The notes under the pieces are model-generated. The model had not been told where the DNA came from, searched no databases, and saw nothing but the letters and a program-made list of their open reading frames with translations. A stretch of 64,000 nt of DNA from an uncultured Ventosimonas sp. (GTDB lineage: Bacteria; Pseudomonadota; Gammaproteobacteria; Pseudomonadales; Pseudomonadaceae), in contig CAMLLC010000010.1 in NCBI GenBank assembly GCA_946480835.1, positions 2,858-66,857 on the forward strand. The letters are read 5' to 3'. Below are positions 1-64,000 of this stretch, one piece after another (positions within the stretch are counted from its first letter, which is position 1; the number at the start of each line of letters is the position of its first letter). The translations under genes were made by a program, and so were the position numbers.

Positions 1-58
1 CAGATACAGTGCTCAGATTTGTCCGTCAACAACTAATGACTAATTAAAAAATGTAGCC

Positions 59-85
59 AAAAAAATACCCAGCAAAAGCTGGGTA
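59..85 (-). terminator. Intrinsic terminator of prrF
   Basis: 8-bp stem (66-73/78-85), 4-nt loop, T7 tail on the minus strand (59-65). Confidence 0.9.
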
Positions 86-175
86 AAAACCGTGATTAGC
101 CTGATGAGGAGACAAACCAAACTACTAAAATGCAGTAGAAAACTTTGACTTGCCAGTTGCTCTTTCAAACAACTT
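59..175 (-). ncRNA. prrF: PrrF-family Fur-repressed iron-sparing small RNA
   Basis: Minus strand of 85-112 reads TCTCCTCATCAGGCTAATCACGGTTTTT, matching the conserved core of Pseudomonas PrrF1 as I recall it. It is followed by an intrinsic terminator (TACCCAGC-TTTT-GCTGGGTA-T7) and preceded by a Fur box inside a sigma70 promoter. The predicted length of about 117 nt fits PrrF. The 5' end is inferred from -10 spacing. Confidence 0.9.
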
Positions 176-181
176 GCGATC

Positions 182-210
182 ATATTAATGATAATAATTA
201 TCATTTGCAA
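182..210 (-). promoter_or_regulatory. sigma70 promoter with overlapping perfect Fur box
   Basis: Minus strand: -35 TTGCAA (205-210), 17-nt spacer, -10 TAATAT (182-187). The perfect 9-1-9 palindrome AATGATAAT-A-ATTATCATT (187-205) contains the 7-1-7 Fur consensus TGATAATnATTATCA. Confidence 0.88.
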
Positions 211-239
211 GCAAAAAATCAATATATATTTTTATCGCT

Positions 240-1778
240 TTACAATAATTCATTAATAAAATCTATTAAAATATTAATGCTTTTCTCGTTATCCGTTGCT
301 ATTGTACAGCTTACCGCTTTCTCTGCTGGGCTAAAGGGTTCTTTACTTGCCAATTGTTGTTTGACTACTTGCCAGGTGGCATCCGACGGGTCAACAGCGG
401 CCAAAGCGCGTTGTTTAAGATGTTGCTCTATAACAGATAAGGGTGCTTCACAGTTTATAATAATAAAAGGCACCCCTTGTTCTTCCGCGAGCTTAAGCGC
501 TCTCATCCTCTCTGCTTGCTTTAAATAGGCTGCATCTAAAACGGTAATGTAACCTGCTTGTAAACTTATCTTGGCTAATTTATAAAGCCTTTGATAAGTC
601 TGTTCAGTTGCTTGGGCACTATAAAGTTGTTCTTTAGCTGTGCTAGCACCCAATAATCTTTTGCGCTCGACATCACTGCGCACCCTAATAGCTGCAAACC
701 GTTCAACTACTTGTAACGCAACATAACTTTTTCCTACCCCAGAAACACCTGAGGTAATCAATAAACAGCGATGAGGAATAAAGGTATAGCTCTCCGCCAA
801 ATTGGCATAATTATAATATTGACTAAGAATAGCTTGCTGCACGCTTTGCTCTGTTACATGAGTTAAACTAAATAACGCTACTTTAGCTCTTACCATTGCC
901 CTGTAAGCCTTATAAAAGCTCATCAATTGCAGTGATTCATAATCCCCTGTCTGTTCAAGATAATTATTAAGTAATCTATTGGCTAGGGCATTAAGTTTTC
1001 TATCTTCAAGATCCATGACTAAAAAGGCAATATCATTAGCCACATCTATTAAACGGAAAGGTTGATTAAATTCTATACAATCAAAAAGCACTACCTTACC
1101 ATCTAGCACAGCTGCATTATTTAAATGAATATCACCATGACATTCTCTTACAAAACCTTCAGTTTTACGTTTAGCTAATAGTGGCTGTAAGCGCTGATAA
1201 GTAGCTTCTGCCCAAGCCTCTAACGCAGCTAATTGGGATAAACCTGCTTCATCTTTAGGTAACATTTCCCTAATTTGCTCAAAATTTTGTCTCACAGGGG
1301 CCATTACTACCTCTGGAGAACCAAAAGGGAGATCGAGGGCTACTTTAGGCGTTAGTTGATGAAAATTGGCAATCTGACTAGCTAACTCATCTATCTGCTC
1401 CGCCTTTAATTCACCTCTTGCCTGCAATTGACTAAGCAATTGATGCTGAGGAAATTGGCGCATTTTTAATACATATTCAATAGGCTCACCCTGTCCGGCT
1501 AATTGTGGTTTGGTAACTGAGTCAGTTATAGGCAATACCTCTAAATAAAGATCGTGGGTCAAGCGTTGATTTAACCGCAACTCTTCTTCACAAAAATGTT
1601 TGCGATCTGCTAACTGAGTGAAATTAAGGAAGCCAAAATCTACTGGCTTTTTAATCTTGTAGGCATAAGGACCTGTTAAAATCACCCACGAAATATGCGT
1701 TTCAATGACTTGAAATTGTTCAACTGGATGATTATAAAGCGCGGGATTTTGTAAAAACTTAATTAATTCTGCACTCAT
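240..1778 (-). CDS. Bifunctional aminoglycoside-phosphotransferase-like / P-loop (AAA_33, gluconokinase-like) kinase, PA4701-type
   Basis: N-terminal ETHISWV and YAYKIKKPV, kinase motifs HGDIHLNN and FDCIEFN, C-terminal Walker A GVSGVGKS and IRVRSDVERKRL. Start moved to the ATG at 1778 (SD AAGGA). Confidence 0.85.
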   Translation of the reverse strand: MSAELIKFLQNPALYNHPVEQFQVIETHISWVILTGPYAYKIKKPVDFGFLNFTQLADRKHFCEEELRLNQRLTHDLYLEVLPITDSVTKPQLAGQGEPIEYVLKMRQFPQHQLLSQLQARGELKAEQIDELASQIANFHQLTPKVALDLPFGSPEVVMAPVRQNFEQIREMLPKDEAGLSQLAALEAWAEATYQRLQPLLAKRKTEGFVRECHGDIHLNNAAVLDGKVVLFDCIEFNQPFRLIDVANDIAFLVMDLEDRKLNALANRLLNNYLEQTGDYESLQLMSFYKAYRAMVRAKVALFSLTHVTEQSVQQAILSQYYNYANLAESYTFIPHRCLLITSGVSGVGKSYVALQVVERFAAIRVRSDVERKRLLGASTAKEQLYSAQATEQTYQRLYKLAKISLQAGYITVLDAAYLKQAERMRALKLAEEQGVPFIIINCEAPLSVIEQHLKQRALAAVDPSDATWQVVKQQLASKEPFSPAEKAVSCTIATDNEKSINILIDFINELL

Positions 1779-1999
1779 GTTTGTTCCTTTATCTATTAGT
1801 CTACTAGTTAACATTATAGGGGGCAAAACAATAATCTACACCTTTAATAGTTATTTTTATTATAAAAACTAACATTATCTTTTTTATTACCAATAGTTAA
1901 CCTCTTGGTGAATTATAAATATTATCTATCTATCTTTATCCACTCTTTACTATAATCTTAGGTTACACTATTGTTATTATTTCATTAGAGATTGTGATT

Positions 2000-3538
2000 A
2001 TGTCTAATACTACTTCGCCTTTAGTGCTAATTATTTTAGATGGGTTTGGTCATCGCACAGAAAGCAAATACAACGCTATATCAGCAGCTAACACACCGAA
2101 CTATAATAAACTACTTGCTAGCCAGCCACATAGCCTTATTTCTGGCTCCGGGATGGATGTAGGACTACCTGTTGGGCAAATGGGTAATTCAGAAGTGGGC
2201 CACATGAACTTAGGGGCAGGTAGAGTTGTTTATCAAGATTTAACCCGTATTAGCAAAGCGATAGCCGATGGTGAATTTTTCGAAAACGCTGTCTTAAATC
2301 AAGTATTAGATAAAACCATTAGCCAGCACAAAGCCGTTCATATTATGGGCTTACTTTCTCCAGGCGGCGTTCATAGCCATGAAGACCACTTGTTAGCTAT
2401 GGCTGACATGGCAGTAAAAAAAGGGGCTAGCCATATTTTCCTACATGTTTTTTTAGATGGTCGGGATACTCCGCCTAAAAGTGCTGAAACCTCACTTAAT
2501 AAATTGAATAACCACTTAGCTAAACTAGGCAAAGGGCGTATTGCTACTATGATAGGTCGCTATTATGCGATGGATAGAGATAATCGCTGGGATCGTATCC
2601 AAGCGGCTTACGAACTGATAGTAGATCATACAGCTGAATACTTAGCTAAAGATGCTATTACTGCTTTACATAATGCCTATGCTAGAGGAGAGAGCGATGA
2701 GTTTGTTAAAGCCACTCGGATAGGCGATGTTGCCCCTGTCCACGATGGAGATGCAGTAATTTTTATGAATTTTCGTGCTGATCGAGCAAGAGAACTAACG
2801 CATGCATTTGTTGATAATGACTTTACTGGTTTTAAAAGACAACGCATAGCTAATCTAGCTGGATTTGTGATGCTCACACAATATGCAGCCACTATAGATA
2901 CCTTATGTGCCTTTCCTCCCAACTCATTGCATAACGTGTTAGGAGAATACCTAGCTAAGCAAGGAAAAACTCAATTACGCATAGCTGAAACTGAAAAATA
3001 TGCTCATGTTACTTTCTTTTTTTCTGGCGGAAGAGAAGAACCATACGAAGGAGAAGATCGTATTTTAATTCCTTCTCCGAAAGTGCCAACCTATGATCTA
3101 AAACCTGAAATGAGCGCTATAGAAGTAACCGATAAAATGGTCGAAGCTATAGAACAAAAACGTTATGATGTTATCATAGCTAACTTTGCTAACGGTGATA
3201 TGGTAGGGCATACCGGAGTATTTGATGCAGCCGTTAAAGCCGTAGAGTGTCTAGATCAATGTTTAGGAAGAATTGTCAATGCGCTTAACACTGTAGGGGG
3301 CGAGGTATTAATCACGGCCGACCATGGCAATGTAGAAAAAATGCGTGATGACACTACAGGCCAAGCACATACGGCTCATACCTGCGAATTAGTCCCACTC
3401 ATTTACGTTGGCTCTAGAAAACTACATATTAGAGAAGGGGGAGTGTTATCCGATGTGGCGCCAACCATGTTGACCTTAATGGGGCTGGCTATTCCACCAG
3501 AAATGACTGGCAAAAGCTTAATTAGTTTTGATAAATAA
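2000..3538 (+). CDS. gpmI: 2,3-bisphosphoglycerate-independent phosphoglycerate mutase
   Basis: [18 protein letters not shown] (phospho-Ser), [29 protein letters not shown] motifs. Confidence 0.97.
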
Positions 3539-3662
3539 TAGCCTAACACGCTTTTTAAACAGCTGACTAAAGATTATTAATAAACTAACAATAATAGGTC
3601 TTTAGTCACTAATAACTAGCTGTTAAAATAGCTCTTTAATAAGGATATATTACACAACTAAT

Positions 3663-4877
3663 ATGCGCTATTTGTTATTCGCTTTGTTGGCTTACTTATC
3701 TTTTGTTCCAGTTATCTTAGCTGATGAACGAAGTAATACTGTACGCCAAATTGAAATGGCCAAAATAGAAGTTAGCCAACTTGAAAAAGCCTTAGCTGCT
3801 CTTAAAGGAAAACAAACAAGCTTATTAAAAGAATTACGAAAAACGGAAACTGACATAGCTAATTTACAAAAAGAAATTACTAAATTAAAAATAGAATTAA
3901 CCAATACTGAACATAAAATAACTTGGTTAAAAGAAGAGCAACAAAAAACCGAACAGCTAAAGCAACAGCAAGAAAAAGTATTTGCTAGTCAAGCTAAAGC
4001 AACTTATGAAAGTGGTCGTCAAGAATACTTAAAATTATTACTTAACCAACAACAACCTGATAAATTATCTAGAACTCTGGTTTATTATGACTATTTAAGC
4101 CAAGCCCGTTTGATCCAACTCACCGAGTTTAAAGAAACCGTTAAGCAACTTGCTGATATTGAAGCTGAAATGAATCACTACCAGCAACAACTAAATGACC
4201 AGCAGCAAAAACTACAACAACAAGCCAAACAACTAGCCGATACACGTCAAAAACGGTTACAGGTACTAGCTACTATCAATAAACAAATCAAACAAAAAAA
4301 TGATCAAATTATCGAGCGCGAGAAAGATCAAATAGCACTTAGTAAAGTACTTAGAACAATAGACGCTACCTTAGCCCAACAAGCTAGCATAAGAGCTCTT
4401 AATAATCAAAACGACACAACGACTAACCCTCATAGCCTCCCCACCCAACAAGTAATAGCTAGTAGTGCAACCTTTAATGGCAACTTTAAACAAGCACAAG
4501 GAAAACTTTCTTGGCCAGTTTCCGGCAAACTTATTGCAAACTATGGTTCGGCAAGGGGGGATGATACGCGCAGTAAATGGGATGGGGTGATAATAGCTGC
4601 CCCAACTGGGACACCAGTCAAAGCTGTCCATAGTGGCACCATAGTTTATTCAGATTGGTTACGCGGGGTAGGCTGGCTGATTATTATAGATCATGGCCAA
4701 GGGTATTATAGTCTCTATGGCCATAATCAGACTTTACTCAAAAAAGTAGGTAACACTATTAAAGCAGGTGATACGATTGCTACTGTAGGTAATAGTGGTG
4801 GTAGCCAAAGTGCTGCTTTATACTTTTCCATTAGGCAACATGGGCAAGCTGTTAATCCAGCTTTATGGTGCCATTAA
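3663..4877 (+). CDS. envC: Murein hydrolase activator EnvC (coiled coil + degenerate M23 domain)
   Basis: Signal peptide, long coiled coil, C-terminal LytM fold (WPVSG, IIIDHG, YSLYGHNQ, LYFSIR), and conserved position between gpmI and ctpA. Confidence 0.92.
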   Translation: MRYLLFALLAYLSFVPVILADERSNTVRQIEMAKIEVSQLEKALAALKGKQTSLLKELRKTETDIANLQKEITKLKIELTNTEHKITWLKEEQQKTEQLKQQQEKVFASQAKATYESGRQEYLKLLLNQQQPDKLSRTLVYYDYLSQARLIQLTEFKETVKQLADIEAEMNHYQQQLNDQQQKLQQQAKQLADTRQKRLQVLATINKQIKQKNDQIIEREKDQIALSKVLRTIDATLAQQASIRALNNQNDTTTNPHSLPTQQVIASSATFNGNFKQAQGKLSWPVSGKLIANYGSARGDDTRSKWDGVIIAAPTGTPVKAVHSGTIVYSDWLRGVGWLIIIDHGQGYYSLYGHNQTLLKKVGNTIKAGDTIATVGNSGGSQSAALYFSIRQHGQAVNPALWCH

Positions 4878-4906
4878 TCTTAATGCGATCAATTGGAGAT
4901 GCCTTT

Positions 4907-6256
4907 ATGCCTAGAATGCAACCTGCTACCATTTTTTTATTAAGCTTGCTAACTTGCTTATTACCAGAACTGGCTGTCTATGCCCAAAACCATTCTAACC
5001 AACCAGTAGCCACTAACTCTTCTACTAAGCAACAGGCTAGCTTGCCATTAGATGAGGTGCGCACCTTCGTCAATGTCTTTGAACGCATTAAATCATCCTA
5101 CATAGAACCTATAGATGACAAAACCTTGATGGATAATGCAATTAAAGGCATGGTAAGTAACCTAGACCCTCACTCAGTTTATCTTGATAGCAAATCGTAT
5201 CATGCTTTAGAAGATATGACCAATGGTCAATATGGTGGTTTAGGTATAGAAATAGAGCAAAAAGAAGGATTTATCAGAATTATTACTCCACTAGATGATT
5301 CTCCTGCCGCCAAAGCAGGTATCCAAGCAGGAGATATCATAGTGAAAATTAATGATATACCTACTAAAGATATGTCACTTGATGACGCAGGTAATAAGCT
5401 AGCAGGAAAAATAGGCGAAAAAATTAATCTTACTATTGTTAGACAACTATCAGACCCCTTTATAGTCACTATAACCAGAGCTAAGGTACAAGTACCAAGC
5501 GTTAAATCACAATTACTAGAAAAAAATTATGGCTATCTTCGCATAGCACAATTTCAACACAATACGGGCAAAGAAGTTAGCAAAGGCTTAGCACAACTTA
5601 ACCAACAAAATGGCAGCAAACTTAAAGGGATTGTTTTAGACCTAAGAAATAATCCCGGTGGTATTTTACAAGAGGCAGTGACAACCGTTAACCAATTTGT
5701 AAGCAAAGGTCTTATAGTTTACACCAAAGGCCGTATGGCAAACTCAGAAACGCGCTTTTATGCCGATATAGGTGATCCTAGTCTAGGTATTCCCATGGTG
5801 GTATTAATCAATAACGGCAGTGCCTCTGCTGCTGAAATTGTAGCGGGAGCACTACAAGATTTGAAACGAGCAGTTATTATGGGCACTACCAGTTTTGGCA
5901 AAGGCTCAGTACAAACTGTATTACCCATTAATAAAACTGAAGCGTTAAAACTTACAACCGCTTTATATTACACCCCTAATGGCCGCTCCATTCAAGCACA
6001 AGGCATTGTGCCAGATATCATGGTAGAACAGGCAACCATCTCAAAAAACCAAAAACAATTTGAAGTCAGGGAAGCTGACTTACAAAATCATCTTAACAAC
6101 TCGACTGGCAAAGAACGCCCTTCAAGCAAAGTCAAAGTAGCGCAAATTAAAATACAGGATGAAGACTACCAACTAAGCCAAGCCATTGCGCTCTTAAAAG
6201 GGCTCAATGTATTGAATACCAAAACCTCCCCTCTAAAAACGGAGCAACACAACTAA
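4907..6256 (+). CDS. ctpA: Carboxyl-terminal processing protease, S41 family (PDZ + peptidase)
   Basis: LDPHS, GGLGIEI (PDZ), DLRNNPGG, SASAAEIVAGALQD (catalytic Ser), TSFGKGSVQ (catalytic Lys). Start chosen from the GGAGA SD. Confidence 0.95.
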   Translation: MPRMQPATIFLLSLLTCLLPELAVYAQNHSNQPVATNSSTKQQASLPLDEVRTFVNVFERIKSSYIEPIDDKTLMDNAIKGMVSNLDPHSVYLDSKSYHALEDMTNGQYGGLGIEIEQKEGFIRIITPLDDSPAAKAGIQAGDIIVKINDIPTKDMSLDDAGNKLAGKIGEKINLTIVRQLSDPFIVTITRAKVQVPSVKSQLLEKNYGYLRIAQFQHNTGKEVSKGLAQLNQQNGSKLKGIVLDLRNNPGGILQEAVTTVNQFVSKGLIVYTKGRMANSETRFYADIGDPSLGIPMVVLINNGSASAAEIVAGALQDLKRAVIMGTTSFGKGSVQTVLPINKTEALKLTTALYYTPNGRSIQAQGIVPDIMVEQATISKNQKQFEVREADLQNHLNNSTGKERPSSKVKVAQIKIQDEDYQLSQAIALLKGLNVLNTKTSPLKTEQHN

Positions 6257-6260
6257 CACT

Positions 6261-8108
6261 ATGAAAGATCAGCTTAACCAACATAAAGCAGATAGTAAAA
6301 TCTGTACAGCAGGTGTTGACCTTAATGGATTAATGCAAGTGCTGAGTAAACATCTCTACTCTACCCCTATGGTAGCCCTTAGAGAATTAGTTCAAAATGC
6401 CCATGATTCTATTGTTAGAAGACGCTTAGAACAGCCCTCATGGCAAGATAAAGCAGCTATCCATGTCATAGGAGATAGAAATAACAAACAACTACATATC
6501 ATAGATACAGGTGCAGGCTTAACCGAATATGAAATTCATACTTTCTTAGCAACTGTAGGCGTAGGTTACACTCGCAATCTACGTGAGCAAGATGATAATA
6601 CTGGTCTTATAGGCATGTTTGGGTTAGGCTTTTTATCTGCTTTTGTGCTAGCCAAACAAGTGACCTTACAAACCACCTCTTATCAACAACCTGATAAAGG
6701 TTGGTGCTATCGTTCTATTAATGGTGAACAATATACTGTTACAGCTATTGAACCAAGAACTAAGGTAGGCACAGAGATTATCTTAGACTTAAAAGATGAA
6801 TTTGTTTTTTTAAGTACTCTAGAAACGCTTAACCAAATATTAGGTCGTTATTGTATTTTATTACATGAACCTATCTATATTAATCAAGCCAAAGAAGCTA
6901 TCAACCCAGAACCTCCACCTTGGCGGCAACAGAGTGGCGATCTAATCACTCATCCTATACAAGAGCAAAAAAGAAGATTAAATTTTGCCACACGGTTTGA
7001 GCGAAATTTTGCGCCTATCTGTACTTTTCCCGTAAATCCAGATGGCAACAGTGATGCGATCGGCATGTTATGGGTACAAGATGGTGCTACTTACGGAACA
7101 AGCGATAACAGAAACCTATCCATCTTCTTGCGTGGAATGCTGCTAGATGATGATGCACGAGATCTGCTGCCAACATGGGCTGGCTTTATTGGCGGAGTAA
7201 TAGAGTCCGCTAAATTAGTACCTACTGCCAGCCGAGAAGATTTACAACGAGATGATAATTATCAATTTATCAAATACGCTTTATCAGAAGCTCTTATCAA
7301 AGGTTTAGCTGAGGTTGCTAATAAGCAACCAGAAGTTTGGCGGCGTATTTTAAAACGTCATAATGAAGCCTTATTAGGTGCTTCATTATGTGATGACAGA
7401 TTATTTGATCTATTGATGAATAGTATCAAAATTGCTACTTCGCAAGGTGATATAACCGTCAAAGAACTAATAGTTAATAATGCTATACATGTCATGCTAG
7501 GAGTCAGTGGTGGCTTTGAAGATACCCTCTTTAGAGCATTAAAAATACCAGTTGCTTTAGGTGACCGCTATGCCGTAGTACCTTTTTTAAGGCATTATGC
7601 AAATAAATGTCATATTAAACTAATAGAGCTTGGTACAGAAAAAGGCAATGAACAACTTTTTACATTAGTATCTTTAACCAATATTGAACAACAATGGTTC
7701 ACAGAACAACTAGCTGATGGTGAAGCGATAATAGCCGCGCGCTTTTTACCCAAAGAACTACCTTTAGTAATAGTAGCTGATCGAGAAGCTGAACTTAAAC
7801 AACGTTTAGAAGAAGATGAAGCTGATAAAAAAATATCACAAGCCGCGTTACGCTTAGCCAGACAATTCACCGCTAAAATTACTGCTACCACTACCAGTAA
7901 ACTTTATCTTAACTTAAATAACGCAGCTGTTAGCGACTTACTGGCAGCTTTTCATGCTAACCACAGCAACGCGAAACAAGCTGCACAGCTACTTAAATCA
8001 CTAAAAGTTATAATGGCTGGGCGGGATAGCCATCATTATGCATTAGATTTAAACAAAGCATTGGTCAACTTTACTCAGACCTTACAAACTATATTAACTT
8101 ATAACTAA
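6261..8108 (+). CDS. Hsp90/HtpG-family ATPase, divergent paralogue
   Basis: GHKL motifs LYS..ALRELVQNAHDS (E42, N46), IIDTGAG (D82), IGMFGLGFLSAF, GTEIILDLK; the INPEPPPW linker; middle-domain LVPTASREDLQ (R325, equivalent to the catalytic Arg in HtpG PLNVSRE). At 615 aa it is full HtpG length. Confidence 0.9.
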   Translation: MKDQLNQHKADSKICTAGVDLNGLMQVLSKHLYSTPMVALRELVQNAHDSIVRRRLEQPSWQDKAAIHVIGDRNNKQLHIIDTGAGLTEYEIHTFLATVGVGYTRNLREQDDNTGLIGMFGLGFLSAFVLAKQVTLQTTSYQQPDKGWCYRSINGEQYTVTAIEPRTKVGTEIILDLKDEFVFLSTLETLNQILGRYCILLHEPIYINQAKEAINPEPPPWRQQSGDLITHPIQEQKRRLNFATRFERNFAPICTFPVNPDGNSDAIGMLWVQDGATYGTSDNRNLSIFLRGMLLDDDARDLLPTWAGFIGGVIESAKLVPTASREDLQRDDNYQFIKYALSEALIKGLAEVANKQPEVWRRILKRHNEALLGASLCDDRLFDLLMNSIKIATSQGDITVKELIVNNAIHVMLGVSGGFEDTLFRALKIPVALGDRYAVVPFLRHYANKCHIKLIELGTEKGNEQLFTLVSLTNIEQQWFTEQLADGEAIIAARFLPKELPLVIVADREAELKQRLEEDEADKKISQAALRLARQFTAKITATTTSKLYLNLNNAAVSDLLAAFHANHSNAKQAAQLLKSLKVIMAGRDSHHYALDLNKALVNFTQTLQTILTYN

Positions 8109-8130
8109 CTTAGCCGAAGGGGGAAAACAC

Positions 8131-10437
8131 ATGGACATCTGGGATTGGGTATTTCGCTTAGAAGATGATCTAGAAGAAGCGGGGCATGAACATGCTAGCC
8201 GTATTATTGAACAAGTAAGTACCGAAATATTAGAACTTAATATAGGCAAAGCTGAAGCGCTATTACCAGAAGCTATTGCACTAAGTCGCAGCCTCAATAA
8301 TCCTTGGTTAGAAGTCTTCTTCAAACACTGGGAAATGCGTAATAGAATAGGTAATAAATCTGAGGGAGACTCCGTACTTGGCGATGTAGTGGAGTTATTT
8401 GAATTTGCTCACCGAGATGAAACCATTACCTGTCCACAATCTATTTGTGTCACCCAAGATTTATCTGCTTGCTATGCTAATATAGATGGTCCTGGCTGGG
8501 CCGAAGAACGTAAAGCAGTTTGTGATGAAACATTTGCAAGAATTGATCCGACATGGAGCTGTTTTCACTGCCTCTCCTGTGAATATGCTGATGCTTTAAT
8601 AGATGAAGGAAATCCACAACAGGCATTTGACTATTTGCAACAACAAAAAGCTAAAATCATAGCCGTTGGTGAGGAAGTTAGCGAAGCTATCAAAACATTT
8701 GAAGTACAAGCGTTGCTGCGTCTTAATCAAAATGAACAAGCATTGGCTATTTTAGAAGAATGCCAAGCAGCCGTAAAAGGCTATGATTGGCCAGTCAATA
8801 GTCAAGAACGGCATATTCTTAAAGCGCTGACCTTAGCTAAACTGGGTAAAACTTCAGAAGCATGGGATGAACTACCTAATTTTAAAAGTGTAGCTCCCCG
8901 CTATTATTTAAGCTGGATTAGAGCAATAGATGTTCTGCTAACCCATGAACCGGACAAAAATGAATGGGCCTTAGGCAGTGCGCTACAAGAAGCATTAGAA
9001 CATTTTATGAAAATGGGTAATTATCGCAAGGTCATAGAAGTTGCCGCGCTGCAAATTCGTCTGGCTATGGCTAGACAGAGTGTCTGGACTGCTAAAAGAG
9101 CGTTAGCTATTGCTAATGAAGCTTTACCAAAATTGAAAGAGCCACTAGGGGCTGATCAACTACTGACCAAACTAACCAACCAAATAGCTAGCCAAGCAGC
9201 TAATAATTCATTGCCAGTACCTGCCAATGAATTGATGGCTTGGTTAGAAGAAAGAGCAAAACATCAACAAAGAGGACGTAATCCTGAACAAGAGGTTGAA
9301 TTATTACTACAGGCAGTAGCTGAACTACCTGACGATGAACCCCTACTAGAAATAACTGTTTCAGCATTACAAGCTTGTAATGCTACAAAAGAGGCTGAAC
9401 AACTAATGTGGCAATTTATAGAAAGAAATCATCAACATGAGTCATCAGCCGCTTATAATCTGCTTAATGGCTTAATATCCACAAATAGATTAGCAGACAT
9501 TGATAAACTCGCTGAATTTTACCAAACCAGCCAACCTGCTGTAGCTTTGTGGTGCAAAATCCAACAAGCCTTTGCTAAACAGGAGTTAGATCTAGCTAAA
9601 ACGCTTAGCCAGCAAATGCATGAGATCGTACCAGATTACTTAGGGCCAGTGCGTATGCTAGTGCTAATAGCAGTACGCCAACAAGATTTTGCTGCCGCTG
9701 AAAAATGGCAACAGCTTGTGATTGAGAAAAACACAGAAGATCCTCGCAATGATTTATGGGATTTACTTACTTATAGCTCAGCCAATCAAAATTGGAGCAA
9801 AGCTAGAGAGGTAGCTAAACAACTTGAGATTCCTTTAACCTCTACTGAAGGGGTGATTAATGAGGAATGGGGCTGGGTACGTATTCAGGTAGAAGAGCAA
9901 GGTGATACGCTAGAATATTTAGCCCATTGCACAGGGCCTGTCACCGCCATTATTAAAGAACCTGCCTATGCGAATAAAACACAACGAGTAGATGATTGGG
10001 TAGTATATGATGCGGCGCAACTAGCTCCTGTCCCAGAAGATGAAGAAGAGAAGAAGCATTTTATCCCACTTTATAAATTAGTCAAAACCCTCCAGCCGGG
10101 TGACTTTGGGCAGAGCTGGTTTATTGACGGCATCTACCCGGGAGATGAAGCTTTTCAACTTTTGGAAAAACAAATCACAGATAAAGGATGGCGGTTATGG
10201 GTGCAAAGTAACTCAAACTACCAAATTACTGACCAATTTGATCTAGATGAAACACCTCAACAAGGTATATTCTTCTGTATCGTAGCGCCTAAAGCGGTAA
10301 CTCCTGTTGAACTAGATAAATTCTTAACGGCAGCTACAGAAGATTGGGCGTTACCAGTGCATTGGTTGAAGTTAGCAGAAGCAGCAGGAGCTGCTGTTGA
10401 ACCTCATCAAGAAATTATTAGTCGTTATAAACTATAA
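8131..10437 (+). CDS. Large cytoplasmic TPR-like alpha-solenoid protein with N-terminal Cys cluster and C-terminal alpha/beta domains, function unknown
   Basis: Strong SD (AAGGGGG), 768-aa ORF, no signal peptide. TPR-like helical pairs include YADALIDEGNPQQAFDYL, ALLRLNQNEQALAILEE, ALTLAKLGKTSEAW and AVRQQDFAAAEKW. Cys at 101, 106, 114, 131, 144, 147, 150. Confidence 0.8.
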   Translation: MDIWDWVFRLEDDLEEAGHEHASRIIEQVSTEILELNIGKAEALLPEAIALSRSLNNPWLEVFFKHWEMRNRIGNKSEGDSVLGDVVELFEFAHRDETITCPQSICVTQDLSACYANIDGPGWAEERKAVCDETFARIDPTWSCFHCLSCEYADALIDEGNPQQAFDYLQQQKAKIIAVGEEVSEAIKTFEVQALLRLNQNEQALAILEECQAAVKGYDWPVNSQERHILKALTLAKLGKTSEAWDELPNFKSVAPRYYLSWIRAIDVLLTHEPDKNEWALGSALQEALEHFMKMGNYRKVIEVAALQIRLAMARQSVWTAKRALAIANEALPKLKEPLGADQLLTKLTNQIASQAANNSLPVPANELMAWLEERAKHQQRGRNPEQEVELLLQAVAELPDDEPLLEITVSALQACNATKEAEQLMWQFIERNHQHESSAAYNLLNGLISTNRLADIDKLAEFYQTSQPAVALWCKIQQAFAKQELDLAKTLSQQMHEIVPDYLGPVRMLVLIAVRQQDFAAAEKWQQLVIEKNTEDPRNDLWDLLTYSSANQNWSKAREVAKQLEIPLTSTEGVINEEWGWVRIQVEEQGDTLEYLAHCTGPVTAIIKEPAYANKTQRVDDWVVYDAAQLAPVPEDEEEKKHFIPLYKLVKTLQPGDFGQSWFIDGIYPGDEAFQLLEKQITDKGWRLWVQSNSNYQITDQFDLDETPQQGIFFCIVAPKAVTPVELDKFLTAATEDWALPVHWLKLAEAAGAAVEPHQEIISRYKL

Positions 10438-10449
10438 ACCTTAACTAAC

Positions 10450-10483
10450 ATTCATGTGTTAAAGTCATTTTTAACACATGAAT
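10450..10483. repeat. Perfect 14-bp inverted repeat (terminator-like or operator)
   Basis: ATTCATGTGTTAAA-gtcatt-TTTAACACATGAAT, 13 nt after the TPR gene stop, with no U-tail. Confidence 0.8.
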
Positions 10484-10785
10484 AGATAGTTAGCCAATAA
10501 TTACCCAAATAAGGTTAACAGTCTTGATATTGAAATATAGCTTAAGGCTTTACCCTTTAACTCATGATAAAAAAAGAAAAATTTTTAATTATTATAGTTT
10601 CCACCCTAACATCTCCTAAAAATATCGTTATCTTAAGGTGATCATTATTTTTTATCCTCATTAATTGATAAGCTACATTTTTTTAATTAGCATTTGAAAC
10701 ATGATAATTAAAACTAACCACAGGTTTAGTTAATTATATCAATCAGCTTGTTAACCCCATTCAAGTTAACTCTTATTTTATTGAT

Positions 10786-10811
10786 AAAAAAGGCGTAGTT
10801 GGCGCCTTTTT
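10786..10811. terminator. Bidirectional intrinsic terminator at the yegP 3' end
   Basis: AAAAAAGGCG-tagttgg-CGCCTTTTT. Confidence 0.75.
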
Positions 10812-11151
10812 ATTTCTTGATGGTTAAATCTTTAATAGTGGTAGTACAACCATTTTTTTTCACTGACTCTATACCTTTATCACGAGCCGTGGTCGTCTCA
10901 TAAACTTCACTGTTACCTATAACTTGATAATTGGCTGCTTTTAAAGTGAAATAAAATTTACCACTTTTAGCTACTAACAGACTATAGCGCTTTGCATCAC
11001 CACTATTTTTTTGGACCGACGCAATACCTATTTTGGTAGATGCTTTTTGCTTATACATTTCACTGGTTAAAATAACCTCACCATTATGGGCCTTCAAGGT
11101 AAAATAAAACTGTCCATTTTTAGCTTTTTTAATTTCAAATGTACCTACCAT
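10810..11151 (-). CDS. yegP: YegP-family protein (tandem DUF1508)
   Basis: Two repeats: FEIKKAKNGQFYFTLKAHNGEVILTSEMY and YSLLVAKSGKFYFTLKAANYQVIGNSEVY. SD AAGGAG precedes the ATG at 11151. Confidence 0.92.
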   Translation of the reverse strand: MVGTFEIKKAKNGQFYFTLKAHNGEVILTSEMYKQKASTKIGIASVQKNSGDAKRYSLLVAKSGKFYFTLKAANYQVIGNSEVYETTTARDKGIESVKKNGCTTTIKDLTIKK

Positions 11152-11270
11152 TATCATCTCCTTAATTAATTGAAGTTTTATTTATAAATTAAAGCTATTT
11201 TTTTTGATACTAGACCTAAGCCTATAATAAACATTAGTTTTAGTTGTTGCTTTTAATATTTTTTATCCCA

Positions 11271-11526
11271 TTATTTTTTTATTTTGGCTTGTTGATTAGA
11301 TAAATAAATATTACTTCTCTTAGCTAACTTATTATTTTCTATGACATTTATCCACTCATTAGTGGTTATGGTTGCTGCAAAACTACTTTGCATTACGACA
11401 CTAAAAATACGATGAATCTCCTCTGCTGTAGCTTTTCCTGCTTCATTGGCATAAGGTAAAGAACCTGTTGCATCAGTAATAAATTCAGCCTCAAACCCTC
11501 TTTCTTGCGCCTCAATAACGGTAGCG
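11271..11526 (-). pseudogene. 5'-truncated isochorismatase-like cysteine hydrolase (C-terminal half only)
   Basis: TVIEAQERGFEAEFITDATGSLPYANEAGKATAEEIH is the region after the catalytic Cys in isochorismatase-family proteins. The N-terminal half with the catalytic triad is missing. Confidence 0.8.
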
Positions 11527-11951
11527 CCCAACAAGCCAATAAAGTTGCTAAACAACTAGTTATTGCCCCTCATAGAGCGGGAGGTCAAGTGCCATTCATA
11601 GAGCAAACTTTCCCCACCCAACCAAGCAGTAACAGATTGAGCACCTTATTAGCTTGGTTACAAAGTCATTTAGCTAACCATCATACCACCGATCAATTAG
11701 CAAAACGCACCGGTATGAGTCGCCGCAGTTTTACTCGTCACTTTAAACAACTAACAGGTTATAGTTTAACCCAATAGCTTATTGAACAGTGCCTTAGTCA
11801 GGCTCAAACATTATTAGAAACCAGCTATTTCTCATTAGAACAGATAGCTCAACAAGTAGGTTTTAGCTCTAGCTCCGCATTAAGACAACATTTTCTAAAA
11901 AAATTTAACTTAACGCCTAGCCAATATCAAAAAAATTTTCATCATCCATAA
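11520..11951 (+). pseudogene. 5'-truncated GlxA/FtrA-type AraC regulator with an internal nonsense codon
   Basis: GSAQQANKVAKQLVIAPHRAGGQ (end of the DJ-1 domain), then the HTH MSRRSFTRHFKQLTG. TAG at 11775-11777 sits where a conserved Trp (TGG) is expected. The frame continues LIEQCLSQAQTLLE..SLEQIAQQVGFSSSSALRQHF..TPSQY to TAA at 11951. Confidence 0.88.
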
Positions 11952-12072
11952 AATAGTAAAATATTACTAATTATTTTATTCAACAAAAAAGCAACCTTTC
12001 TTCAACATTTCTACTACAAAGGCTACATTAAACTAACTGCCAATTAACATAAACCATCGGCAGTCAAAGTAT

Positions 12073-12843
12073 ATGAGCCTAAATTTAATAACAACCCTAC
12101 CTAAACTTGATAACCATAATGAAAATTTCACTTATTGGTGGAACAAACAAGGAGAATGGGTAGAAACGCCAAACGAACGGCGTGGCGGATTTAGTGGTGT
12201 TATAAAGACCCTCAATAAGCAAGGCGAAATTCTCTACATCAAAAAACAAGAAGGACATATCTACCGTAGTCTGCTTTACCCATTTGGGCAAGCCACCATT
12301 CGTAGAGAATATAACGCTTACCTAGCTTTTAATAAAGCTAAGGTAAGAACTCCGCAAGTAATCTATTGTGGGCAACTAGGTAAAAAAGCTATTTTAGTGA
12401 CCAAAGCCCTAGCTAATTTTATTAGTTTTGAAGAATGGCTTAGCAATGCACGCCAAGCTAATACACAAGCTGCTACTATAAGTGCGGTATTAGATTCGAT
12501 AGCCAACATGCTTGTTCAACTTCATAAAAATCACCTACAACATAACTGTATTTATAGTAAACATATATTTGTTAATGTCCTCGAGAGACAAAAAGTTACC
12601 GTCCACACCGCGCTATTAGATTTAGAAAAATCAAGAAAACGTTTTACTGCCAAACAAGCAGCTTTACACGACACACCGCAAATAAGGCGTCATTCAGCTA
12701 TTAGCCATACTGAATGGCTGTATTTTGCTAAGCAATATGAAATGTATTTTGGTAGTCCCTTACCCAAACTATACCAATTGCCACCAACTCCTCTCTACCT
12801 TGATACTCAAACCTTATACCAACACACCAAAATAATAGATTAA
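12073..12843 (+). CDS. inaA: Lipopolysaccharide kinase InaA (Kdo/WaaP family; WarB-like)
   Basis: WVETPNERRGGFSGV, YIKKQEGH, LQHNCIYSKHIFV, ALLDLEKSR. Confidence 0.88.
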   Translation: MSLNLITTLPKLDNHNENFTYWWNKQGEWVETPNERRGGFSGVIKTLNKQGEILYIKKQEGHIYRSLLYPFGQATIRREYNAYLAFNKAKVRTPQVIYCGQLGKKAILVTKALANFISFEEWLSNARQANTQAATISAVLDSIANMLVQLHKNHLQHNCIYSKHIFVNVLERQKVTVHTALLDLEKSRKRFTAKQAALHDTPQIRRHSAISHTEWLYFAKQYEMYFGSPLPKLYQLPPTPLYLDTQTLYQHTKIID

Positions 12844-12856
12844 TAGGTTAATTAGC

Positions 12857-13546
12857 ATGCTCAATCAAATTCAAACCCCTCCTGAAAAAACGCCTATTCA
12901 ATTAGCCTTTTCTAGTAAATATAGCAAAGCACATGCCATTGACTACTTTACAAAACATCAACAAGGCATAGCACGAAGATTCACTACTTGGCGCGAAACT
13001 CAATTAGCGCGGAAAGCTTTAAAAACCGCTGGCAATCCCCAATCAATCCTAGATTTACCCTGTGGAGCTGGCCGCTTTTGGCAATTATTAGCCGCTGATC
13101 ATAAGCGCACCTTGCTGGCAGCAGACAACTCTGAACACATGATAGAAGTGGCCAAAACACTACAACCACCAGCTATAGCTGAGCGTTTTACTGCTTTCAA
13201 ATCTTCGGCCTTTGCTATTAAGCTTGCTAATGAGGCGGTAGATAACATCTTTTGTATACGCTTGCTACACCATATAGAAGCACATGAACATCGGTTAGCT
13301 ATTTTGCAAGAATTTTATAGAGTCACGCGCGATACAGTTATTCTATCACTCTGGGTAGATGGTAATTTCAAAGCTTGGCGTAGAAGAAAATCAGAAGCAA
13401 CCGGCCGTCATACTCAACATAATAGATTCTTAATTCCCACCGCCACTATTGAAGCTGAATTTAAAGAAGTAGGTTTTAACATAGTAGCTCACCATGATTT
13501 TTTACCCAAGTATGCTATGTGGCGAATTTACGTGTTACGCAAATGA
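12857..13546 (+). CDS. Class I SAM-dependent methyltransferase (WarA/PP0903-like)
   Basis: ILDLPCGAGRFW motif I, FCIRLLHHI, VILSLWVDGNFKAWRR, which I recognise as the Pseudomonas colRS-linked methyltransferase family. Confidence 0.85.
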   Translation: MLNQIQTPPEKTPIQLAFSSKYSKAHAIDYFTKHQQGIARRFTTWRETQLARKALKTAGNPQSILDLPCGAGRFWQLLAADHKRTLLAADNSEHMIEVAKTLQPPAIAERFTAFKSSAFAIKLANEAVDNIFCIRLLHHIEAHEHRLAILQEFYRVTRDTVILSLWVDGNFKAWRRRKSEATGRHTQHNRFLIPTATIEAEFKEVGFNIVAHHDFLPKYAMWRIYVLRK

Positions 13547-13550
13547 CTTA

Positions 13551-15080
13551 TTAAGCATGTTGTTGTTGCCTTTTAGGTAAAGCTTGCTCTTTGCCTTTAT
13601 GTTTAAGATGATCTTTCCAAGCGCGCGGCGGTTCACCTAAAAAGCGTGGCCAGCCATGCGTACCTATTCGTATAAAATCTTGTTGCATGGCTTGTTGAAT
13701 AGTTTCTAATGAATGCTGCTGGCTAGCTAGCAAAAATTCAAACACTAGCGCAAACAATTTATCTAAGGCAATACCATGTGTTTGATTAACTTTTGGGAAA
13801 GCCCATTGACTAAAGGCTGCTATATTACCAAAAGCATCATCATTCAATAATAACGGTAAAGTAAACTTGAATCGTCCTGAATTTGCTATTAAATCCCAAA
13901 ACTTAGCTATTTTCTTAATATGATTTACCTCTTCATAATCCAAATCTTTATTAGCTAATAAAGTATAAGGTGGCAAACTACTAAATTTATAATCATAAGC
14001 TTGGTTATGACGTTTAATAGGTGTTCCTTTTAAGCGTTTCAATAACCCTAATTGAATCTCTTGCGGCTGCCAAGACCACAATTCATTAAACCCTTTGGCA
14101 AAGTTTGCTAAGTTTTCAGCAGGTAAACCAGCTATCAAATCTACATGCAAGTGAACTGTAGTATGCTTAGATAACCAACTAATATTTTCTTTAGCTTTCA
14201 ATAAATTAGTTTTTCTTGAAATCAGCGTTTGCGTTTCTGCATAAAGCGTTTGAATACCAATTTCAAACTGTAAACTAGCGGCAGGAAATTCTAAGATTAA
14301 AGCTTTTAACTCGTCAGGAAGATGATCGGGCACGAGCTCAAAATGTAAAAATAATGATTCATCTGGATATTGTTTTAGCTTATCTAAAAAAAACTGTAAG
14401 ATAGTGGCAGTAAATTCTTTTTTTAAATTAAACGTCCTATCTATAAATTTAAATTGCCGTAAGCCTCTTTGGTAGAGTTTATCCATAGCTGCCAAAAAGG
14501 GTTCTAGTGGAAACATCCATGCCGTTTTATCTAAACTAGATAAACAAAATTCACATTTAAAAGGACACCCCCTAGAAGCCTCTACATAAATGGTTCTATG
14601 CTTTATATCATCATCCGTATAATAATCATAAGGTAATAAAATAGTTGCTAAATTTGCTTGAATACCTTGTATAACCTTACTAGCTATCATTTGCCCTGCC
14701 ATCAATTGATGGCAAAGCTGATAAAAACTGATATCTCCCCAACCTGTTATTAAATAGTCAGCCAATGTGAAAATCTCAGTTTTTTGATACTCATAGGAAA
14801 CTTCAGGGCCACCAATAATAATTGATATGTCTGGCCTTAATATTTTTAATTCTCTAATAAGTTGCGTAGTTTTTTCAATATTCCAGATATAAACTGAAAA
14901 ACCTATAATATGGGGATTCTTGTTAACTATTTGTTCTAGCATGTCCTCCACATTTTGTTGAATTGTCAATTCTAAGATATGCGTCTGTTGTTGCAACTCC
15001 TGCATATTGGCATATAGATATCGTAATGCTAATGAAGCATGCGCGAATCGAGCATTAAGCGTAGTTAACAAAATAGTCAT
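13551..15080 (-). CDS. B12-binding radical SAM protein with DUF4080-like C-terminus
   Basis: N-terminal cobalamin-binding domain (LALRYL, IIGFSVYIWN, IGGPEVS), CxxxCxxC in ASRGCPFKCEFC, FEIGIQT, HVDLIAGLP. Start set to the ATG at 15080. Confidence 0.88.
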   Translation of the reverse strand: MTILLTTLNARFAHASLALRYLYANMQELQQQTHILELTIQQNVEDMLEQIVNKNPHIIGFSVYIWNIEKTTQLIRELKILRPDISIIIGGPEVSYEYQKTEIFTLADYLITGWGDISFYQLCHQLMAGQMIASKVIQGIQANLATILLPYDYYTDDDIKHRTIYVEASRGCPFKCEFCLSSLDKTAWMFPLEPFLAAMDKLYQRGLRQFKFIDRTFNLKKEFTATILQFFLDKLKQYPDESLFLHFELVPDHLPDELKALILEFPAASLQFEIGIQTLYAETQTLISRKTNLLKAKENISWLSKHTTVHLHVDLIAGLPAENLANFAKGFNELWSWQPQEIQLGLLKRLKGTPIKRHNQAYDYKFSSLPPYTLLANKDLDYEEVNHIKKIAKFWDLIANSGRFKFTLPLLLNDDAFGNIAAFSQWAFPKVNQTHGIALDKLFALVFEFLLASQQHSLETIQQAMQQDFIRIGTHGWPRFLGEPPRAWKDHLKHKGKEQALPKRQQQHA

Positions 15081-15215
15081 CAAATAATAAGTACCCAGCA
15101 AATAACCAAACAGCTAATACCCTAAACCCAAATAGCTTAATTTAGTGTGGTAATTTAGCAGTGTGCAGTTTACTAGATAAGGCTTATAATTTATAGCTTA
15201 CCTAGGGAGTAAACA

Positions 15216-15854
15216 ATGAATGCAGCAAAACGCCGAGAGATCTTTCGCCGCTTAAAAGAACATAATCCACAGCCCACTACTGAATTGGAATTTGTGTCAA
15301 CCTTTGAATTACTAGTAGCTGTTATGTTATCAGCTCAGGCTACCGATCTTAGCGTTAACAAGGTTACTCGTAAACTTTTCCCTATAGCCAATACACCCGA
15401 AGCTATTTTAGCGCTAGGCATAGAAGGTTTATCTAACTATATTAAATCTATTGGCCTTTATAATGGCAAAGCAAAAAATATTATAGCTACTTGCCAACAG
15501 CTTATTAACCTACATAATAGTCAAGTACCTTGTACTAGAGAAGCTCTTGAAGCATTACCAGGTGTTGGCCGCAAAACAGCTAATGTAGTGCTTAATACAG
15601 CTTTTCATCAAGCTGTCATGGCAGTTGACACCCACGTCTTTAGAGTAAGTAATAGAACTCATCTAGCCATAGGTAAAAATGTCTTAGAAGTTGAAGAAAA
15701 ATTAATGAAAGTGATTTCTAAAGAATATCTAGTAGATGCTCACCATTGGCTTATCCTGCATGGCCGTTATGTTTGCAAAGCAAGAAAGCCACAATGTGGG
15801 AGTTGCTGTATTGAAGACTTATGTGAATATCCAGCAAAAACATCCGATATATGA
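15216..15854 (+). CDS. nth: Endonuclease III
   Basis: LLVAVMLSAQATD, HhH LPGVGRKTANVVL, VDTHVFRV, and the 4Fe-4S loop CKARKPQCGSCCIEDLC. Confidence 0.97.
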   Translation: MNAAKRREIFRRLKEHNPQPTTELEFVSTFELLVAVMLSAQATDLSVNKVTRKLFPIANTPEAILALGIEGLSNYIKSIGLYNGKAKNIIATCQQLINLHNSQVPCTREALEALPGVGRKTANVVLNTAFHQAVMAVDTHVFRVSNRTHLAIGKNVLEVEEKLMKVISKEYLVDAHHWLILHGRYVCKARKPQCGSCCIEDLCEYPAKTSDI

Positions 15855-15960
15855 ACAATTAATCAAACAAATCAAATCAATAAATAAAATTTATTTTACC
15901 ATTTGTTATTTTCAGGATATAAGGTGCGCCATATAAACCCCATTTGATGGAGTGAAACTG

Positions 15961-16137
15961 ATGAGTAAAGAAAATATTGATTTAGAAGATGACTTCTTAA
16001 CTGATGAACTTGAAGATGCAGAGGATGCCGAAGCAGATGTAACTAAAAGCAACCTAGCTAAACGTCGAATTATAGATAATATATTAGAGGAACGCCGTCT
16101 TAACAAACAGATAGCTGATTTTGATTTCGACATTTAA
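15961..16137 (+). CDS. PA3496-family small acidic protein
   Basis: Acidic N-terminus plus KSNLAKRRIIDNILEERRL; conserved position right after nth in Pseudomonas. SD GGAG. Confidence 0.8.
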   Translation: MSKENIDLEDDFLTDELEDAEDAEADVTKSNLAKRRIIDNILEERRLNKQIADFDFDI

Positions 16138-16161
16138 AAACCGCTGCTTAGCGGTTTTTTT
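16136..16161. terminator. Bidirectional intrinsic terminator
   Basis: AAAAACCGCT-gctt-AGCGGTTTTTTT between convergent genes. Confidence 0.85.
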
Positions 16162-16167
16162 GGTTGA

Positions 16168-16560
16168 CTAATCCTTACGATCAGGAGAGAGTAATTCTAT
16201 TTTATAGCCATCAGGATCTTCTACAAAAGCCAAAATACTAGCACCATGTTGCATAGGGCTAGGTTTACGAGTTATTTTGCCACCACTAGCTTGGATAGTT
16301 TGGCAAGCTTGATAAACATCATCTACCTCTAATGCAATATGCCCATAGCCTGTACCTAGTTCATAGCTATTTATTCCCCAATTGTAGGTAAGCTCTATTA
16401 CCGCTGTATCTTGTTCTGCACCGTAGCCTAGAAAGGCTAAAGTAAACTTACCTTCAGGATAATCATTGCGTCTTAATAGCTTCATACCTAATACATCCCT
16501 ATAAAAAGCGATAGATTTTTCTAAATCCCCCACTCTTAACATGGTATGCAATAATCTCAT
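16168..16560 (-). CDS. gloA: Lactoylglutathione lyase (glyoxalase I)
   Basis: [44 protein letters not shown]. Confidence 0.96.
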
Positions 16561-16634
16561 CAATCTTACCTCATGGCTCATATCGCAGCAGCTTAAGCTA
16601 CTGCGTTAATTATTATTTAGTTAACTAGGTATCT

Positions 16635-17852
16635 TTACAGCAATTTACGGCCTTTTTGAGCTGCAATACGTAACCTTAATGCATTCAATTTAATAAAGCC
16701 TGCTGCATCTGCTTGATTATAAGCGCCACCATCTTCTTCAAAAGTAGCTATATTAGCATCAAATAATGAGTCCTCTGACTTACGACCCACTATCATCACA
16801 TTACCCTTATATAATTTTAACCTTACGATACCATTCACATATTGCTGAGATTCATCTATCATCTGTTGTAACATAATACGTTCAGGACTCCACCAATAAC
16901 CATTATAAATTAAGCTAGCATAACGCGGCATGATACTATCTTTAAGGTGCGCCACTTCCCTATCTAATGTAATAGATTCAATCGCACGATGTGCTTGGAG
17001 CATAATAGTACCGCCTGGTGTTTCATAACATCCCCGCGATTTCATACCCACATAACGATTTTCAACAATATCCAAGCGACCAATACCATTAGCACTGCCT
17101 AAACGATTTAATTCAGTTAACACGTTAGCCGCAGACATTGGCTTACCATCGATAGCAACAATATCACCTTTGTGATAAGTTAACTCAAGATAAGTTGGCG
17201 AATCAGGCGCTTTTTCGGGCAATACCGTCCAACGCCACATATCTTCTTCACTTTCTGCCCAAGTGTCTTCTAAAACGCCGCCTTCATAAGAGATATGTAA
17301 CAAATTGGCATCCATTGAATAAGGAGACTTTTTCTTACCATGACGCTCAATAGGAATATTATTCTTTTCAGCATAATCCATTAACTTTTCACGAGATAAC
17401 AAATTCCATTCACGCCAGGGGGCAATTACCTTAATGCCCGGTTTTAGAGCATAAGCCCCTAACTCAAAACGAACCTGATCGTTACCTTTACCCGTAGCAC
17501 CATGTGCGATAGCATCGGCTCCTGTCTTATTAGCAATTTCAACCAATCTTTTAACAATCAATGGGCGTGCAATTGATGTTCCTAATAAATACTCTCCCTC
17601 ATAAATAGTATTAGCTCGAAACATAGGAAACACAAAATCACGTACAAATTCTTCGCGTAAATCCTCAATAAAAATTTCTTTAACACCTAACGTTTTTGCT
17701 TTCGCCCGAGCAGGCTCTACTTCTTCACCTTGCCCAAGATCCGCAGTAAAGGTTACTACCTCACATTGATAAGTATCTTGCAACCACTTGAGTATTACTG
17801 AGGTATCCAAGCCACCTGAATAAGCAAGGACAACTTTTTTTATATCTGCCAT
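16635..17852 (-). CDS. argG: Argininosuccinate synthase
   Basis: [47 protein letters not shown]. Confidence 0.98.
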
Positions 17853-18029
17853 GCTATAACTCCACAAATTTTAGTTTATAAATTAATTGAGTTTACTGCA
17901 CATTCTATTGAATTTACAGAGGCAAATTAAAAATTTTTGATACTGTCATAATAATGAATTAAATCTGTTTTCTAGTTGCGATACAATCTCAACTAGCGTT
18001 TAATAACCTATTAAATATAAAAGGAGATT

Positions 18030-18455
18030 ATGGTGAAAAAGATATTGTTAAGTCTATTAATATTAACATCTCTTATGGGGTGTCAAATGACTAAATCTAC
18101 CAACCTTACCCCTGCTGATTTATATGGTGAATATGAACTAGTGCAAGTTGATCAAGCACCCATCGAAAAAACTCTAGACCGAGCTATGACCTTAAGTTTT
18201 GAGCAAGGGGTAGCCGACAACCTTAAAGTCTATGGGGTACTCTGTAATAACTTTATGGGGCAAGTAGCGCTAAAACAAGGAAAAATAACCAGCCAAGGTT
18301 TAGCCTCTACTCGTATGAGCTGTTTTCGTGAAAAAGAAGCCACTATGGAAAACTTCTTAAACGCCATGTTAGAAGAAGGTGCTAGCTTAACTTTACAAAG
18401 CACCACCTTAACGATAGAAGGTGCGGGCCATAAATTTGTGTATAAAAAACGTTGA
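18030..18455 (+). CDS. META-domain (HslJ-like) lipoprotein
   Basis: Lipobox LMGC; CNNFMG...ASTRMSC two-Cys META signature. Confidence 0.85.
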   Translation: MVKKILLSLLILTSLMGCQMTKSTNLTPADLYGEYELVQVDQAPIEKTLDRAMTLSFEQGVADNLKVYGVLCNNFMGQVALKQGKITSQGLASTRMSCFREKEATMENFLNAMLEEGASLTLQSTTLTIEGAGHKFVYKKR

Positions 18456-18593
18456 TCACTCACCTTTTTAGAGGTAACCCGTTAAAATATTCAATAACCC
18501 TTTTAGTTAGTTAAGAGAGGACTTCATATACTTGTAGCTCATCATGTCATATGCTGTTAACTCTGTAACAAGACTCCTACTGGAGATTATCTT

Positions 18594-19205
18594 ATGCCCC
18601 AAACAAAGACTTTATTAGATCTTTTAAAAAATCGTCGATCAACTACCACTACTTTATTAACAGGGCCTGGGCCTACTCCTGCGCAACTGCACGATATCCT
18701 GACGATAGGGCTTAGAGTACCAGATCATGGCAAATTAGAACCTTGGCGACTAATAGTAGTAGAAGGAGCAGCTAGGCAAGTGCTAGGTAAAAGGTTAGCA
18801 GAAGATTTTTATACAGAAAAAAATACGTTAACTGAACGACAACAAGAAAAACTAAGTAATATCATCATGTACTCAGTTACAGATGTCCCGTTAATGATTT
18901 ATGTGGTCAGCTCTTTCAATGAAAAAGCTACTAATATTCCCAGAGATGAACAATTATTATCGGCTGGCGCTGTCTGCATGAATATTATTTTAGCAGCTAA
19001 TGCCATGGGCTATGGTGCAAACTGGATTAGTGGTTGGTTAGCCTATAGCCAACGTGCAAAAAACACCATAGGAATCAAATCCAATGAGCAAATAGCAGGC
19101 GTTATCTTTATTGGTACTGGTAGTAATCAATTGGCAGATCGAAAAAGGCCAGATTTACAAGAAAAAGTCCACTATTGGTCAATAGGGGAAGACTCTCAAC
19201 CATAA
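18594..19205 (+). CDS. Nitroreductase-family protein (YdjA-like)
   Basis: LLKNRRS, RVPDHGKLEPWRLIV, AMGYGANWISG, IAGVIFIGT. Confidence 0.88.
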   Translation: MPQTKTLLDLLKNRRSTTTTLLTGPGPTPAQLHDILTIGLRVPDHGKLEPWRLIVVEGAARQVLGKRLAEDFYTEKNTLTERQQEKLSNIIMYSVTDVPLMIYVVSSFNEKATNIPRDEQLLSAGAVCMNIILAANAMGYGANWISGWLAYSQRAKNTIGIKSNEQIAGVIFIGTGSNQLADRKRPDLQEKVHYWSIGEDSQP

Positions 19206-19287
19206 TATTCACGAATAACCAACCAGTAAGCTTTTAAAATAAGCTATACTATGATGAAATCATCAATTTAACTGTAATAAACGAATT

Positions 19288-19764
19288 ATGGCTAAAAAGA
19301 AAAAAGTATATCCTGGTAATATTGCACAAAACAAAAAAGCGCTACATGATTATTTTGTAGAGGAAAGTTTTGAGGCAGGTATTGCCTTATCGGGGTGGGA
19401 AGTTAAAAGTCTACGAGCTGGAAAGGCACAGCTTACTGATAGTTATGTATTATTAAAAGATGGGGAAGCATGGTTGTTAGGTAGCCATATTATGCCATTG
19501 CAGACCATTAGTACTCACGTAGTAGCTGATCCAGACCGGACTCGCAAATTATTACTCCATAAAAAAGAATTAAGTAAACTATTTGGTTCTGTTCAACAGA
19601 AAGGTTATGCTTGTATTGCTTTATCGCTCTACTGGAAAAAACATCTAGTTAAGTGCCAAATAGCCTTAGCCAAGGGCAAAAAGGACTATGATAAACGTCA
19701 TACCTTGAAAGAACGTGATGCCAACAGAGAAATCCAACGCGCTTTTCGTAAAGAACAACGCTAA
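19288..19764 (+). CDS. smpB: SsrA-binding protein
   Basis: [45 protein letters not shown]. Confidence 0.98.
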
Positions 19765-19792
19765 TTCACCCTAATTAATTTAAGAAATTGCT

Positions 19793-20989
19793 ATGTTTGA
19801 ACAAGTTACAGCTTATCTAGGTGATCCTATTTTCTCCCTAGTTGAACAGTTTCATAACGACCCTAATGACGCCAAAGTAAATTTAAGTATTGGCCTTTAT
19901 TATAATGAACAAGGTGAAATTCCTCAGCTTGCTTCTGTTAAACAAGCCTTATCAGTTATCCAAACAGAACAATTAAAAAAACCTTCTCTTTATTTACCTA
20001 TGCAAGGATTACCAGCATATAGATCAGCGGTTTTACCTTTGATCTTTGGCAAAGATCACCCTTGTTTACTTGAAAATAGAGTTGCTTTTGCCCAAACTCT
20101 AGGTGGATCAGGTGCCCTAAAGATAGGGGCAGACTTTTTACATAACTACTATGCTAATGCTACTGTATGGGTTAGTGATCCTACTTGGGAAAATCACAAA
20201 GATATTTTCGCTGGCGCAGGTTTTAAACTCAAAAGTTATCCTTATTTTGACTCCACCACTTTGCGTGTTGATTGCAAAGCTATGTTAGCCGCTATTGAAC
20301 AAGCTGCCCCCCAAGATATTATTTTACTTCATCCCTGCTGTCATAATCCAACAGGGGCCGATCTTACCCCACAACAATGGGATACCCTGATACCTATTCT
20401 TCAACAAAAGCAACTTATCCCTTTCTTAGATATGGCTTATCAAGGTCTTGGCAAAGGTCTTAACGAAGATGCTTATGCTATTAGAGCTATGGCCAAAGCT
20501 GGCCTTACTCTATTAGTAGCCAATTCTTTCTCAAAAATCTTTTCTCTCTATGGTGAGCGAATAGGTGCATTAAGCGTTGTCTGTGAAGCTAACGAAACGG
20601 CTGAACGGGTACAAGGACAATTGAAAGCCACCATACGTCGTAACTATTCTAGCCCTCCAACTTTAGGGGCACAAATTGTCAGTCGCGTATTAACTGAAGA
20701 TAAATTAATTCAGACTTGGCTGCAAGATGTTGAGCAAATGCGTGTACGCATTAATAGCATGCGGCAAATGCTCGCCAACAAACTACTCACATTAGGTGTT
20801 AGTCAAGTTGAACATCTTACCCAACAACAAGGGATGTTCAGTTATACTGGTTTCAACAAAGAACAAATCACACGTCTGCGTACTAACTACAGTATCTATC
20901 TGCTTGATAGTGGTCGTATGTGCGTAGCAGGTCTTACTAATGACAATATAGATAAAATAGCTCAAGCGTTTGCTGCTATTCAAAAATAA
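19793..20989 (+). CDS. tyrB: Aromatic/aspartate aminotransferase, class I
   Basis: QTLGGSGALK, CCHNPTG, DMAYQG, NSFSKIFSLYGERIG (PLP Lys). TyrB versus AspC is not resolved. Confidence 0.85.
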   Translation: MFEQVTAYLGDPIFSLVEQFHNDPNDAKVNLSIGLYYNEQGEIPQLASVKQALSVIQTEQLKKPSLYLPMQGLPAYRSAVLPLIFGKDHPCLLENRVAFAQTLGGSGALKIGADFLHNYYANATVWVSDPTWENHKDIFAGAGFKLKSYPYFDSTTLRVDCKAMLAAIEQAAPQDIILLHPCCHNPTGADLTPQQWDTLIPILQQKQLIPFLDMAYQGLGKGLNEDAYAIRAMAKAGLTLLVANSFSKIFSLYGERIGALSVVCEANETAERVQGQLKATIRRNYSSPPTLGAQIVSRVLTEDKLIQTWLQDVEQMRVRINSMRQMLANKLLTLGVSQVEHLTQQQGMFSYTGFNKEQITRLRTNYSIYLLDSGRMCVAGLTNDNIDKIAQAFAAIQK

Positions 20990-21014
20990 AAACCCAACGT
21001 TATGTTGGGTTTTT
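20988..21014. terminator. Bidirectional intrinsic terminator
   Basis: AAAAACCCAAC-gttat-GTTGGGTTTTT between convergent tyrB and oprM. Confidence 0.85.
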
Positions 21015-21024
21015 AACTAGTTAA

Positions 21025-22554
21025 TTAAGCTTTTGGTTGGTCGTCATGAGGCTTTACCGTGCCTGATGTGCCTTCTTTAATAGTTTGGTTAACCTTGCCA
21101 TCAACCTTTTTCTGTGGTACTTGATTAGTTAATGTATTGGGCGTAGTAGCTTGCCAACCTCCACCTAACGCCTTATAAAGATTAACTTCACTAGTTAACT
21201 GTGCCAAACGTACATTAATTAAATCTTGTTGAGAACTAAATAATTGACGTTGTGCATCCAATAAAGAAATATAATTATCTATTCCCGCTTGATAACGTTG
21301 ATTAGCTAAATCATAATAAGTCTGATTAGCTGCTACAAAATTACTTTGCGCCACTACTTGCTCTTGATAAGTTTCTCTAGCCGCTAGACCGTCAGCTACT
21401 TCTCTAAAGGCAGTTTGAATAGTCTTTTCATAATTAGCTATATTTACATCTTTTTGGATTTTAGCGTAATCTAAATTACCTTTTAAACGACCTGCTGTGA
21501 AAATAGGTAAATTAATAGTAGGCTGGAATAACCAACTGCCTTGATGGTCGCTAAACAGATTAGAAAAATTAGTACTCATAGTACCAACATTACTAGTTAA
21601 AGAAATGCTAGGGAAAAACGCTGCTCGAGCAGCTCCTATATTAGCATTAGCAGCCATCAATTGATGTTCAGCAGCAATAATATCAGGCCGATTTTGGATT
21701 AAATCAGAAGGCAGACCTGCAGGAATTTCTTTCACATACTGCATGTCAAAGTTACTATCTTTAACATTTTTTGCATTGGCCGGTACTTCTTTACCTAATA
21801 ATAAGGTGAGTAAATTAATATCTTGTGCCACCTGACGCTTATAGGTAGCTTGACTTACTCTAGCTCCTTCCACTGCAGTACGAGCTTGTGCTAAATCTAA
21901 ACTTGAGGCGACGCCCACTTCATTACTACGCTTAATCAGATCATAATTAGATTCATAGTTTTGTAAAGTCTCTTCAGTTAATTTAAGCAAAGCTCTATCT
22001 GCTTGTAGCGTTAACCATGCATTAGCAACACTTGCAACTAAACTAATTTGGGTATTACGTTGCGCCTCTTGTGTTGATAAATATTGTTGCAACGCTGCTT
22101 CATTCAAGCTACGAATCCGCCCAAAGAAATCCAGTTCATATGAGGTAACCCCTAAGGTTACCCCCCAACTACTTCTTACACCAGATTTATTAGTTCCTGT
22201 TAAATCCCTCGGTAAATGCTGACGTGAACCTGAGCCTGTAGCGTCAAGTTCAGGATATAACTCAGATTTTTGAATGCGATATTGTGCTTCATAAGCTGCG
22301 ACATTGAGGGCTGCAATACGCATATCACGATTATTAGCTAACGCCGTTACTATTAAATTCTGTAGCTCTTTATCACTAAAAAATTGCTGCCAACCTAACT
22401 CTACATAATTAGCTTGTTGAGCACCTTTGGCATAAGCCTCTCCCGATGGCCACGCATCATTAACCGGTAAATTTGGCCTTTTATAATCGGGCATTAATGT
22501 ACATCCTGTTAAAGTAACAGTCATTATCATAATAGGTAAAAAAGATTTTCTCAT
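21025..22554 (-). CDS. oprM: RND outer-membrane factor lipoprotein (OprM/TtgC)
   Basis: Lipobox [51 protein letters not shown]. Confidence 0.95.
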
Positions 22555-22558
22555 TGCA

Positions 22559-25500
22559 TTAATCCTTCGAATGGGCCATTTGTTCTTTTTCTTTGGCTGT
22601 TTTAATCTTAAACAAAGAACTCACCACAAGATAAAATAATGGGATCCAGAAAATAGCCAAGGTGGTAGCGGTTAGCATACCACCAACCACACCAGTACCA
22701 ATGGAATGTGCACTACCAGCACCTGCCCCACTAGCTTTTGCTAAAGGTAATACCCCTAAAATAAAAGCTAATGATGTCATTACGATAGGACGTATTCTGG
22801 TGCGACATGCCTCTAAAGCAGATTCAGCCAAACTTTTGCCACTTTCATGGAAAGCTTGAGCAAACTCAACAATTAAGATCGCATTCTTGGATACTAAACC
22901 TATAGTAGTTAATAAGCCCACCTTAAAGAATACATCATTGGTTAAGCCTCTTAAATGCGTTGCCAGTACCACTCCTATAATACCTAATGGTGCTACCAAA
23001 ATCACCGCAAAAGGAATGGCCCAACTTTCATAGAGTGCTGCTAAACATAAAAATACCACTATAGCTGCTAATGAATAAAGAGCTATTTCTTGCGCACCCG
23101 CTAGTTTTTCTTCAAATGACAAACCTGTCCAGGAGAAACCTATACTCTTGTTAGATAATTGGCCTATGAGTTTCTCCATTTCATTCATAGCATCGCCGGA
23201 ACTATAGCCTGGTGCAGATTCGCCCAAAATTTCAACCGCAGAGACCCCATTATAACGCTCAAGTTTAGGCGAACCCATAATCCATTGACTACTAATTAGA
23301 TTCGCTAATGACACCATTTCGCCTTTATTGTTGCGAACATACCATTTCTTGAAATCGTCAGGATTCATACGAGAGTTAGTAGCACCCTGAACATAAACCT
23401 TTTTAACCCGTCCTCTATCAATAAAATCATTGATATAACTACTACCCCAAGCAATGGAGAGTGTTTGATAAATATCAGTTAAAGCTACCCCATAAGCACT
23501 GGCTTTTTCTTCATCAACATATATTCTATATTGAGGTTCATCATCCAAGCCATTAGGGCGAACTTTAGCTAATTTTGGATTTTTAGCAGCTAAGAAGAGC
23601 AACTCATTACGCGCTGCCATCAAACCCTCATGCCCTACGCCACCTTGGTCTTGTAAAAATAAGTCAAAACCTGTAGCGTTACCCAACTCCATTACTGCTG
23701 GCGGAGAAAAGATGAACACTTGACCACCAATAAATTCGGGTTGAGTCATGAAGATTCCCATCAACCGTCCTGCTACCGAGGATACATCTTGACCTGGACC
23801 ATTACGTTTATCCCAGTCTTTCAGCATTACGAATGCCATCGCAGAACTTTGTCCACGACCGGCAAAACTAAAACCTGTCACCGTGAAGACTGACTGTACA
23901 TTGGCTCCTTCAGTATTCAGAATAGTTTTACGCATATTATCGACGATTTGCTGGGTTACATCAGCAGGCGTACCTTTAGGCGTTTGCACTTGGGCAAACA
24001 ACACTTTTTGGTCTTCAGCTGGCAATAGTTCAGTAGGAATAGCCCTAAACATGAAAACTATTACTGCACAAATAGCTAAGTAGATAATTAAAAATATCAA
24101 TTTATTCTTAAAAACTTTTGCTACACCACCTACATAAAGATTAACTGATTTATCAAAGGTTCTGTTAAACCAATTAAAGAAACCACCGAATAAGCCTTTT
24201 TTCACTCCATGTGAAGCATCAGCAGAAGATAACATGGTGGCACAAAGTGCTGGTGTTAATATTAATGCTACTAACACTGATAGGGCCATGGCAGCCACAA
24301 TAGTTACAGAGAATTGACGATAAATAATCCCCGTAGCACCGCTCATAAATGCCATAGGAACAAATACAGCTGATAGCACCATGGCTATCCCTACTAAGGC
24401 ACCTTGAATTTCATCCATAGATTTGCGAGCAGCTTCTCTGGCTGGTAGTTTTTCCTGCTCCATGATACGTTCAACGTTCTCTACTACCACGATCGCATCA
24501 TCCACCAGTAAGCCGATGGCCAATACCATAGCAAACATAGTTAGTGTATTGATAGAAAATCCAAAGGCAGCTAATACCCCGAATGTACCCAGTAACACCA
24601 CAGGTACAGCAATAGTAGGAATCAACGTTGCACGGAAGTTCTGTAAGAACAAAAACATCACCAAGAACACTAATACGATAGCTTCGAAAAGTGTATGAAC
24701 AACCATGTTAATAGATGCAGAAATAACAGGCGTACTATCGTAAGGATAGATAACTTCTACTCCTGCAGGAAAGAACGATTTTAATTTATCAACCGTTTCT
24801 CTAACTGCTTTAGCCGTATTCAATGCATTTGAACCAGTTGCTAGCTTTAATGCTATACCTGAAGCTGGCTTACCATTATTAAGGGCAGTGACAGAATAGT
24901 TTTCACTACCTAAGCTAATGTTGTCTGACACATCTTTAAGGCGTACTTGCGAACCATTAGTAGTCACTTTTAATAATATATTGCCAAACTCTTCTGGTGT
25001 TTGTAAGCGCGTTTTACTAATGATAGTAGCATTTAACTGAGTACCAGCTAGGGCAGGTAAACCACCTAATTGACCAGAAGATACTTGAATATTTTGCGCT
25101 TTAATAGCATTGCTTACATCAATAGGCGTTAACTGGTAATTATTAAGCTTGGCAGGATCTAGCCAAATACGCATAGAATACTGTGCACCAAACACTTGGA
25201 AGTCACCAACACCAGGTGTTCTTGCAATAGAGTCTTGCATATTAGAAACAATATAGTTACTGAGGTCAAAATTAGACATTGAACCATCATTAGAAACTAA
25301 ACCAACTACTAGCAAGAAGTTAACCGTTGCTTTAACCACCCTTATACCTTGCTGTTGAACTTCTTGAGGTAATAAAGGTGTTGCTAATTGCAACTTATTT
25401 TGCACTTGAACTTGAGCAATATCAGGATCAGTACCTTGCTCAAAGGTCAAAGTAATTTGCATATTACCATCTGAGTTACTTTGGGATGACATATAACGCA

Positions 25501-25723
25501 AATTATCTATACCATTCATTTGCTGCTCGATAACCTGCACAACAGTATCTTGCACAGTCTCAGCTGAAGCACCTGGATAATTTACCGAAATAGCAACCGA
25601 TGGCGCAGCAATACTTGGATACTGATTGACAGGCATGCTTACCAAGGATAAGCCTCCCGCCAACATGACAATCAAGGCTATTACCCAAGCAAAGATAGGG
25701 CGATCAATAAAGAATTTTGACAT
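22559..25723 (-). CDS. mexB: HAE1 RND multidrug permease (MexB/AcrB/TtgB)
   Basis: [33 protein letters not shown] (proton-relay DD), [23 protein letters not shown]; 1054 aa. Confidence 0.97.
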
Positions 25724-25726
25724 TGC

Positions 25727-26878
25727 TTACTTTCCTGCATTACCTGGATTTTGATCAACAGAAGTAGGCTGACTAGCATTCTGTTCAATTGGATCAACTT
25801 GACTACCTGGCTGAACTTTTTGTAATCCTTTTATGACGATTCTTTCGCCATCTGCTATTCCCTTATCAACTAACCAAGTATTTTTATCAGCTATGCGAGA
25901 CACTTCAAGAACACGTTGCTCAACCTTATTATCTTTATTGACAATTAATGCGGTAGCTTGGCCTTGAACATTACGTGTAACACCTAATTGAGGAGCTAAA
26001 ATAGCCTTTTGGCGTACCCCTTCATTTAATCTTGCATGAACAAACATGCCGGGTAATAATTGATGATCCGGATTAGGGAAAATGGCTCTTAGGGTAACAG
26101 AACCTGTTGTTTCATTGACTGACACTTCAGAGAATTCAAGCTTACCCTCATGAGCATAAAGTGATCCATCCTCTAATATTAAAGTAGCTTTTGCAGCATT
26201 TTCACCTGCTTTTTCTAAACCACCACTTGCTAATTCCTGTCTTAACTTAAGAATATCTTTAGAAGGTTGCGTAACATCTACATAGATAGGATCTAGCTGA
26301 TTAATAGTTGCCATAGGATTAGCTTGACCTGTAGTAACTAAAGCACCTTCTGTTACTAACGAGCGGCTAATACGCCCTGAGATAGGCGCCAACACTTTGG
26401 TATAACGTAATCTTACTTGCGCTGTTTGTAGATTAGCCATGGCGGTTAAAAGTGCTGCACGAGCATCATCATATTGTTGTTGGCTAACTGCTTTAGTAGT
26501 TACCAATGATTTATAACGCTTTTCTAAGGCGCGCGCAGAGGCTAAGCTGGCTTCAGCACTTTGTACATTAGCTTTATAAATAGCCGGGTCAATTAAATAA
26601 AGCTGTTGCCCTGCTGTTACATCAGCTCCTTCAGTAAAGAATCTTTTTAAAATAATACCTTCAACTTGTGGTCTAACTTCTGCTACTCGATAAGCGCTAG
26701 TGCGACCAGGTAAATCTCTTGTTAAAGTATAGGGTTGAGCTTTTAAGGTTACCACCTCAACTTTCTGAAGAGGTCGCTGTTGCCCTGCTTGATTATCATT
26801 TTTATTACAGCCGCCCAACAAAAATGTGGAAAAAGTGAATACTGAAACCCAGATAGAAAAAGTTGGTTTTAATTGCAT
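25727..26878 (-). CDS. mexA: RND periplasmic adaptor lipoprotein (MexA/AcrA/TtgA)
   Basis: Lipobox LGGC, LPGRTSAYRVAEVRPQVEG, APISGRIS, TGSVTLRAIFPNP. Confidence 0.95.
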   Translation of the reverse strand: MQLKPTFSIWVSVFTFSTFLLGGCNKNDNQAGQQRPLQKVEVVTLKAQPYTLTRDLPGRTSAYRVAEVRPQVEGIILKRFFTEGADVTAGQQLYLIDPAIYKANVQSAEASLASARALEKRYKSLVTTKAVSQQQYDDARAALLTAMANLQTAQVRLRYTKVLAPISGRISRSLVTEGALVTTGQANPMATINQLDPIYVDVTQPSKDILKLRQELASGGLEKAGENAAKATLILEDGSLYAHEGKLEFSEVSVNETTGSVTLRAIFPNPDHQLLPGMFVHARLNEGVRQKAILAPQLGVTRNVQGQATALIVNKDNKVEQRVLEVSRIADKNTWLVDKGIADGERIVIKGLQKVQPGSQVDPIEQNASQPTSVDQNPGNAGK

Positions 26879-26931
26879 GGAAACAACCTCAGTTACAAGA
26901 GGAACTAAATTAATCTAGTAAAAATATTTGC

Positions 26932-26965
26932 TTAATTTACTTACATTCATACCTGTTTGTAAATA
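26932..26965 (-). promoter_or_regulatory. RND operon promoter with TtgR/AcrR-type TetR operator
   Basis: Minus strand TATTTACAAACAGGTATGAATGTAAGTA differs only in three central bases (GGT vs ACC) from the P. putida TtgR operator as I recall it. It contains -35 TTTACA, an 18-nt spacer and -10 TAAATT. Confidence 0.7.
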
Positions 26966-27233
26966 AAATATTTTAATATTTAACTTTTTTTCGTTAAAGA
27001 GTATTTCAGAGCATTACAAAACGACTTAGCCAACATGAATAAATAAAAGGTTTATTATCTTGAATGGCTTTCATTGTCTACTTTACGCTTTTAGAAATAG
27101 AAAAATTAATATACCCAACTAGAATAACATTAATAGCTAATTAATTTTAGATATTTTTATAAACTTGCTCAATAATTTGTACAAAAAGTGTTAAAATTCT
27201 TGAATATCACTTCAATAAATAACGGTTTTTAGC

Positions 27234-27557
27234 ATGTGGAAATTTCTTTTTATAATTTCAATATTAGTAGTGAATATTGCTTGCACCCAGCATGCTAAGT
27301 CAGCTTATAGCTCTACTAACAGTGCCTCCAGTGCGTCAAACGAACAGCCAAGCCAAGCTGACACTAGCGTAACTATCTATCAAGAAGGCGACAATACCAT
27401 TGAAGAACGGCGAGTAAAAGGCTTTTTATACTCTGTTAAAGTTACCCCCAGACAAGGTAAGCCCTATTATTTAATTAATGCTGATGGAGATAATAATACT
27501 TTACAAAATACCCCTCCAAAACAAAAAATTCCCTCTTGGACATTATTTAGTTGGTAA
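27234..27557 (+). CDS. DUF2782-domain putative lipoprotein
   Basis: Lipobox-like NIAC; VTIYQEGDNTIEERRVKGFLYSVKVTP..GKPYYLI and IPSWTLFSW. Confidence 0.8.
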   Translation: MWKFLFIISILVVNIACTQHAKSAYSSTNSASSASNEQPSQADTSVTIYQEGDNTIEERRVKGFLYSVKVTPRQGKPYYLINADGDNNTLQNTPPKQKIPSWTLFSW

Positions 27558-27562
27558 CTTAA

Positions 27563-28312
27563 ATGTCAAATATTTTACGGTTTTTATTAGCTATCTGCAT
27601 TATCAGTCATTTAGTTGCTTGTTTTAGCTTAGAGAGCAAAAGTAAGTTAAAACTAGCCAAACGTATAGAAACTGTTAATTGGTATCAACAGAAAAAAAAC
27701 TGTAATCAACAAACCCTTACTACTAATAATTGTCCCAGCTTCAAATTTGATGGCATTACTTTTAAACATCAACCATTATTAAATAATCTGATTGAACAAA
27801 AACTATTAAGTTTAGTCAAGGCTAAAAATCAGTCCTTATGGGATTATCAACAAAGCTACTTGGCTAAAGCGCATAATGGCGATCATATTTATTTTACTGT
27901 CAAAGTACTTAAACAAACTACAGCTCTTACCGTATTACAGCTTAGTTGTGAAGAACAACATAGCACTTATGTATATAGTACACCTAACATCGCTTTTATT
28001 AACTTTGATAATCAGACTAAACAAGATTTACAATTAACTGATATTATTCAGGGTGATCAATTACCAGCTTTTTGGAGTAATGCCCAATTAGTTTATAATC
28101 AATGGTTAGAGGTGAATCAATTGCTAAATAATGAAGTTTATCATCAGGACTGGCCATTTGTAAAAACACCCCATTTTGCCCTACTAACTAACGGTATAAC
28201 GTTACAATATGAAGCAAATACCTTGGCACCCTATGCAATGGGAATGCCTACCTTAGTAATACCTTACAACAAACTTGAGGGCATTGTTAAGCCTCAATAT
28301 ATAATCAATTAA
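27563..28312 (+). CDS. RsiV/DUF3298-family putative lipoprotein
   Basis: Lipobox LVAC; FINFDNQTKQDLQLTDI and HFALLTNGITLQYEANTLAPYAMGMPTLVIPY. Confidence 0.78.
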   Translation: MSNILRFLLAICIISHLVACFSLESKSKLKLAKRIETVNWYQQKKNCNQQTLTTNNCPSFKFDGITFKHQPLLNNLIEQKLLSLVKAKNQSLWDYQQSYLAKAHNGDHIYFTVKVLKQTTALTVLQLSCEEQHSTYVYSTPNIAFINFDNQTKQDLQLTDIIQGDQLPAFWSNAQLVYNQWLEVNQLLNNEVYHQDWPFVKTPHFALLTNGITLQYEANTLAPYAMGMPTLVIPYNKLEGIVKPQYIIN

Positions 28313-28339
28313 TATTTTTGAAAGATCAAAGGCTGAATT

Positions 28340-30376
28340 GTGCAAAAAGATAATCCACTTTTAACCTATACTGATTTACCACCTTACTCACATATTGATG
28401 CAGAGCAGGTGGTACCCGCTATAGATAATGTATTAGCAAGCAATAGACAAGCTATCGATTCCCTATTAAAGAATCCGCCCAGTCCGTTAACTTGGGAAAA
28501 TACAGCACTGGTGTTAGATGAAATTAATGAGAAACTCAGCAAAACTTGGAGTCCAGTGAGTCATCTAAATGCTGTTATGAATAATGAAGCGTTACGTGTT
28601 GCTTATGAAGCTTGTCTACCTAAGTTATCAAGTTATTCGACTGAAATGGGACAAAATAAACCCCTCTATGAGCTTTATCAAGCACTTAATAATAGCCCTG
28701 CAGCCAACAACTTTAATACTTCACAACAAAGCATTTTAAAACATATACTAAGAGATTTTCATTTATCAGGCATTGATTTACCCCCGGCAGCACAACAACG
28801 TTATGGTGAAATCCAAGCTCAACTTGCCGAGCTTAGTAATAAATTTTCTAACCAATTATTAGATGCCACTCAAGCTTGGACTAAACACATAACCCATGAG
28901 CAAGCCTTAAAAGGTATTCCTGAATCAGCCAAACAACAGATGGCACAATCAGCCAAAGCAAAAAACTTAACCGGCTGGCTAATCACCCTTGAATATCCTT
29001 GCTATTCCGCCGTCATTACCTATGCTGATGATAGAGCCCTTAGAGAGGAGATCTATCAAGCCTATTGCACGCGCGCCTCTGATCAGGGCCCAATAGCTAA
29101 TAAATTTGATAACGGGCCTATTATGCAACAAATACTTGCCCTGCGGCATGAGCTGGCTATCTTACTAGGGTTTAATAATTATGCCGAACTATCATTAGCT
29201 GATAAAATGGCTGAAACCCCTGAGCAAGTACTTAATTTCTTAAATGATCTAGCAGAGCGCAGTAAACCTTTTGCAGAACAAGATTTAAAAGAACTTAGCA
29301 GTTTTGTAGCAGAACAAGGAATAACTACTTTGCAAAACTGGGATGTTAGCTACTATAGTGAAAAGTTAAGAGAAGCTCGTTACAGCATTTCTGATGAAGC
29401 CTTAAGAGTTTATTTTCCTATCAACAAAGTGTTAGCTGGTTTATTTAACTTGGTTAATCAACTCTATGGCATAGAAATTCATGAACTAAAAGATTTTGAT
29501 ACATGGCATCCAGACGTTAGGTTATTTGCCATCCAAGAACAAGGTAAAATTATCGGGCGCTTCTTTTTTGACCTTTATGCAAGGCCACATAAAAGAGGCG
29601 GTGCATGGATGGATGGAGCTAGAGACAGGTACCAAAATAGTCAAGGCGAGATTATCACTCCAGTTGCTAACATAGTATGTAATTTTATGCCAGCTAGCCA
29701 TGGCCAACCAGCCTTATTAACGCATGATGAAGTTACTACTTTATTCCATGAATTTGGACATGGTTTGCACCATATGCTAACCCAAGTTAATCAATTGGGA
29801 GCCTCAGGTATCAATGGGGTAGCGTGGGATGCGGTAGAGCTACCTAGCCAATTTATGGAGAACTGGTGTTGGCAAACTCAAAGCTTAGCGTTAATCTCTA
29901 GTCATTATCAAACTGGCGAGCCACTCCCTAAAGAGCTATTGGAAAAAATGCTAGCGGCCAAAAACTTTCAGTCGGCACTGATGATGGTACGGCAACTAGA
30001 ATTTTCATTATTTGATTTTGAATTACATACCCATTTTGGTGATGGTCGCACTATTGAACAAGTTTTAGCCTCTGTTAGAGAAAAAGTAGCGGTGCTAAAG
30101 CCGCCTGCTTATAATAGGTTTGCTAATAGTTTTGCCCATATCTTTGCTGGTGGCTATGCGGCAGGTTATTATAGTTATAAATGGGCTGAGCTGCTGTCTG
30201 CGGATGCTTTTTCTCGTTTTGAAGAAGAAGGTATCTTAAATAGTCAAACAGGCCGTTTATTCCGTGACACTATCTTAGCTAAAGGAGGATCACAAGAACC
30301 GCTAGCCTTGTTTATTGAGTTTCGTGGCCGTGAACCTAATATTGAAGCTTTATTACGTCATTCTGGATTAAGCTAA
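28340..30376 (+). CDS. prlC: Oligopeptidase A (M3)
   Basis: TLFHEFGHGLHH zinc motif, KRGGAWM, DAVELPSQFMENW, GYAAGYYSYKWAE. GTG start. Confidence 0.96.
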   Translation: MQKDNPLLTYTDLPPYSHIDAEQVVPAIDNVLASNRQAIDSLLKNPPSPLTWENTALVLDEINEKLSKTWSPVSHLNAVMNNEALRVAYEACLPKLSSYSTEMGQNKPLYELYQALNNSPAANNFNTSQQSILKHILRDFHLSGIDLPPAAQQRYGEIQAQLAELSNKFSNQLLDATQAWTKHITHEQALKGIPESAKQQMAQSAKAKNLTGWLITLEYPCYSAVITYADDRALREEIYQAYCTRASDQGPIANKFDNGPIMQQILALRHELAILLGFNNYAELSLADKMAETPEQVLNFLNDLAERSKPFAEQDLKELSSFVAEQGITTLQNWDVSYYSEKLREARYSISDEALRVYFPINKVLAGLFNLVNQLYGIEIHELKDFDTWHPDVRLFAIQEQGKIIGRFFFDLYARPHKRGGAWMDGARDRYQNSQGEIITPVANIVCNFMPASHGQPALLTHDEVTTLFHEFGHGLHHMLTQVNQLGASGINGVAWDAVELPSQFMENWCWQTQSLALISSHYQTGEPLPKELLEKMLAAKNFQSALMMVRQLEFSLFDFELHTHFGDGRTIEQVLASVREKVAVLKPPAYNRFANSFAHIFAGGYAAGYYSYKWAELLSADAFSRFEEEGILNSQTGRLFRDTILAKGGSQEPLALFIEFRGREPNIEALLRHSGLS

Positions 30377-30390
30377 TAGAGATATCGTTA

Positions 30391-30651
30391 ATGAACACTC
30401 CTAAAAGATTTATTGCGGGGGCTATTTGCCCTTCTTGCAAAGCAATGGATAAACTAGTTATGTGGATGGAACAGGATATCCCCCATAGACAATGTATGGC
30501 TTGTGGCTTTACAGATAGCCTTAATGAACAAGGATTGAGCACGGCTAAGGAACTATCCAGCAGAGTCAATCCCCATTCTCAACAAAACGAATCAACCGTG
30601 CAAGTTATTAAATTTTTTCCTAATCCTAACCTAAACAAACAACTACACTAA
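30391..30651 (+). CDS. YheV-family zinc-ribbon protein
   Basis: KRFIAGAICPSC...RQCMACGF; conserved position after prlC in Pseudomonas. Confidence 0.88.
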   Translation: MNTPKRFIAGAICPSCKAMDKLVMWMEQDIPHRQCMACGFTDSLNEQGLSTAKELSSRVNPHSQQNESTVQVIKFFPNPNLNKQLH

Positions 30652-30996
30652 TGAAGATAGAGAAATGAAATGGACTTTCTAATAAATTCACTCAGGGAAA
30701 CTCGACTACATCATAAATTTTTTAAAATAAAACTTATCTCAAAAAATTTCATGCCGTTGAAAGCTGCTATTTTTAACATTAAACTAATATATGGAATAAT
30801 TAACAAGTTAGTTTCCTTTTACTTAGCTACATTTGTAAATCTAGTATTTTCAATAAACTTTTTCTACCTTTTGTCTTATTTTTATCAGAGCCAATTAGTA
30901 GATAACTTCTCAAGCAAAAAGCTAACAAGCACTAATCAAATAGCTTTAAATAGCGCCCCTATTAGGCGTAACGCAAGTAATTATTGAGAGGATGCT

Positions 30997-31335
30997 ATGA
31001 CTTCGTTAATCCTGAAATGCATAATGGGTGTTATTGCAGTACTTTTAATAGCAATTTTAGCTAAATCTAAAAGTTTTTATATTGCAGGTCTAGTGCCATT
31101 ATTTCCAACTTTTGCATTAATTGCCCACTATATTGTAGGCACGGAACGTACTAGCAGTGATTTGAAAGCCACTGCATTGTTTGGTTTATTTTCGCTTATC
31201 CCTTATGCTATTTACCTGTTAGCAGTTTACTGGCTTAGTATTAAAACATCATTAGCTATAACCTTAATGATGGCTACCATTGCTTGGGTTATAACGGCTA
31301 TTATCTTATTAATTATATGGCAATATTTTCACTAA
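30997..31335 (+). CDS. glpM: GlpM-family membrane protein
   Basis: KSFYIAGLVPLFPTFALIAHYIVG, four hydrophobic segments, SD GAGG. Confidence 0.9.
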   Translation: MTSLILKCIMGVIAVLLIAILAKSKSFYIAGLVPLFPTFALIAHYIVGTERTSSDLKATALFGLFSLIPYAIYLLAVYWLSIKTSLAITLMMATIAWVITAIILLIIWQYFH

Positions 31336-31379
31336 AATGAGCAGTATTTAACTAACCTCCATCTATAAAGGGGCATTGT

Positions 31380-34300
31380 ATGTCTTGGTACAGTTGTATG
31401 ATTATTATCACCTTAGTAATTTACGCTGTATTACTTTATGGTTCTAGTATTTATGGCTTCATTCGTGCTTATCCACTAACTGCTACTTCAAGAAAACTGC
31501 TTTATAGTTTATCCCTTACTATGTATGGTAGCGCTTGGGTATTCTTTGGAATGGCAGAGAAATCTAATCACCCACTCTGGGATATATTACCCCTATTTCT
31601 AGGACCTTTTATTATTTTCATTTTCTTTTACCGAATTTTTAGTAAAATTCTCATCATAAGCCAACAAGAAAATGTCACTTCAATTCCCGATTTTATTGCT
31701 AAACGTTATGGCAATTCAAGATTACTAGCTATTTTAGTATCTCTACTTTACGTACTAGCTTTTACTCCTTATATCACCTTACAAATAAAAGCGCTCATAG
31801 ACATCATTTCTTTGGTACTACAACAAAGTGATTTCTATTCTGTTGAAACAGAGATTTACCTTACCCTTATTGTCCTACTAAGCTTAGGATTACTGATTGT
31901 TATCATAGCAGGTAGACAAGCTAACATTGTTGAATATCAATACAAAAGTTTATTATTTACTTGCGCTACAGGGGCTATATTAAAATTAATAGCTTTTATC
32001 ATGGTTGGCTTATTAGCCTGTAAATTACTTTATCAAGGCTTAGACTATCATGGACAAATTTTTACTTTTGCCACTTTTCAACAAGTATTTATAAATGATA
32101 AACCTAATATACCAGACTTAGTAGTACAAATACTGACAGTAATGATAGCTATTATTTGCTTACCCAATATATTTCAAACAGGGGCAACTAAAGCGCAAAA
32201 AACTCAAGATTTAGCTACCATTCATTGGTTCTTACCCCTCTATTTCTTATTGGTGATTGCCTGTATTATTCCTATTATCATAGTGGGTAATCTAATAACA
32301 CCTAGTATAGGCCAAAATTATTGGCTCATTACTTTGCCTATCCAAAAATCCTCCACCTTATTTACTTTAATTACCTTATTAGGAGGTTTTGCAGCGATTG
32401 TTGGAACTACCATTGCTTGCTGCTTTGCTTTATCAAGAATGGTCACTAACCATATCCTCATCAACTGTCAATCTAACATATTATCTAAAGTTTCTTTTTC
32501 ACAACTTCAAGCCTTACGCTGGTTAAGCATTATCCTCATTTTAGCGCTAGCTATGGGCTGTTATATGTGTTTATCAGTTAATATTCCCTTAAATACTATA
32601 GGATTAGTAGCTTTTGCTGGTATCATCCAATTAATTCCAGCTATGACCGGTGCTCTGTATTGGAAATTAGCTAGCAAACTTGCTGTCATTATTGGCTTAT
32701 TAGTAGGAACTGGCATTTGGTTTGTTACTCTTTTTTTACCTTTATTACTTCATCAAACTTTAGATAAATTTGTCACTGCCTCTTTACTAGAATGGCTACA
32801 ACTCTTATTACCTTTCAAACTTTCTTATATCAACTTTTGTACAGCAATCTCTTTATTAAGTAACTTTTGTTGTTTTATCTTCTTTTCACTACTTTCTAAA
32901 AAAAGAGTAACAGAACATTGGCAAGCTACCAAATTCATCAATCAAGATTCAACCCTTCCTGCTAATAATTTATTTGTTGTTAAGCTAGAGGATCTGATTT
33001 TACTTGTTTCACGCTTCATTGGAGAAAAAAAGACGCTTGAACTCTTTACCGATTTTGCCCAAAAACGAGAAATTTCGTTAGAACCTTCAAGTAGAGCAGA
33101 TCAACAATGGATCTTTTATACAGAGCACCTATTAGCTGAAAGACTTGGCTCATATACCGCAAGGGCCATGGTCAAATCAGCTCTTGAAGGTCGAGACATG
33201 CAGATGGAAGATGTGTTTTTAATAGTAGATGAAGCATCAGAAGTTTTGCATTTCAATAGAATGTTATTACAAGGAGCATTAGAACATATCACCCAAGGCA
33301 TTAGTGTTATAGACAAATCGTTACATTTAGTAGCGTGGAACAAACGCTATGTTGATTTATTTGATTATCCTGAGGGATTTATCCAAGTAGGCCGACCTAT
33401 TGCTGATATAATTTACTATAATGCAAAGCGAGGTATGTGTGGCAAAGGCAATCCTGAAGAGCATGTTATCAAACGATTAAGCTGGTTATCCCTAGGCCAA
33501 TCCCATACTTCAGAGCGACTGTTCCCAAACGGACGAGTAATAGAAATGATAGGAAATCCCATGCCCGGTGGTGGCTTTGTAACTAGCTTTACCGATATCA
33601 CAGCATTTAGGCAAGCCGAACAATCCTTACAACAAATTAATGAAAGTCTGGAACAAAGAGTTAAAGAGCGTACTAAAAAACTATCTGAGCTTAACACTGC
33701 TTTGGTAGAAGCTAAAAGTTATGCAGAACAAGCTAATGAATCAAAAACTAGATTCTTGGCCGCCGTTAGCCATGATCTTATGCAACCGCTCAATGCTGCA
33801 CGATTATTTTCTGCCTCATTATCACAAGAACTGCTACCAAACACTGCTAGAGATTTAGTCAATCATCTAGAATCCTCCTTGCACTCAGCAGAAGAACTCA
33901 TCTCAGATCTACTAGACATGTCTCGGTTAGAAAGCGGTCGAATTACCCCTAAGATACAAGTAGTAGCGCTTAATGACTTATTTGATACCCTCAATATGGA
34001 GCTATCAGCCTTAACACCTAAAGATATTACATTCAAAGTGCATAATTGCAGCCTATTTGTAAAAACCGATGGTAAACTATTAAGACGCATTATTCAAAAC
34101 TTCCTAACCAATGCCTTTAGATATGGCGATGGGCGAGTTGTATTGGGGGCAAGAAGACTCAAAGGCCAAGTTCGTATCGAAGTATGGGATCAAGGACCAG
34201 GAATACCAAAAGACAAACAAAAAGTTATCTTCGAAGAATTTAAAAGATTAGATAGCCATCAGACTAGAGCAGAAAAAGGGCTAGGCTTAGGTTTAGCCAT

Positions 34301-34847
34301 TGCCGATGGATTTTGTAAGCTACTCAATCATTCTTTATCAGTAAACTCATGGTTAGGCAAAGGTAGTGTCTTTAGTGTAACCGTTCCTATTGATGAAACA
34401 CCACTCATTCTTAATACTACCCAACTTGATGAAATGTTGAGAGAAACATCTAATATCGACCTGAAAGAAAATTCAGATATTAGTATACTTTGTGTTGACA
34501 ATGAACAATCCATTTTAACTGGTATGGAAACATTACTCAGCCGGTGGGGTTGTCAAGTAATTACGGCGCTTAATCAACAGCAATGTGCACAAGCATTAGC
34601 AAAAGGCATTAAACCTCAACTATTACTAATAGACTATCATTTAGATGATGGCTATACGGGCATTGAACTTATTCAATGGCTCAGAGAACAGCTTCATGAT
34701 CCTCTATTACCAGCTATTATCATCAGTGCTCATTATTCACCTGATGTCATTGAAAAAATAACAGCTGCGCGCTTAGAACAGATAAGAAAACCTATTAAAC
34801 CTGCCGCACTAAGAGCGTTAATTAGCCGTTATGTTTCACTAAAATAA
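31380..34847 (+). CDS. SLC5/STAC hybrid sensor histidine kinase (CrbS/MxtR type)
   Basis: N-terminal multi-TM solute-symporter-like region, STAC-like segment (LVSRFIG...TEHLLAERLGSYTARAMV), PAS (QGISVIDKSLHLVAWN), HisKA (SHDLMQPL), HATPase (NFLTNA, DQGPGI, GLGLGL) and a REC domain. Confidence 0.92.
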   Translation: MSWYSCMIIITLVIYAVLLYGSSIYGFIRAYPLTATSRKLLYSLSLTMYGSAWVFFGMAEKSNHPLWDILPLFLGPFIIFIFFYRIFSKILIISQQENVTSIPDFIAKRYGNSRLLAILVSLLYVLAFTPYITLQIKALIDIISLVLQQSDFYSVETEIYLTLIVLLSLGLLIVIIAGRQANIVEYQYKSLLFTCATGAILKLIAFIMVGLLACKLLYQGLDYHGQIFTFATFQQVFINDKPNIPDLVVQILTVMIAIICLPNIFQTGATKAQKTQDLATIHWFLPLYFLLVIACIIPIIIVGNLITPSIGQNYWLITLPIQKSSTLFTLITLLGGFAAIVGTTIACCFALSRMVTNHILINCQSNILSKVSFSQLQALRWLSIILILALAMGCYMCLSVNIPLNTIGLVAFAGIIQLIPAMTGALYWKLASKLAVIIGLLVGTGIWFVTLFLPLLLHQTLDKFVTASLLEWLQLLLPFKLSYINFCTAISLLSNFCCFIFFSLLSKKRVTEHWQATKFINQDSTLPANNLFVVKLEDLILLVSRFIGEKKTLELFTDFAQKREISLEPSSRADQQWIFYTEHLLAERLGSYTARAMVKSALEGRDMQMEDVFLIVDEASEVLHFNRMLLQGALEHITQGISVIDKSLHLVAWNKRYVDLFDYPEGFIQVGRPIADIIYYNAKRGMCGKGNPEEHVIKRLSWLSLGQSHTSERLFPNGRVIEMIGNPMPGGGFVTSFTDITAFRQAEQSLQQINESLEQRVKERTKKLSELNTALVEAKSYAEQANESKTRFLAAVSHDLMQPLNAARLFSASLSQELLPNTARDLVNHLESSLHSAEELISDLLDMSRLESGRITPKIQVVALNDLFDTLNMELSALTPKDITFKVHNCSLFVKTDGKLLRRIIQNFLTNAFRYGDGRVVLGARRLKGQVRIEVWDQGPGIPKDKQKVIFEEFKRLDSHQTRAEKGLGLGLAIADGFCKLLNHSLSVNSWLGKGSVFSVTVPIDETPLILNTTQLDEMLRETSNIDLKENSDISILCVDNEQSILTGMETLLSRWGCQVITALNQQQCAQALAKGIKPQLLLIDYHLDDGYTGIELIQWLREQLHDPLLPAIIISAHYSPDVIEKITAARLEQIRKPIKPAALRALISRYVSLK

Positions 34848-34873
34848 AAAGGGTACCTAAAGGCACCCTTTTT
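34846..34873. terminator. Bidirectional intrinsic terminator
   Basis: AAAAAGGGTACCT-aa-AGGCACCCTTTTT between the convergent kinase and gap genes. Confidence 0.8.
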
Positions 34874-34891
34874 ACTTATAGTTAACTAAAG

Positions 34892-36349
34892 CTAAGGCTT
34901 AGGTAAAGCTAGCCTTCTCACATTAGCAATATTTTCCACGATCCTAATCACTTGGGAGCTATAGCCAAATTCGTTATCATACCAAACATAGACTACAGCA
35001 TGATTAGCTGTACAGATAGTAGCTGCAGCATCTACAATACCGGCATGACGAGAGCCTATAAAGTCACTTGAAACTACCTCTGTTGAGTCAATAAAATCAA
35101 TTTGTCTATGTAAATTAGAGTATAAGGAAATATCTCTAAGATAATTGTTTAACTCTTCCCTAGAAGTAGCTTTAGCTAAGTTTAGATTAAGAATGGCTAG
35201 CGAGACATCAGGGGTAGGAACTCTGATTGCGTTGCCCGTTAACTTACCTGCAAGCTCTGGTAATGCTTTGGCAGCAGCAGTCGCGGCACCTGTTTCAGTA
35301 ATTACCATATTAAGTGGAGCGCTGCGACCACGACGACTACCTTTATGGAAATTATCAATCAAATTTTGATCATTCGTATAAGAATGCACTGTTTCTAAGT
35401 GACCATTATCAATCCCAAACTTATCATTGATAACCTTTAATACTGGCACTATAGCATTAGTAGTACAAGAAGCAGCCGATAAAATCTTATCTTCTTTGGT
35501 AATTAACTGATCATTTACGCCATATACAATATTTTTCAGTTTACCTTTACCTGGTGCTGTTAAAATTACTCTATCAACACCCTTACATTTTAAGTGTTGG
35601 CCTAAGCCCTCTTCATCGCGCCATTTACCAGTATTATCAATAACAATCGCATTATTGATACCATACTGAGTATAATCTACACTACTAGGATCAGTTGAGT
35701 AAATAACTTTAATTAGATTACCGTTAACTATTAACGTATCATCTTTTTCATTAACTAAAACGGTTCCTTTAAAAGCACCATGTATTGAATCACGCCTTAG
35801 TAAATTAGCACGTTTCTCTAAATCATCAACCGAACCCTTTCGTACCACAATAGCTCTTAATCTCAACCCATCGCCAGCACCTGTCCTTTCGATCATAATG
35901 CGTGCTAATAATCGGCCTATACGACCAAAGCCATACAGCACAACATCTGTGCCAGTTGCTGTATTAGGTTGTTTAGCAATTTGCTTATCAATAATTACCG
36001 CTAATTCTTTCCGTAAAAAATCTTTAACAGGTAAATTTTGTTGTTCTCTATATTTAACGGCTAACCGACCAAGATCTATAGTAGCTGATCCTAACTTCAA
36101 CTCACTCATCACCTTCAACAAAGGGTAAGTTTCTTTGACAGTTAACTCCGCTTCGTCACCAAAACGATAACGCGTAGCCGCATGGGCTTGTAAAATAGCA
36201 ATAACAGATTGATTAATTAGACTAAAACCGAAAATTGAGGTGATAACATGGTTATTACGATACAACTGCCCCACTAAAGGAATCATTGTTTCAGCTAAAG
36301 CTTCCCGATCAGTCCACTTAGTAAGACATTCTTGCGCTGTTTGAGACAC
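34892..36349 (-). CDS. gap: Glyceraldehyde-3-phosphate dehydrogenase, long type with N-terminal extension
   Basis: VVLYGFGRIGR, SAASCTTN catalytic Cys, WYDNEFGYS; about 135-aa N-terminal extension as in PA3001. GTG start inferred. Confidence 0.94.
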   Translation of the reverse strand: MSQTAQECLTKWTDREALAETMIPLVGQLYRNNHVITSIFGFSLINQSVIAILQAHAATRYRFGDEAELTVKETYPLLKVMSELKLGSATIDLGRLAVKYREQQNLPVKDFLRKELAVIIDKQIAKQPNTATGTDVVLYGFGRIGRLLARIMIERTGAGDGLRLRAIVVRKGSVDDLEKRANLLRRDSIHGAFKGTVLVNEKDDTLIVNGNLIKVIYSTDPSSVDYTQYGINNAIVIDNTGKWRDEEGLGQHLKCKGVDRVILTAPGKGKLKNIVYGVNDQLITKEDKILSAASCTTNAIVPVLKVINDKFGIDNGHLETVHSYTNDQNLIDNFHKGSRRGRSAPLNMVITETGAATAAAKALPELAGKLTGNAIRVPTPDVSLAILNLNLAKATSREELNNYLRDISLYSNLHRQIDFIDSTEVVSSDFIGSRHAGIVDAAATICTANHAVVYVWYDNEFGYSSQVIRIVENIANVRRLALPKP

Positions 36350-36444
36350 TAGGCACCTTCCATTTTTTTCTAAAGGAAACACAGTGCCTATATTATGCCA
36401 AAATAATGGCTATTACTTCAATGACAAAGCAATAGCCCTATTCA

Positions 36445-37350
36445 TTAAATAATCCAAATGATCCAAACTACCAAGGCTAATAACAGCCATTGTTCCAAAT
36501 AATAACGGAAGCGACTTTGTTCTTTTATTCTTTTACTGCGTTCACGTATCTTATAGAGCAAACCAAATGCTTTATTAATTCCACCGGTTTTATCACCATC
36601 GCGGTTTGGTGATGCAGCAGCAGCTACAATGTGTTTGCCAACCCAATGATTAAAGGCAGTAGCCCAACGGTATTTAAGTGGTCGATCCATGTCACAGAAG
36701 AAAATTAATCGCCTATGGTCAGTCATATTTTCTGCGTAATGGATATAGGTTTCATCAAAAATAACCCCCTCACCATCTCGCCACGAATAACGCTCACCAT
36801 CTACCTCAATAAAACATCTATCATCATTAGGTGTATCTAACCCTAAATGATAGCGTAATGAGCCTGCATAAGGATCCCTATGGGTCACTAATCTAGCCCC
36901 AGGGGGTAACTCGGTAAACATAGCTGCCTTAACAGTAGGGATATCACGTACTAATGCAGTAGTAAAAGGACATAATTCCATGGCAGAGGGATGACTTTCA
37001 CCATACCATTTAAGATAAAATCTTTTCCATCCTTTCCGAAAAAACGAATTGAAACCAGCGTCATTTAATTTATCAGAACCTTTGACGTTACCGGCCTCTA
37101 ACAGCTTAATTCCTTCTTCTTTAATCTTTTGCCAATTTTCTTTATCTTCAAATACTTTTAATTCAGGATAAATATCTGTTGAATAAAAAGGCTGGCTAGG
37201 TAGTTTAGAAGTCAAATAAAGAATACTATTAAGAGGTGCTAAAAAGGTTGAATGGTCTTTAATTTGACGTTTCCATTTATGCCTTACACGACCACGATAA
37301 TGAACAAATAAAACACTAGCAATCAACAGCGCAATAATAATTATCTTCAC
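36445..37350 (-). CDS. lpxO: Lipid A 2-hydroxylase LpxO (Fe/2OG Asp/Asn beta-hydroxylase family)
   Basis: N-terminal and C-terminal TM anchors, GWKRFYLKWYG, HRDPYAGSLRYHLGL, FDETYIH. Confidence 0.93.
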   Translation of the reverse strand: MKIIIIALLIASVLFVHYRGRVRHKWKRQIKDHSTFLAPLNSILYLTSKLPSQPFYSTDIYPELKVFEDKENWQKIKEEGIKLLEAGNVKGSDKLNDAGFNSFFRKGWKRFYLKWYGESHPSAMELCPFTTALVRDIPTVKAAMFTELPPGARLVTHRDPYAGSLRYHLGLDTPNDDRCFIEVDGERYSWRDGEGVIFDETYIHYAENMTDHRRLIFFCDMDRPLKYRWATAFNHWVGKHIVAAAASPNRDGDKTGGINKAFGLLYKIRERSKRIKEQSRFRYYLEQWLLLALVVWIIWII

Positions 37351-37459
37351 TTGTTATTCCTACCTTTTAAAAGTCTAATCAATATTATCAACTAAGATGT
37401 TAGCTAGGACAAGGTACTCATTATTTCCTTGCATAGTTGAAATATTTATTCATTTCTTA

Positions 37460-37921
37460 TTAAATAATATGAGACTCTTTGGCCAAGGCATTAAAAATGA
37501 CTAACCTTGACTTAAAGTCAACACCTTTATGATGATCGACAAAATAATTTGCTTGATGTTGTGCAACATAATTAAGCGTTTTAATAAGCTCGGGGTAAAT
37601 AGCCACTAAATCGGCGGGGGCTATATGTAATTTATTTTCAACTAAACTAAATAAACCTTCGGCCGCTTTTGCTCTATCTTCATTTTGTAAGCCCCGTAAA
37701 GTCTCAGCCAGTTTTACATAATTAGCAAAGGCTAAACCATAATAATGAAATACCTTAGTTGGCATGAAGTGTAAGCCGTCTATACAGCGCCCCACAGATT
37801 CAACAAATAAAGAAGTTAAACTATTCGTGTCTTTACCCTCAAATAAATTATATGCTTCCAAACAATCTATATCTTCTTGGTAATTTTCCCAATCAGATTC
37901 GGTTGGAATTTTATCAATCAC
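37460..37921 (-). CDS. Hypothetical 153-aa protein
   Basis: GTG start with SD AGAGGA; protein-like composition; motif DGLHFMPTKVFHYY. No family confidently recognised. Confidence 0.75.
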   Translation of the reverse strand: MIDKIPTESDWENYQEDIDCLEAYNLFEGKDTNSLTSLFVESVGRCIDGLHFMPTKVFHYYGLAFANYVKLAETLRGLQNEDRAKAAEGLFSLVENKLHIAPADLVAIYPELIKTLNYVAQHQANYFVDHHKGVDFKSRLVIFNALAKESHII

Positions 37922-38006
37922 GGTTATTTCCTCTATTCTTCATTAATCATAAAAAATATTAGTTAACAATTTAGCTTAATATATTGGCCTAAACCAAAAT
38001 TATAAT

Positions 38007-38444
38007 CTAGCTTTCTAGCAGAAATGTCACAGGCCCGTCATTAGTTAAAGCAACTTGCATAGATGCTCCAAAACGGCCTGTTGCTACTTTAGCATGTTGT
38101 TTTTTTGCTTGCTCAACCAGATAATTATATAGACATTCCCCCAAGGCAGGAGAAGCAGCGCTGGAAAAACTTGGACGTAAGCCACTTTTAGTATCAGCCG
38201 CTAGAGTAAACTGCGAAACTATTAATAAACCGCCCTGCTCCTCTATTAAAGAACGATTCATTTTATCCTTTTCATCAGCAAACATCCGATAATTAAGCAA
38301 TTTATATAATAACTTATCTGCATTGGCCTCACTATCATCTGGTTGTACGGCCACCAAGGCTAACGTGCCCTGTGTTATGGCGCCAACTATTTGACCAGCA
38401 ACAGTTACTTTAGCACTCGTTACCCGCTGAATTAACGCCCGCAT
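38007..38444 (-). CDS. dtd: D-aminoacyl-tRNA deacylase
   Basis: MRALIQRV, VSQFTL, RPSF, NDGPVT. Confidence 0.97.
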   Translation of the reverse strand: MRALIQRVTSAKVTVAGQIVGAITQGTLALVAVQPDDSEANADKLLYKLLNYRMFADEKDKMNRSLIEEQGGLLIVSQFTLAADTKSGLRPSFSSAASPALGECLYNYLVEQAKKQHAKVATGRFGASMQVALTNDGPVTFLLES

Positions 38445-38445
38445 T

Positions 38446-39420
38446 CTAAGCATCCTCAATAGGATTTAATAGATATTTTGCCATTTGATGGGTTGCCTTC
38501 ACTAAAGCGTCTGTTACAGCTAACTCAAATGCAGAATGTCCAGCTTCCCTAATAATATTTAACTCACTATTAGGCCATGCTTTGTGTAATTGCCAAGCGT
38601 TGTCTAACGGGCAAATTACATCGTAACGGCTATGCACAATAATACCGGGAATATGAGCAATTTTCGGCATATCCCGCAACAACTGGTTAGCTTCTAAAAA
38701 AGCATTATTTATAAAGTAATGGCATTCAATACGCGCCATTGACAAGGCTTTTTTGGTTTCTAAAAAACTATCAGCTATTTTTGGATTGGGGGCTAACGTG
38801 ATTGTACTCCCTTCCCAACCTGACCAAGCTTTAGCTGCGTGTAATTGAGCTATCTCATCGTTACCTGTTAATCTTTTATAATAGGCCTTAATCATCTCTC
38901 CTCTTTCTTGTACAGGGATAGGAGCTAGATAACTTTCCCAATAATCGGGAAACAATAAACTAGCCCCCTCTTGATAAAACCACTGTAATTCAGAAGGGCG
39001 ACATAAAAAAATACCTCTTAATATTAAGCCTAATACCCTATCAGGGTGCGTCTGAGCATAAGCTAACGCTAAAGTAGATCCCCACGACCCACCAAATACC
39101 ACCCATTTATCTATACCTAGCGTATTTCTAATAAGCTCTATATCTGCCACTAGATCCCACGTCGTATTATGCTCTAAACAAGCGTGGGGGGTGGAACTAC
39201 CACATCCTCTTTGGTCGAAAGTAACAATACGATAAATGTTAGGGTCAAAAAATCTAGCACTATTTTCATCGCAGCCACCACCTGGGCCACCATGTAAAAA
39301 TAAGACGGCTAAACCCGTTCGCGAACCACTTTCCTCTATATGAAGAATATGTGGCTCTTGGACTGCTAATTTGTGAGTGGCAAAGGGTTTAATTTCAGGG
39401 AAAAGAGTTTGCATCATCAT
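38446..39420 (-). CDS. pip: Proline iminopeptidase
   Basis: LHGGPGGG, FDQRGCG, GGSWGSTL nucleophile, RYDVICP, AGHSA. One of three consecutive ATGs is the start. Confidence 0.96.
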   Translation of the reverse strand: MMMQTLFPEIKPFATHKLAVQEPHILHIEESGSRTGLAVLFLHGGPGGGCDENSARFFDPNIYRIVTFDQRGCGSSTPHACLEHNTTWDLVADIELIRNTLGIDKWVVFGGSWGSTLALAYAQTHPDRVLGLILRGIFLCRPSELQWFYQEGASLLFPDYWESYLAPIPVQERGEMIKAYYKRLTGNDEIAQLHAAKAWSGWEGSTITLAPNPKIADSFLETKKALSMARIECHYFINNAFLEANQLLRDMPKIAHIPGIIVHSRYDVICPLDNAWQLHKAWPNSELNIIREAGHSAFELAVTDALVKATHQMAKYLLNPIEDA

Positions 39421-39435
39421 TATCCTAGTTAATTA

Positions 39436-40392
39436 TTAGTTAGCTATATATTTCTCAACAGCTATTTTACCCTCTTCCCCGGTAAGGCTTTTAACTCCTG
39501 TTAACCATTCTTCTAACAGCTCCGAATGGTGTTTTAAATAATCTTTAGCAATTTGTTTAATTGGGGCTTTATTGTCTAAAATAGCTAACATTAACTCATT
39601 CTCCATAGCCAAGGTAAAGTGGATCTGACCTAACCAATTAGCTTCAACAGGACAACGTTTGCTAAAACTGTTAGAAATGACCGTTAATACCTTAGCGCTT
39701 CCATAGTTTGGGCCAAACACCTCATCACCTCCTGCTAAATACTTTATATCCATCTTGGCATTCATAGGGTGAGGTTCCCAACCTAAAAAAACGATAGGCT
39801 TTTTCGCTTTGATTGCTTTATTTACCTCAGCCAGCATAACTGCTTCACTGGATTCTCTTAATTTAAAACCACTCAAATTATAAAGATTATCCTTAATCAT
39901 CTTCTGAATCAATAAATTACCATCATTACCCGCTTCAATTCCATAAATTTTAGCACCTAACTCTTTTTTAAATTTGGCTATATCGGCAAAAGTTTGTAAG
40001 CCAGCATCATAAGTATAACTAGGTACCGCTAAAGTATATTTAGCCCCTTCTAAATTAGCTTTTTCTGGTATTAGGATAGAGTTATTTTTAATAAAAGGCG
40101 CAGCGATGCTATCCATAGAAGGAGACCAATAACCCAAAAAGGCATCTACTTTACCCTTAGCTACACTAGTAAAAGCAATAGGTACCGAAATAATAGGAGC
40201 TGACACTTTATAGCCTAACCCTTCAGCTATGACCGAAACGATCGCGGTAGTAGCACTAATATCTGCCCAACCTGTTTCAGCTAATTTAATTTCAGCGCAA
40301 CTTGCAGACTCAGATCTACCACCAGCTATCGCTGTAAAACTACTCATTAGTCCCACTAATACCATACACAAATATTTATTAATGTTATTCAT
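39436..40392 (-). CDS. Choline/betaine ABC substrate-binding protein (ChoX/CbcX/BetX family)
   Basis: Signal peptide, GWADISATT, FLGYWSPSM, IYGIEAGNDGN, VFLGWEPHPMN. Confidence 0.9.
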   Translation of the reverse strand: MNNINKYLCMVLVGLMSSFTAIAGGRSESASCAEIKLAETGWADISATTAIVSVIAEGLGYKVSAPIISVPIAFTSVAKGKVDAFLGYWSPSMDSIAAPFIKNNSILIPEKANLEGAKYTLAVPSYTYDAGLQTFADIAKFKKELGAKIYGIEAGNDGNLLIQKMIKDNLYNLSGFKLRESSEAVMLAEVNKAIKAKKPIVFLGWEPHPMNAKMDIKYLAGGDEVFGPNYGSAKVLTVISNSFSKRCPVEANWLGQIHFTLAMENELMLAILDNKAPIKQIAKDYLKHHSELLEEWLTGVKSLTGEEGKIAVEKYIAN

Positions 40393-40556
40393 GCTATTTC
40401 CTTTACTATGAAGTCACTAGAACAAATTTGTAACAACCTTACTACTATTTTCACTAAATAGCAAAATAGCCTTATAACATTTCCTGTATACTTAATACTA
40501 ATTATTATTTATATCCTAATTCTTAAAACTTATTAACTAACGGTGTTAACTTAATT

Positions 40557-41360
40557 ATGATTGCTAATAATCCTCCTAGCCGCCCTATAGTACTTTGTTT
40601 ATCTGGTCATGATCCTAGCGGTGGGGCTGGTATTCAAGCTGATATAGAAGCTATTTTGGCACAACAATGCCATGCGGCACCTACGGTAACGGCTCTTACT
40701 GTCCAAAATACTGTGAATGTATCAGATTTTAGAGTATTAGATAGAGATTGGGTACTCGCTCAAGCCAATGCCGTATTATCTGATATGCCCGTGGCAGCCA
40801 TTAAACTAGGTATGCTAGGTAATATTGAAATGGTAGATACCATTCTTGAACTAATTCATCAACATCCCCATTTACCATTGGTTTGTGACCCTGTTTTAAA
40901 AGCAGGTGGCGGTGGTTCTTTAGGAAAAGACGATGTAGGCTATGCCATCAGAGAAAAACTACTACCGTTAGCCACCATCAGTACCCCTAATTTACCCGAA
41001 GCACGCATCTTAGCAGAACTACCAGAAGGTTCCGCCGATCAATGTGCAGAGGTATTAATGAACTATAGCAAAAATTTACTTATTAAGGGCGGACATGCAA
41101 CAGACCCTATCATAAGTAATCGTCTCTATAGCCAATCGAAAGAAACACTAATTTTTACTTGTCAGCGTTTACCAGGCAATTTTCATGGTTCAGGCTGTAC
41201 CCTTGCCAGTGCTCTTGCTGGCCGCCTAGCTCTTGGCGAAGAGCTTGCTAGTGCAGTCAAAACAGCGCTTGACTATACTTGGCGTACCTTACGAGATGCA
41301 GAAGCACCAGGACATGGCCAATATATTCCTAGACGTCTACCTTTGGACTTCTGCTCGTGA
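40557..41360 (+). CDS. thiD: Hydroxymethylpyrimidine/phosphomethylpyrimidine kinase
   Basis: [39 protein letters not shown]. Confidence 0.92.
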
Positions 41361-41989
41361 AACTAGCTGGTTTATATGGTATAACAGATAATAAGCTACT
41401 AGCGGATGGTCGCTTATTACCTTATGTAGAAGCAGCTTTAAAAGGTGGTATGAAGTTACTGCAATATCGTGATAAAACGACAGACACTAAGCGTCGTTAT
41501 CAAGAAGCCGAAGCGCTAAAAAAACTTTGTAACCAATACCACGCTCTCTTGATTATTAATGACGATATAGTATTAGCCAAAGAACTATCGGTAGGAGTAC
41601 ATTTAGGCCAAACCGATAGTTCAATTGAAGCAGCTAGAAAACTGTTAGGCTCTAACGCTATTATCGGCGCTACTTGTCATGGTTCTTTAGAGCTCGCTCA
41701 CCAAGCAAAAGCGGCAGGGGCTAATTATTTAGCCTTTGGTCGTTTCTTTAGCTCACTCACTAAGCCTGACGCTATAGCTGCTGATAAGTCTGTCTTAAGC
41801 CAAGCTAAAACTTTACACTTACCGCTATGCGCTATAGGAGGGATAACCTTGGACAAAGTGACTAGCTTAACTAAGGCAGGTGCGGATTTGGTCGCCGTTG
41901 TTAATGACTTATTTGCTAAAGAAAACGCTGCACAAGTTAAACAGCAGGCTAGCAAATTTAGCGAGCTAATAGCTATTACCTCTTGTTAG
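41357..41989 (+). CDS. thiE: Thiamine-phosphate synthase
   Basis: [31 protein letters not shown]; GTGA overlap with thiD. Confidence 0.95.
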
Positions 41990-42069
41990 CTGATGATGAA
42001 GACGCTTTCTGTTCAATAAAACACTAACTAGCCTATAACTTGATAGTTTTATAGCACCCTTATTGCTAA

Positions 42070-43743
42070 TCAGCGTTGTGCTGTAGCTAACATAGCTTCA
42101 GCATGGGCAAGAGACTGTTTAGTTAGCTCTACGCCGCCTAACATTCTGGCCAACTCTTCCACACGTTGCTTAGTCGTAAGCTGACTAACTACCGTTTCGG
42201 TGCTAGTTTTAGTACGTGCTTTATGTACCAATAAGTGCTGGTGTCCTTGTGCCGCCACTTGTGGCAAGTGCGTTACCACTAATATTTGACCTGTTTGCCC
42301 TATCTTATTTAACAATTGCCCAACGATCTCAGCAGTAGGGCCACCTATCCCTACATCCACTTCATCAAACACTAATGTTGGGACCCTAGATGTTTGGGCA
42401 GTAATCACTTGAATAGCTAAACTAATACGAGATAACTCACCACCTGAAGCAACTTTATTTAAAGACCTTAACGGCTGACCAGGATTACTACTGACCTGAA
42501 ACTCCACAATTTCCATACCATTACGTTGAGGTTCAGCCGAATCAACTGGCGTTAAATTAATAGCAAATTGGCCACCCGGCATACCTAAAGTTTGCATTTC
42601 TTGCTGGACAGCCTTAGCTAATTTGATAGCTGCTTTATGCCGCGCATCCGACAACTTTTTAGCCTGTTGTTGATAGTCTTTAGTTAATTGCTCTACCTTT
42701 TGAGTTAACTGCTCTAACGACTCATCAGCAGCATTAAGCGTTGCTAGTTCAGTAGTAAGTTGTGTTGTAAAGGCTGGTAGCTCAGCAGGCTGAATATGAT
42801 GTTTACGCGCCAAACTATAAATTCTATCTAGCCTTTCTTCAACTTGTTGTTGCCTAATAGGATCGGCTTCAAAATGGTCAATAAACCTATTTATTTCAGC
42901 CATAGCTTCTTCAATTTGAATCTGTGCTGAAGTAAATAACTGGCTAACCTCTACCAATTCAGCAATAGGAGTTTTGAACGAGGTTAGCTTTTTAATGGCT
43001 GTAGTTAAAACCACTATTAGATTCACCTCATCATTACTACAACTAGCCAATACTTGCTGGCAAGTGCTTAAAATAGTATCTGCTTGGCTTAAACTATGTT
43101 GCTCCGCCTCTAATTGTTCTAATTCACCTGCCACTAAGGATAACGCCGCTAATTCTTCTAATTGATAGCTTAGTAATGCCTGTCTTGCTTGTTGTTCCTC
43201 ACTGCGATGAGTACGTTGATAGAGCTCCTGCAAAGCTTCTTTCCAAGTCTGTGCTAACTGCTTAACTTGTGCAACTAAGGCCGAATGAGCAGCATATTCA
43301 TCTAACAATCTACGCTGATTATCTAACTTTAAAAGGGATTGATGTTCATGCTGGCTATGAATATCTATTAACAGCTCACCCAATGATTTGAGTTGACTTA
43401 AAGGGCAAGGAGTACCATTAATATAGCCTCTAGAGCGTCCATCTTGAGTTATGACTCTTCTTAACAAGCAACTATTATCAGCTAAGTTTAAATCATTATT
43501 AGCTAGCCACTCTTGCGCCTCGGCAATCTGGCTAATATCAAAACTTGCTAAAATGTCTGCTTTATCAGTATGAGGCCGCACCACACTACTATCGCACCTA
43601 TCCCCTAATGCTAGACCTAACGCATCAAGCATAATGGATTTGCCGGCACCCGTCTCTCCTGTGATAACAGTCATGCCTGCGGTCAACTCTAAGTCTAATC
43701 GTTCAACAATAGCATAATTACTAATGGCTAGATGCACTAACAT
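42070..43743 (-). CDS. recN: DNA repair protein RecN
   Basis: Walker A GETGAGKS, DIHSQHEHQ, ASGGELSR signature, FDEVDVGIGG, VTHLPQVA. Confidence 0.97.
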   Translation of the reverse strand: MLVHLAISNYAIVERLDLELTAGMTVITGETGAGKSIMLDALGLALGDRCDSSVVRPHTDKADILASFDISQIAEAQEWLANNDLNLADNSCLLRRVITQDGRSRGYINGTPCPLSQLKSLGELLIDIHSQHEHQSLLKLDNQRRLLDEYAAHSALVAQVKQLAQTWKEALQELYQRTHRSEEQQARQALLSYQLEELAALSLVAGELEQLEAEQHSLSQADTILSTCQQVLASCSNDEVNLIVVLTTAIKKLTSFKTPIAELVEVSQLFTSAQIQIEEAMAEINRFIDHFEADPIRQQQVEERLDRIYSLARKHHIQPAELPAFTTQLTTELATLNAADESLEQLTQKVEQLTKDYQQQAKKLSDARHKAAIKLAKAVQQEMQTLGMPGGQFAINLTPVDSAEPQRNGMEIVEFQVSSNPGQPLRSLNKVASGGELSRISLAIQVITAQTSRVPTLVFDEVDVGIGGPTAEIVGQLLNKIGQTGQILVVTHLPQVAAQGHQHLLVHKARTKTSTETVVSQLTTKQRVEELARMLGGVELTKQSLAHAEAMLATAQR

Positions 43744-43880
43744 GAGTTATAAATCCATACTTGTTTGAGCCTATCAAATATCATAAAGCTATTATAAGCT
43801 ATTCATATATAAAAGGTGATGAACACACCATTTATTCGTTAGTAAATGCTAAAATAAACTTAACGCTGATGAGATGAGAT

Positions 43881-44771
43881 ATGCGTGTGAAAAAACTAAA
43901 AGGTAAAATTGCTGTCGCTTTTATTCGTTTATTTGCCCTATTCCCTTGGTGTCTAGTTGAAAAAATAGGCTGCTTGGTTGGCTATCTTATGTGGTGGTTT
44001 CCTAATAGATCACGTCAAGTAGCCTTAATTAATCTAAGCAAATGTTTCCCTGAACTTAGCCAAACACAAATTAATAGATTAGCAAAGCAAACATTAATCA
44101 ATCAGGGCAAAACCCTAGCTGAAAGTGCTTGTGCTTGGTGTTGGCCACCTAAAAAAACATTAGCCGTTATCAAACAAGTTGAAGGGCTGGATGTATTACA
44201 AAGGGCCATCTCATCTGGTAAAGGTGCAGTTGGTATTACTAGCCATTTAGGCAATTGGGAAATTCTTAATCACTATTACTCTAGTTACTGTAATCCAGTT
44301 ATTTTCTATCGTCCACCCAAACTAAAAGAACTAGACGATTTTTTAAAAATACGTAGAGTACAGATGGGCAATAGAGTAGCACCTTCCACTAAAGAAGGTA
44401 TTTTAAGTGTTATCAAAGAAATACGCCGTGGTGGCTGTGCCGGTATTCCGGCTGATCCTGAGCCAGCTAAATCTTCAGGGGTGTTTGTCCCTTTTTTTGC
44501 CACTCAGGTATTAACCAGTAAATTTGTAGCCAGCATGGTTGCAGGTCATAAGGCGGTAGCTTTTGTGGGCCACGCCATACGACTAGATGACGGGAGCTAT
44601 AAAGTAATTTTTGAAGATGTTCCTAACACTATATATAGTGATGATACAGCTCAAGGCGCAGCGGTGATGGGCAAAATCATCGAAAACTGCGTAAGACGCT
44701 GGCCTACTCAATATATGTGGAGTATGAAGCGTTTTAAAAATAGGCCAGAAGGCGAACAACGTTGGTATTAA
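43881..44771 (+). CDS. Lysophospholipid/lipid A acyltransferase (HtrB/LpxL family, PA0011-like)
   Basis: SHLGNWE catalytic motif, FYRPPK, PADPEP, PFFA, PTQYMWSMKRFK. Confidence 0.9.
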   Translation: MRVKKLKGKIAVAFIRLFALFPWCLVEKIGCLVGYLMWWFPNRSRQVALINLSKCFPELSQTQINRLAKQTLINQGKTLAESACAWCWPPKKTLAVIKQVEGLDVLQRAISSGKGAVGITSHLGNWEILNHYYSSYCNPVIFYRPPKLKELDDFLKIRRVQMGNRVAPSTKEGILSVIKEIRRGGCAGIPADPEPAKSSGVFVPFFATQVLTSKFVASMVAGHKAVAFVGHAIRLDDGSYKVIFEDVPNTIYSDDTAQGAAVMGKIIENCVRRWPTQYMWSMKRFKNRPEGEQRWY

Positions 44772-45013
44772 TTAACCAGTAAACTAGCTAGCGGATAGGT
44801 AATAAACAACTAACCCAATGGCTTCAACTTATACGCTCTTTTTACTTTTTAATCCCTTATTCTAGCAAAAAGCGATGCTTTATTACTGTTAATAATCACT
44901 GCTCATTTATCTGTTCCTGCCCTGAACTTTTAAATAGTCTAAATAAATCAAATGCAACACTCTAGCACATCCATTCGTAAACTTATAAACAAATGGTGAA
45001 CTGACTGCTACTT

Positions 45014-46375
45014 TTAATTAGTTTTTTTAGGTTTTTGCCACTGCTCTTTTTGGACTTGTTTTGCTCTACCTATGGCTAAAGCATTAGCTGCCACATTTAC
45101 AGTAATAGTTGACCCTGCTGCGGTGGTGGCAGCATCACCTATTTTAAGAGGTGCCACTAAAGAATTATTAGACCCTATAAAAACTTCATTGCCTAACACT
45201 GTTTTATACTTCTTAACACCATCATAATTACAAGTGATAGTACCTGCCCCTATATTACAATAATTACCTATTTCAGCATCTCCCAAATAAGTTAAATGTC
45301 CTACCTTTGAATATTCACCTAACTTGGTATTTTTCAATTCTACAAAATTACCTACGTGGGCTTTTTTCTCCAAAATAGTGCCTGGGCGTAACCTTGCAAA
45401 AGGCCCTGCATCACTTTCTTCTTCTAAAATAGCTCCCTCTATATGGCTATTGGGTTTAACTGTAACACCACGTTTTAATATACTATTTTTAATAATAGAA
45501 TTAGCACCTATAGTGACATTATCCTCTATAACTACTTTACCCTCTAAAATGACATTGACATCTATCTCAATATCTTGGCCGACCTTGACTTCACCTCTGA
45601 TATCAAACCTATGTGGATCTAATAAAGTCACCCCTTGGGCCATTAAATCAGTAGCTTGTTGCAATTGATAGAAACGTTCTAGCTGAGCTAATTGCACTTT
45701 ATCATTAGCTCCTTGCACTTCCATCTCCGTAATAGGTTGACAGGTCTCAATAGTAAAGCCATCTGCTACTGCCATAGCTATTACATCGGTTAAATAGTAT
45801 TCACCTTGGGCATTATTATTAGATAATTGGCTTAACCATTTCCTAAGCGGCTCGGTAGAAGATGCCAAAATACCCGTATTAGCTTCTTTAATTTGCTTCT
45901 GCTCAAAGCTCGCATCCTTTTGCTCAACAATAGCTATTACTTGCTGCTGCTCATTTCTAATAATGCGACCATAGCCAGTAGAATCTGGTAAATTCACTGT
46001 TAACAAAGCTAATTGGTTATTGGTCAGGCAGTCTAATAAAGTTTGCATAGTTGCCTGTTGGACTAAAGGCACATCACCATATAACACTAAAATTTGTTCA
46101 CTCGTTACTGCTGGCATAGCAGCTGCTACCGCGTGTCCTGTACCCAACTGCTGTTCTTGCAAGACAAAATTAATATCATCGGCGCTAAATTGCTGTTTAA
46201 TTTGTTCGGCACCATGACCTATAACCACATGTATCTTATTGGGTGCTAACTGTCTAGCACTATCTATTACATGCGCTAACATTGATTTACCAGCAATAGG
46301 AAGCAATACTTTTGGCAAGGCAGACTTCATTCGTGTCCCTTTACCAGCAGCTAAAATAATAATTTCTAGAGACAT
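45014..46375 (-). CDS. glmU: Bifunctional N-acetylglucosamine-1-phosphate uridyltransferase/acetyltransferase
   Basis: [26 protein letters not shown], hexapeptide repeats, CNYDG. Confidence 0.98.
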
Positions 46376-46393
46376 AGTGATTATTCCTAAAAC

Positions 46394-46420
46394 AAAAAAA
46401 GGGTAGCTCAGCTACCCTTT
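46394..46420 (-). terminator. Intrinsic terminator after atpC
   Basis: Minus strand AAAGGGTAGC-tga-GCTACCC-T7. Confidence 0.85.
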
Positions 46421-46445
46421 ATTATAAATCAAATAAATTAAGTTA

Positions 46446-46865
46446 TTACTTAATCTTTCGCTTAAGTTCAGAAATAGTACGTAGCTGCGCGGCAGCCTTA
46501 GCTAAACTTGTGGCAGTAGATGAAAAATCTTGAGCGGATACTTTATCTGACAATTGACTTTCAGCTTCTTTTACCGCAGCTCTGGCGGCTGCTTCATCTA
46601 AGTCTTCAGCTCTAATTCCGGTATCAGCTAATACCACTACTTCGGTAGGTTGAACCTCTAAGAAACCACCTGAAATATAAAAGATCTCTTCTGAATCATC
46701 TTCTTTTACAACTCTAACTGGTCCGGGTAATAAGCTAGTTAATAATGGGGCATGATTAGGTAAGATACCTAAATCCCCCATACTACCATGTGCTACTACT
46801 CGCTTTGCAGTACCAGTAAAAAGAGATTCTTCTGCACTAACAATACTACATTTAAGGACGGCCAT
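46446..46865 (-). CDS. atpC: ATP synthase epsilon
   Basis: GDLGILPNHAPLLT, SGGFLEVQP; operon position. Confidence 0.97.
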   Translation of the reverse strand: MAVLKCSIVSAEESLFTGTAKRVVAHGSMGDLGILPNHAPLLTSLLPGPVRVVKEDDSEEIFYISGGFLEVQPTEVVVLADTGIRAEDLDEAAARAAVKEAESQLSDKVSAQDFSSTATSLAKAAAQLRTISELKRKIK

Positions 46866-46913
46866 TTTTCTACCCTCTTACTTATGCCTCTACTAATATG
46901 TAGAAGAACCCTA

Positions 46914-48314
<1,401 letters not shown>

Positions 48315-48326
48315 TTAAACCTTATA

Positions 48327-49226
48327 TTACGATACAGCTGCTGCACCACCAACAATTTCTGAAATTTCTTGGGTAATAGCTGCTTGCCGTGCCTTATTGA
48401 AAATAAGTTGCAATCCATCAATAAGATCAGCCGCATTATTTGTCGCATTTTGCATTGCCACCATACGGGCTGCTTGCTCTGCCGCGCCATTTTCTACTAC
48501 CGCTTGATAAACTAACGACTCAATATAACGAACCAATAACGTATCAAGCAACTCTTGAGCGCTGGGTTCATAAATATAATCCCAACTACTTTCTACTACT
48601 TTCTTGTGAGTTTCAGTTGCATTTGCTTCCTCAGCTAGATATTCTTTGGGTAATGGTAACAGCTGGACAAGAGTAGGTTGCTGGGTCATTGTATTGACAA
48701 ATCTATTAGCAGCCACATAAAGCTTATCTAGCTCGCCCTTATTAAAGCCATCAAGCATCACTCTAACGCCCCCTATTAACTCTTTAATAGAGCTATGCTC
48801 GCTTAAGTTAGTAATAGCTGCTGTTATCTTGGCCCCAAAATGAGTAAAGAAACTCACACCCTTAGAACCTATAATGCAAAGCTCTATTTCAGCACCCTTA
48901 TCAAACCAATACTGATAGTCTTTTAGTACTTCTTTAAATAAATTAACATTAAGACCACCACAAAGCCCTCTATCCGTAGAGACGATAATATAACCTACCT
49001 TCTTTACTGGACGCTCTATCATATAAGGGTGATGATATTCTGCTGCATTAGCATTAGCCAACTGAGTAATAACTTGGTAAATACGCTCAGCATAAGGACG
49101 GCTTGCCGCCATTAGTTGTTGCGCTTTACGCATCTTACTCACTGCTACCTTTTCCATAGCACTGGTGATTTTTTGCGTACTTTTTACACTCGCAATCTTA
49201 GTGCGAATTTCTTTTGCGCCTGCCAT
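48327..49226 (-). CDS. atpG: ATP synthase gamma
   Basis: [33 protein letters not shown]. Confidence 0.98.
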
Positions 49227-49284
49227 GTTATACCTTTTGCATTATTAATAGGTACTTTATAACTAAAAAAAGTTCCTAACCGTC

Positions 49285-50829
49285 TTACCAAGTATGGGTT
49301 TGCTTAAACTTCTCAATACCCGCCTTAATAGCATTATCAATGTCATCATTAAAATCACCCTGCTCATTGATTTTGGCCATTAATTCAGCATGTTCTCTAT
49401 TGAAATATTCTAATAAAGCAGCTTCAAAAGTACCCACTTTATTTAATTCAATATCTTGTAGATAACCACGTTCAGCTGCATATAAAGCAATTGCCATATC
49501 AGCTACAGAATAAGGAGCATATTGTTTTTGCTTCATTAACTCGGTAACCCTTTGACCATGCTCTAACTGCTTGCGGGTAGCCTCGTCAAGATCTGAAGCA
49601 AACTGGGAGAATGCGGCCAACTCACGGTATTGAGCTAAGGCTGTACGAATACCACCAGATAACTTTTTGATAATTTTAGTCTGCGCAGCACCACCAACCC
49701 GAGAAACCGAAATACCAGCATTTACCGCAGGGCGAATACCTGAGTTGAATAAAGATGATTCTAAGAAAATTTGACCATCAGTAATAGATATCACATTCGT
49801 AGGTACGAAAGCTGATACGTCACCTGCTTGGGTTTCAATAATAGGCAATGCAGTTAATGAACCTGTTTTACCTTTTACCTCTCCGTGGGTAAATTTCTCA
49901 ACGTATTCTTCAGATACACGAGAGGCGCGCTCCAAGAGACGGCTATGCAAATAAAATACGTCACCGGGATAAGCTTCACGTCCTGGTGGACGACGAAGTA
50001 ATAATGAAATTTGCCGATAAGCAACCGCTTGTTTAGACAAATCATCATAAATAATAAGAGCATCTTCCCCACGATCGCGGAAGAACTCACCCATAGTGCA
50101 ACCTGCATAAGGAGCTAGGTACTGCAATGCTGCGGATTCTGAAGCACTAGCTACAACCACAATAGTATTGGCTAAAGCGCCAGCTTCTTCTAGTTTACGC
50201 ACCACATTGGCAATAGTAGATTGCTTTTGCCCGATAGCTACATATACGCAACGTATGCCACTATTCTTTTGGTTGATAATAGCATCCACCGCTAATGCTG
50301 TTTTACCTATTTGGCGGTCACCTATGATTAATTCACGTTGGCCACGGCCAATAGGGATCATAGCATCTACTGATTTATAACCTGTTTGTACTGGTTGGTC
50401 TACCGATTTACGCCAAATAACCCCCGGTGCTACTTTTTCAATTGCATCAGTCTGGCTAGTGCCTAAAGGCCCTTTGCCATCGATAGGATTACCTAATGCA
50501 TCTACTACACGCCCTAATAACTCATTACCAATAGGCACTTCTAGGATACGGCCAGTACATTTGGCACTCATACCCTCAGAAAGACCCAAGTATTCACCTA
50601 ATACCACAGCACCGACTGAATCTTCTTCCAAGTTAAGTGCCATACCATAAACACCACCAGGAAACTCAATCATTTCGCCGTACATTACATCAGCAAGACC
50701 ATAAATCCGAACAATACCATCAGAAACACTAACGATAGTACCTTCATTACGGGCTTGAGTTGAAACATCAAGTTTAGCTATACGCTCTTTGATGACTTCA
50801 GTTATTTCAGAAGGATTTAATTGCTGCAT
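49285..50829 (-). CDS. atpA: ATP synthase alpha
   Basis: [21 protein letters not shown]. Confidence 0.99.
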
Positions 50830-50844
50830 GCCATGCCCCTTAAA

Positions 50845-51384
50845 TCAGGAATTCATTACTTCGGCGAGTTTATTCAGCCGACCGCGAACCGAACTATCTA
50901 TAACTAAGTCGCCCGCTCGAATGGTTAAACCACCAATTAAAGCGTTATTAACTGTTTGCTTAGCATTTACTGTTCGCTCAAGCCGCTTTGATAAGGCGGC
51001 AGTTATCTTTTCAAGCTGCTCATTAGATAATTCATAAGCAGTTTCTATTTCTACATCTACTACACGCTCAGCTTCTGCTTTATAGGTGTTATAAAGATCA
51101 GATATAGCTGGCAATAATGACAAGCGGTCATGCTCACCTAACACATGCAAAAAATTGGCAAATGAATCATCAATTTTACCCGCTAATAATTTTATTAAAA
51201 AATCAGCTTTAAGAGTGCGCGTTAAAGTTGGCTTAGCCAATTCTTGAACAACTACAGGTTGCTCTAGAGCACAGGTAGCTAGCTCTAATGCTGAAAACCA
51301 TGCATCTATTTGCTTTGCTTGTTGGGCAAATTCAAAAGCTGCTTTAGCATAGGGTCTAGCAAGCGTATGGGTATTTATCATCAC
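50845..51384 (-). CDS. atpH: ATP synthase delta
   Basis: TLARPYAKAAF, IRAGDLVIDSS. Confidence 0.97.
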   Translation of the reverse strand: MMINTHTLARPYAKAAFEFAQQAKQIDAWFSALELATCALEQPVVVQELAKPTLTRTLKADFLIKLLAGKIDDSFANFLHVLGEHDRLSLLPAISDLYNTYKAEAERVVDVEIETAYELSNEQLEKITAALSKRLERTVNAKQTVNNALIGGLTIRAGDLVIDSSVRGRLNKLAEVMNS

Positions 51385-51393
51385 TTGCTCCGC

Positions 51394-51864
51394 TTATAGT
51401 TTAGCAGCTATTTTATCAACCAACTCACTGTGCGCTTTAGCATCTACTGAGGATTCAAGAATTTTCTCAGCACCTTGCACAGCTAAATTAGCTACTTGTG
51501 TGCGAAGTTGGTCTCTGGCACGATTCACTTCCAGCTTAATTTCCGACTTAGCATTTGCAATTAGTTTTTCGCCTTCATTTCGAGCTTGCTGTTTAGAATC
51601 TTCGATAATAGACGAAGCGGTTTTATTAGCTTTATCTAGGATATCGGCTGCCTGCTCTTTACCTTCACGAAGCACTTGCTCTACTTGCTTTTGGACTTCC
51701 TGCAATTCGCGCTCTGCACGACCTGCTGCATCCAAACCTTCTGCTATTTTCTTTTGACGTTCTTGCATAACCTTAGTAATAGGAGGCCATACATATTTCA
51801 TACAAAACCAGACAAAAACAGCAAAAGCAATCGTTTGACCGAAAAGTGTCAAATTTATATTCAT
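51394..51864 (-). CDS. atpF: ATP synthase b
   Basis: [28 protein letters not shown]. Confidence 0.98.
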
Positions 51865-51950
51865 AACGATTTACCTCATGCTCTTCTAGATCACTTAACT
51901 AGTTTAAAGATAAGCAATTAACTAACTGCTCAACTTTCATCAACCAACTC

Positions 51951-52226
<276 letters not shown>

Positions 52227-52232
52227 CTATCA

Positions 52233-53078
<846 letters not shown>

Positions 53079-53093
53079 TTAATTTTTAAAACT

Positions 53094-53495
53094 TTACCTT
53101 ACCAGAATCAACCCCAAGGATGATGTTAATAACACTAAAAAGTAACTAGTAAATAATACCATTATATCTAGCGGTTTAATTATTAAAAATACTAGCACAA
53201 ATAATACAGCGGTTAATATATATTTCCCTATTTCCCCTGTCCACAATGCCAAAGTGATGGCCACAGCTGATTGGGCACCAAAATAACGAAACGTTTTTAA
53301 CACTAAATAACTATTAGGTATTAACACTATAAGGCCACCTAATAATCCACAAAAACCAGCATTTAAACCTTTTGCTAGAAGCCATACAACAGCTATGCAA
53401 ATAGTCACTAACAGCTGAACTACCAATATTTTAAATACCGGCAGTTGATATAACGGTACTTTATGACGAAAAGCCATAATTTCAAGCTCTACCAT
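53094..53495 (-). CDS. atpI: ATP synthase protein I
   Basis: Four hydrophobic segments, GEIGKY, first gene of the operon. Start may be 53477. Confidence 0.88.
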   Translation of the reverse strand: MVELEIMAFRHKVPLYQLPVFKILVVQLLVTICIAVVWLLAKGLNAGFCGLLGGLIVLIPNSYLVLKTFRYFGAQSAVAITLALWTGEIGKYILTAVLFVLVFLIIKPLDIMVLFTSYFLVLLTSSLGLILVR

Positions 53496-53620
53496 TTTAA
53501 ACTAATAAAGCTAACTTTTACTAATTTAAATCATTATTAATAAATTTGGGGGAAAGTATAGGCATATAGCAATAAAGCTTCAACTTAAAATTTCACTAAT
53601 TTTTTACAAAAATACATCTA

Positions 53621-54493
53621 TTAATGAATATGTTTTAAAACACCTTGTAACTCATCTAACGAACTGTAACGTATTACCAATTCGCCTTTACCTTTTTTAT
53701 TATGTTTAATGGCTACCGGAGACCCTATTCGCTCAGCTAATTTTTGCTCTAATCTTTTAATATCGGGGTCATTTGTTTGTTTAACTGGTTTTTTATCTTG
53801 TTCATTTAGCCATTGTCTAACTAACGCTTCAGCTTGCCGTACTGACAACCCTCTAGCAACGATATGCCGCGCTCCTTCTAATTGTTGCTCGACAGGTAAT
53901 CCTAACAGTGCTCTAGCATGCCCCATTTCTAAATCGCCATGTGCTAACATAATTTTTACATCTTCCGGTAAACTGATTAAACGTAATAAATTAGTTACCG
54001 AGGTACGGGACTTACCCACAGCCTCTGCCACTTGCTGTTGAGTTAATGCAAATTCTTGTTGTAATCTTTGTAACGCTATAGCCTCTTCAATAGGGTTTAA
54101 ATCTTCTCTTTGAATATTTTCAATCAGCGCTAATGCTATGGCTGTTTCATCAGGGATGTCTCGTACTAAAGCGGGTATTTTATCTAATCCAGCTTGTTGA
54201 CTAGCTCGCCAACGTCTTTCTCCCGCAATAATTTCATAGCGGTTATTAGCTATAGGACGAACTACTATAGGTTGCATAACACCCTGAGCTTTAATTGATT
54301 GAGCTAACTCTTCAAGGCTTTGCGGATCCATATCACGGCGTGGTTGATATTTACCTCGCTGAATAACCTCTAAAGGAAGCTGATGTAATTCATTTTGTGA
54401 ACTAGAGGAAAGTTGCTCTTGGATACTAGCTACAGAATTGCTTCCTAATAATGCATCTAAGCCACGCCCGAGCCCTCTTTTTTTCACAGCCAT
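53621..54493 (-). CDS. parB: Chromosome partitioning protein ParB
   Basis: GLGRGLDALL, YQPR, IIAGERRWRA, ENIQREDL, HTH. Confidence 0.98.
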   Translation of the reverse strand: MAVKKRGLGRGLDALLGSNSVASIQEQLSSSSQNELHQLPLEVIQRGKYQPRRDMDPQSLEELAQSIKAQGVMQPIVVRPIANNRYEIIAGERRWRASQQAGLDKIPALVRDIPDETAIALALIENIQREDLNPIEEAIALQRLQQEFALTQQQVAEAVGKSRTSVTNLLRLISLPEDVKIMLAHGDLEMGHARALLGLPVEQQLEGARHIVARGLSVRQAEALVRQWLNEQDKKPVKQTNDPDIKRLEQKLAERIGSPVAIKHNKKGKGELVIRYSSLDELQGVLKHIH

Positions 54494-54503
54494 AATAAGA
54501 TCC

Positions 54504-55280
54504 TTACCTGTTTGCGTTACGTTGTTTTTTAATCATTTCTTTAGCCAAAGCCAGATATGCCTCTGCCCCTTTGGACTGTTTATCATAAATAAGTGCCGGC
54601 AATCCAAAGCTAGGCGCTTCTGCCAAACGGATATTCCGCGGGATCACCGTTTTATAAAGCCGAGCACCAAAATGAGCTTGTAACTGGTTAGTCACATCGT
54701 TAGTTAAACTCATGCGAGCATCATACATAGTACGTACTAAACCCTCAATATAGAGGCTCGGATTTAACGAACTAGTAATACGTTCTATGGTGTTTAATAA
54801 ATCAGTAAGACCCTCTAATGCATAGTATTCACATTGAATAGGAATAACTACAGCATCGGCTGCCACTAATGCATTAATAGTTAACATAGATAAAGAAGGT
54901 GGACAATCAATTAAAATATAATCGTAATTATCCCTAATAGGTGCTAAAGCTTCTCTTAACCTATTTTCTTTGTGAGCTAAATTTAATAATTCTACCTCAG
55001 CAGCCGTTAAATCCCTATTGGCGGGTAATAATTGATAACCAGCTTGCTCTGAAAAATGCATAGCATCTACAAAACTACAATCACCCACTAACACATCATA
55101 GATAGAACAGGCTAAACCTAATTTATCTACACCACTACCTGTAGTGGCATTACCCTGAGGATCAAGATCAATCAATAATACATGCTTTTTCGAAGCGACT
55201 AAGGAGGCAGCCAAGTTAATACAAGTGGTAGTTTTTCCTACCCCTCCCTTTTGATTGACTATTGCAAATACCTTGGCCAT
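54504..55280 (-). CDS. parA: Chromosome partitioning ATPase ParA/Soj
   Basis: NQKGGVGKTT, DLDPQGNAT, IDCPPSL, RLAEAPSFG. Confidence 0.98.
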   Translation of the reverse strand: MAKVFAIVNQKGGVGKTTTCINLAASLVASKKHVLLIDLDPQGNATTGSGVDKLGLACSIYDVLVGDCSFVDAMHFSEQAGYQLLPANRDLTAAEVELLNLAHKENRLREALAPIRDNYDYILIDCPPSLSMLTINALVAADAVVIPIQCEYYALEGLTDLLNTIERITSSLNPSLYIEGLVRTMYDARMSLTNDVTNQLQAHFGARLYKTVIPRNIRLAEAPSFGLPALIYDKQSKGAEAYLALAKEMIKKQRNANR

Positions 55281-55291
55281 GAAGTTACCTT

Positions 55292-55936
55292 TTATGAACA
55301 TTGTTTAATAACCAGTAAATGACGTTGCCCTGCACAATTAGGTACGGTCAATTTATAGTTAGATTCTACCCTAAATTCGCTAGGGAGAGCTTGTATTTCT
55401 TCCTCAGGGAAGACTCCTTTCATAGCAAGCCAGCTTGTATGATTATCTGCTAAATGCTGTGTTAATGTCACAAAATTTGCAATAGCACTAAACGCACGAG
55501 AAATTATCCCATCATAAGGTTGCTCAACATGAAAGTTTTCAACTCTTTCATTGACGGCATGAACATTAGTTAATTGTAGCTCTAATGCTACTTGCGTCAA
55601 AAATCTGGTTTTCTTCCCATTACTATCTATTAAAGTATACTCTTTATCAGGATACATAATGGCTAAAGGAATACCTGGCATACCTCCACCACTTCCTACA
55701 TCTAACCAATAGTTACCCTTTTCTGCATAAGGCAAAATACTTAAACTATCTAATAGATGACGCGATATCATTTCCGTCACAGCACGCACTGCAGTGAGAT
55801 TGTAAGCTTTATTCCACTTCACTAATAAAGCCAAATAAGCTAACAATAAGCTTTGTTGCTTTTCTGTAAGATCTATGGCTAATTGTTTAGCCCCTTTTGT
55901 TAAAAGCTCAGCATGTGATGCTGTGATTGCTTCCAT
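55292..55936 (-). CDS. rsmG: 16S rRNA m7G527 methyltransferase
   Basis: [30 protein letters not shown]. Confidence 0.97.
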
Positions 55937-57825
55937 CAAGCCTGCTCCAACTTATGACCTGCATTACGTTTTTTTAAATAAATCATTAATAACGAAATTG
56001 CTGCTGGAGTTACTCCAGAAATACGAGCAGCTTGTCCTAACGTTTGTGGATGGACATTGATTAACTTTTGCTGAATCTCCTTAGATAATCCAGAAATTAC
56101 CGTATAATCAAGATCGTTAGGCAATACTATATTTTCACTTGCTCGTAATTTAGCAATCTCTTCTTGTTGCCTTGCTATATAACCTGCATATTTTGTCTGA
56201 ATCTCCAACTGCTCAGCCACTTGCGGATCTATATCGGTAATAGCCATAATCGCAGCTAATGAGGTGAAATCCACTTCAGGTCGAGACAATAAATTTAACA
56301 AATTATACTCATGGCTTAACGCCGTATCAAATTGCTTAACTATAGCATCAGCTTGAGCAGTATTAGGCAATACCCAGATTGTTTTTAACCGTTCTGTTTG
56401 TTTATCAATATTTTCTCTTTTACGGCAGAAAGCAGCCCAGCGTATATCATCTACTAAACCTAATTCACGACCTTTTTCGGTAAGGCGTAAATCAGCATTG
56501 TCTTCTCTTAAAATAAGTCGATACTCAGCCCGCGAAGTGAACATACGATAAGGCTCTTGCGTACCTAAGGTAATAAGATCATCCACCAATACTCCTAAAT
56601 AAGCTTCATCTCGACGAGGACACCAAGCAGCTTTACCCTGTGCCTTCAAAGCTGCATTACAACCTGCCAATAACCCTTGGGCAGCTGCTTCCTCATAACC
56701 TGTAGTGCCATTGATTTGCCCCGCAAAAAACAAATTAGCTAAATGCTTGGTTTCTAAACTAGTCTTCAAATCCCTAGGGTCAAAGAAATCATACTCAATA
56801 GCATAACCAGGACGAAGAATATGGGCATTTTCTAGCCCTTTCATACTGTGTACAAAAGCTAATTGCACATCAAACGGCAAAGAGGTAGAAATACCATTAG
56901 GGTATAACTCATTGGTAGTTAGTCCCTCTGGTTCTAAGAAAATTTGATGACTATCCTTGTCGGCAAAACGATGAATCTTATCTTCAATAGAAGGGCAATA
57001 ACGCGGCCCAATTCCTTCGATCACTCCTGAATACATAGGGGATCTATCCAGATTGGCGGCAATAATTTCATGCGTATGGCTATTCGTAGTCGTTATCCAA
57101 CAACTAATTTGGCGAGGATGTTCATCAACACTTCCTAAAAAAGACATTACCGGTAACGGAAAATCACCAGGTTGTTCTTTCATTACTGAAAAATCTACAG
57201 TACGCGCATCAAGCCGAGGAGGAGTTCCCGTTTTTAAGCGGCCTACTCGCAGCGGTAACTCTCTTAACCTTTGTGCTAAGGCAATGGAAGGAGGATCACC
57301 AGCACGCCCTGCTGAATGGTGTTCTAACCCTATATGAACTAAACCATTTAAAAAAGTACCGGTTGTTAACACCACCGTATCAGACAAGAAACGTACCCCC
57401 ATTTGAGTAACTACCCCTTGTACCTCATCATTTGTTACTATTAGATCATCACAGGCTTGTTGAAATAACCAAAGATTAGGCTGATTTTCTAAGGTATGAC
57501 GAATAGCCGCCTTATAAAGAATTCTATCTGCTTGAGCACGCGTAGCACGTACCGCCGGACCTTTTCTACTATTTAATATACGAAATTGAATACCCGCTTT
57601 ATCAGTAGCATGCGCCATTTCACCGCCCAAAGCATCTATTTCGCGCACTAAGTGACTTTTACCTATGCCACCAATTGCAGGGTTACAACTCATTTGCCCT
57701 AATGTTTCAATATGATGAGTTAATAATAAAGTTTTCACTCCCATACGTGCCGCAGCCAAAGCAGCTTCTGTACCAGCATGGCCACCACCTACTACTATCA
57801 CCCCAAAACGACTAGGAAAGTCCAC
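55936..57825 (-). CDS. mnmG: tRNA uridine-5-carboxymethylaminomethyl modification enzyme
   Basis: [42 protein letters not shown] start with SD GAGG. Confidence 0.99.
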
Positions 57826-58203
57826 AATTAACCTCTTGACCCAAACAGGCCACTGCTAAAAAATAACCGCATAGTATAGGCATTTTATATTAACGGATAA
57901 AGATTTTCTGCTAAGACTTTCTTACTTATGAATAGATTGCTCATAAAATAGCTACTATAAGTCTTCTCTTGTTACTTATTACCTAGCAACTGCTGTATAA
58001 CACGATTCTTTGCATTGCGGCATGGTTTATACGGATAGGAGATTTTCACGATAGTCTTAACATTCACCAGATATTATTTATTTTCCAAAATAACCTCCAT
58101 CAAATCAATAAAATATAAATCATGAAATAACTTTTAAAACTTTTCTAATATAAAAAATTCTAACCTCACTATAATGACTATAAAATCATAGAGGAGAATA
58201 ATT

Positions 58204-58980
58204 ATGGCTAATAAAAAAGTGGCAGTTATCACAGGGTCTGGTGATGGTTTAGGAAAAGGAATTGCTAAACGTTTAGCTAACGATGGATTTCGCATAGTAA
58301 TTTCCGATATCAATCCTGACACACTGGCAAAAACAGAACAAGAATTTAATCAACATCAACTTGAAGTCACCTCCTTTATTGGCAATGTTGCCAAGCAAGC
58401 AGACCAACAAGCGCTTGTAGCAAAAGCTGTTGAAGTCTTTGGACAAGTGGATGTATTCATCAATAATGCGGGAATTGAAGAAGTTGCCCCTATCTTAGAA
58501 CTTACCCCAGAAGATTTAGAAAAAATCTTTAATATCAATGTAAAGGGGGTCATTTATGGTATCCAAGCAGCCGCCAAACAAATGATTAAACAGGGCACTG
58601 GTGGCAAAATTATTAATGCTTGTAGTATTGCTGGACATGAATCCTATGAACTATTAGGCTCTTATTGTGCCAGTAAACATGCAGTTCGTTCTATTACTCA
58701 TACTGCAGCCAAAGAATTAGCCCAATACAAAATCACTGTTAATGCTTATTGCCCTGGAGTTGCACCTACTAAAATGTGGGATAGAATTGATGAAGGCATG
58801 GTTAAATATATGCATCTACAGCCTGGTGAAGCCTTAAAGAAATTCTCAAAAGGAATTTTATTGGGCCGCTTGCAACAACCAGAAGATATTGCTAATTTGG
58901 TCTCTTTTTTAGCTTCTAGCCATGCTGACTATATTACTGGCCAAGCTATCATAAGTGATGGTGGCATTGTCTTTCGGTAA
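58204..58980 (+). CDS. Acetoin/diacetyl reductase (2,3-butanediol dehydrogenase), SDR family
   Basis: TGSGDGLGKGIA, NNAGI, GKIINACSIAGH, YCASK, NAYCPG..TKMWDRID, YITGQAIISDGG.FR, typical of BudC/ButA. Confidence 0.88.
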   Translation: MANKKVAVITGSGDGLGKGIAKRLANDGFRIVISDINPDTLAKTEQEFNQHQLEVTSFIGNVAKQADQQALVAKAVEVFGQVDVFINNAGIEEVAPILELTPEDLEKIFNINVKGVIYGIQAAAKQMIKQGTGGKIINACSIAGHESYELLGSYCASKHAVRSITHTAAKELAQYKITVNAYCPGVAPTKMWDRIDEGMVKYMHLQPGEALKKFSKGILLGRLQQPEDIANLVSFLASSHADYITGQAIISDGGIVFR

Positions 58981-58987
58981 CAGATTG

Positions 58988-59020
58988 ATAGGCTCAATTG
59001 GTGATTGAGCCTATAGTTTT
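58988..59020 (+). terminator. Intrinsic terminator
   Basis: ATAGGCTCAAT-tggtg-ATTGAGCCTAT (11 bp) followed by AGTTTT. Confidence 0.75.
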
Positions 59021-59198
59021 ACACTAGCTAAAATTAACCTGCCCCCTAAAGACATTTCATTATATAATAAAGCTATATTAAAGTTTTTTATATAGAAATA
59101 ACTGAAAACTATTTCCCCTCAAGTTTGTAATCAGTTACTTTACACCTGCATAAAATTTATTAAATACCTTTAATATGAGGTATGGAGCTGTTTGTTTT

Positions 59199-59939
59199 AT
59201 GATTGTACTGGATCAGGTTTACAAGCGTTATAGCCATCCTAACCAAGCGCAATGGTTTGACGCGGTACACCCAACCTCTTTGACTATTGAACAAGGAGAA
59301 ATCTTTGGTTTAATAGGCTTTTCTGGTGCAGGAAAATCCACCTTATTGCGGCTTATTAATTTATTAGAACGTCCCGATGGTGGTAGAGTATTGGTAGATG
59401 GTCAAGAGTTAACCAGCTTAACTAGTTCACAGCTACGCAAAGCACGCCAAAATATTGGAATGGTCTTTCAGCAATTTAATTTACTAAGTAATTTAACAGT
59501 TGCCGATAACATAGCTTTTCCTTTAAAAATTGCTGGCTGGAATAAAGCTCAAATTCAAGCAAGAGTAAAAGAATGCTTGGCCATAGTAGATTTAGAAGAT
59601 CGTATTAATCATTACCCTGCCCAATTATCAGGCGGTCAAAAACAACGAGTAGGGATAGCTAGAGCATTAGCTCCCAGCCCTCATGTTATTTTAGCTGATG
59701 AACCTACTAGTGCCCTTGACCCTGTGACCACCCGTAGTGTATTAGATTGTTTAAAAGATATTAATCAACGCTTTAATGTTACCATTGTGATAGTCACCCA
59801 TGAAATGCAAGTAATACGTAAACTCTGTAATAGAGCAGCACTCATGGAAAATGGCCGTATTATTGAAATAGCCAACGTCGTCAATAAACAAATTATTGCT
59901 GACTCTGAATTAGCCAAAAAACTGTTAGAGGATTTATAA
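59199..59939 (+). CDS. metN: Methionine ABC transporter ATPase, short form without C2/NIL domain
   Basis: GFSGAGKS, LSGGQKQRVGIARAL, ILADEPTSALDP, VTHEM; about 246 aa. Confidence 0.93.
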   Translation: MIVLDQVYKRYSHPNQAQWFDAVHPTSLTIEQGEIFGLIGFSGAGKSTLLRLINLLERPDGGRVLVDGQELTSLTSSQLRKARQNIGMVFQQFNLLSNLTVADNIAFPLKIAGWNKAQIQARVKECLAIVDLEDRINHYPAQLSGGQKQRVGIARALAPSPHVILADEPTSALDPVTTRSVLDCLKDINQRFNVTIVIVTHEMQVIRKLCNRAALMENGRIIEIANVVNKQIIADSELAKKLLEDL

Positions 59940-59951
59940 GAGGACAAAAGT

Positions 59952-60629
59952 ATGGGGCTTGTAGCTTACTTGCATAATATTTTGTCAATGAAAGATGAAT
60001 TTTGGATTGCTAGCCAACAAACCTTTATCATGGTTTCTATTGCTACTAGTGTGGCGGTTATCGTTGGATTGGCTATTGGAATTTGTTTGCATTTAACTAG
60101 CACTCATCAATTATGGCAAAATAAATGGCTAAATAAATCACTAGGTACTCTAGTTGATTTCTTGCGGGCTTTCCCTTTTGTTATCTTAATGGTAGCTATT
60201 AGCCCTCTTTCTACCTTATTAACTGGCGCAAGAATTGGTCCTTATGCTGCTTCTGTGGCTTTATCTGTAGCAGCTACTCCTTACTTTGCAAGACTAGTTG
60301 AGCAAAGTTTGCGAGAAATTCCCAAAGGTATAATTGAGGCAGCCCAAGCTATGGGGGCATCTAATAGCACCATTATTTTTCAAGTATTAATTACTGAAGC
60401 TAGAGCGAGCCTAGTTTCAAGCACTACCGTATTAATTATTAGTATTCTATCTTACAGCGCCGCCGCTGGTATGATAGGCGGCGGCGGTTTAGGTGATTTA
60501 GCCATCCGCTATGGCTATAACCGTTATCAAACCGAGGTAATGGTAGCGGTCGTTATATTACTGTCGATTTTAGTGATAATGATCCAAGCAGTAGGTAATT
60601 TGCTTACCCGTAAACTGGATAAACGTTAG
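59952..60629 (+). CDS. metI: Methionine ABC transporter permease
   Basis: LRAFPFVILMV, PYFARLVEQSL, EAA loop, GGGGLGDLAIRYGYNR. Confidence 0.94.
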   Translation: MGLVAYLHNILSMKDEFWIASQQTFIMVSIATSVAVIVGLAIGICLHLTSTHQLWQNKWLNKSLGTLVDFLRAFPFVILMVAISPLSTLLTGARIGPYAASVALSVAATPYFARLVEQSLREIPKGIIEAAQAMGASNSTIIFQVLITEARASLVSSTTVLIISILSYSAAAGMIGGGGLGDLAIRYGYNRYQTEVMVAVVILLSILVIMIQAVGNLLTRKLDKR

Positions 60630-60644
60630 AGGATAGGTATTAAC

Positions 60645-61514
60645 ATGCAAACAATTTCAATTAAAACCATAGCCATTGGGCTATTAAGCCTTTGCCTTGG
60701 TCTTGCAGGTTGTAACAAACAGCAAGATACTAATATAAAAGTTGACTCAGCCGCCAAAAAAACCATCATTTTTGGGACAACCGTTGGTGACTTTGGTGAT
60801 ATGGTGAAGTTTTCTATCAAACCTATTTTAGAAAGCAAAGGTTATCAAGTGCAATTAACAGAATTTACTGATTATGTACAACCCAATTTAGCATTAGCAG
60901 AGGGTAGTATTGATGTTAATATTTTCCAACATAAACCTTATTTAGATAATTTTAAAGCTGAAAGAAAGTTAGACTTATCACCCGCTTTTCAAGTGCCTAC
61001 AGCACCTTTAGGGATATATTCAGGCAAGTTAACTAACTTAACCCAAGCTAAGCAAAATATGCGGGTATCTGTTCCTAATGACCCTAGTAACTTTGCTCGA
61101 GCATTATTAATGATGAATGAATTAGGTTGGTTAACTTTAAAAGACCATATTAATCCATTAAATGCTTCTGAAAAAGATATTGCCGAAAATAAATATCACA
61201 TCCAACTAGTGCAATTAGAAGCAGCACAGATTCCCCGCGCGCGCAATGATGTAGATTTTGCAATTATCAATGGCAATTATGCTGTTAGCTCTGGAGTTGA
61301 TTTAACCACCGCGCTTTACCAAGAGCCCAGCTTTGACTATGTAAACTGGGGTGCTATGCGTACAAAAGACTTACATACTGCGTGGGCCAAAGACGTGATA
61401 GCAGCTTACAATTCAGCTGAGTTTAAAGCCTATGCCTATAAAAATTATGCTGGTTATAAATGGCCAGCTAATTGGCTTCAACAAGCCACAGACTCAGCCA
61501 AAGATACTCATTAA
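60645..61514 (+). CDS. metQ: Methionine-binding lipoprotein MetQ/NlpA
   Basis: Lipobox LAGC, FTDYVQPN, NIFQHKPYL, PNDPSNFARAL, INGNYA. Confidence 0.94.
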   Translation: MQTISIKTIAIGLLSLCLGLAGCNKQQDTNIKVDSAAKKTIIFGTTVGDFGDMVKFSIKPILESKGYQVQLTEFTDYVQPNLALAEGSIDVNIFQHKPYLDNFKAERKLDLSPAFQVPTAPLGIYSGKLTNLTQAKQNMRVSVPNDPSNFARALLMMNELGWLTLKDHINPLNASEKDIAENKYHIQLVQLEAAQIPRARNDVDFAIINGNYAVSSGVDLTTALYQEPSFDYVNWGAMRTKDLHTAWAKDVIAAYNSAEFKAYAYKNYAGYKWPANWLQQATDSAKDTH

Positions 61515-61581
61515 AATAGGGCGCGACTCAAATAGTTAACCAAAGCGCCCATTAGAAAATGCATTTAACGGTTACCGCAAT

Positions 61582-61609
61582 AAGCCCTTCAATAAGCAAG
61601 GGCTTTTTT
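61582..61609 (+). terminator. Intrinsic terminator of metNIQ
   Basis: AAGCCCTT-caataagc-AAGGGCTT followed by TTTT. Confidence 0.75.
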
Positions 61610-61610
61610 A

Positions 61611-62960
61611 TTATTTTCTAATCATCGCCATGATATCTAGAGGATAATCTACATATAGGCGCACTTCATTATTGTCGCTATTGGCTTGAAATTTATTATC
61701 AGCTCTATAAATAGTAGTTCTTAGCTTAAAGGCTAAATCTTTTGCTTTACCTTCTTGAATTGTATAAGAGATTTGATTAAATAATTCTCTTTCTTTAGCT
61801 CTAGGGGCGTTTAGCTGAGGCGCGGTTTGTGCTTCCCAACCATATACATAAGCTGATTTGAAGGCTAGCCCAGGAATACCCAACTCATTACCAGTTAACT
61901 CATAACTTAATTGTAATGACTTTTCATCTTTATTATTGAAGTCTGATTCATAGGAGTTAGCTAACCAAATAGTTGACCCCCCATCATTGGTGCCATAGCC
62001 AGAACCATAATCAAAGCCATGCCCATACCAACCACCTTTAACTTGTTGATACGCTAAGATAAAAGCATGTGCCTCGATACTATACTTAGCTGCTAAACTC
62101 CAAGTAGTGTTATTAATGCTTTTATCAATGGCACCTTCGCTAGTACGGCGCACATATTTCTTATCATAATCTGTGTAATACATATTAAAATCTAAACCTA
62201 CACTTTGTTTATTAGCAAACGGATAGGTATAGTTCAAATTACCATAAGCTCTATTAGCAATATCTTTATTCCATGCATAATACAAACTCGTACTAAAATC
62301 ATTAGTGAAATTATAAGTACCGCCTATTAAATCTAACTGTTTCATGCCTACAAAATAAGCTGTAGGGTAACCTGTATTATCATGACCTGTACTATGCGGG
62401 CTACTCAGTGCTGTAAAATGACCTGCATTAATTTCGAGATTTTTAATTTCTTTACTGGTAAGTAACGTTCCTGTAACAGACTCAGGGAGTAATCTACTTG
62501 AATCGGTTGTTAATACGGGTAAATTTACAAATTGATTACCATACTTAATGGTAGTATTAGAAAATCTTGCCTTAACAGCCCCTCCCCATTGACTCCAATC
62601 CTTAGCTGAATGCCCAGAGTCACCGACTGTGGTAACATCCATAGAAGCTGCGGCATGTCCTTTTCCGCCATCTAATTTATAGCCTTGTAATCCCCAAATA
62701 TCAACACCAAAACCTACTGTGCCTTGCGTAAAGCCTGATTCAAAGATACTACTTAACCCAAGCCCCCAAGCCATACGTTTACTTTGACCATCATAATGGC
62801 TACTTTTAAAATCTCTACTAAAATAAAGGCTACGAATATGAGCATTCCATTTACTATCATCCCACAAACCTTTACTATCACTTTGCTCACTAGCGAAAGT
62901 AAAACTAGAACTAACTAAACAAATGGCTAAGGCCAATAGTTTTTTATTAGACGGTTGCAT
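61611..62960 (-). CDS. OprD/Occ-family outer membrane porin
   Basis: Signal peptide, FESGFTQGTVGFGVD, GGAVKARFSNT, DSSRLLPE, ERELFNQISY, EVRLYVDYPL. Confidence 0.93.
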   Translation of the reverse strand: MQPSNKKLLALAICLVSSSFTFASEQSDSKGLWDDSKWNAHIRSLYFSRDFKSSHYDGQSKRMAWGLGLSSIFESGFTQGTVGFGVDIWGLQGYKLDGGKGHAAASMDVTTVGDSGHSAKDWSQWGGAVKARFSNTTIKYGNQFVNLPVLTTDSSRLLPESVTGTLLTSKEIKNLEINAGHFTALSSPHSTGHDNTGYPTAYFVGMKQLDLIGGTYNFTNDFSTSLYYAWNKDIANRAYGNLNYTYPFANKQSVGLDFNMYYTDYDKKYVRRTSEGAIDKSINNTTWSLAAKYSIEAHAFILAYQQVKGGWYGHGFDYGSGYGTNDGGSTIWLANSYESDFNNKDEKSLQLSYELTGNELGIPGLAFKSAYVYGWEAQTAPQLNAPRAKERELFNQISYTIQEGKAKDLAFKLRTTIYRADNKFQANSDNNEVRLYVDYPLDIMAMIRK

Positions 62961-63123
62961 TTTAAAGGAATCTCCTACCTTCTTTGATTAATAGATAATT
63001 AGCTATAAATGTAGCAAAATAATGACTTTATAACTATAAGTTTTTAGTTTATTCTAGTTTAAATTGATTAATTTTAACTACTCTTAAGTTATTGCTCATC
63101 TACACTAGGTAAGTGAGGTTATT

Positions 63124-63801
63124 ATGGATACATTTAAGCAATTTACTACAGCTGGTTTTGTAGTATTAGAGCAACTACCTAGCCCTATTGAACTACAGCA
63201 AATTGAAAACGTATTAGCCACTACCCCACTTAGCAACGCTGGAAGTAGAGAGTTACTTAATGAAACCTGGTGTCAAACACTAGCTAATCAACTAAAAACT
63301 AATCAACGACTCGTATCTCTGCTACCCAATCCAACAATTGCTATCCAATGTACTTTATTTAAAAAATTAATCGAAAAAAACTGGTTAGTCCCTCTACATC
63401 AGGATTTGAGCATCAGTCTTAAAAAGAAACTCGATAAATAAGGTTATACAGGCTGGTCAGCTAAACAACAGATGTTATTTGTACAACCTCCCGCCGAGAT
63501 ATTAGAACAACTTGTTGCCGTGCGCTTGCATATTGATGATTGTTTTGCTGAGCATGGTCCTTTAAAAGTAGTAGCAGGCACACATCAACAAGGACGCATT
63601 CCTGAAAAAGACTGGCCTACTATTAGAAATCAACTTGGCGAGCAAACCTGTTTAACCGCCAAAGGAGGAGCAGTAGTTATGCGTCCCCTTATTTTACATT
63701 CTTCATCTAAAGCCGAACAAGCAAACGGCAGCAGAGTACTACATTTTTTATTTGCGCCTGCCGCACTAGCTAACGAGCTACCTTTACAGTTTAGTATTTA
63801 A
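63124..63801 (+). pseudogene. Phytanoyl-CoA dioxygenase (PhyH)-family Fe/2OG enzyme interrupted by an in-frame TAA
   Basis: The two ORFs are in the same frame: ...PLHQDLSISLKKKLDK*GYTGWSAKQQMLFVQPP... Both the HxD motif (HQD) and the distal His (LILHSS) are present. The stop is at 63439-63441. Confidence 0.85.
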
Positions 63802-64000
63802 ATAGCTACTCACTATTAACGCAAATAGCCATTGCCAAGAGCTTTCACTAGCTATAAAAGGCCATTGCCTAAAAATATACTTCTCATAAATAACTTTTGC
63901 TTTTGCCTGTTAACCAACAGCTATCTCTGCTTACTGGTAATTTATTAGTAAAGGCTCGTACGATATTAATAAACCCCGTTTTATTTTTCTACAAACACAT

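Follow-up and report, generated by a model that had tools for sequence, protein, structure and literature searches.

A prrF small RNA gene with a Fur-box promoter in Entomomonas and a predicted target site in the narG leader

The prrF gene and its surroundings

The window, which is the whole stretch of 64,000 nucleotides that was analysed, corresponds to positions 2858-66857 of contig C10 in a genome of 31 contigs with 2,622,861 bp and 35.8% GC. Positions 1-300 were inspected on both strands and contain a prrF gene on the reverse strand. The order of genes at this site is hemF and aroE on the forward strand, prrF and a gene for a protein of 528 amino acids on the reverse strand, and gpmI again on the forward strand. 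The 528 amino acid protein (240-1826, reverse strand) carries an aminoglycoside-phosphotransferase-like (APH) and an AAA_33 kinase domain according to Pfam and is the upstream neighbour and syntenic marker of the prrF locus. At every Entomomonas locus compared, and likewise in several further genera, its homologues adjoin a PrrF copy, and a homologue with 59% identity is located about 1.5 kb from a tandem prrF pair in a relative with a 6.2-Mb genome. A preceding sequence-only reading of this DNA had described the locus as lying beside a PA4701-type gene as in Pseudomonas aeruginosa, and in substance this synteny was borne out, as the APH/AAA_33 gene accompanies prrF across the family. PA4701 is described in the literature as a non-essential protein of unknown function. 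The same reading had assumed an AT-rich, host-associated pseudomonad, which agrees with the GC content and with the source genome being an Entomomonas, an insect-gut genus within the Pseudomonadaceae. Members of this genus are associated with the digestive tracts of insects (PMC9872594).

The Rfam model of PrrF (RF00444) matched positions 215-58 of the window on the reverse strand with 88.1 bits and an E-value of 9.3e-16, covering model positions 1-150 and thereby its full length. This score is 1.9 bits short of the gathering cut-off of the family, which is set at 90 bits by convention of the curators and does not reflect a property of the biology. When the whole window was compared with Rfam at gathering thresholds, no family was listed. 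The Rfam search which had been proposed for this locus therefore returned PrrF at an E-value threshold and nothing at the default cut-off, and taking the empty default result as evidence against a prrF gene would have been a mistake. The next families aligned only partially, with the 3' part of the locus, namely the Betaproteobacteria_toxic_sRNA family (RF02278) with 29.7 bits (cut-off 50) and RyhB (RF00057) with 18.8 bits (cut-off 55). A core of about 27 nucleotides, UCUCCUCAUCAGGCUAAUCACGGUUUU, is the RF00444 consensus without any difference, as had been stated for the seed and 3' core.

The promoter was read from the sequence. The -35 hexamer TTGCAA (205-210, reverse strand) aligns with the promoter part of RF00444 and is identical in a second prrF copy of the genome, and the -10 hexamer TAATAT (182-187, reverse strand), which follows after 17 nucleotides, is conserved in all Entomomonas copies. 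With matches at four of six positions each, eight of twelve together, the hexamers are too weak for a consensus promoter scan. Inside the spacer lies the predicted Fur box TGATAAT-T-ATTATCA (189-203), a perfect 7-1-7 inverted repeat which by our own count agrees with the classical 19-bp consensus in 16 of 19 positions. Perfect boxes of this kind occur five times in the 2.62-Mb genome, compared to 0, 1, 0, and 0 times in four simulated genomes of matched composition, and two of the five are held by prrF promoters. A perfect Fur box upstream of a PrrF small RNA had been claimed, and both parts of this claim were supported, by the predicted box, one of five genome-wide, and by the full-length model match. 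The other three boxes (C3:73720, C4:109085, and C6:108049) are each situated just upstream of a gene and probably represent the core Fur regulon. Genes for Fur itself (151 bits) and for Hfq (102 bits) were found in the genome.

The predicted transcript is about 117 nucleotides long (59-175, reverse strand), with a start placed seven nucleotides after the -10 hexamer and an end in a run of U, and it does not contain an AUG. The start at about 175 and the length of about 115 nucleotides proposed earlier fit the positions of the promoter and terminator elements. In the computed fold (-34.4 kcal/mol, z = -3.85) the RNA is more stable than each of 200 shuffled sequences. Stem-loop 1 (155-174, reverse strand) has eight base pairs, AGUUGUUU-GAAA-GAGCAACU, in the minimum-energy fold and aligns to the first hairpin of RF00444. 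Stem-loop 2 (111-154, reverse strand) folds as a long imperfect hairpin with the tip CUACUG/UAGUAG at 122-138. Both hairpins named in the earlier reading, the one with the GAAA loop at 155-174 and the CUACU/AGUAG hairpin at about 121-138, are formed in the predicted fold at the correct coordinates, the latter being the tip of a longer stem. They are followed by the core with a U-run, UCCUCAUCAGGCUAAUCACGG (86-110, reverse strand), which equals the Rfam consensus and is mostly single-stranded, with 10 of its 25 bases taken by a weak helix of five base pairs. Among 33 sequences of the family the columns of the core UCUCCUCAUCAGGCUAAUCACGG are invariant or nearly so, and this region presumably pairs with target RNAs and binds Hfq. 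An intrinsic terminator (59-85, reverse strand), seen in the terminator scan as well as in the fold, closes the transcript with an eight base pair stem at 85-66, a UUUU loop, and seven U.

A second copy, the distribution of prrF, and the diverged 5' half

Contrary to the single copy that had been assumed, the genome holds a second prrF gene on another contig, unlinked to the one in the window (G000:C3:243485-243637, forward strand, 80.9 bits), and two copies were present in each of the six Entomomonas genomes searched. The two genes of this genome share an identical segment of 29 nucleotides with the promoter and the Fur box, and are 86% identical in the 5' half and 98% identical in the 3' half. 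The second copy sits between the divergently transcribed fumC and trxA. Here the start of fumC, the gene for a class II fumarase, is 222 nucleotides away from the Fur box (L002 1286-1530, G000:C3), and a second strong Fur box was not seen in this intergenic region. As FumC is an iron-free fumarase, the region may let Fur co-regulate both genes.

The arrangement of the copies varies within the genus. In two genomes (G001, L041 8471-9934, and G003, L040) aroE and the APH gene flank both copies, which lie on one strand at a distance of 1.3 kb from each other and enclose a DUF1706 gene. In two others (G002 and G004, L038 and L039) the copies are unlinked, one beside the APH gene and the other between aroE and fumC, a pattern to which two short contigs of G005 also fit. 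The genome analysed here represents a mixed state among these patterns. Such variation would fit rearrangements through recombination of one copy with the other.

The copies of the five other Entomomonas genomes score between 76 and 99 bits with RF00444. Orthologues in congeners exceed the cut-off with 98.7, 93.7, 92.4, and 92.2 bits, and three congeners pass in this way (91-99 bits). When compared by half, the congener orthologues are 81-98% identical to the copy in the window. PrrF was found in all 24 other Pseudomonadaceae genomes searched and, at E-values up to 0.001, in one of 16 other families of the order. A genome from another family of the order (G028, L026 1215-1656), outside the Pseudomonadaceae in the delimitation used here, contains two PrrF-like genes with 84 and 68 bits, arranged in tandem about 130 nucleotides apart, so that close tandem duplication also occurs beyond genomes of the P. 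aeruginosa type. Two further weak matches of the PrrF model in this genome were rejected, one with 24.6 bits downstream of fur, which lacks the PrrF core, and one with 22 bits antisense of the narG leader, which has neither a promoter nor a terminator of its own.

As no copy scores above 90 bits in three of the six Entomomonas genomes, prrF is left unannotated there. All copies of these genomes score 76-88 bits, which means that annotation based on Rfam skips the gene in at least three of the six, a gap which would be cured by seeding the RF00444 alignment with Entomomonas sequences.

A remodelled 5' half had been described for this RNA. This holds for the nucleotide sequence, where identity to other genera of the Pseudomonadaceae is 51-57% in the 5' half as compared to 74-89% in the 3' half (49-65% and 71-89%, respectively, when G028 from another family is also counted). 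It is overstated for the architecture, which is canonical and has been kept by compensatory changes. Each of the two stem-loops has its aligned counterpart in RF00444, and folds calculated for each sequence across the family gave the same four elements each time. Among the 33 family sequences the pairs of stem-loop 1 and those of the terminator covary, with double changes in 11 of their 17 consensus pairs, and one pair of stem-loop 1 is CG in 19, UA in 9, and GC in 3 sequences. At its base, stem-loop 2 has the helix GGCA(A/G)/UUGUC in Entomomonas (GGCAA/UUGUC here) and G(A/G)UAA/UUAUC at the same position in other genera, which reads as a compensatory change from U-A to C-G. The exact sequence of stem-loop 1 was found in none of the species-representative genomes besides this one.

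From these data, window positions 58-215 on the reverse strand very probably carry a prrF gene which has one paralogue in this Entomomonas species. In a reduced genome of a host-associated bacterium the locus might also be imagined as a decaying relic of prrF, unexpressed or non-functional, and the score below the Rfam cut-off, the weak promoter hexamers, and the small genome of 2.62 Mb would suit such a relic. Decay is nevertheless hard to reconcile with an identical promoter and Fur-box segment and an intact core and terminator in both copies, with the retention of two copies in six of six genomes, with stem changes that are compensatory, and with the presence of both fur and hfq, and it is considered very unlikely. 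Even less credence is given to a Fur-repressed small RNA of some other family, RyhB-like or akin to the CU-rich betaproteobacterial "toxic sRNA", which would have only the anti-Shine-Dalgarno motif and the terminator in common with PrrF. The partial matches to RF02278 and RyhB over the 3' part are what such a view could appeal to, but the PrrF match extends over the full length and is about 58 bits stronger, both 5' stem-loops align to the PrrF model too, and a graded series of orthologues at the syntenic site connects the locus to canonical PrrF. The locus is a genuine prrF gene, ordinary as a member of its class, with a diverged 5' half and a conserved structure. It changes nothing in how the PrrF class is understood and indicates that the Fur-PrrF iron-sparing circuit has been kept, in two copies, in a small and AT-rich insect-gut lineage. 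A literature search found no paper which combines PrrF and Entomomonas.

Proposed mechanism and narG as a predicted target

By analogy to the biology of PrrF and RyhB, the gene is expected to be repressed by Fur and its RNA to pair with targets with the assistance of Hfq. In the iron-replete cell Fur loaded with iron would occupy the box in the 17-nucleotide spacer of the sigma-70-type promoter and block RNA polymerase. Under iron scarcity the RNA would be made and bound by Hfq, and its CU-rich core would pair with the ribosome-binding regions of mRNAs encoding iron-rich proteins, thereby blocking their translation and sparing iron.

Candidate targets were sought in a blind scan, by scoring the regions from -60 to +30 of the 2293 called genes against the core. 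With a strict Watson-Crick local score narG ranked first at 16.5, followed by a next best value of 11.5 among the 2293 regions. For 200 dinucleotide-shuffled cores the maximum averaged 11.2 with a highest value of 15.5, and none of them reached 16.5. The site, which is located outside the window, is a stretch of 19 nucleotides (G000:C1:9739-9757, reverse strand; locus L044 3780-3960). It matches 19 of 20 positions of the PrrF core by complementarity, leaving one core base bulged, and extends as UGAUUAGC-UGAUGAGGAGA from -24 to -3 over the Shine-Dalgarno sequence, where it would pair with UCUCCUCAUCA(G)GCUAAUCA of the RNA. The start codon of narG is well fixed by the Nitr_red_alph_N domain, whose match starts at residue 3. 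The nar locus is complete and consists of narXL, narK1, narK2, and narGHJI, followed by molybdate-transporter genes.

The four congeners which possess narG have CCGUGAUUAG-GAGA at the homologous place, corresponding to a 10-nucleotide complement to CUAAUCACGG of the core plus the anti-Shine-Dalgarno match. Compared to them the leader of the genome analysed here has eight extra nucleotides, CUGAUGAG, exactly where CUCAUCAG of the RNA would otherwise loop out. The extended narG site occurs in this genome only. The same is true for a CUGAUGAGGA motif ahead of narK2, which is not conserved in the congeners. In the narG leaders of other genera only short, interrupted complementarity was found, not above chance.

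Ranking by duplex energy (RNAduplex) also placed narG first, with -31.4 kcal/mol, and the top ten included nuoK, a ferritin-family gene, gltD, and narK2. Duplex energy was rejected as target evidence, as two of 12 shuffled RNAs were at or below -31.4 kcal/mol and tenth-best values were similar. Since shuffled RNAs reach the same energies, the iron-related appearance of the top ten with ferritin, gltD, nuoK, and narK2 is without statistical support and no more than suggestive. It is the strict Watson-Crick score alone that sets narG apart. Another sequence resembling the narG site, on contig C19 with two mismatches, was discarded for lying inside a coding region. Classical PrrF targets (sodB, sdh) scored modestly. 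The genome has one Fe/Mn superoxide dismutase gene, with CCUGAUGA and GGAGA at its ribosome-binding site, which ranked 179th of 2293, and sdhC ranked 419th, both not above chance.

As far as can be predicted from complementarity, narG, the gene for the catalytic subunit of respiratory nitrate reductase, is the strongest candidate for a PrrF target in this genome. With the leader complementary to the core at the Shine-Dalgarno sequence, pairing would be predicted to turn off NarGHI, a complex rich in Fe-S clusters and haem, in iron starvation. It is tentatively proposed, at somewhat less than an even chance, that PrrF in Entomomonas came to control respiratory nitrate reductase directly, and that in the species analysed here a lineage-specific insertion of the eight nucleotides CUGAUGAG into the narG leader and a second CUGAUGAGGA motif before narK2 extended an ancestral 10-nucleotide site to a near-perfect duplex of 20 nucleotides across the ribosome-binding site. 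The complementarity may instead be non-regulatory, arising by chance, as a side effect of a strong Shine-Dalgarno sequence, or from a small insertion copied from prrF, and the real targets would then be the classical ones only. This is regarded as a serious possibility, if one somewhat below an even chance. It would agree with the restriction of the extended site to this genome, with a match that is in part the Shine-Dalgarno sequence itself, with the non-significant duplex energy statistic, and with a preprint in which overexpression of prrF1 in Stutzerimonas left nitrite accumulation unchanged. Against chance stands the strict score, which none of the 200 shuffled cores attained, together with the 10-nucleotide complement of the congeners, which differs from the site in this genome but overlaps with it at the homologous position. 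An insertion copied from prrF, for its part, would all the same offer a pairing site to an abundant RNA at the ribosome-binding site.

If direct control of narG by PrrF is true, nitrate respiration in the insect gut would be turned off upon iron starvation. It would be the first direct link between PrrF and nar and an instance of a target site evolving towards a fixed small RNA core; a literature search for PrrF acting on narG found no report. The prediction is concrete and testable, would tie iron limitation to anaerobic nitrate respiration, and would be of moderate interest if confirmed.

Comparison with known iron-responsive small RNAs

With PrrF1 and PrrF2 of Pseudomonas the Entomomonas RNA shares a promoter with a Fur box, the pair of 5' stem-loops, a core of about 27 nucleotides that shows no difference, and the terminator, and likewise two paralogues are present per genome and the same kinase-like gene is found alongside across the family. 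It differs from them in the loop of stem-loop 1, which is GAAA and not GCGA, in the base of stem-loop 2, which is GGCAA/UUGUC and not GAUAA/UUAUC, and in a 5' half diverged to 51-57% identity with other genera of the Pseudomonadaceae, with a score just under the Rfam cut-off. In addition, the -35 and -10 hexamers of Entomomonas prrF are shifted downstream by about six nucleotides with respect to the Fur box when compared to other genera, and as a result the box fills the spacer. As the copies in the genome analysed here are unlinked, a read-through RNA of the PrrH type is not expected.

RyhB of the Enterobacteriaceae is repressed by Fur, depends on Hfq, and represses mRNAs of iron-using proteins. 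It works alike, whereas its match in sequence and structure is not meaningful (18.8 bits versus a cut-off of 55). IsrR, which works without Hfq and in a Gram-positive bacterium, is an unrelated RNA with a functional likeness only. This iron-repressed small RNA of Staphylococcus aureus is reported to have narG among its predicted and tested targets (for example bioRxiv 10.1101/2022.06.26.497478) and provides a precedent for the logic predicted here, in which an iron-repressed small RNA would act on narG.

Follow-up and report, generated by a model that had tools for sequence, protein, structure and literature searches.

Do a diverged bacterial Hsp90 and the large protein encoded directly behind it act as one system, and if so, what kind of system is it? 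The question is raised by a locus in a window of 64,000 nucleotides (the whole stretch of DNA analysed) from an uncultured Ventosimonas sp. Bacterial Hsp90 is described as free of co-chaperones (PMC6986101). Accounts of how it works usually set it apart from the eukaryotic system, which is rich in cofactors.

Organisation of the locus

The initial annotation had described two genes here, one for an HtpG-like protein and one for a helical-repeat protein. Inspection of the reading frames upheld this layout. Both frames (6261-8108, 615 aa, and 8131-10437, 768 aa) are open, lie on the forward strand and are 22 nt apart, with a strong Shine-Dalgarno sequence, AAGGGGG, 7 nt ahead of the ATG of the second. 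We refer to the first product as Hsp90L and to the second as the partner. The Hsp90L frame starts 4 nt past the stop codon of ctpA. Judged by eye, neither protein has a visible signal peptide or transmembrane segment. The features of the locus are as follows.

1994-3538, forward strand: gpmI (Pfam and NCBIfam matches)
3663-4877, forward strand: envC-like M23 gene (Pfam and NCBIfam matches)
4865-6256, forward strand: ctpA-like S41 gene (Pfam and NCBIfam matches)
6261-8108, forward strand: Hsp90L, Group-C-type paralogue of the Hsp90 family, 615 aa (NF010683 and NF003555, PDB HtpG alignment, tree clade)
6315-6905, forward strand: GHKL ATP-binding N-domain of Hsp90L, about aa 19-215 (HtpG N-domain alignment; limits approximate)
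7221-7247, forward strand: middle-domain catalytic loop PTASREDLQ of Hsp90L, with R325 (alignment to HtpG NISREILQ)
8109-8130, forward strand: 22-nt spacer with Shine-Dalgarno AAGGGGG (direct sequence reading)
8131-10437, forward strand: partner, uncharacterised family, 768 aa (no Pfam match; always downstream of Hsp90L)
8131-9825, forward strand: TPR-like helical solenoid of the partner, aa 1-565 (AF2 model, TPR profile matches, Foldseek)
8431-8571, forward strand: Cys4 site C101-x4-C106 ... C144-x2-C147 of the partner (alignment conservation)
9868-10434, forward strand: C-terminal alpha/beta domain of the partner, aa 580-768 (alignment A2, stand-alone AF2 model)
10787-10811, forward strand: terminator-like hairpin past the pair (consensus scan; such sites are no commoner than in shuffled sequence, and the hairpin is weak evidence alone)

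Hsp90L is a deep paralogue of HtpG

The top-scoring curated model for Hsp90L, and its best full-length match, was NF010683 ('HSP90 family protein', PRK14083), aligned over residues 18-578 (E 7e-81), yet the score of 272 bits lies under the 455-bit cut-off of that model. The HtpG model NF003555 gave E 6e-59 and 200 bits, below its curated cut-off of 371 bits, and Pfam PF00183 matched residues 278-366 above its cut-off. Hsp90L could be aligned with E. coli HtpG (14-376) and matched PDB HtpG (2iop/1y4s) at E 1e-26. Reach into the C-terminal region differed between methods: the NF010683 alignment extends to residue 578 of 615, and the phmmer alignment to PDB Hsp90s ends at residue 365, the C-terminal half not being alignable.

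The N-domain carries the motifs RELVQNAHDS (E42, N46), IIDTGAGL (D82) and GMFGLGFLSAF (G118, G121, G123). These residues, together with G84 and G86, were invariant in 21 pair-linked homologues, as were P321, T322, A323, R325, E326 and Q329 of the catalytic loop. The earlier description of a full-length HtpG-like protein with intact GHKL boxes and catalytic arginine was therefore well founded, and from its intact motifs Hsp90L is predicted to be an active Hsp90-type ATPase.

The same genome encodes a canonical htpG on contig 3 (642 aa; PF00183 E 2e-133), the product of which is 24% identical to Hsp90L. In the tree, Hsp90L fell into a separate, long-branched clade of pair-linked sequences, apart from canonical HtpG with support of 100/100, and the branch dividing the two measured about 10 substitutions per site. 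The second htpG and the separate clade together bore out the suggestion that Hsp90L is a paralogue. We conclude that it represents an ancient non-HtpG lineage of the Group C type, the group to which second HtpG copies of gamma-proteobacteria have been assigned (Chen et al. 2006, PMC1525184). Because its score falls under the 455-bit cut-off, Hsp90L belongs to a sister subfamily of NF010683 and is not a member. That cut-off was reached by 0/400 genomes sampled in the phylum; among control genomes one reached it, Corynebacterium glutamicum being one of the two that gave a match. The deep paralogues of 'HTPG Group C/B' have been handled as sequences only and excluded from functional analysis, and the partner gene is absent from these accounts (PMC1525184; Press et al. 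2013, PMC3708813).

The partner combines a TPR-like solenoid, a Cys4 site and a distinct C-terminal domain

The window partner alone gave nothing above Pfam thresholds. The profile of its family, by comparison, matched consensus TPR proteins at E 1e-28, and Foldseek with the whole partner returned only generic TPR solenoids. Its AF2 model (pLDDT 92.8) contains 29 helices arranged as helical hairpins in aa 1-565, followed by an alpha/beta domain at aa 580-768. The designation of the partner as a helical-repeat protein is thus correct for aa 1-565 and had to be abandoned for aa 580-768, which are alpha/beta in the model.

The partner family comprises 363 clusters (50% identity) at E<1e-30; among the best 150 of these, most are full length (730-797 aa) and the remainder are shorter, likely fragments. 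C101, C106, C144 and C147 were invariant in 38 sequences. In 58 diverse representatives with identity as low as 25%, C101 remained invariant and C106, C144 and C147 were each conserved in at least 90%; C131 and C150 were not conserved. Partner length and the Cys4 site are therefore kept family-wide.

The C-terminal domain was also modelled confidently on its own (AF2, pLDDT 92.3) and contains the invariant residues G602, P603, Q618, D622, D627, P635, E636, D637, H759, R765, Y766 and the terminal L768. A Pfam search with this domain at E up to 1 found no family. The top Foldseek PDB match was 5ueb, an uncharacterised N. gonorrhoeae protein termed Tudor-like and related to the N-terminal domain of PA2504, a DUF2314-DUF2185 protein (PMC8466066), but with a TM of 0.34-0.43 only we made no fold assignment; the matches beneath it were generic ferredoxin-like folds.

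Hsp90L and its partner are inherited as a unit

Hsp90L lay directly upstream of the partner, on the same strand, in 80/80 species loci. The order was unchanged in Xanthomonas, P. aeruginosa and Cronobacter, where the neighbouring genes are unrelated, and distant pairs from Sandaracinaceae (Myxococcota), Hahella and L102, in which the partner is 26-27% identical to that of the window, were also adjacent. When 400 genomes were drawn evenly from the class, the four with the partner were the same four with an Hsp90L of the pair-linked clade, and the genes were adjacent in all four. Co-occurrence and gene order, as had been proposed, thus define a self-contained module of two genes, strictly conserved. 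The Hsp90L and partner trees share their groupings, and the pairwise distances were closely correlated (Mantel r 0.95, with 0/2000 permutations as high).

One predicted protein, P0290 (860 aa), joins Hsp90 Pfam domains to the N-terminus of the partner and was considered as a natural fusion. Both junctions contain out-of-frame stretches, and the remaining partner parts at that locus are called as separate genes. We read P0290 as a frameshifted assembly or a pseudogene and not as evidence of interaction.

Linkage and mirrored trees cannot separate a cofactor from a client or a signalling partner, because shared inheritance of any functional pair gives both. The partner might be the single obligate client of Hsp90L and itself carry out the function, as a scaffold, sensor or enzyme, while needing a private Hsp90 to fold, to gain metal or to stay soluble. 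The one-to-one linkage would fit such a role, as would the large size and multi-domain build of the partner, whose Cys4 site may require help with metal loading, and the faster evolution of the partner compared with the chaperone (mean pairwise distance 0.57 vs 0.43). This evidence, however, fits a cofactor equally, nothing in it separating the two, and the highly confident AF2 model does not suggest a metastable partner, which is a weak argument. Moreover, private chaperones of bacteria are usually small proteins, not whole ATP-driven Hsp90s. We regard the client role as unlikely.

The pair resembles an accessory housekeeping or stress function

In all 4/4 congeneric species, the pair follows gpmI-envC-ctpA in the same order, with a gap of 4 nt between ctpA and Hsp90L in the window. 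From this arrangement, gpmI, envC, ctpA and the pair probably form a single transcription unit in the genus. Estimates of dN/dS were 0.06 for Hsp90L, 0.12 for the partner and 0.06-0.08 for the flanking genes, ratios that are rough since dS was saturated. We conclude that the pair is under purifying selection, like its neighbours.

Beyond the genus the pair is scattered. It was found in 1% of sampled class genomes (4/400), in 6/36 other genomes of the family and in 1/31 genomes of other genera within that family. It occurs in P. aeruginosa PAO1, Xanthomonas, Stenotrophomonas and some E. coli strains; 255/5426 complete E. coli genomes (4.7%) carried it, and in the one annotated record examined it sits between fdhD and yiiG. 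In both the Hsp90L tree and the partner tree, the window's copies group with those of Wohlfahrtiimonas and Ignatzschineria.

The initial annotation had raised an anti-phage or conflict role. By analogy with repeat-containing immune sensors, the TPR partner would detect invasion or stress, with the Hsp90-type ATPase as switch or effector arm. Patchy distribution is typical of accessory modules, including immune systems, and the grouping with Wohlfahrtiimonas and Ignatzschineria despite the near absence from other genera of the family is a sign of lateral spread. Other observations pointed away from immunity. Every one of the 255 E. coli copies was chromosomal. The pair turned up in 3/72,556 plasmid records, of which two are the size of a chromosome, and in no true phage record. 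The neighbours of the pair in Xanthomonas, P. aeruginosa, Cronobacter, Sandaracinaceae, Hahella and L102 were varied metabolic genes, not defence islands, and in the genus of the window the pair is passed on vertically as part of a housekeeping operon, its dN/dS being like that of its neighbours. Pfam and Foldseek searches found no recognisable effector domain. In PADLOC-DB 2.0, Hsp90L matched only PDLC03972 (TmtA) weakly (E 5e-6, 23 bits, residues 4-142, the GHKL N-domain alone), and the partner gave a marginal 38-residue match to the candidate PDC-S05 (E 0.0024). A conflict role therefore found little favour, and we consider it very improbable. The pair, appended to the gpmI-envC-ctpA operon in the genus, resembles an accessory function carried on the chromosome, for housekeeping or stress, rather than a mobile immune module.

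PA1069 of P. aeruginosa is expressed outside the classical heat-shock response

PA1068/PA1069 of PAO1 are the orthologous pair, in the same order (partner 46% identical, Hsp90L about 61%), an assignment that rests on the neighbouring genes and on a published operon remark on PA1069 rather than on a sequence look-up. The pair adjoins the braG side of ABC-transporter genes, a chromosomal neighbourhood unlike that of the window. PA1069 is reported to share an operon with an Hsp90 gene and to be induced by Ca2+ and in biofilms (PMC4053335), and to go down at 46 C (PMC4957987). Omics reports together indicate that the cues for the P. aeruginosa genes are Ca2+, biofilm growth and AmrZ, not heat; PA1069 is therefore expressed in P. 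aeruginosa, outside the classical heat-shock response. Literature searches under PA1068/PA1069, Hsp90C/Hsp90B and HtpG2/HtpG-like returned omics-table entries only and no functional study of the pair. With no real PADLOC match and none in the literature, the pair is, as first suspected, unlike any named system.

Such responses would also suit an ATP-driven switch rather than a folding machine, in which a GHKL/Hsp90 dimer gates an activity or binding site in the C-terminal domain of the partner according to redox or metal status at the Cys4 site. The family-wide conservation of that site is consistent with this, and the invariant polar residues (Q618, D622, D627, E636, D637, H759, R765, Y766) are as expected of a binding or catalytic site. 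Against this, neither fold nor family assignment (Foldseek PDB, Pfam) supports an enzyme, and we think a switch of this kind quite improbable.

A proposed Hsp90-cofactor machine

Taken together, Hsp90L and its partner form a conserved two-gene operon, the products of which most likely constitute a specialised ATP-driven chaperone machine with the partner as dedicated cofactor or adaptor, a reading to which we give a probability of about 45%. The Hsp90-like dimer would supply an ATP-dependent clamp, and the partner would act on it as dedicated cofactor or adaptor. Within the partner, the TPR solenoid may provide a binding scaffold and the C-terminal alpha/beta domain a specific client- or ligand-binding end, and the Cys4 site may bind metal in a structural or redox-sensitive role. 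Three elements of this reading are inferred: that Hsp90L and the partner touch, what the cysteines do, and that the partner serves the chaperone instead of being its client. The C-terminal tail of Hsp90L is variable and lacks EEVD, which makes docking of the eukaryotic EEVD type unlikely: among 22 pair-linked Hsp90L sequences no EEVD tail was conserved, and the tails varied in length and sequence.

A bacterial Hsp90 lineage that always comes with one specific TPR protein would be a simple, genetically tractable two-protein system, usable to ask what assigns an Hsp90 to its task and what role the non-HtpG paralogues have. The pair also gives context to a partner family of about 360 clusters now annotated merely as 'hypothetical' or 'TPR protein'. 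If the partner is indeed a dedicated cofactor, eukaryotes would not be the inventors of the Hsp90-TPR partnership.

Comparison with known systems

Hsp90L belongs to the same family as the three-domain proteins canonical HtpG (group A) and mitochondrial TRAP1, and it has their GHKL ATP-binding site, their glycine motifs and the catalytic arginine of the middle domain; in length, too, Hsp90L (615 aa) and the HtpG of its own genome (642 aa) are alike. Hsp90L differs in that a dedicated partner gene always stands behind it, whereas co-chaperones play no part in bacterial Hsp90 function as described (PMC6986101), and in that, set against canonical HtpG, heat induction was not seen for the partner of the P. 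aeruginosa homologue. The GHL-ATPase defence protein of Tiamat (TmtA) shares the N-terminal GHKL ATP-binding fold. TmtA models, however, span 1300-1650 positions, and Hsp90L matches in the N-domain only, the rest being Hsp90-like with no nuclease; Tiamat is described as an ATPase plus DNase (bioRxiv 10.64898/2026.09.30.754977).

Eukaryotic Hsp90 with its TPR co-chaperones (Hop/Sti1, CHIP, PP5, Sgt1) likewise ties an Hsp90 ATPase to a TPR-repeat protein. The TPR domains of CHIP and Sti1 matched the partner-family profile at E 0.25-0.39, which is not significant, and the architectures differ: the eukaryotic co-chaperones use a 3-repeat clamp, whereas the partner has a solenoid of 14 hairpins, a Cys4 site and a C-terminal domain of its own. 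That the partner is the first dedicated bacterial Hsp90 cofactor, a non-EEVD-binding TPR/Cys4 adaptor coupling the ATPase cycle to a client or to a redox/metal signal, is a more tentative claim that we hold to be somewhat doubtful. In eukaryotes the association goes with a conserved EEVD tail on Hsp90; here, where Hsp90L has none, it is genetic and lies in the operon.

A two-gene unit at the 3′ end of a cell-envelope operon

ORF calling in the window, with identities assigned from Pfam and NCBIfam, revealed five ORFs in series on one strand, from gpmI through the pair formed by Hsp90L, an Hsp90-family paralogue, and its TPR-like partner:

1994-3538 (+), gpmI (Pfam/NCBIfam)
3663-4877 (+), EnvC-like M23 activator (Pfam/NCBIfam)
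4865-6256 (+), CtpA-like S41 protease (Pfam/NCBIfam)
6261-8108 (+), Hsp90L, 615 aa (NCBIfam)
8131-10437 (+), partner, 768 aa
10787-10811, terminator-like hairpin 3′ of the pair, between the partner and DUF1508 genes (consensus scan)

Re-reading of the window bore out the coordinates and sequence details that the initial annotation gave for both ORFs. The ctpA stop and the Hsp90L start are 4 nt apart (6256-6261), and a 22-nt spacer separates Hsp90L from the partner, whose start is preceded by AAGGGGG. The hairpin may serve both the partner gene and a convergent gene for a tandem DUF1508 (YegP-like) protein (10810-11157, -). Two other genes lie nearby. One (240-1826, -), divergent from gpmI, encodes a 528-aa protein in which an APH-type phosphotransferase domain (residues 101-300) is fused to an AAA_33 kinase domain (355-497). 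The other, 3 kb downstream of the pair (13551-15101, -) and near it in congeners too, encodes a 516-aa B12-binding radical SAM protein with DUF4080, residues 19-373 of which match the PADLOC candidate-system model PDC-M51A (E 7e-34).

Attachment of the pair to the 3′ end of gpmI-envC-ctpA is characteristic of the window's genus: the partner was present in 5/5 other species, and the order gpmI-envC-ctpA-hsp90L-partner was identical in all four congeneric species examined. Identities among congeners (Hsp90L 75-79%, partner 66-72%) were comparable to those of flanking genes, and dN/dS, with dS saturated, was 0.06 for Hsp90L, 0.12 for the partner and 0.06-0.08 for the flanks.

Hsp90L lies outside canonical HtpG

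Hsp90L residues 18-578 match NF010683 ('HSP90 family protein'; E 7e-81, 272 bits) and the protein also matches the HtpG model NF003555 (E 6e-59, 200 bits), without reaching the respective cut-offs of 455 and 371 bits. It can be aligned to residues 14-376 of E. coli HtpG. The initial view of Hsp90L as a paralogue diverged from HtpG held up: a canonical htpG, sharing 24% identity with it, is present on contig 3 of the source genome (2.62 Mb, 31 contigs; PF00183, E 2e-133), and a maximum-likelihood tree parted the 21 pair-linked sequences from 10 canonical HtpGs taken from the phylum by a branch of ∼10 substitutions per site (support 100/100). What NF010683 itself describes is apparently another branch again; its cut-off was reached by none of 400 genomes sampled in the phylum, and matches occurred in 2 of 14 control genomes (E. 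coli and C. glutamicum), one above cut-off, C. glutamicum being the likelier. Second Hsp90 copies of gamma-proteobacteria were assigned to 'Group C' by Chen et al. 2006 (PMC1525184), and groups B and C were left out of functional inference by Press et al. 2013 (PMC3708813).

When 21 pair-linked homologues were aligned, 122 positions proved invariant. Since these include E42, N46, D82, G84, G86, G118, G121, G123 and the catalytic-loop R325, Hsp90L is expected to be an active ATPase. Surface residues that do not vary within the clade include W271, W306 and R366-A374.

The partner is a TPR-like solenoid with conserved cysteines

The window partner has no Pfam match, and its family profile matches consensus TPR proteins (E 1e-28). 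An AF2 model built on a 38-sequence alignment (pLDDT 92.8) consists of helical hairpins (aa 1-565) followed by an alpha/beta domain (aa 580-768); Foldseek returned generic TPR solenoids only. Modelled by itself, the C-terminal domain reached pLDDT 92.3. It belongs to no Pfam family, its sole PDB neighbour is the weak match 5ueb (TM 0.34-0.43), and the alignment shows polar residues in it that never vary, as well as an R-Y-x-L C-terminus that is likewise invariant. In the partner of a Psychrobacter MAG (locus L084, about 9924-10523), a loop of this domain bears a ∼25-residue low-complexity insertion, NNNNMDSHFSDSGDNSEYGDD.

Homologues are full-length and almost constant in size. Those at 39-46% identity occur in Budvicia, Xanthomonas, Stenotrophomonas, P. 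aeruginosa, Cronobacter, Enterobacter and Rhodocyclaceae, with remoter relatives in Hahella, Bacterioplanoides, Myxococcota and Nonomuraea. Exhaustive search of 1.84 billion representatives yielded 363 clusters (E<1e-30), and the 150 top-scoring ones listed are mostly full-length (730-797 aa).

The four cysteines of the C101-x4-C106 and C144-x2-C147 motifs never vary across 38 partner sequences, and each position is invariant or at least 90% conserved in 58 representatives down to 25% identity. C114 is conserved in closer relatives only, and conservation is lacking at C131 and C150. Because both conserved pairs sit, in the AF2 model, where a loop passes into a helix start, the arrangement fits a putative metal site. 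An ATP-gated regulatory switch reading these four cysteines is conceivable; we consider it unlikely.

The two genes are inherited as a unit

Co-occurrence and fixed gene order were both observed. Hsp90L (54-66% identity) was directly upstream on the same strand in 80/80 species loci retrieved with the partner profile. The gaps, taken between aligned stretches and so longer than the real spacers, were mostly 17-140 nt; an exceptionally long one of 659 nt occurs in Ignatzschineria (locus L036, 7343-8000). The order was kept in members at 26-27% identity (Sandaracinaceae, Hahella and a third lineage). In an even draw of 400 genomes from the class, partner and Hsp90L of this clade were found in exactly the same four, adjacent in each, and no orphan of either was seen.

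The two trees were alike, both grouping the window with Wohlfahrtiimonas and Ignatzschineria, Phytobacter with Kosakonia, and Xanthomonas with Stenotrophomonas, over the same basal lineages. Pairwise distances correlated at r 0.95, a value equalled in 0/2000 permutations. Taken together, linkage and mirrored trees show that the pair is inherited and transferred as a unit; physical contact is not thereby shown. Among readings of the linked genes, one in which the partner is an obligate client of Hsp90L is possible but doubtful.

An 860-aa protein (P0290; locus L099, 6001-9645, metagenome contig ERZ25039592:contig_28447) was considered as an Hsp90L-partner fusion and rejected: its reading passes through frameshifted stretches, the remainder of the partner being annotated in separate genes. 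An assembly error or a decaying copy would account for it.

More probably a chromosomal resident than a defence island

Beyond the genus the pair is rare (1/31 genomes in the rest of the family, ∼1% of the class, 0.5% of the phylum sample) and has other neighbours: an AraC-type regulator and OYE reductase in Xanthomonas, a LysR regulator and ABC-transporter (bra) genes in P. aeruginosa, hok genes and yjdP in Cronobacter. A regulator gene (AraC-type, LysR or sigma-54 activator) lies just upstream in three of the loci examined. The partner was found in 255/5426 complete E. coli genomes, always on the chromosome; in the one record examined the pair is flanked by fdhD and yiiG, and its genes bear the annotations 'ATP-binding protein' and 'hypothetical protein'. 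Among 72,556 plasmid records, tblastn found the partner in 3 (2 chromosome-sized), and the lone 'phage' record was a 156-kb Salmonella contig.

The suggested anti-phage or conflict role fared poorly. PADLOC gave only an N-domain TmtA match for Hsp90L (23 bits) and a 38-residue match to candidate PDC-S05 for the partner (E 0.0024), and the pair is chromosomal and syntenic. Since it is old, patchy, chromosomal and strongly constrained, an accessory physiological function fits better; the patchy distribution keeps an immune module in play, at low odds.

Relation to known systems

Judged from neighbouring genes and a remark in PMC4053335, the P. aeruginosa orthologues are PA1068/PA1069. PA1069 is described as operonic with an Hsp90 gene, and its protein is reported to increase with Ca2+ and biofilm growth (PMC4053335); it is down about four-fold at 46 °C (PMC4957987), activated by AmrZ and ChIP-enriched (PMC3946381), and among BatR pull-down entries (PMC13411936). 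The initial annotation recognised no named defence system, and likewise we found in the literature no functional study of PA1069 and no account of the pair as a system.

Our best reading, held at roughly 45%, is that the partner would act as a dedicated cofactor or adaptor to Hsp90L, together forming a two-protein chaperone machine, a step beyond stating that both proteins function together. Bacterial Hsp90 is said to operate without co-chaperones (PMC6986101). In contrast to the eukaryotic EEVD-type TPR clamp, the C-terminal tails of Hsp90L are not conserved, and docking of that type between Hsp90L and partner is therefore unlikely on sequence grounds.
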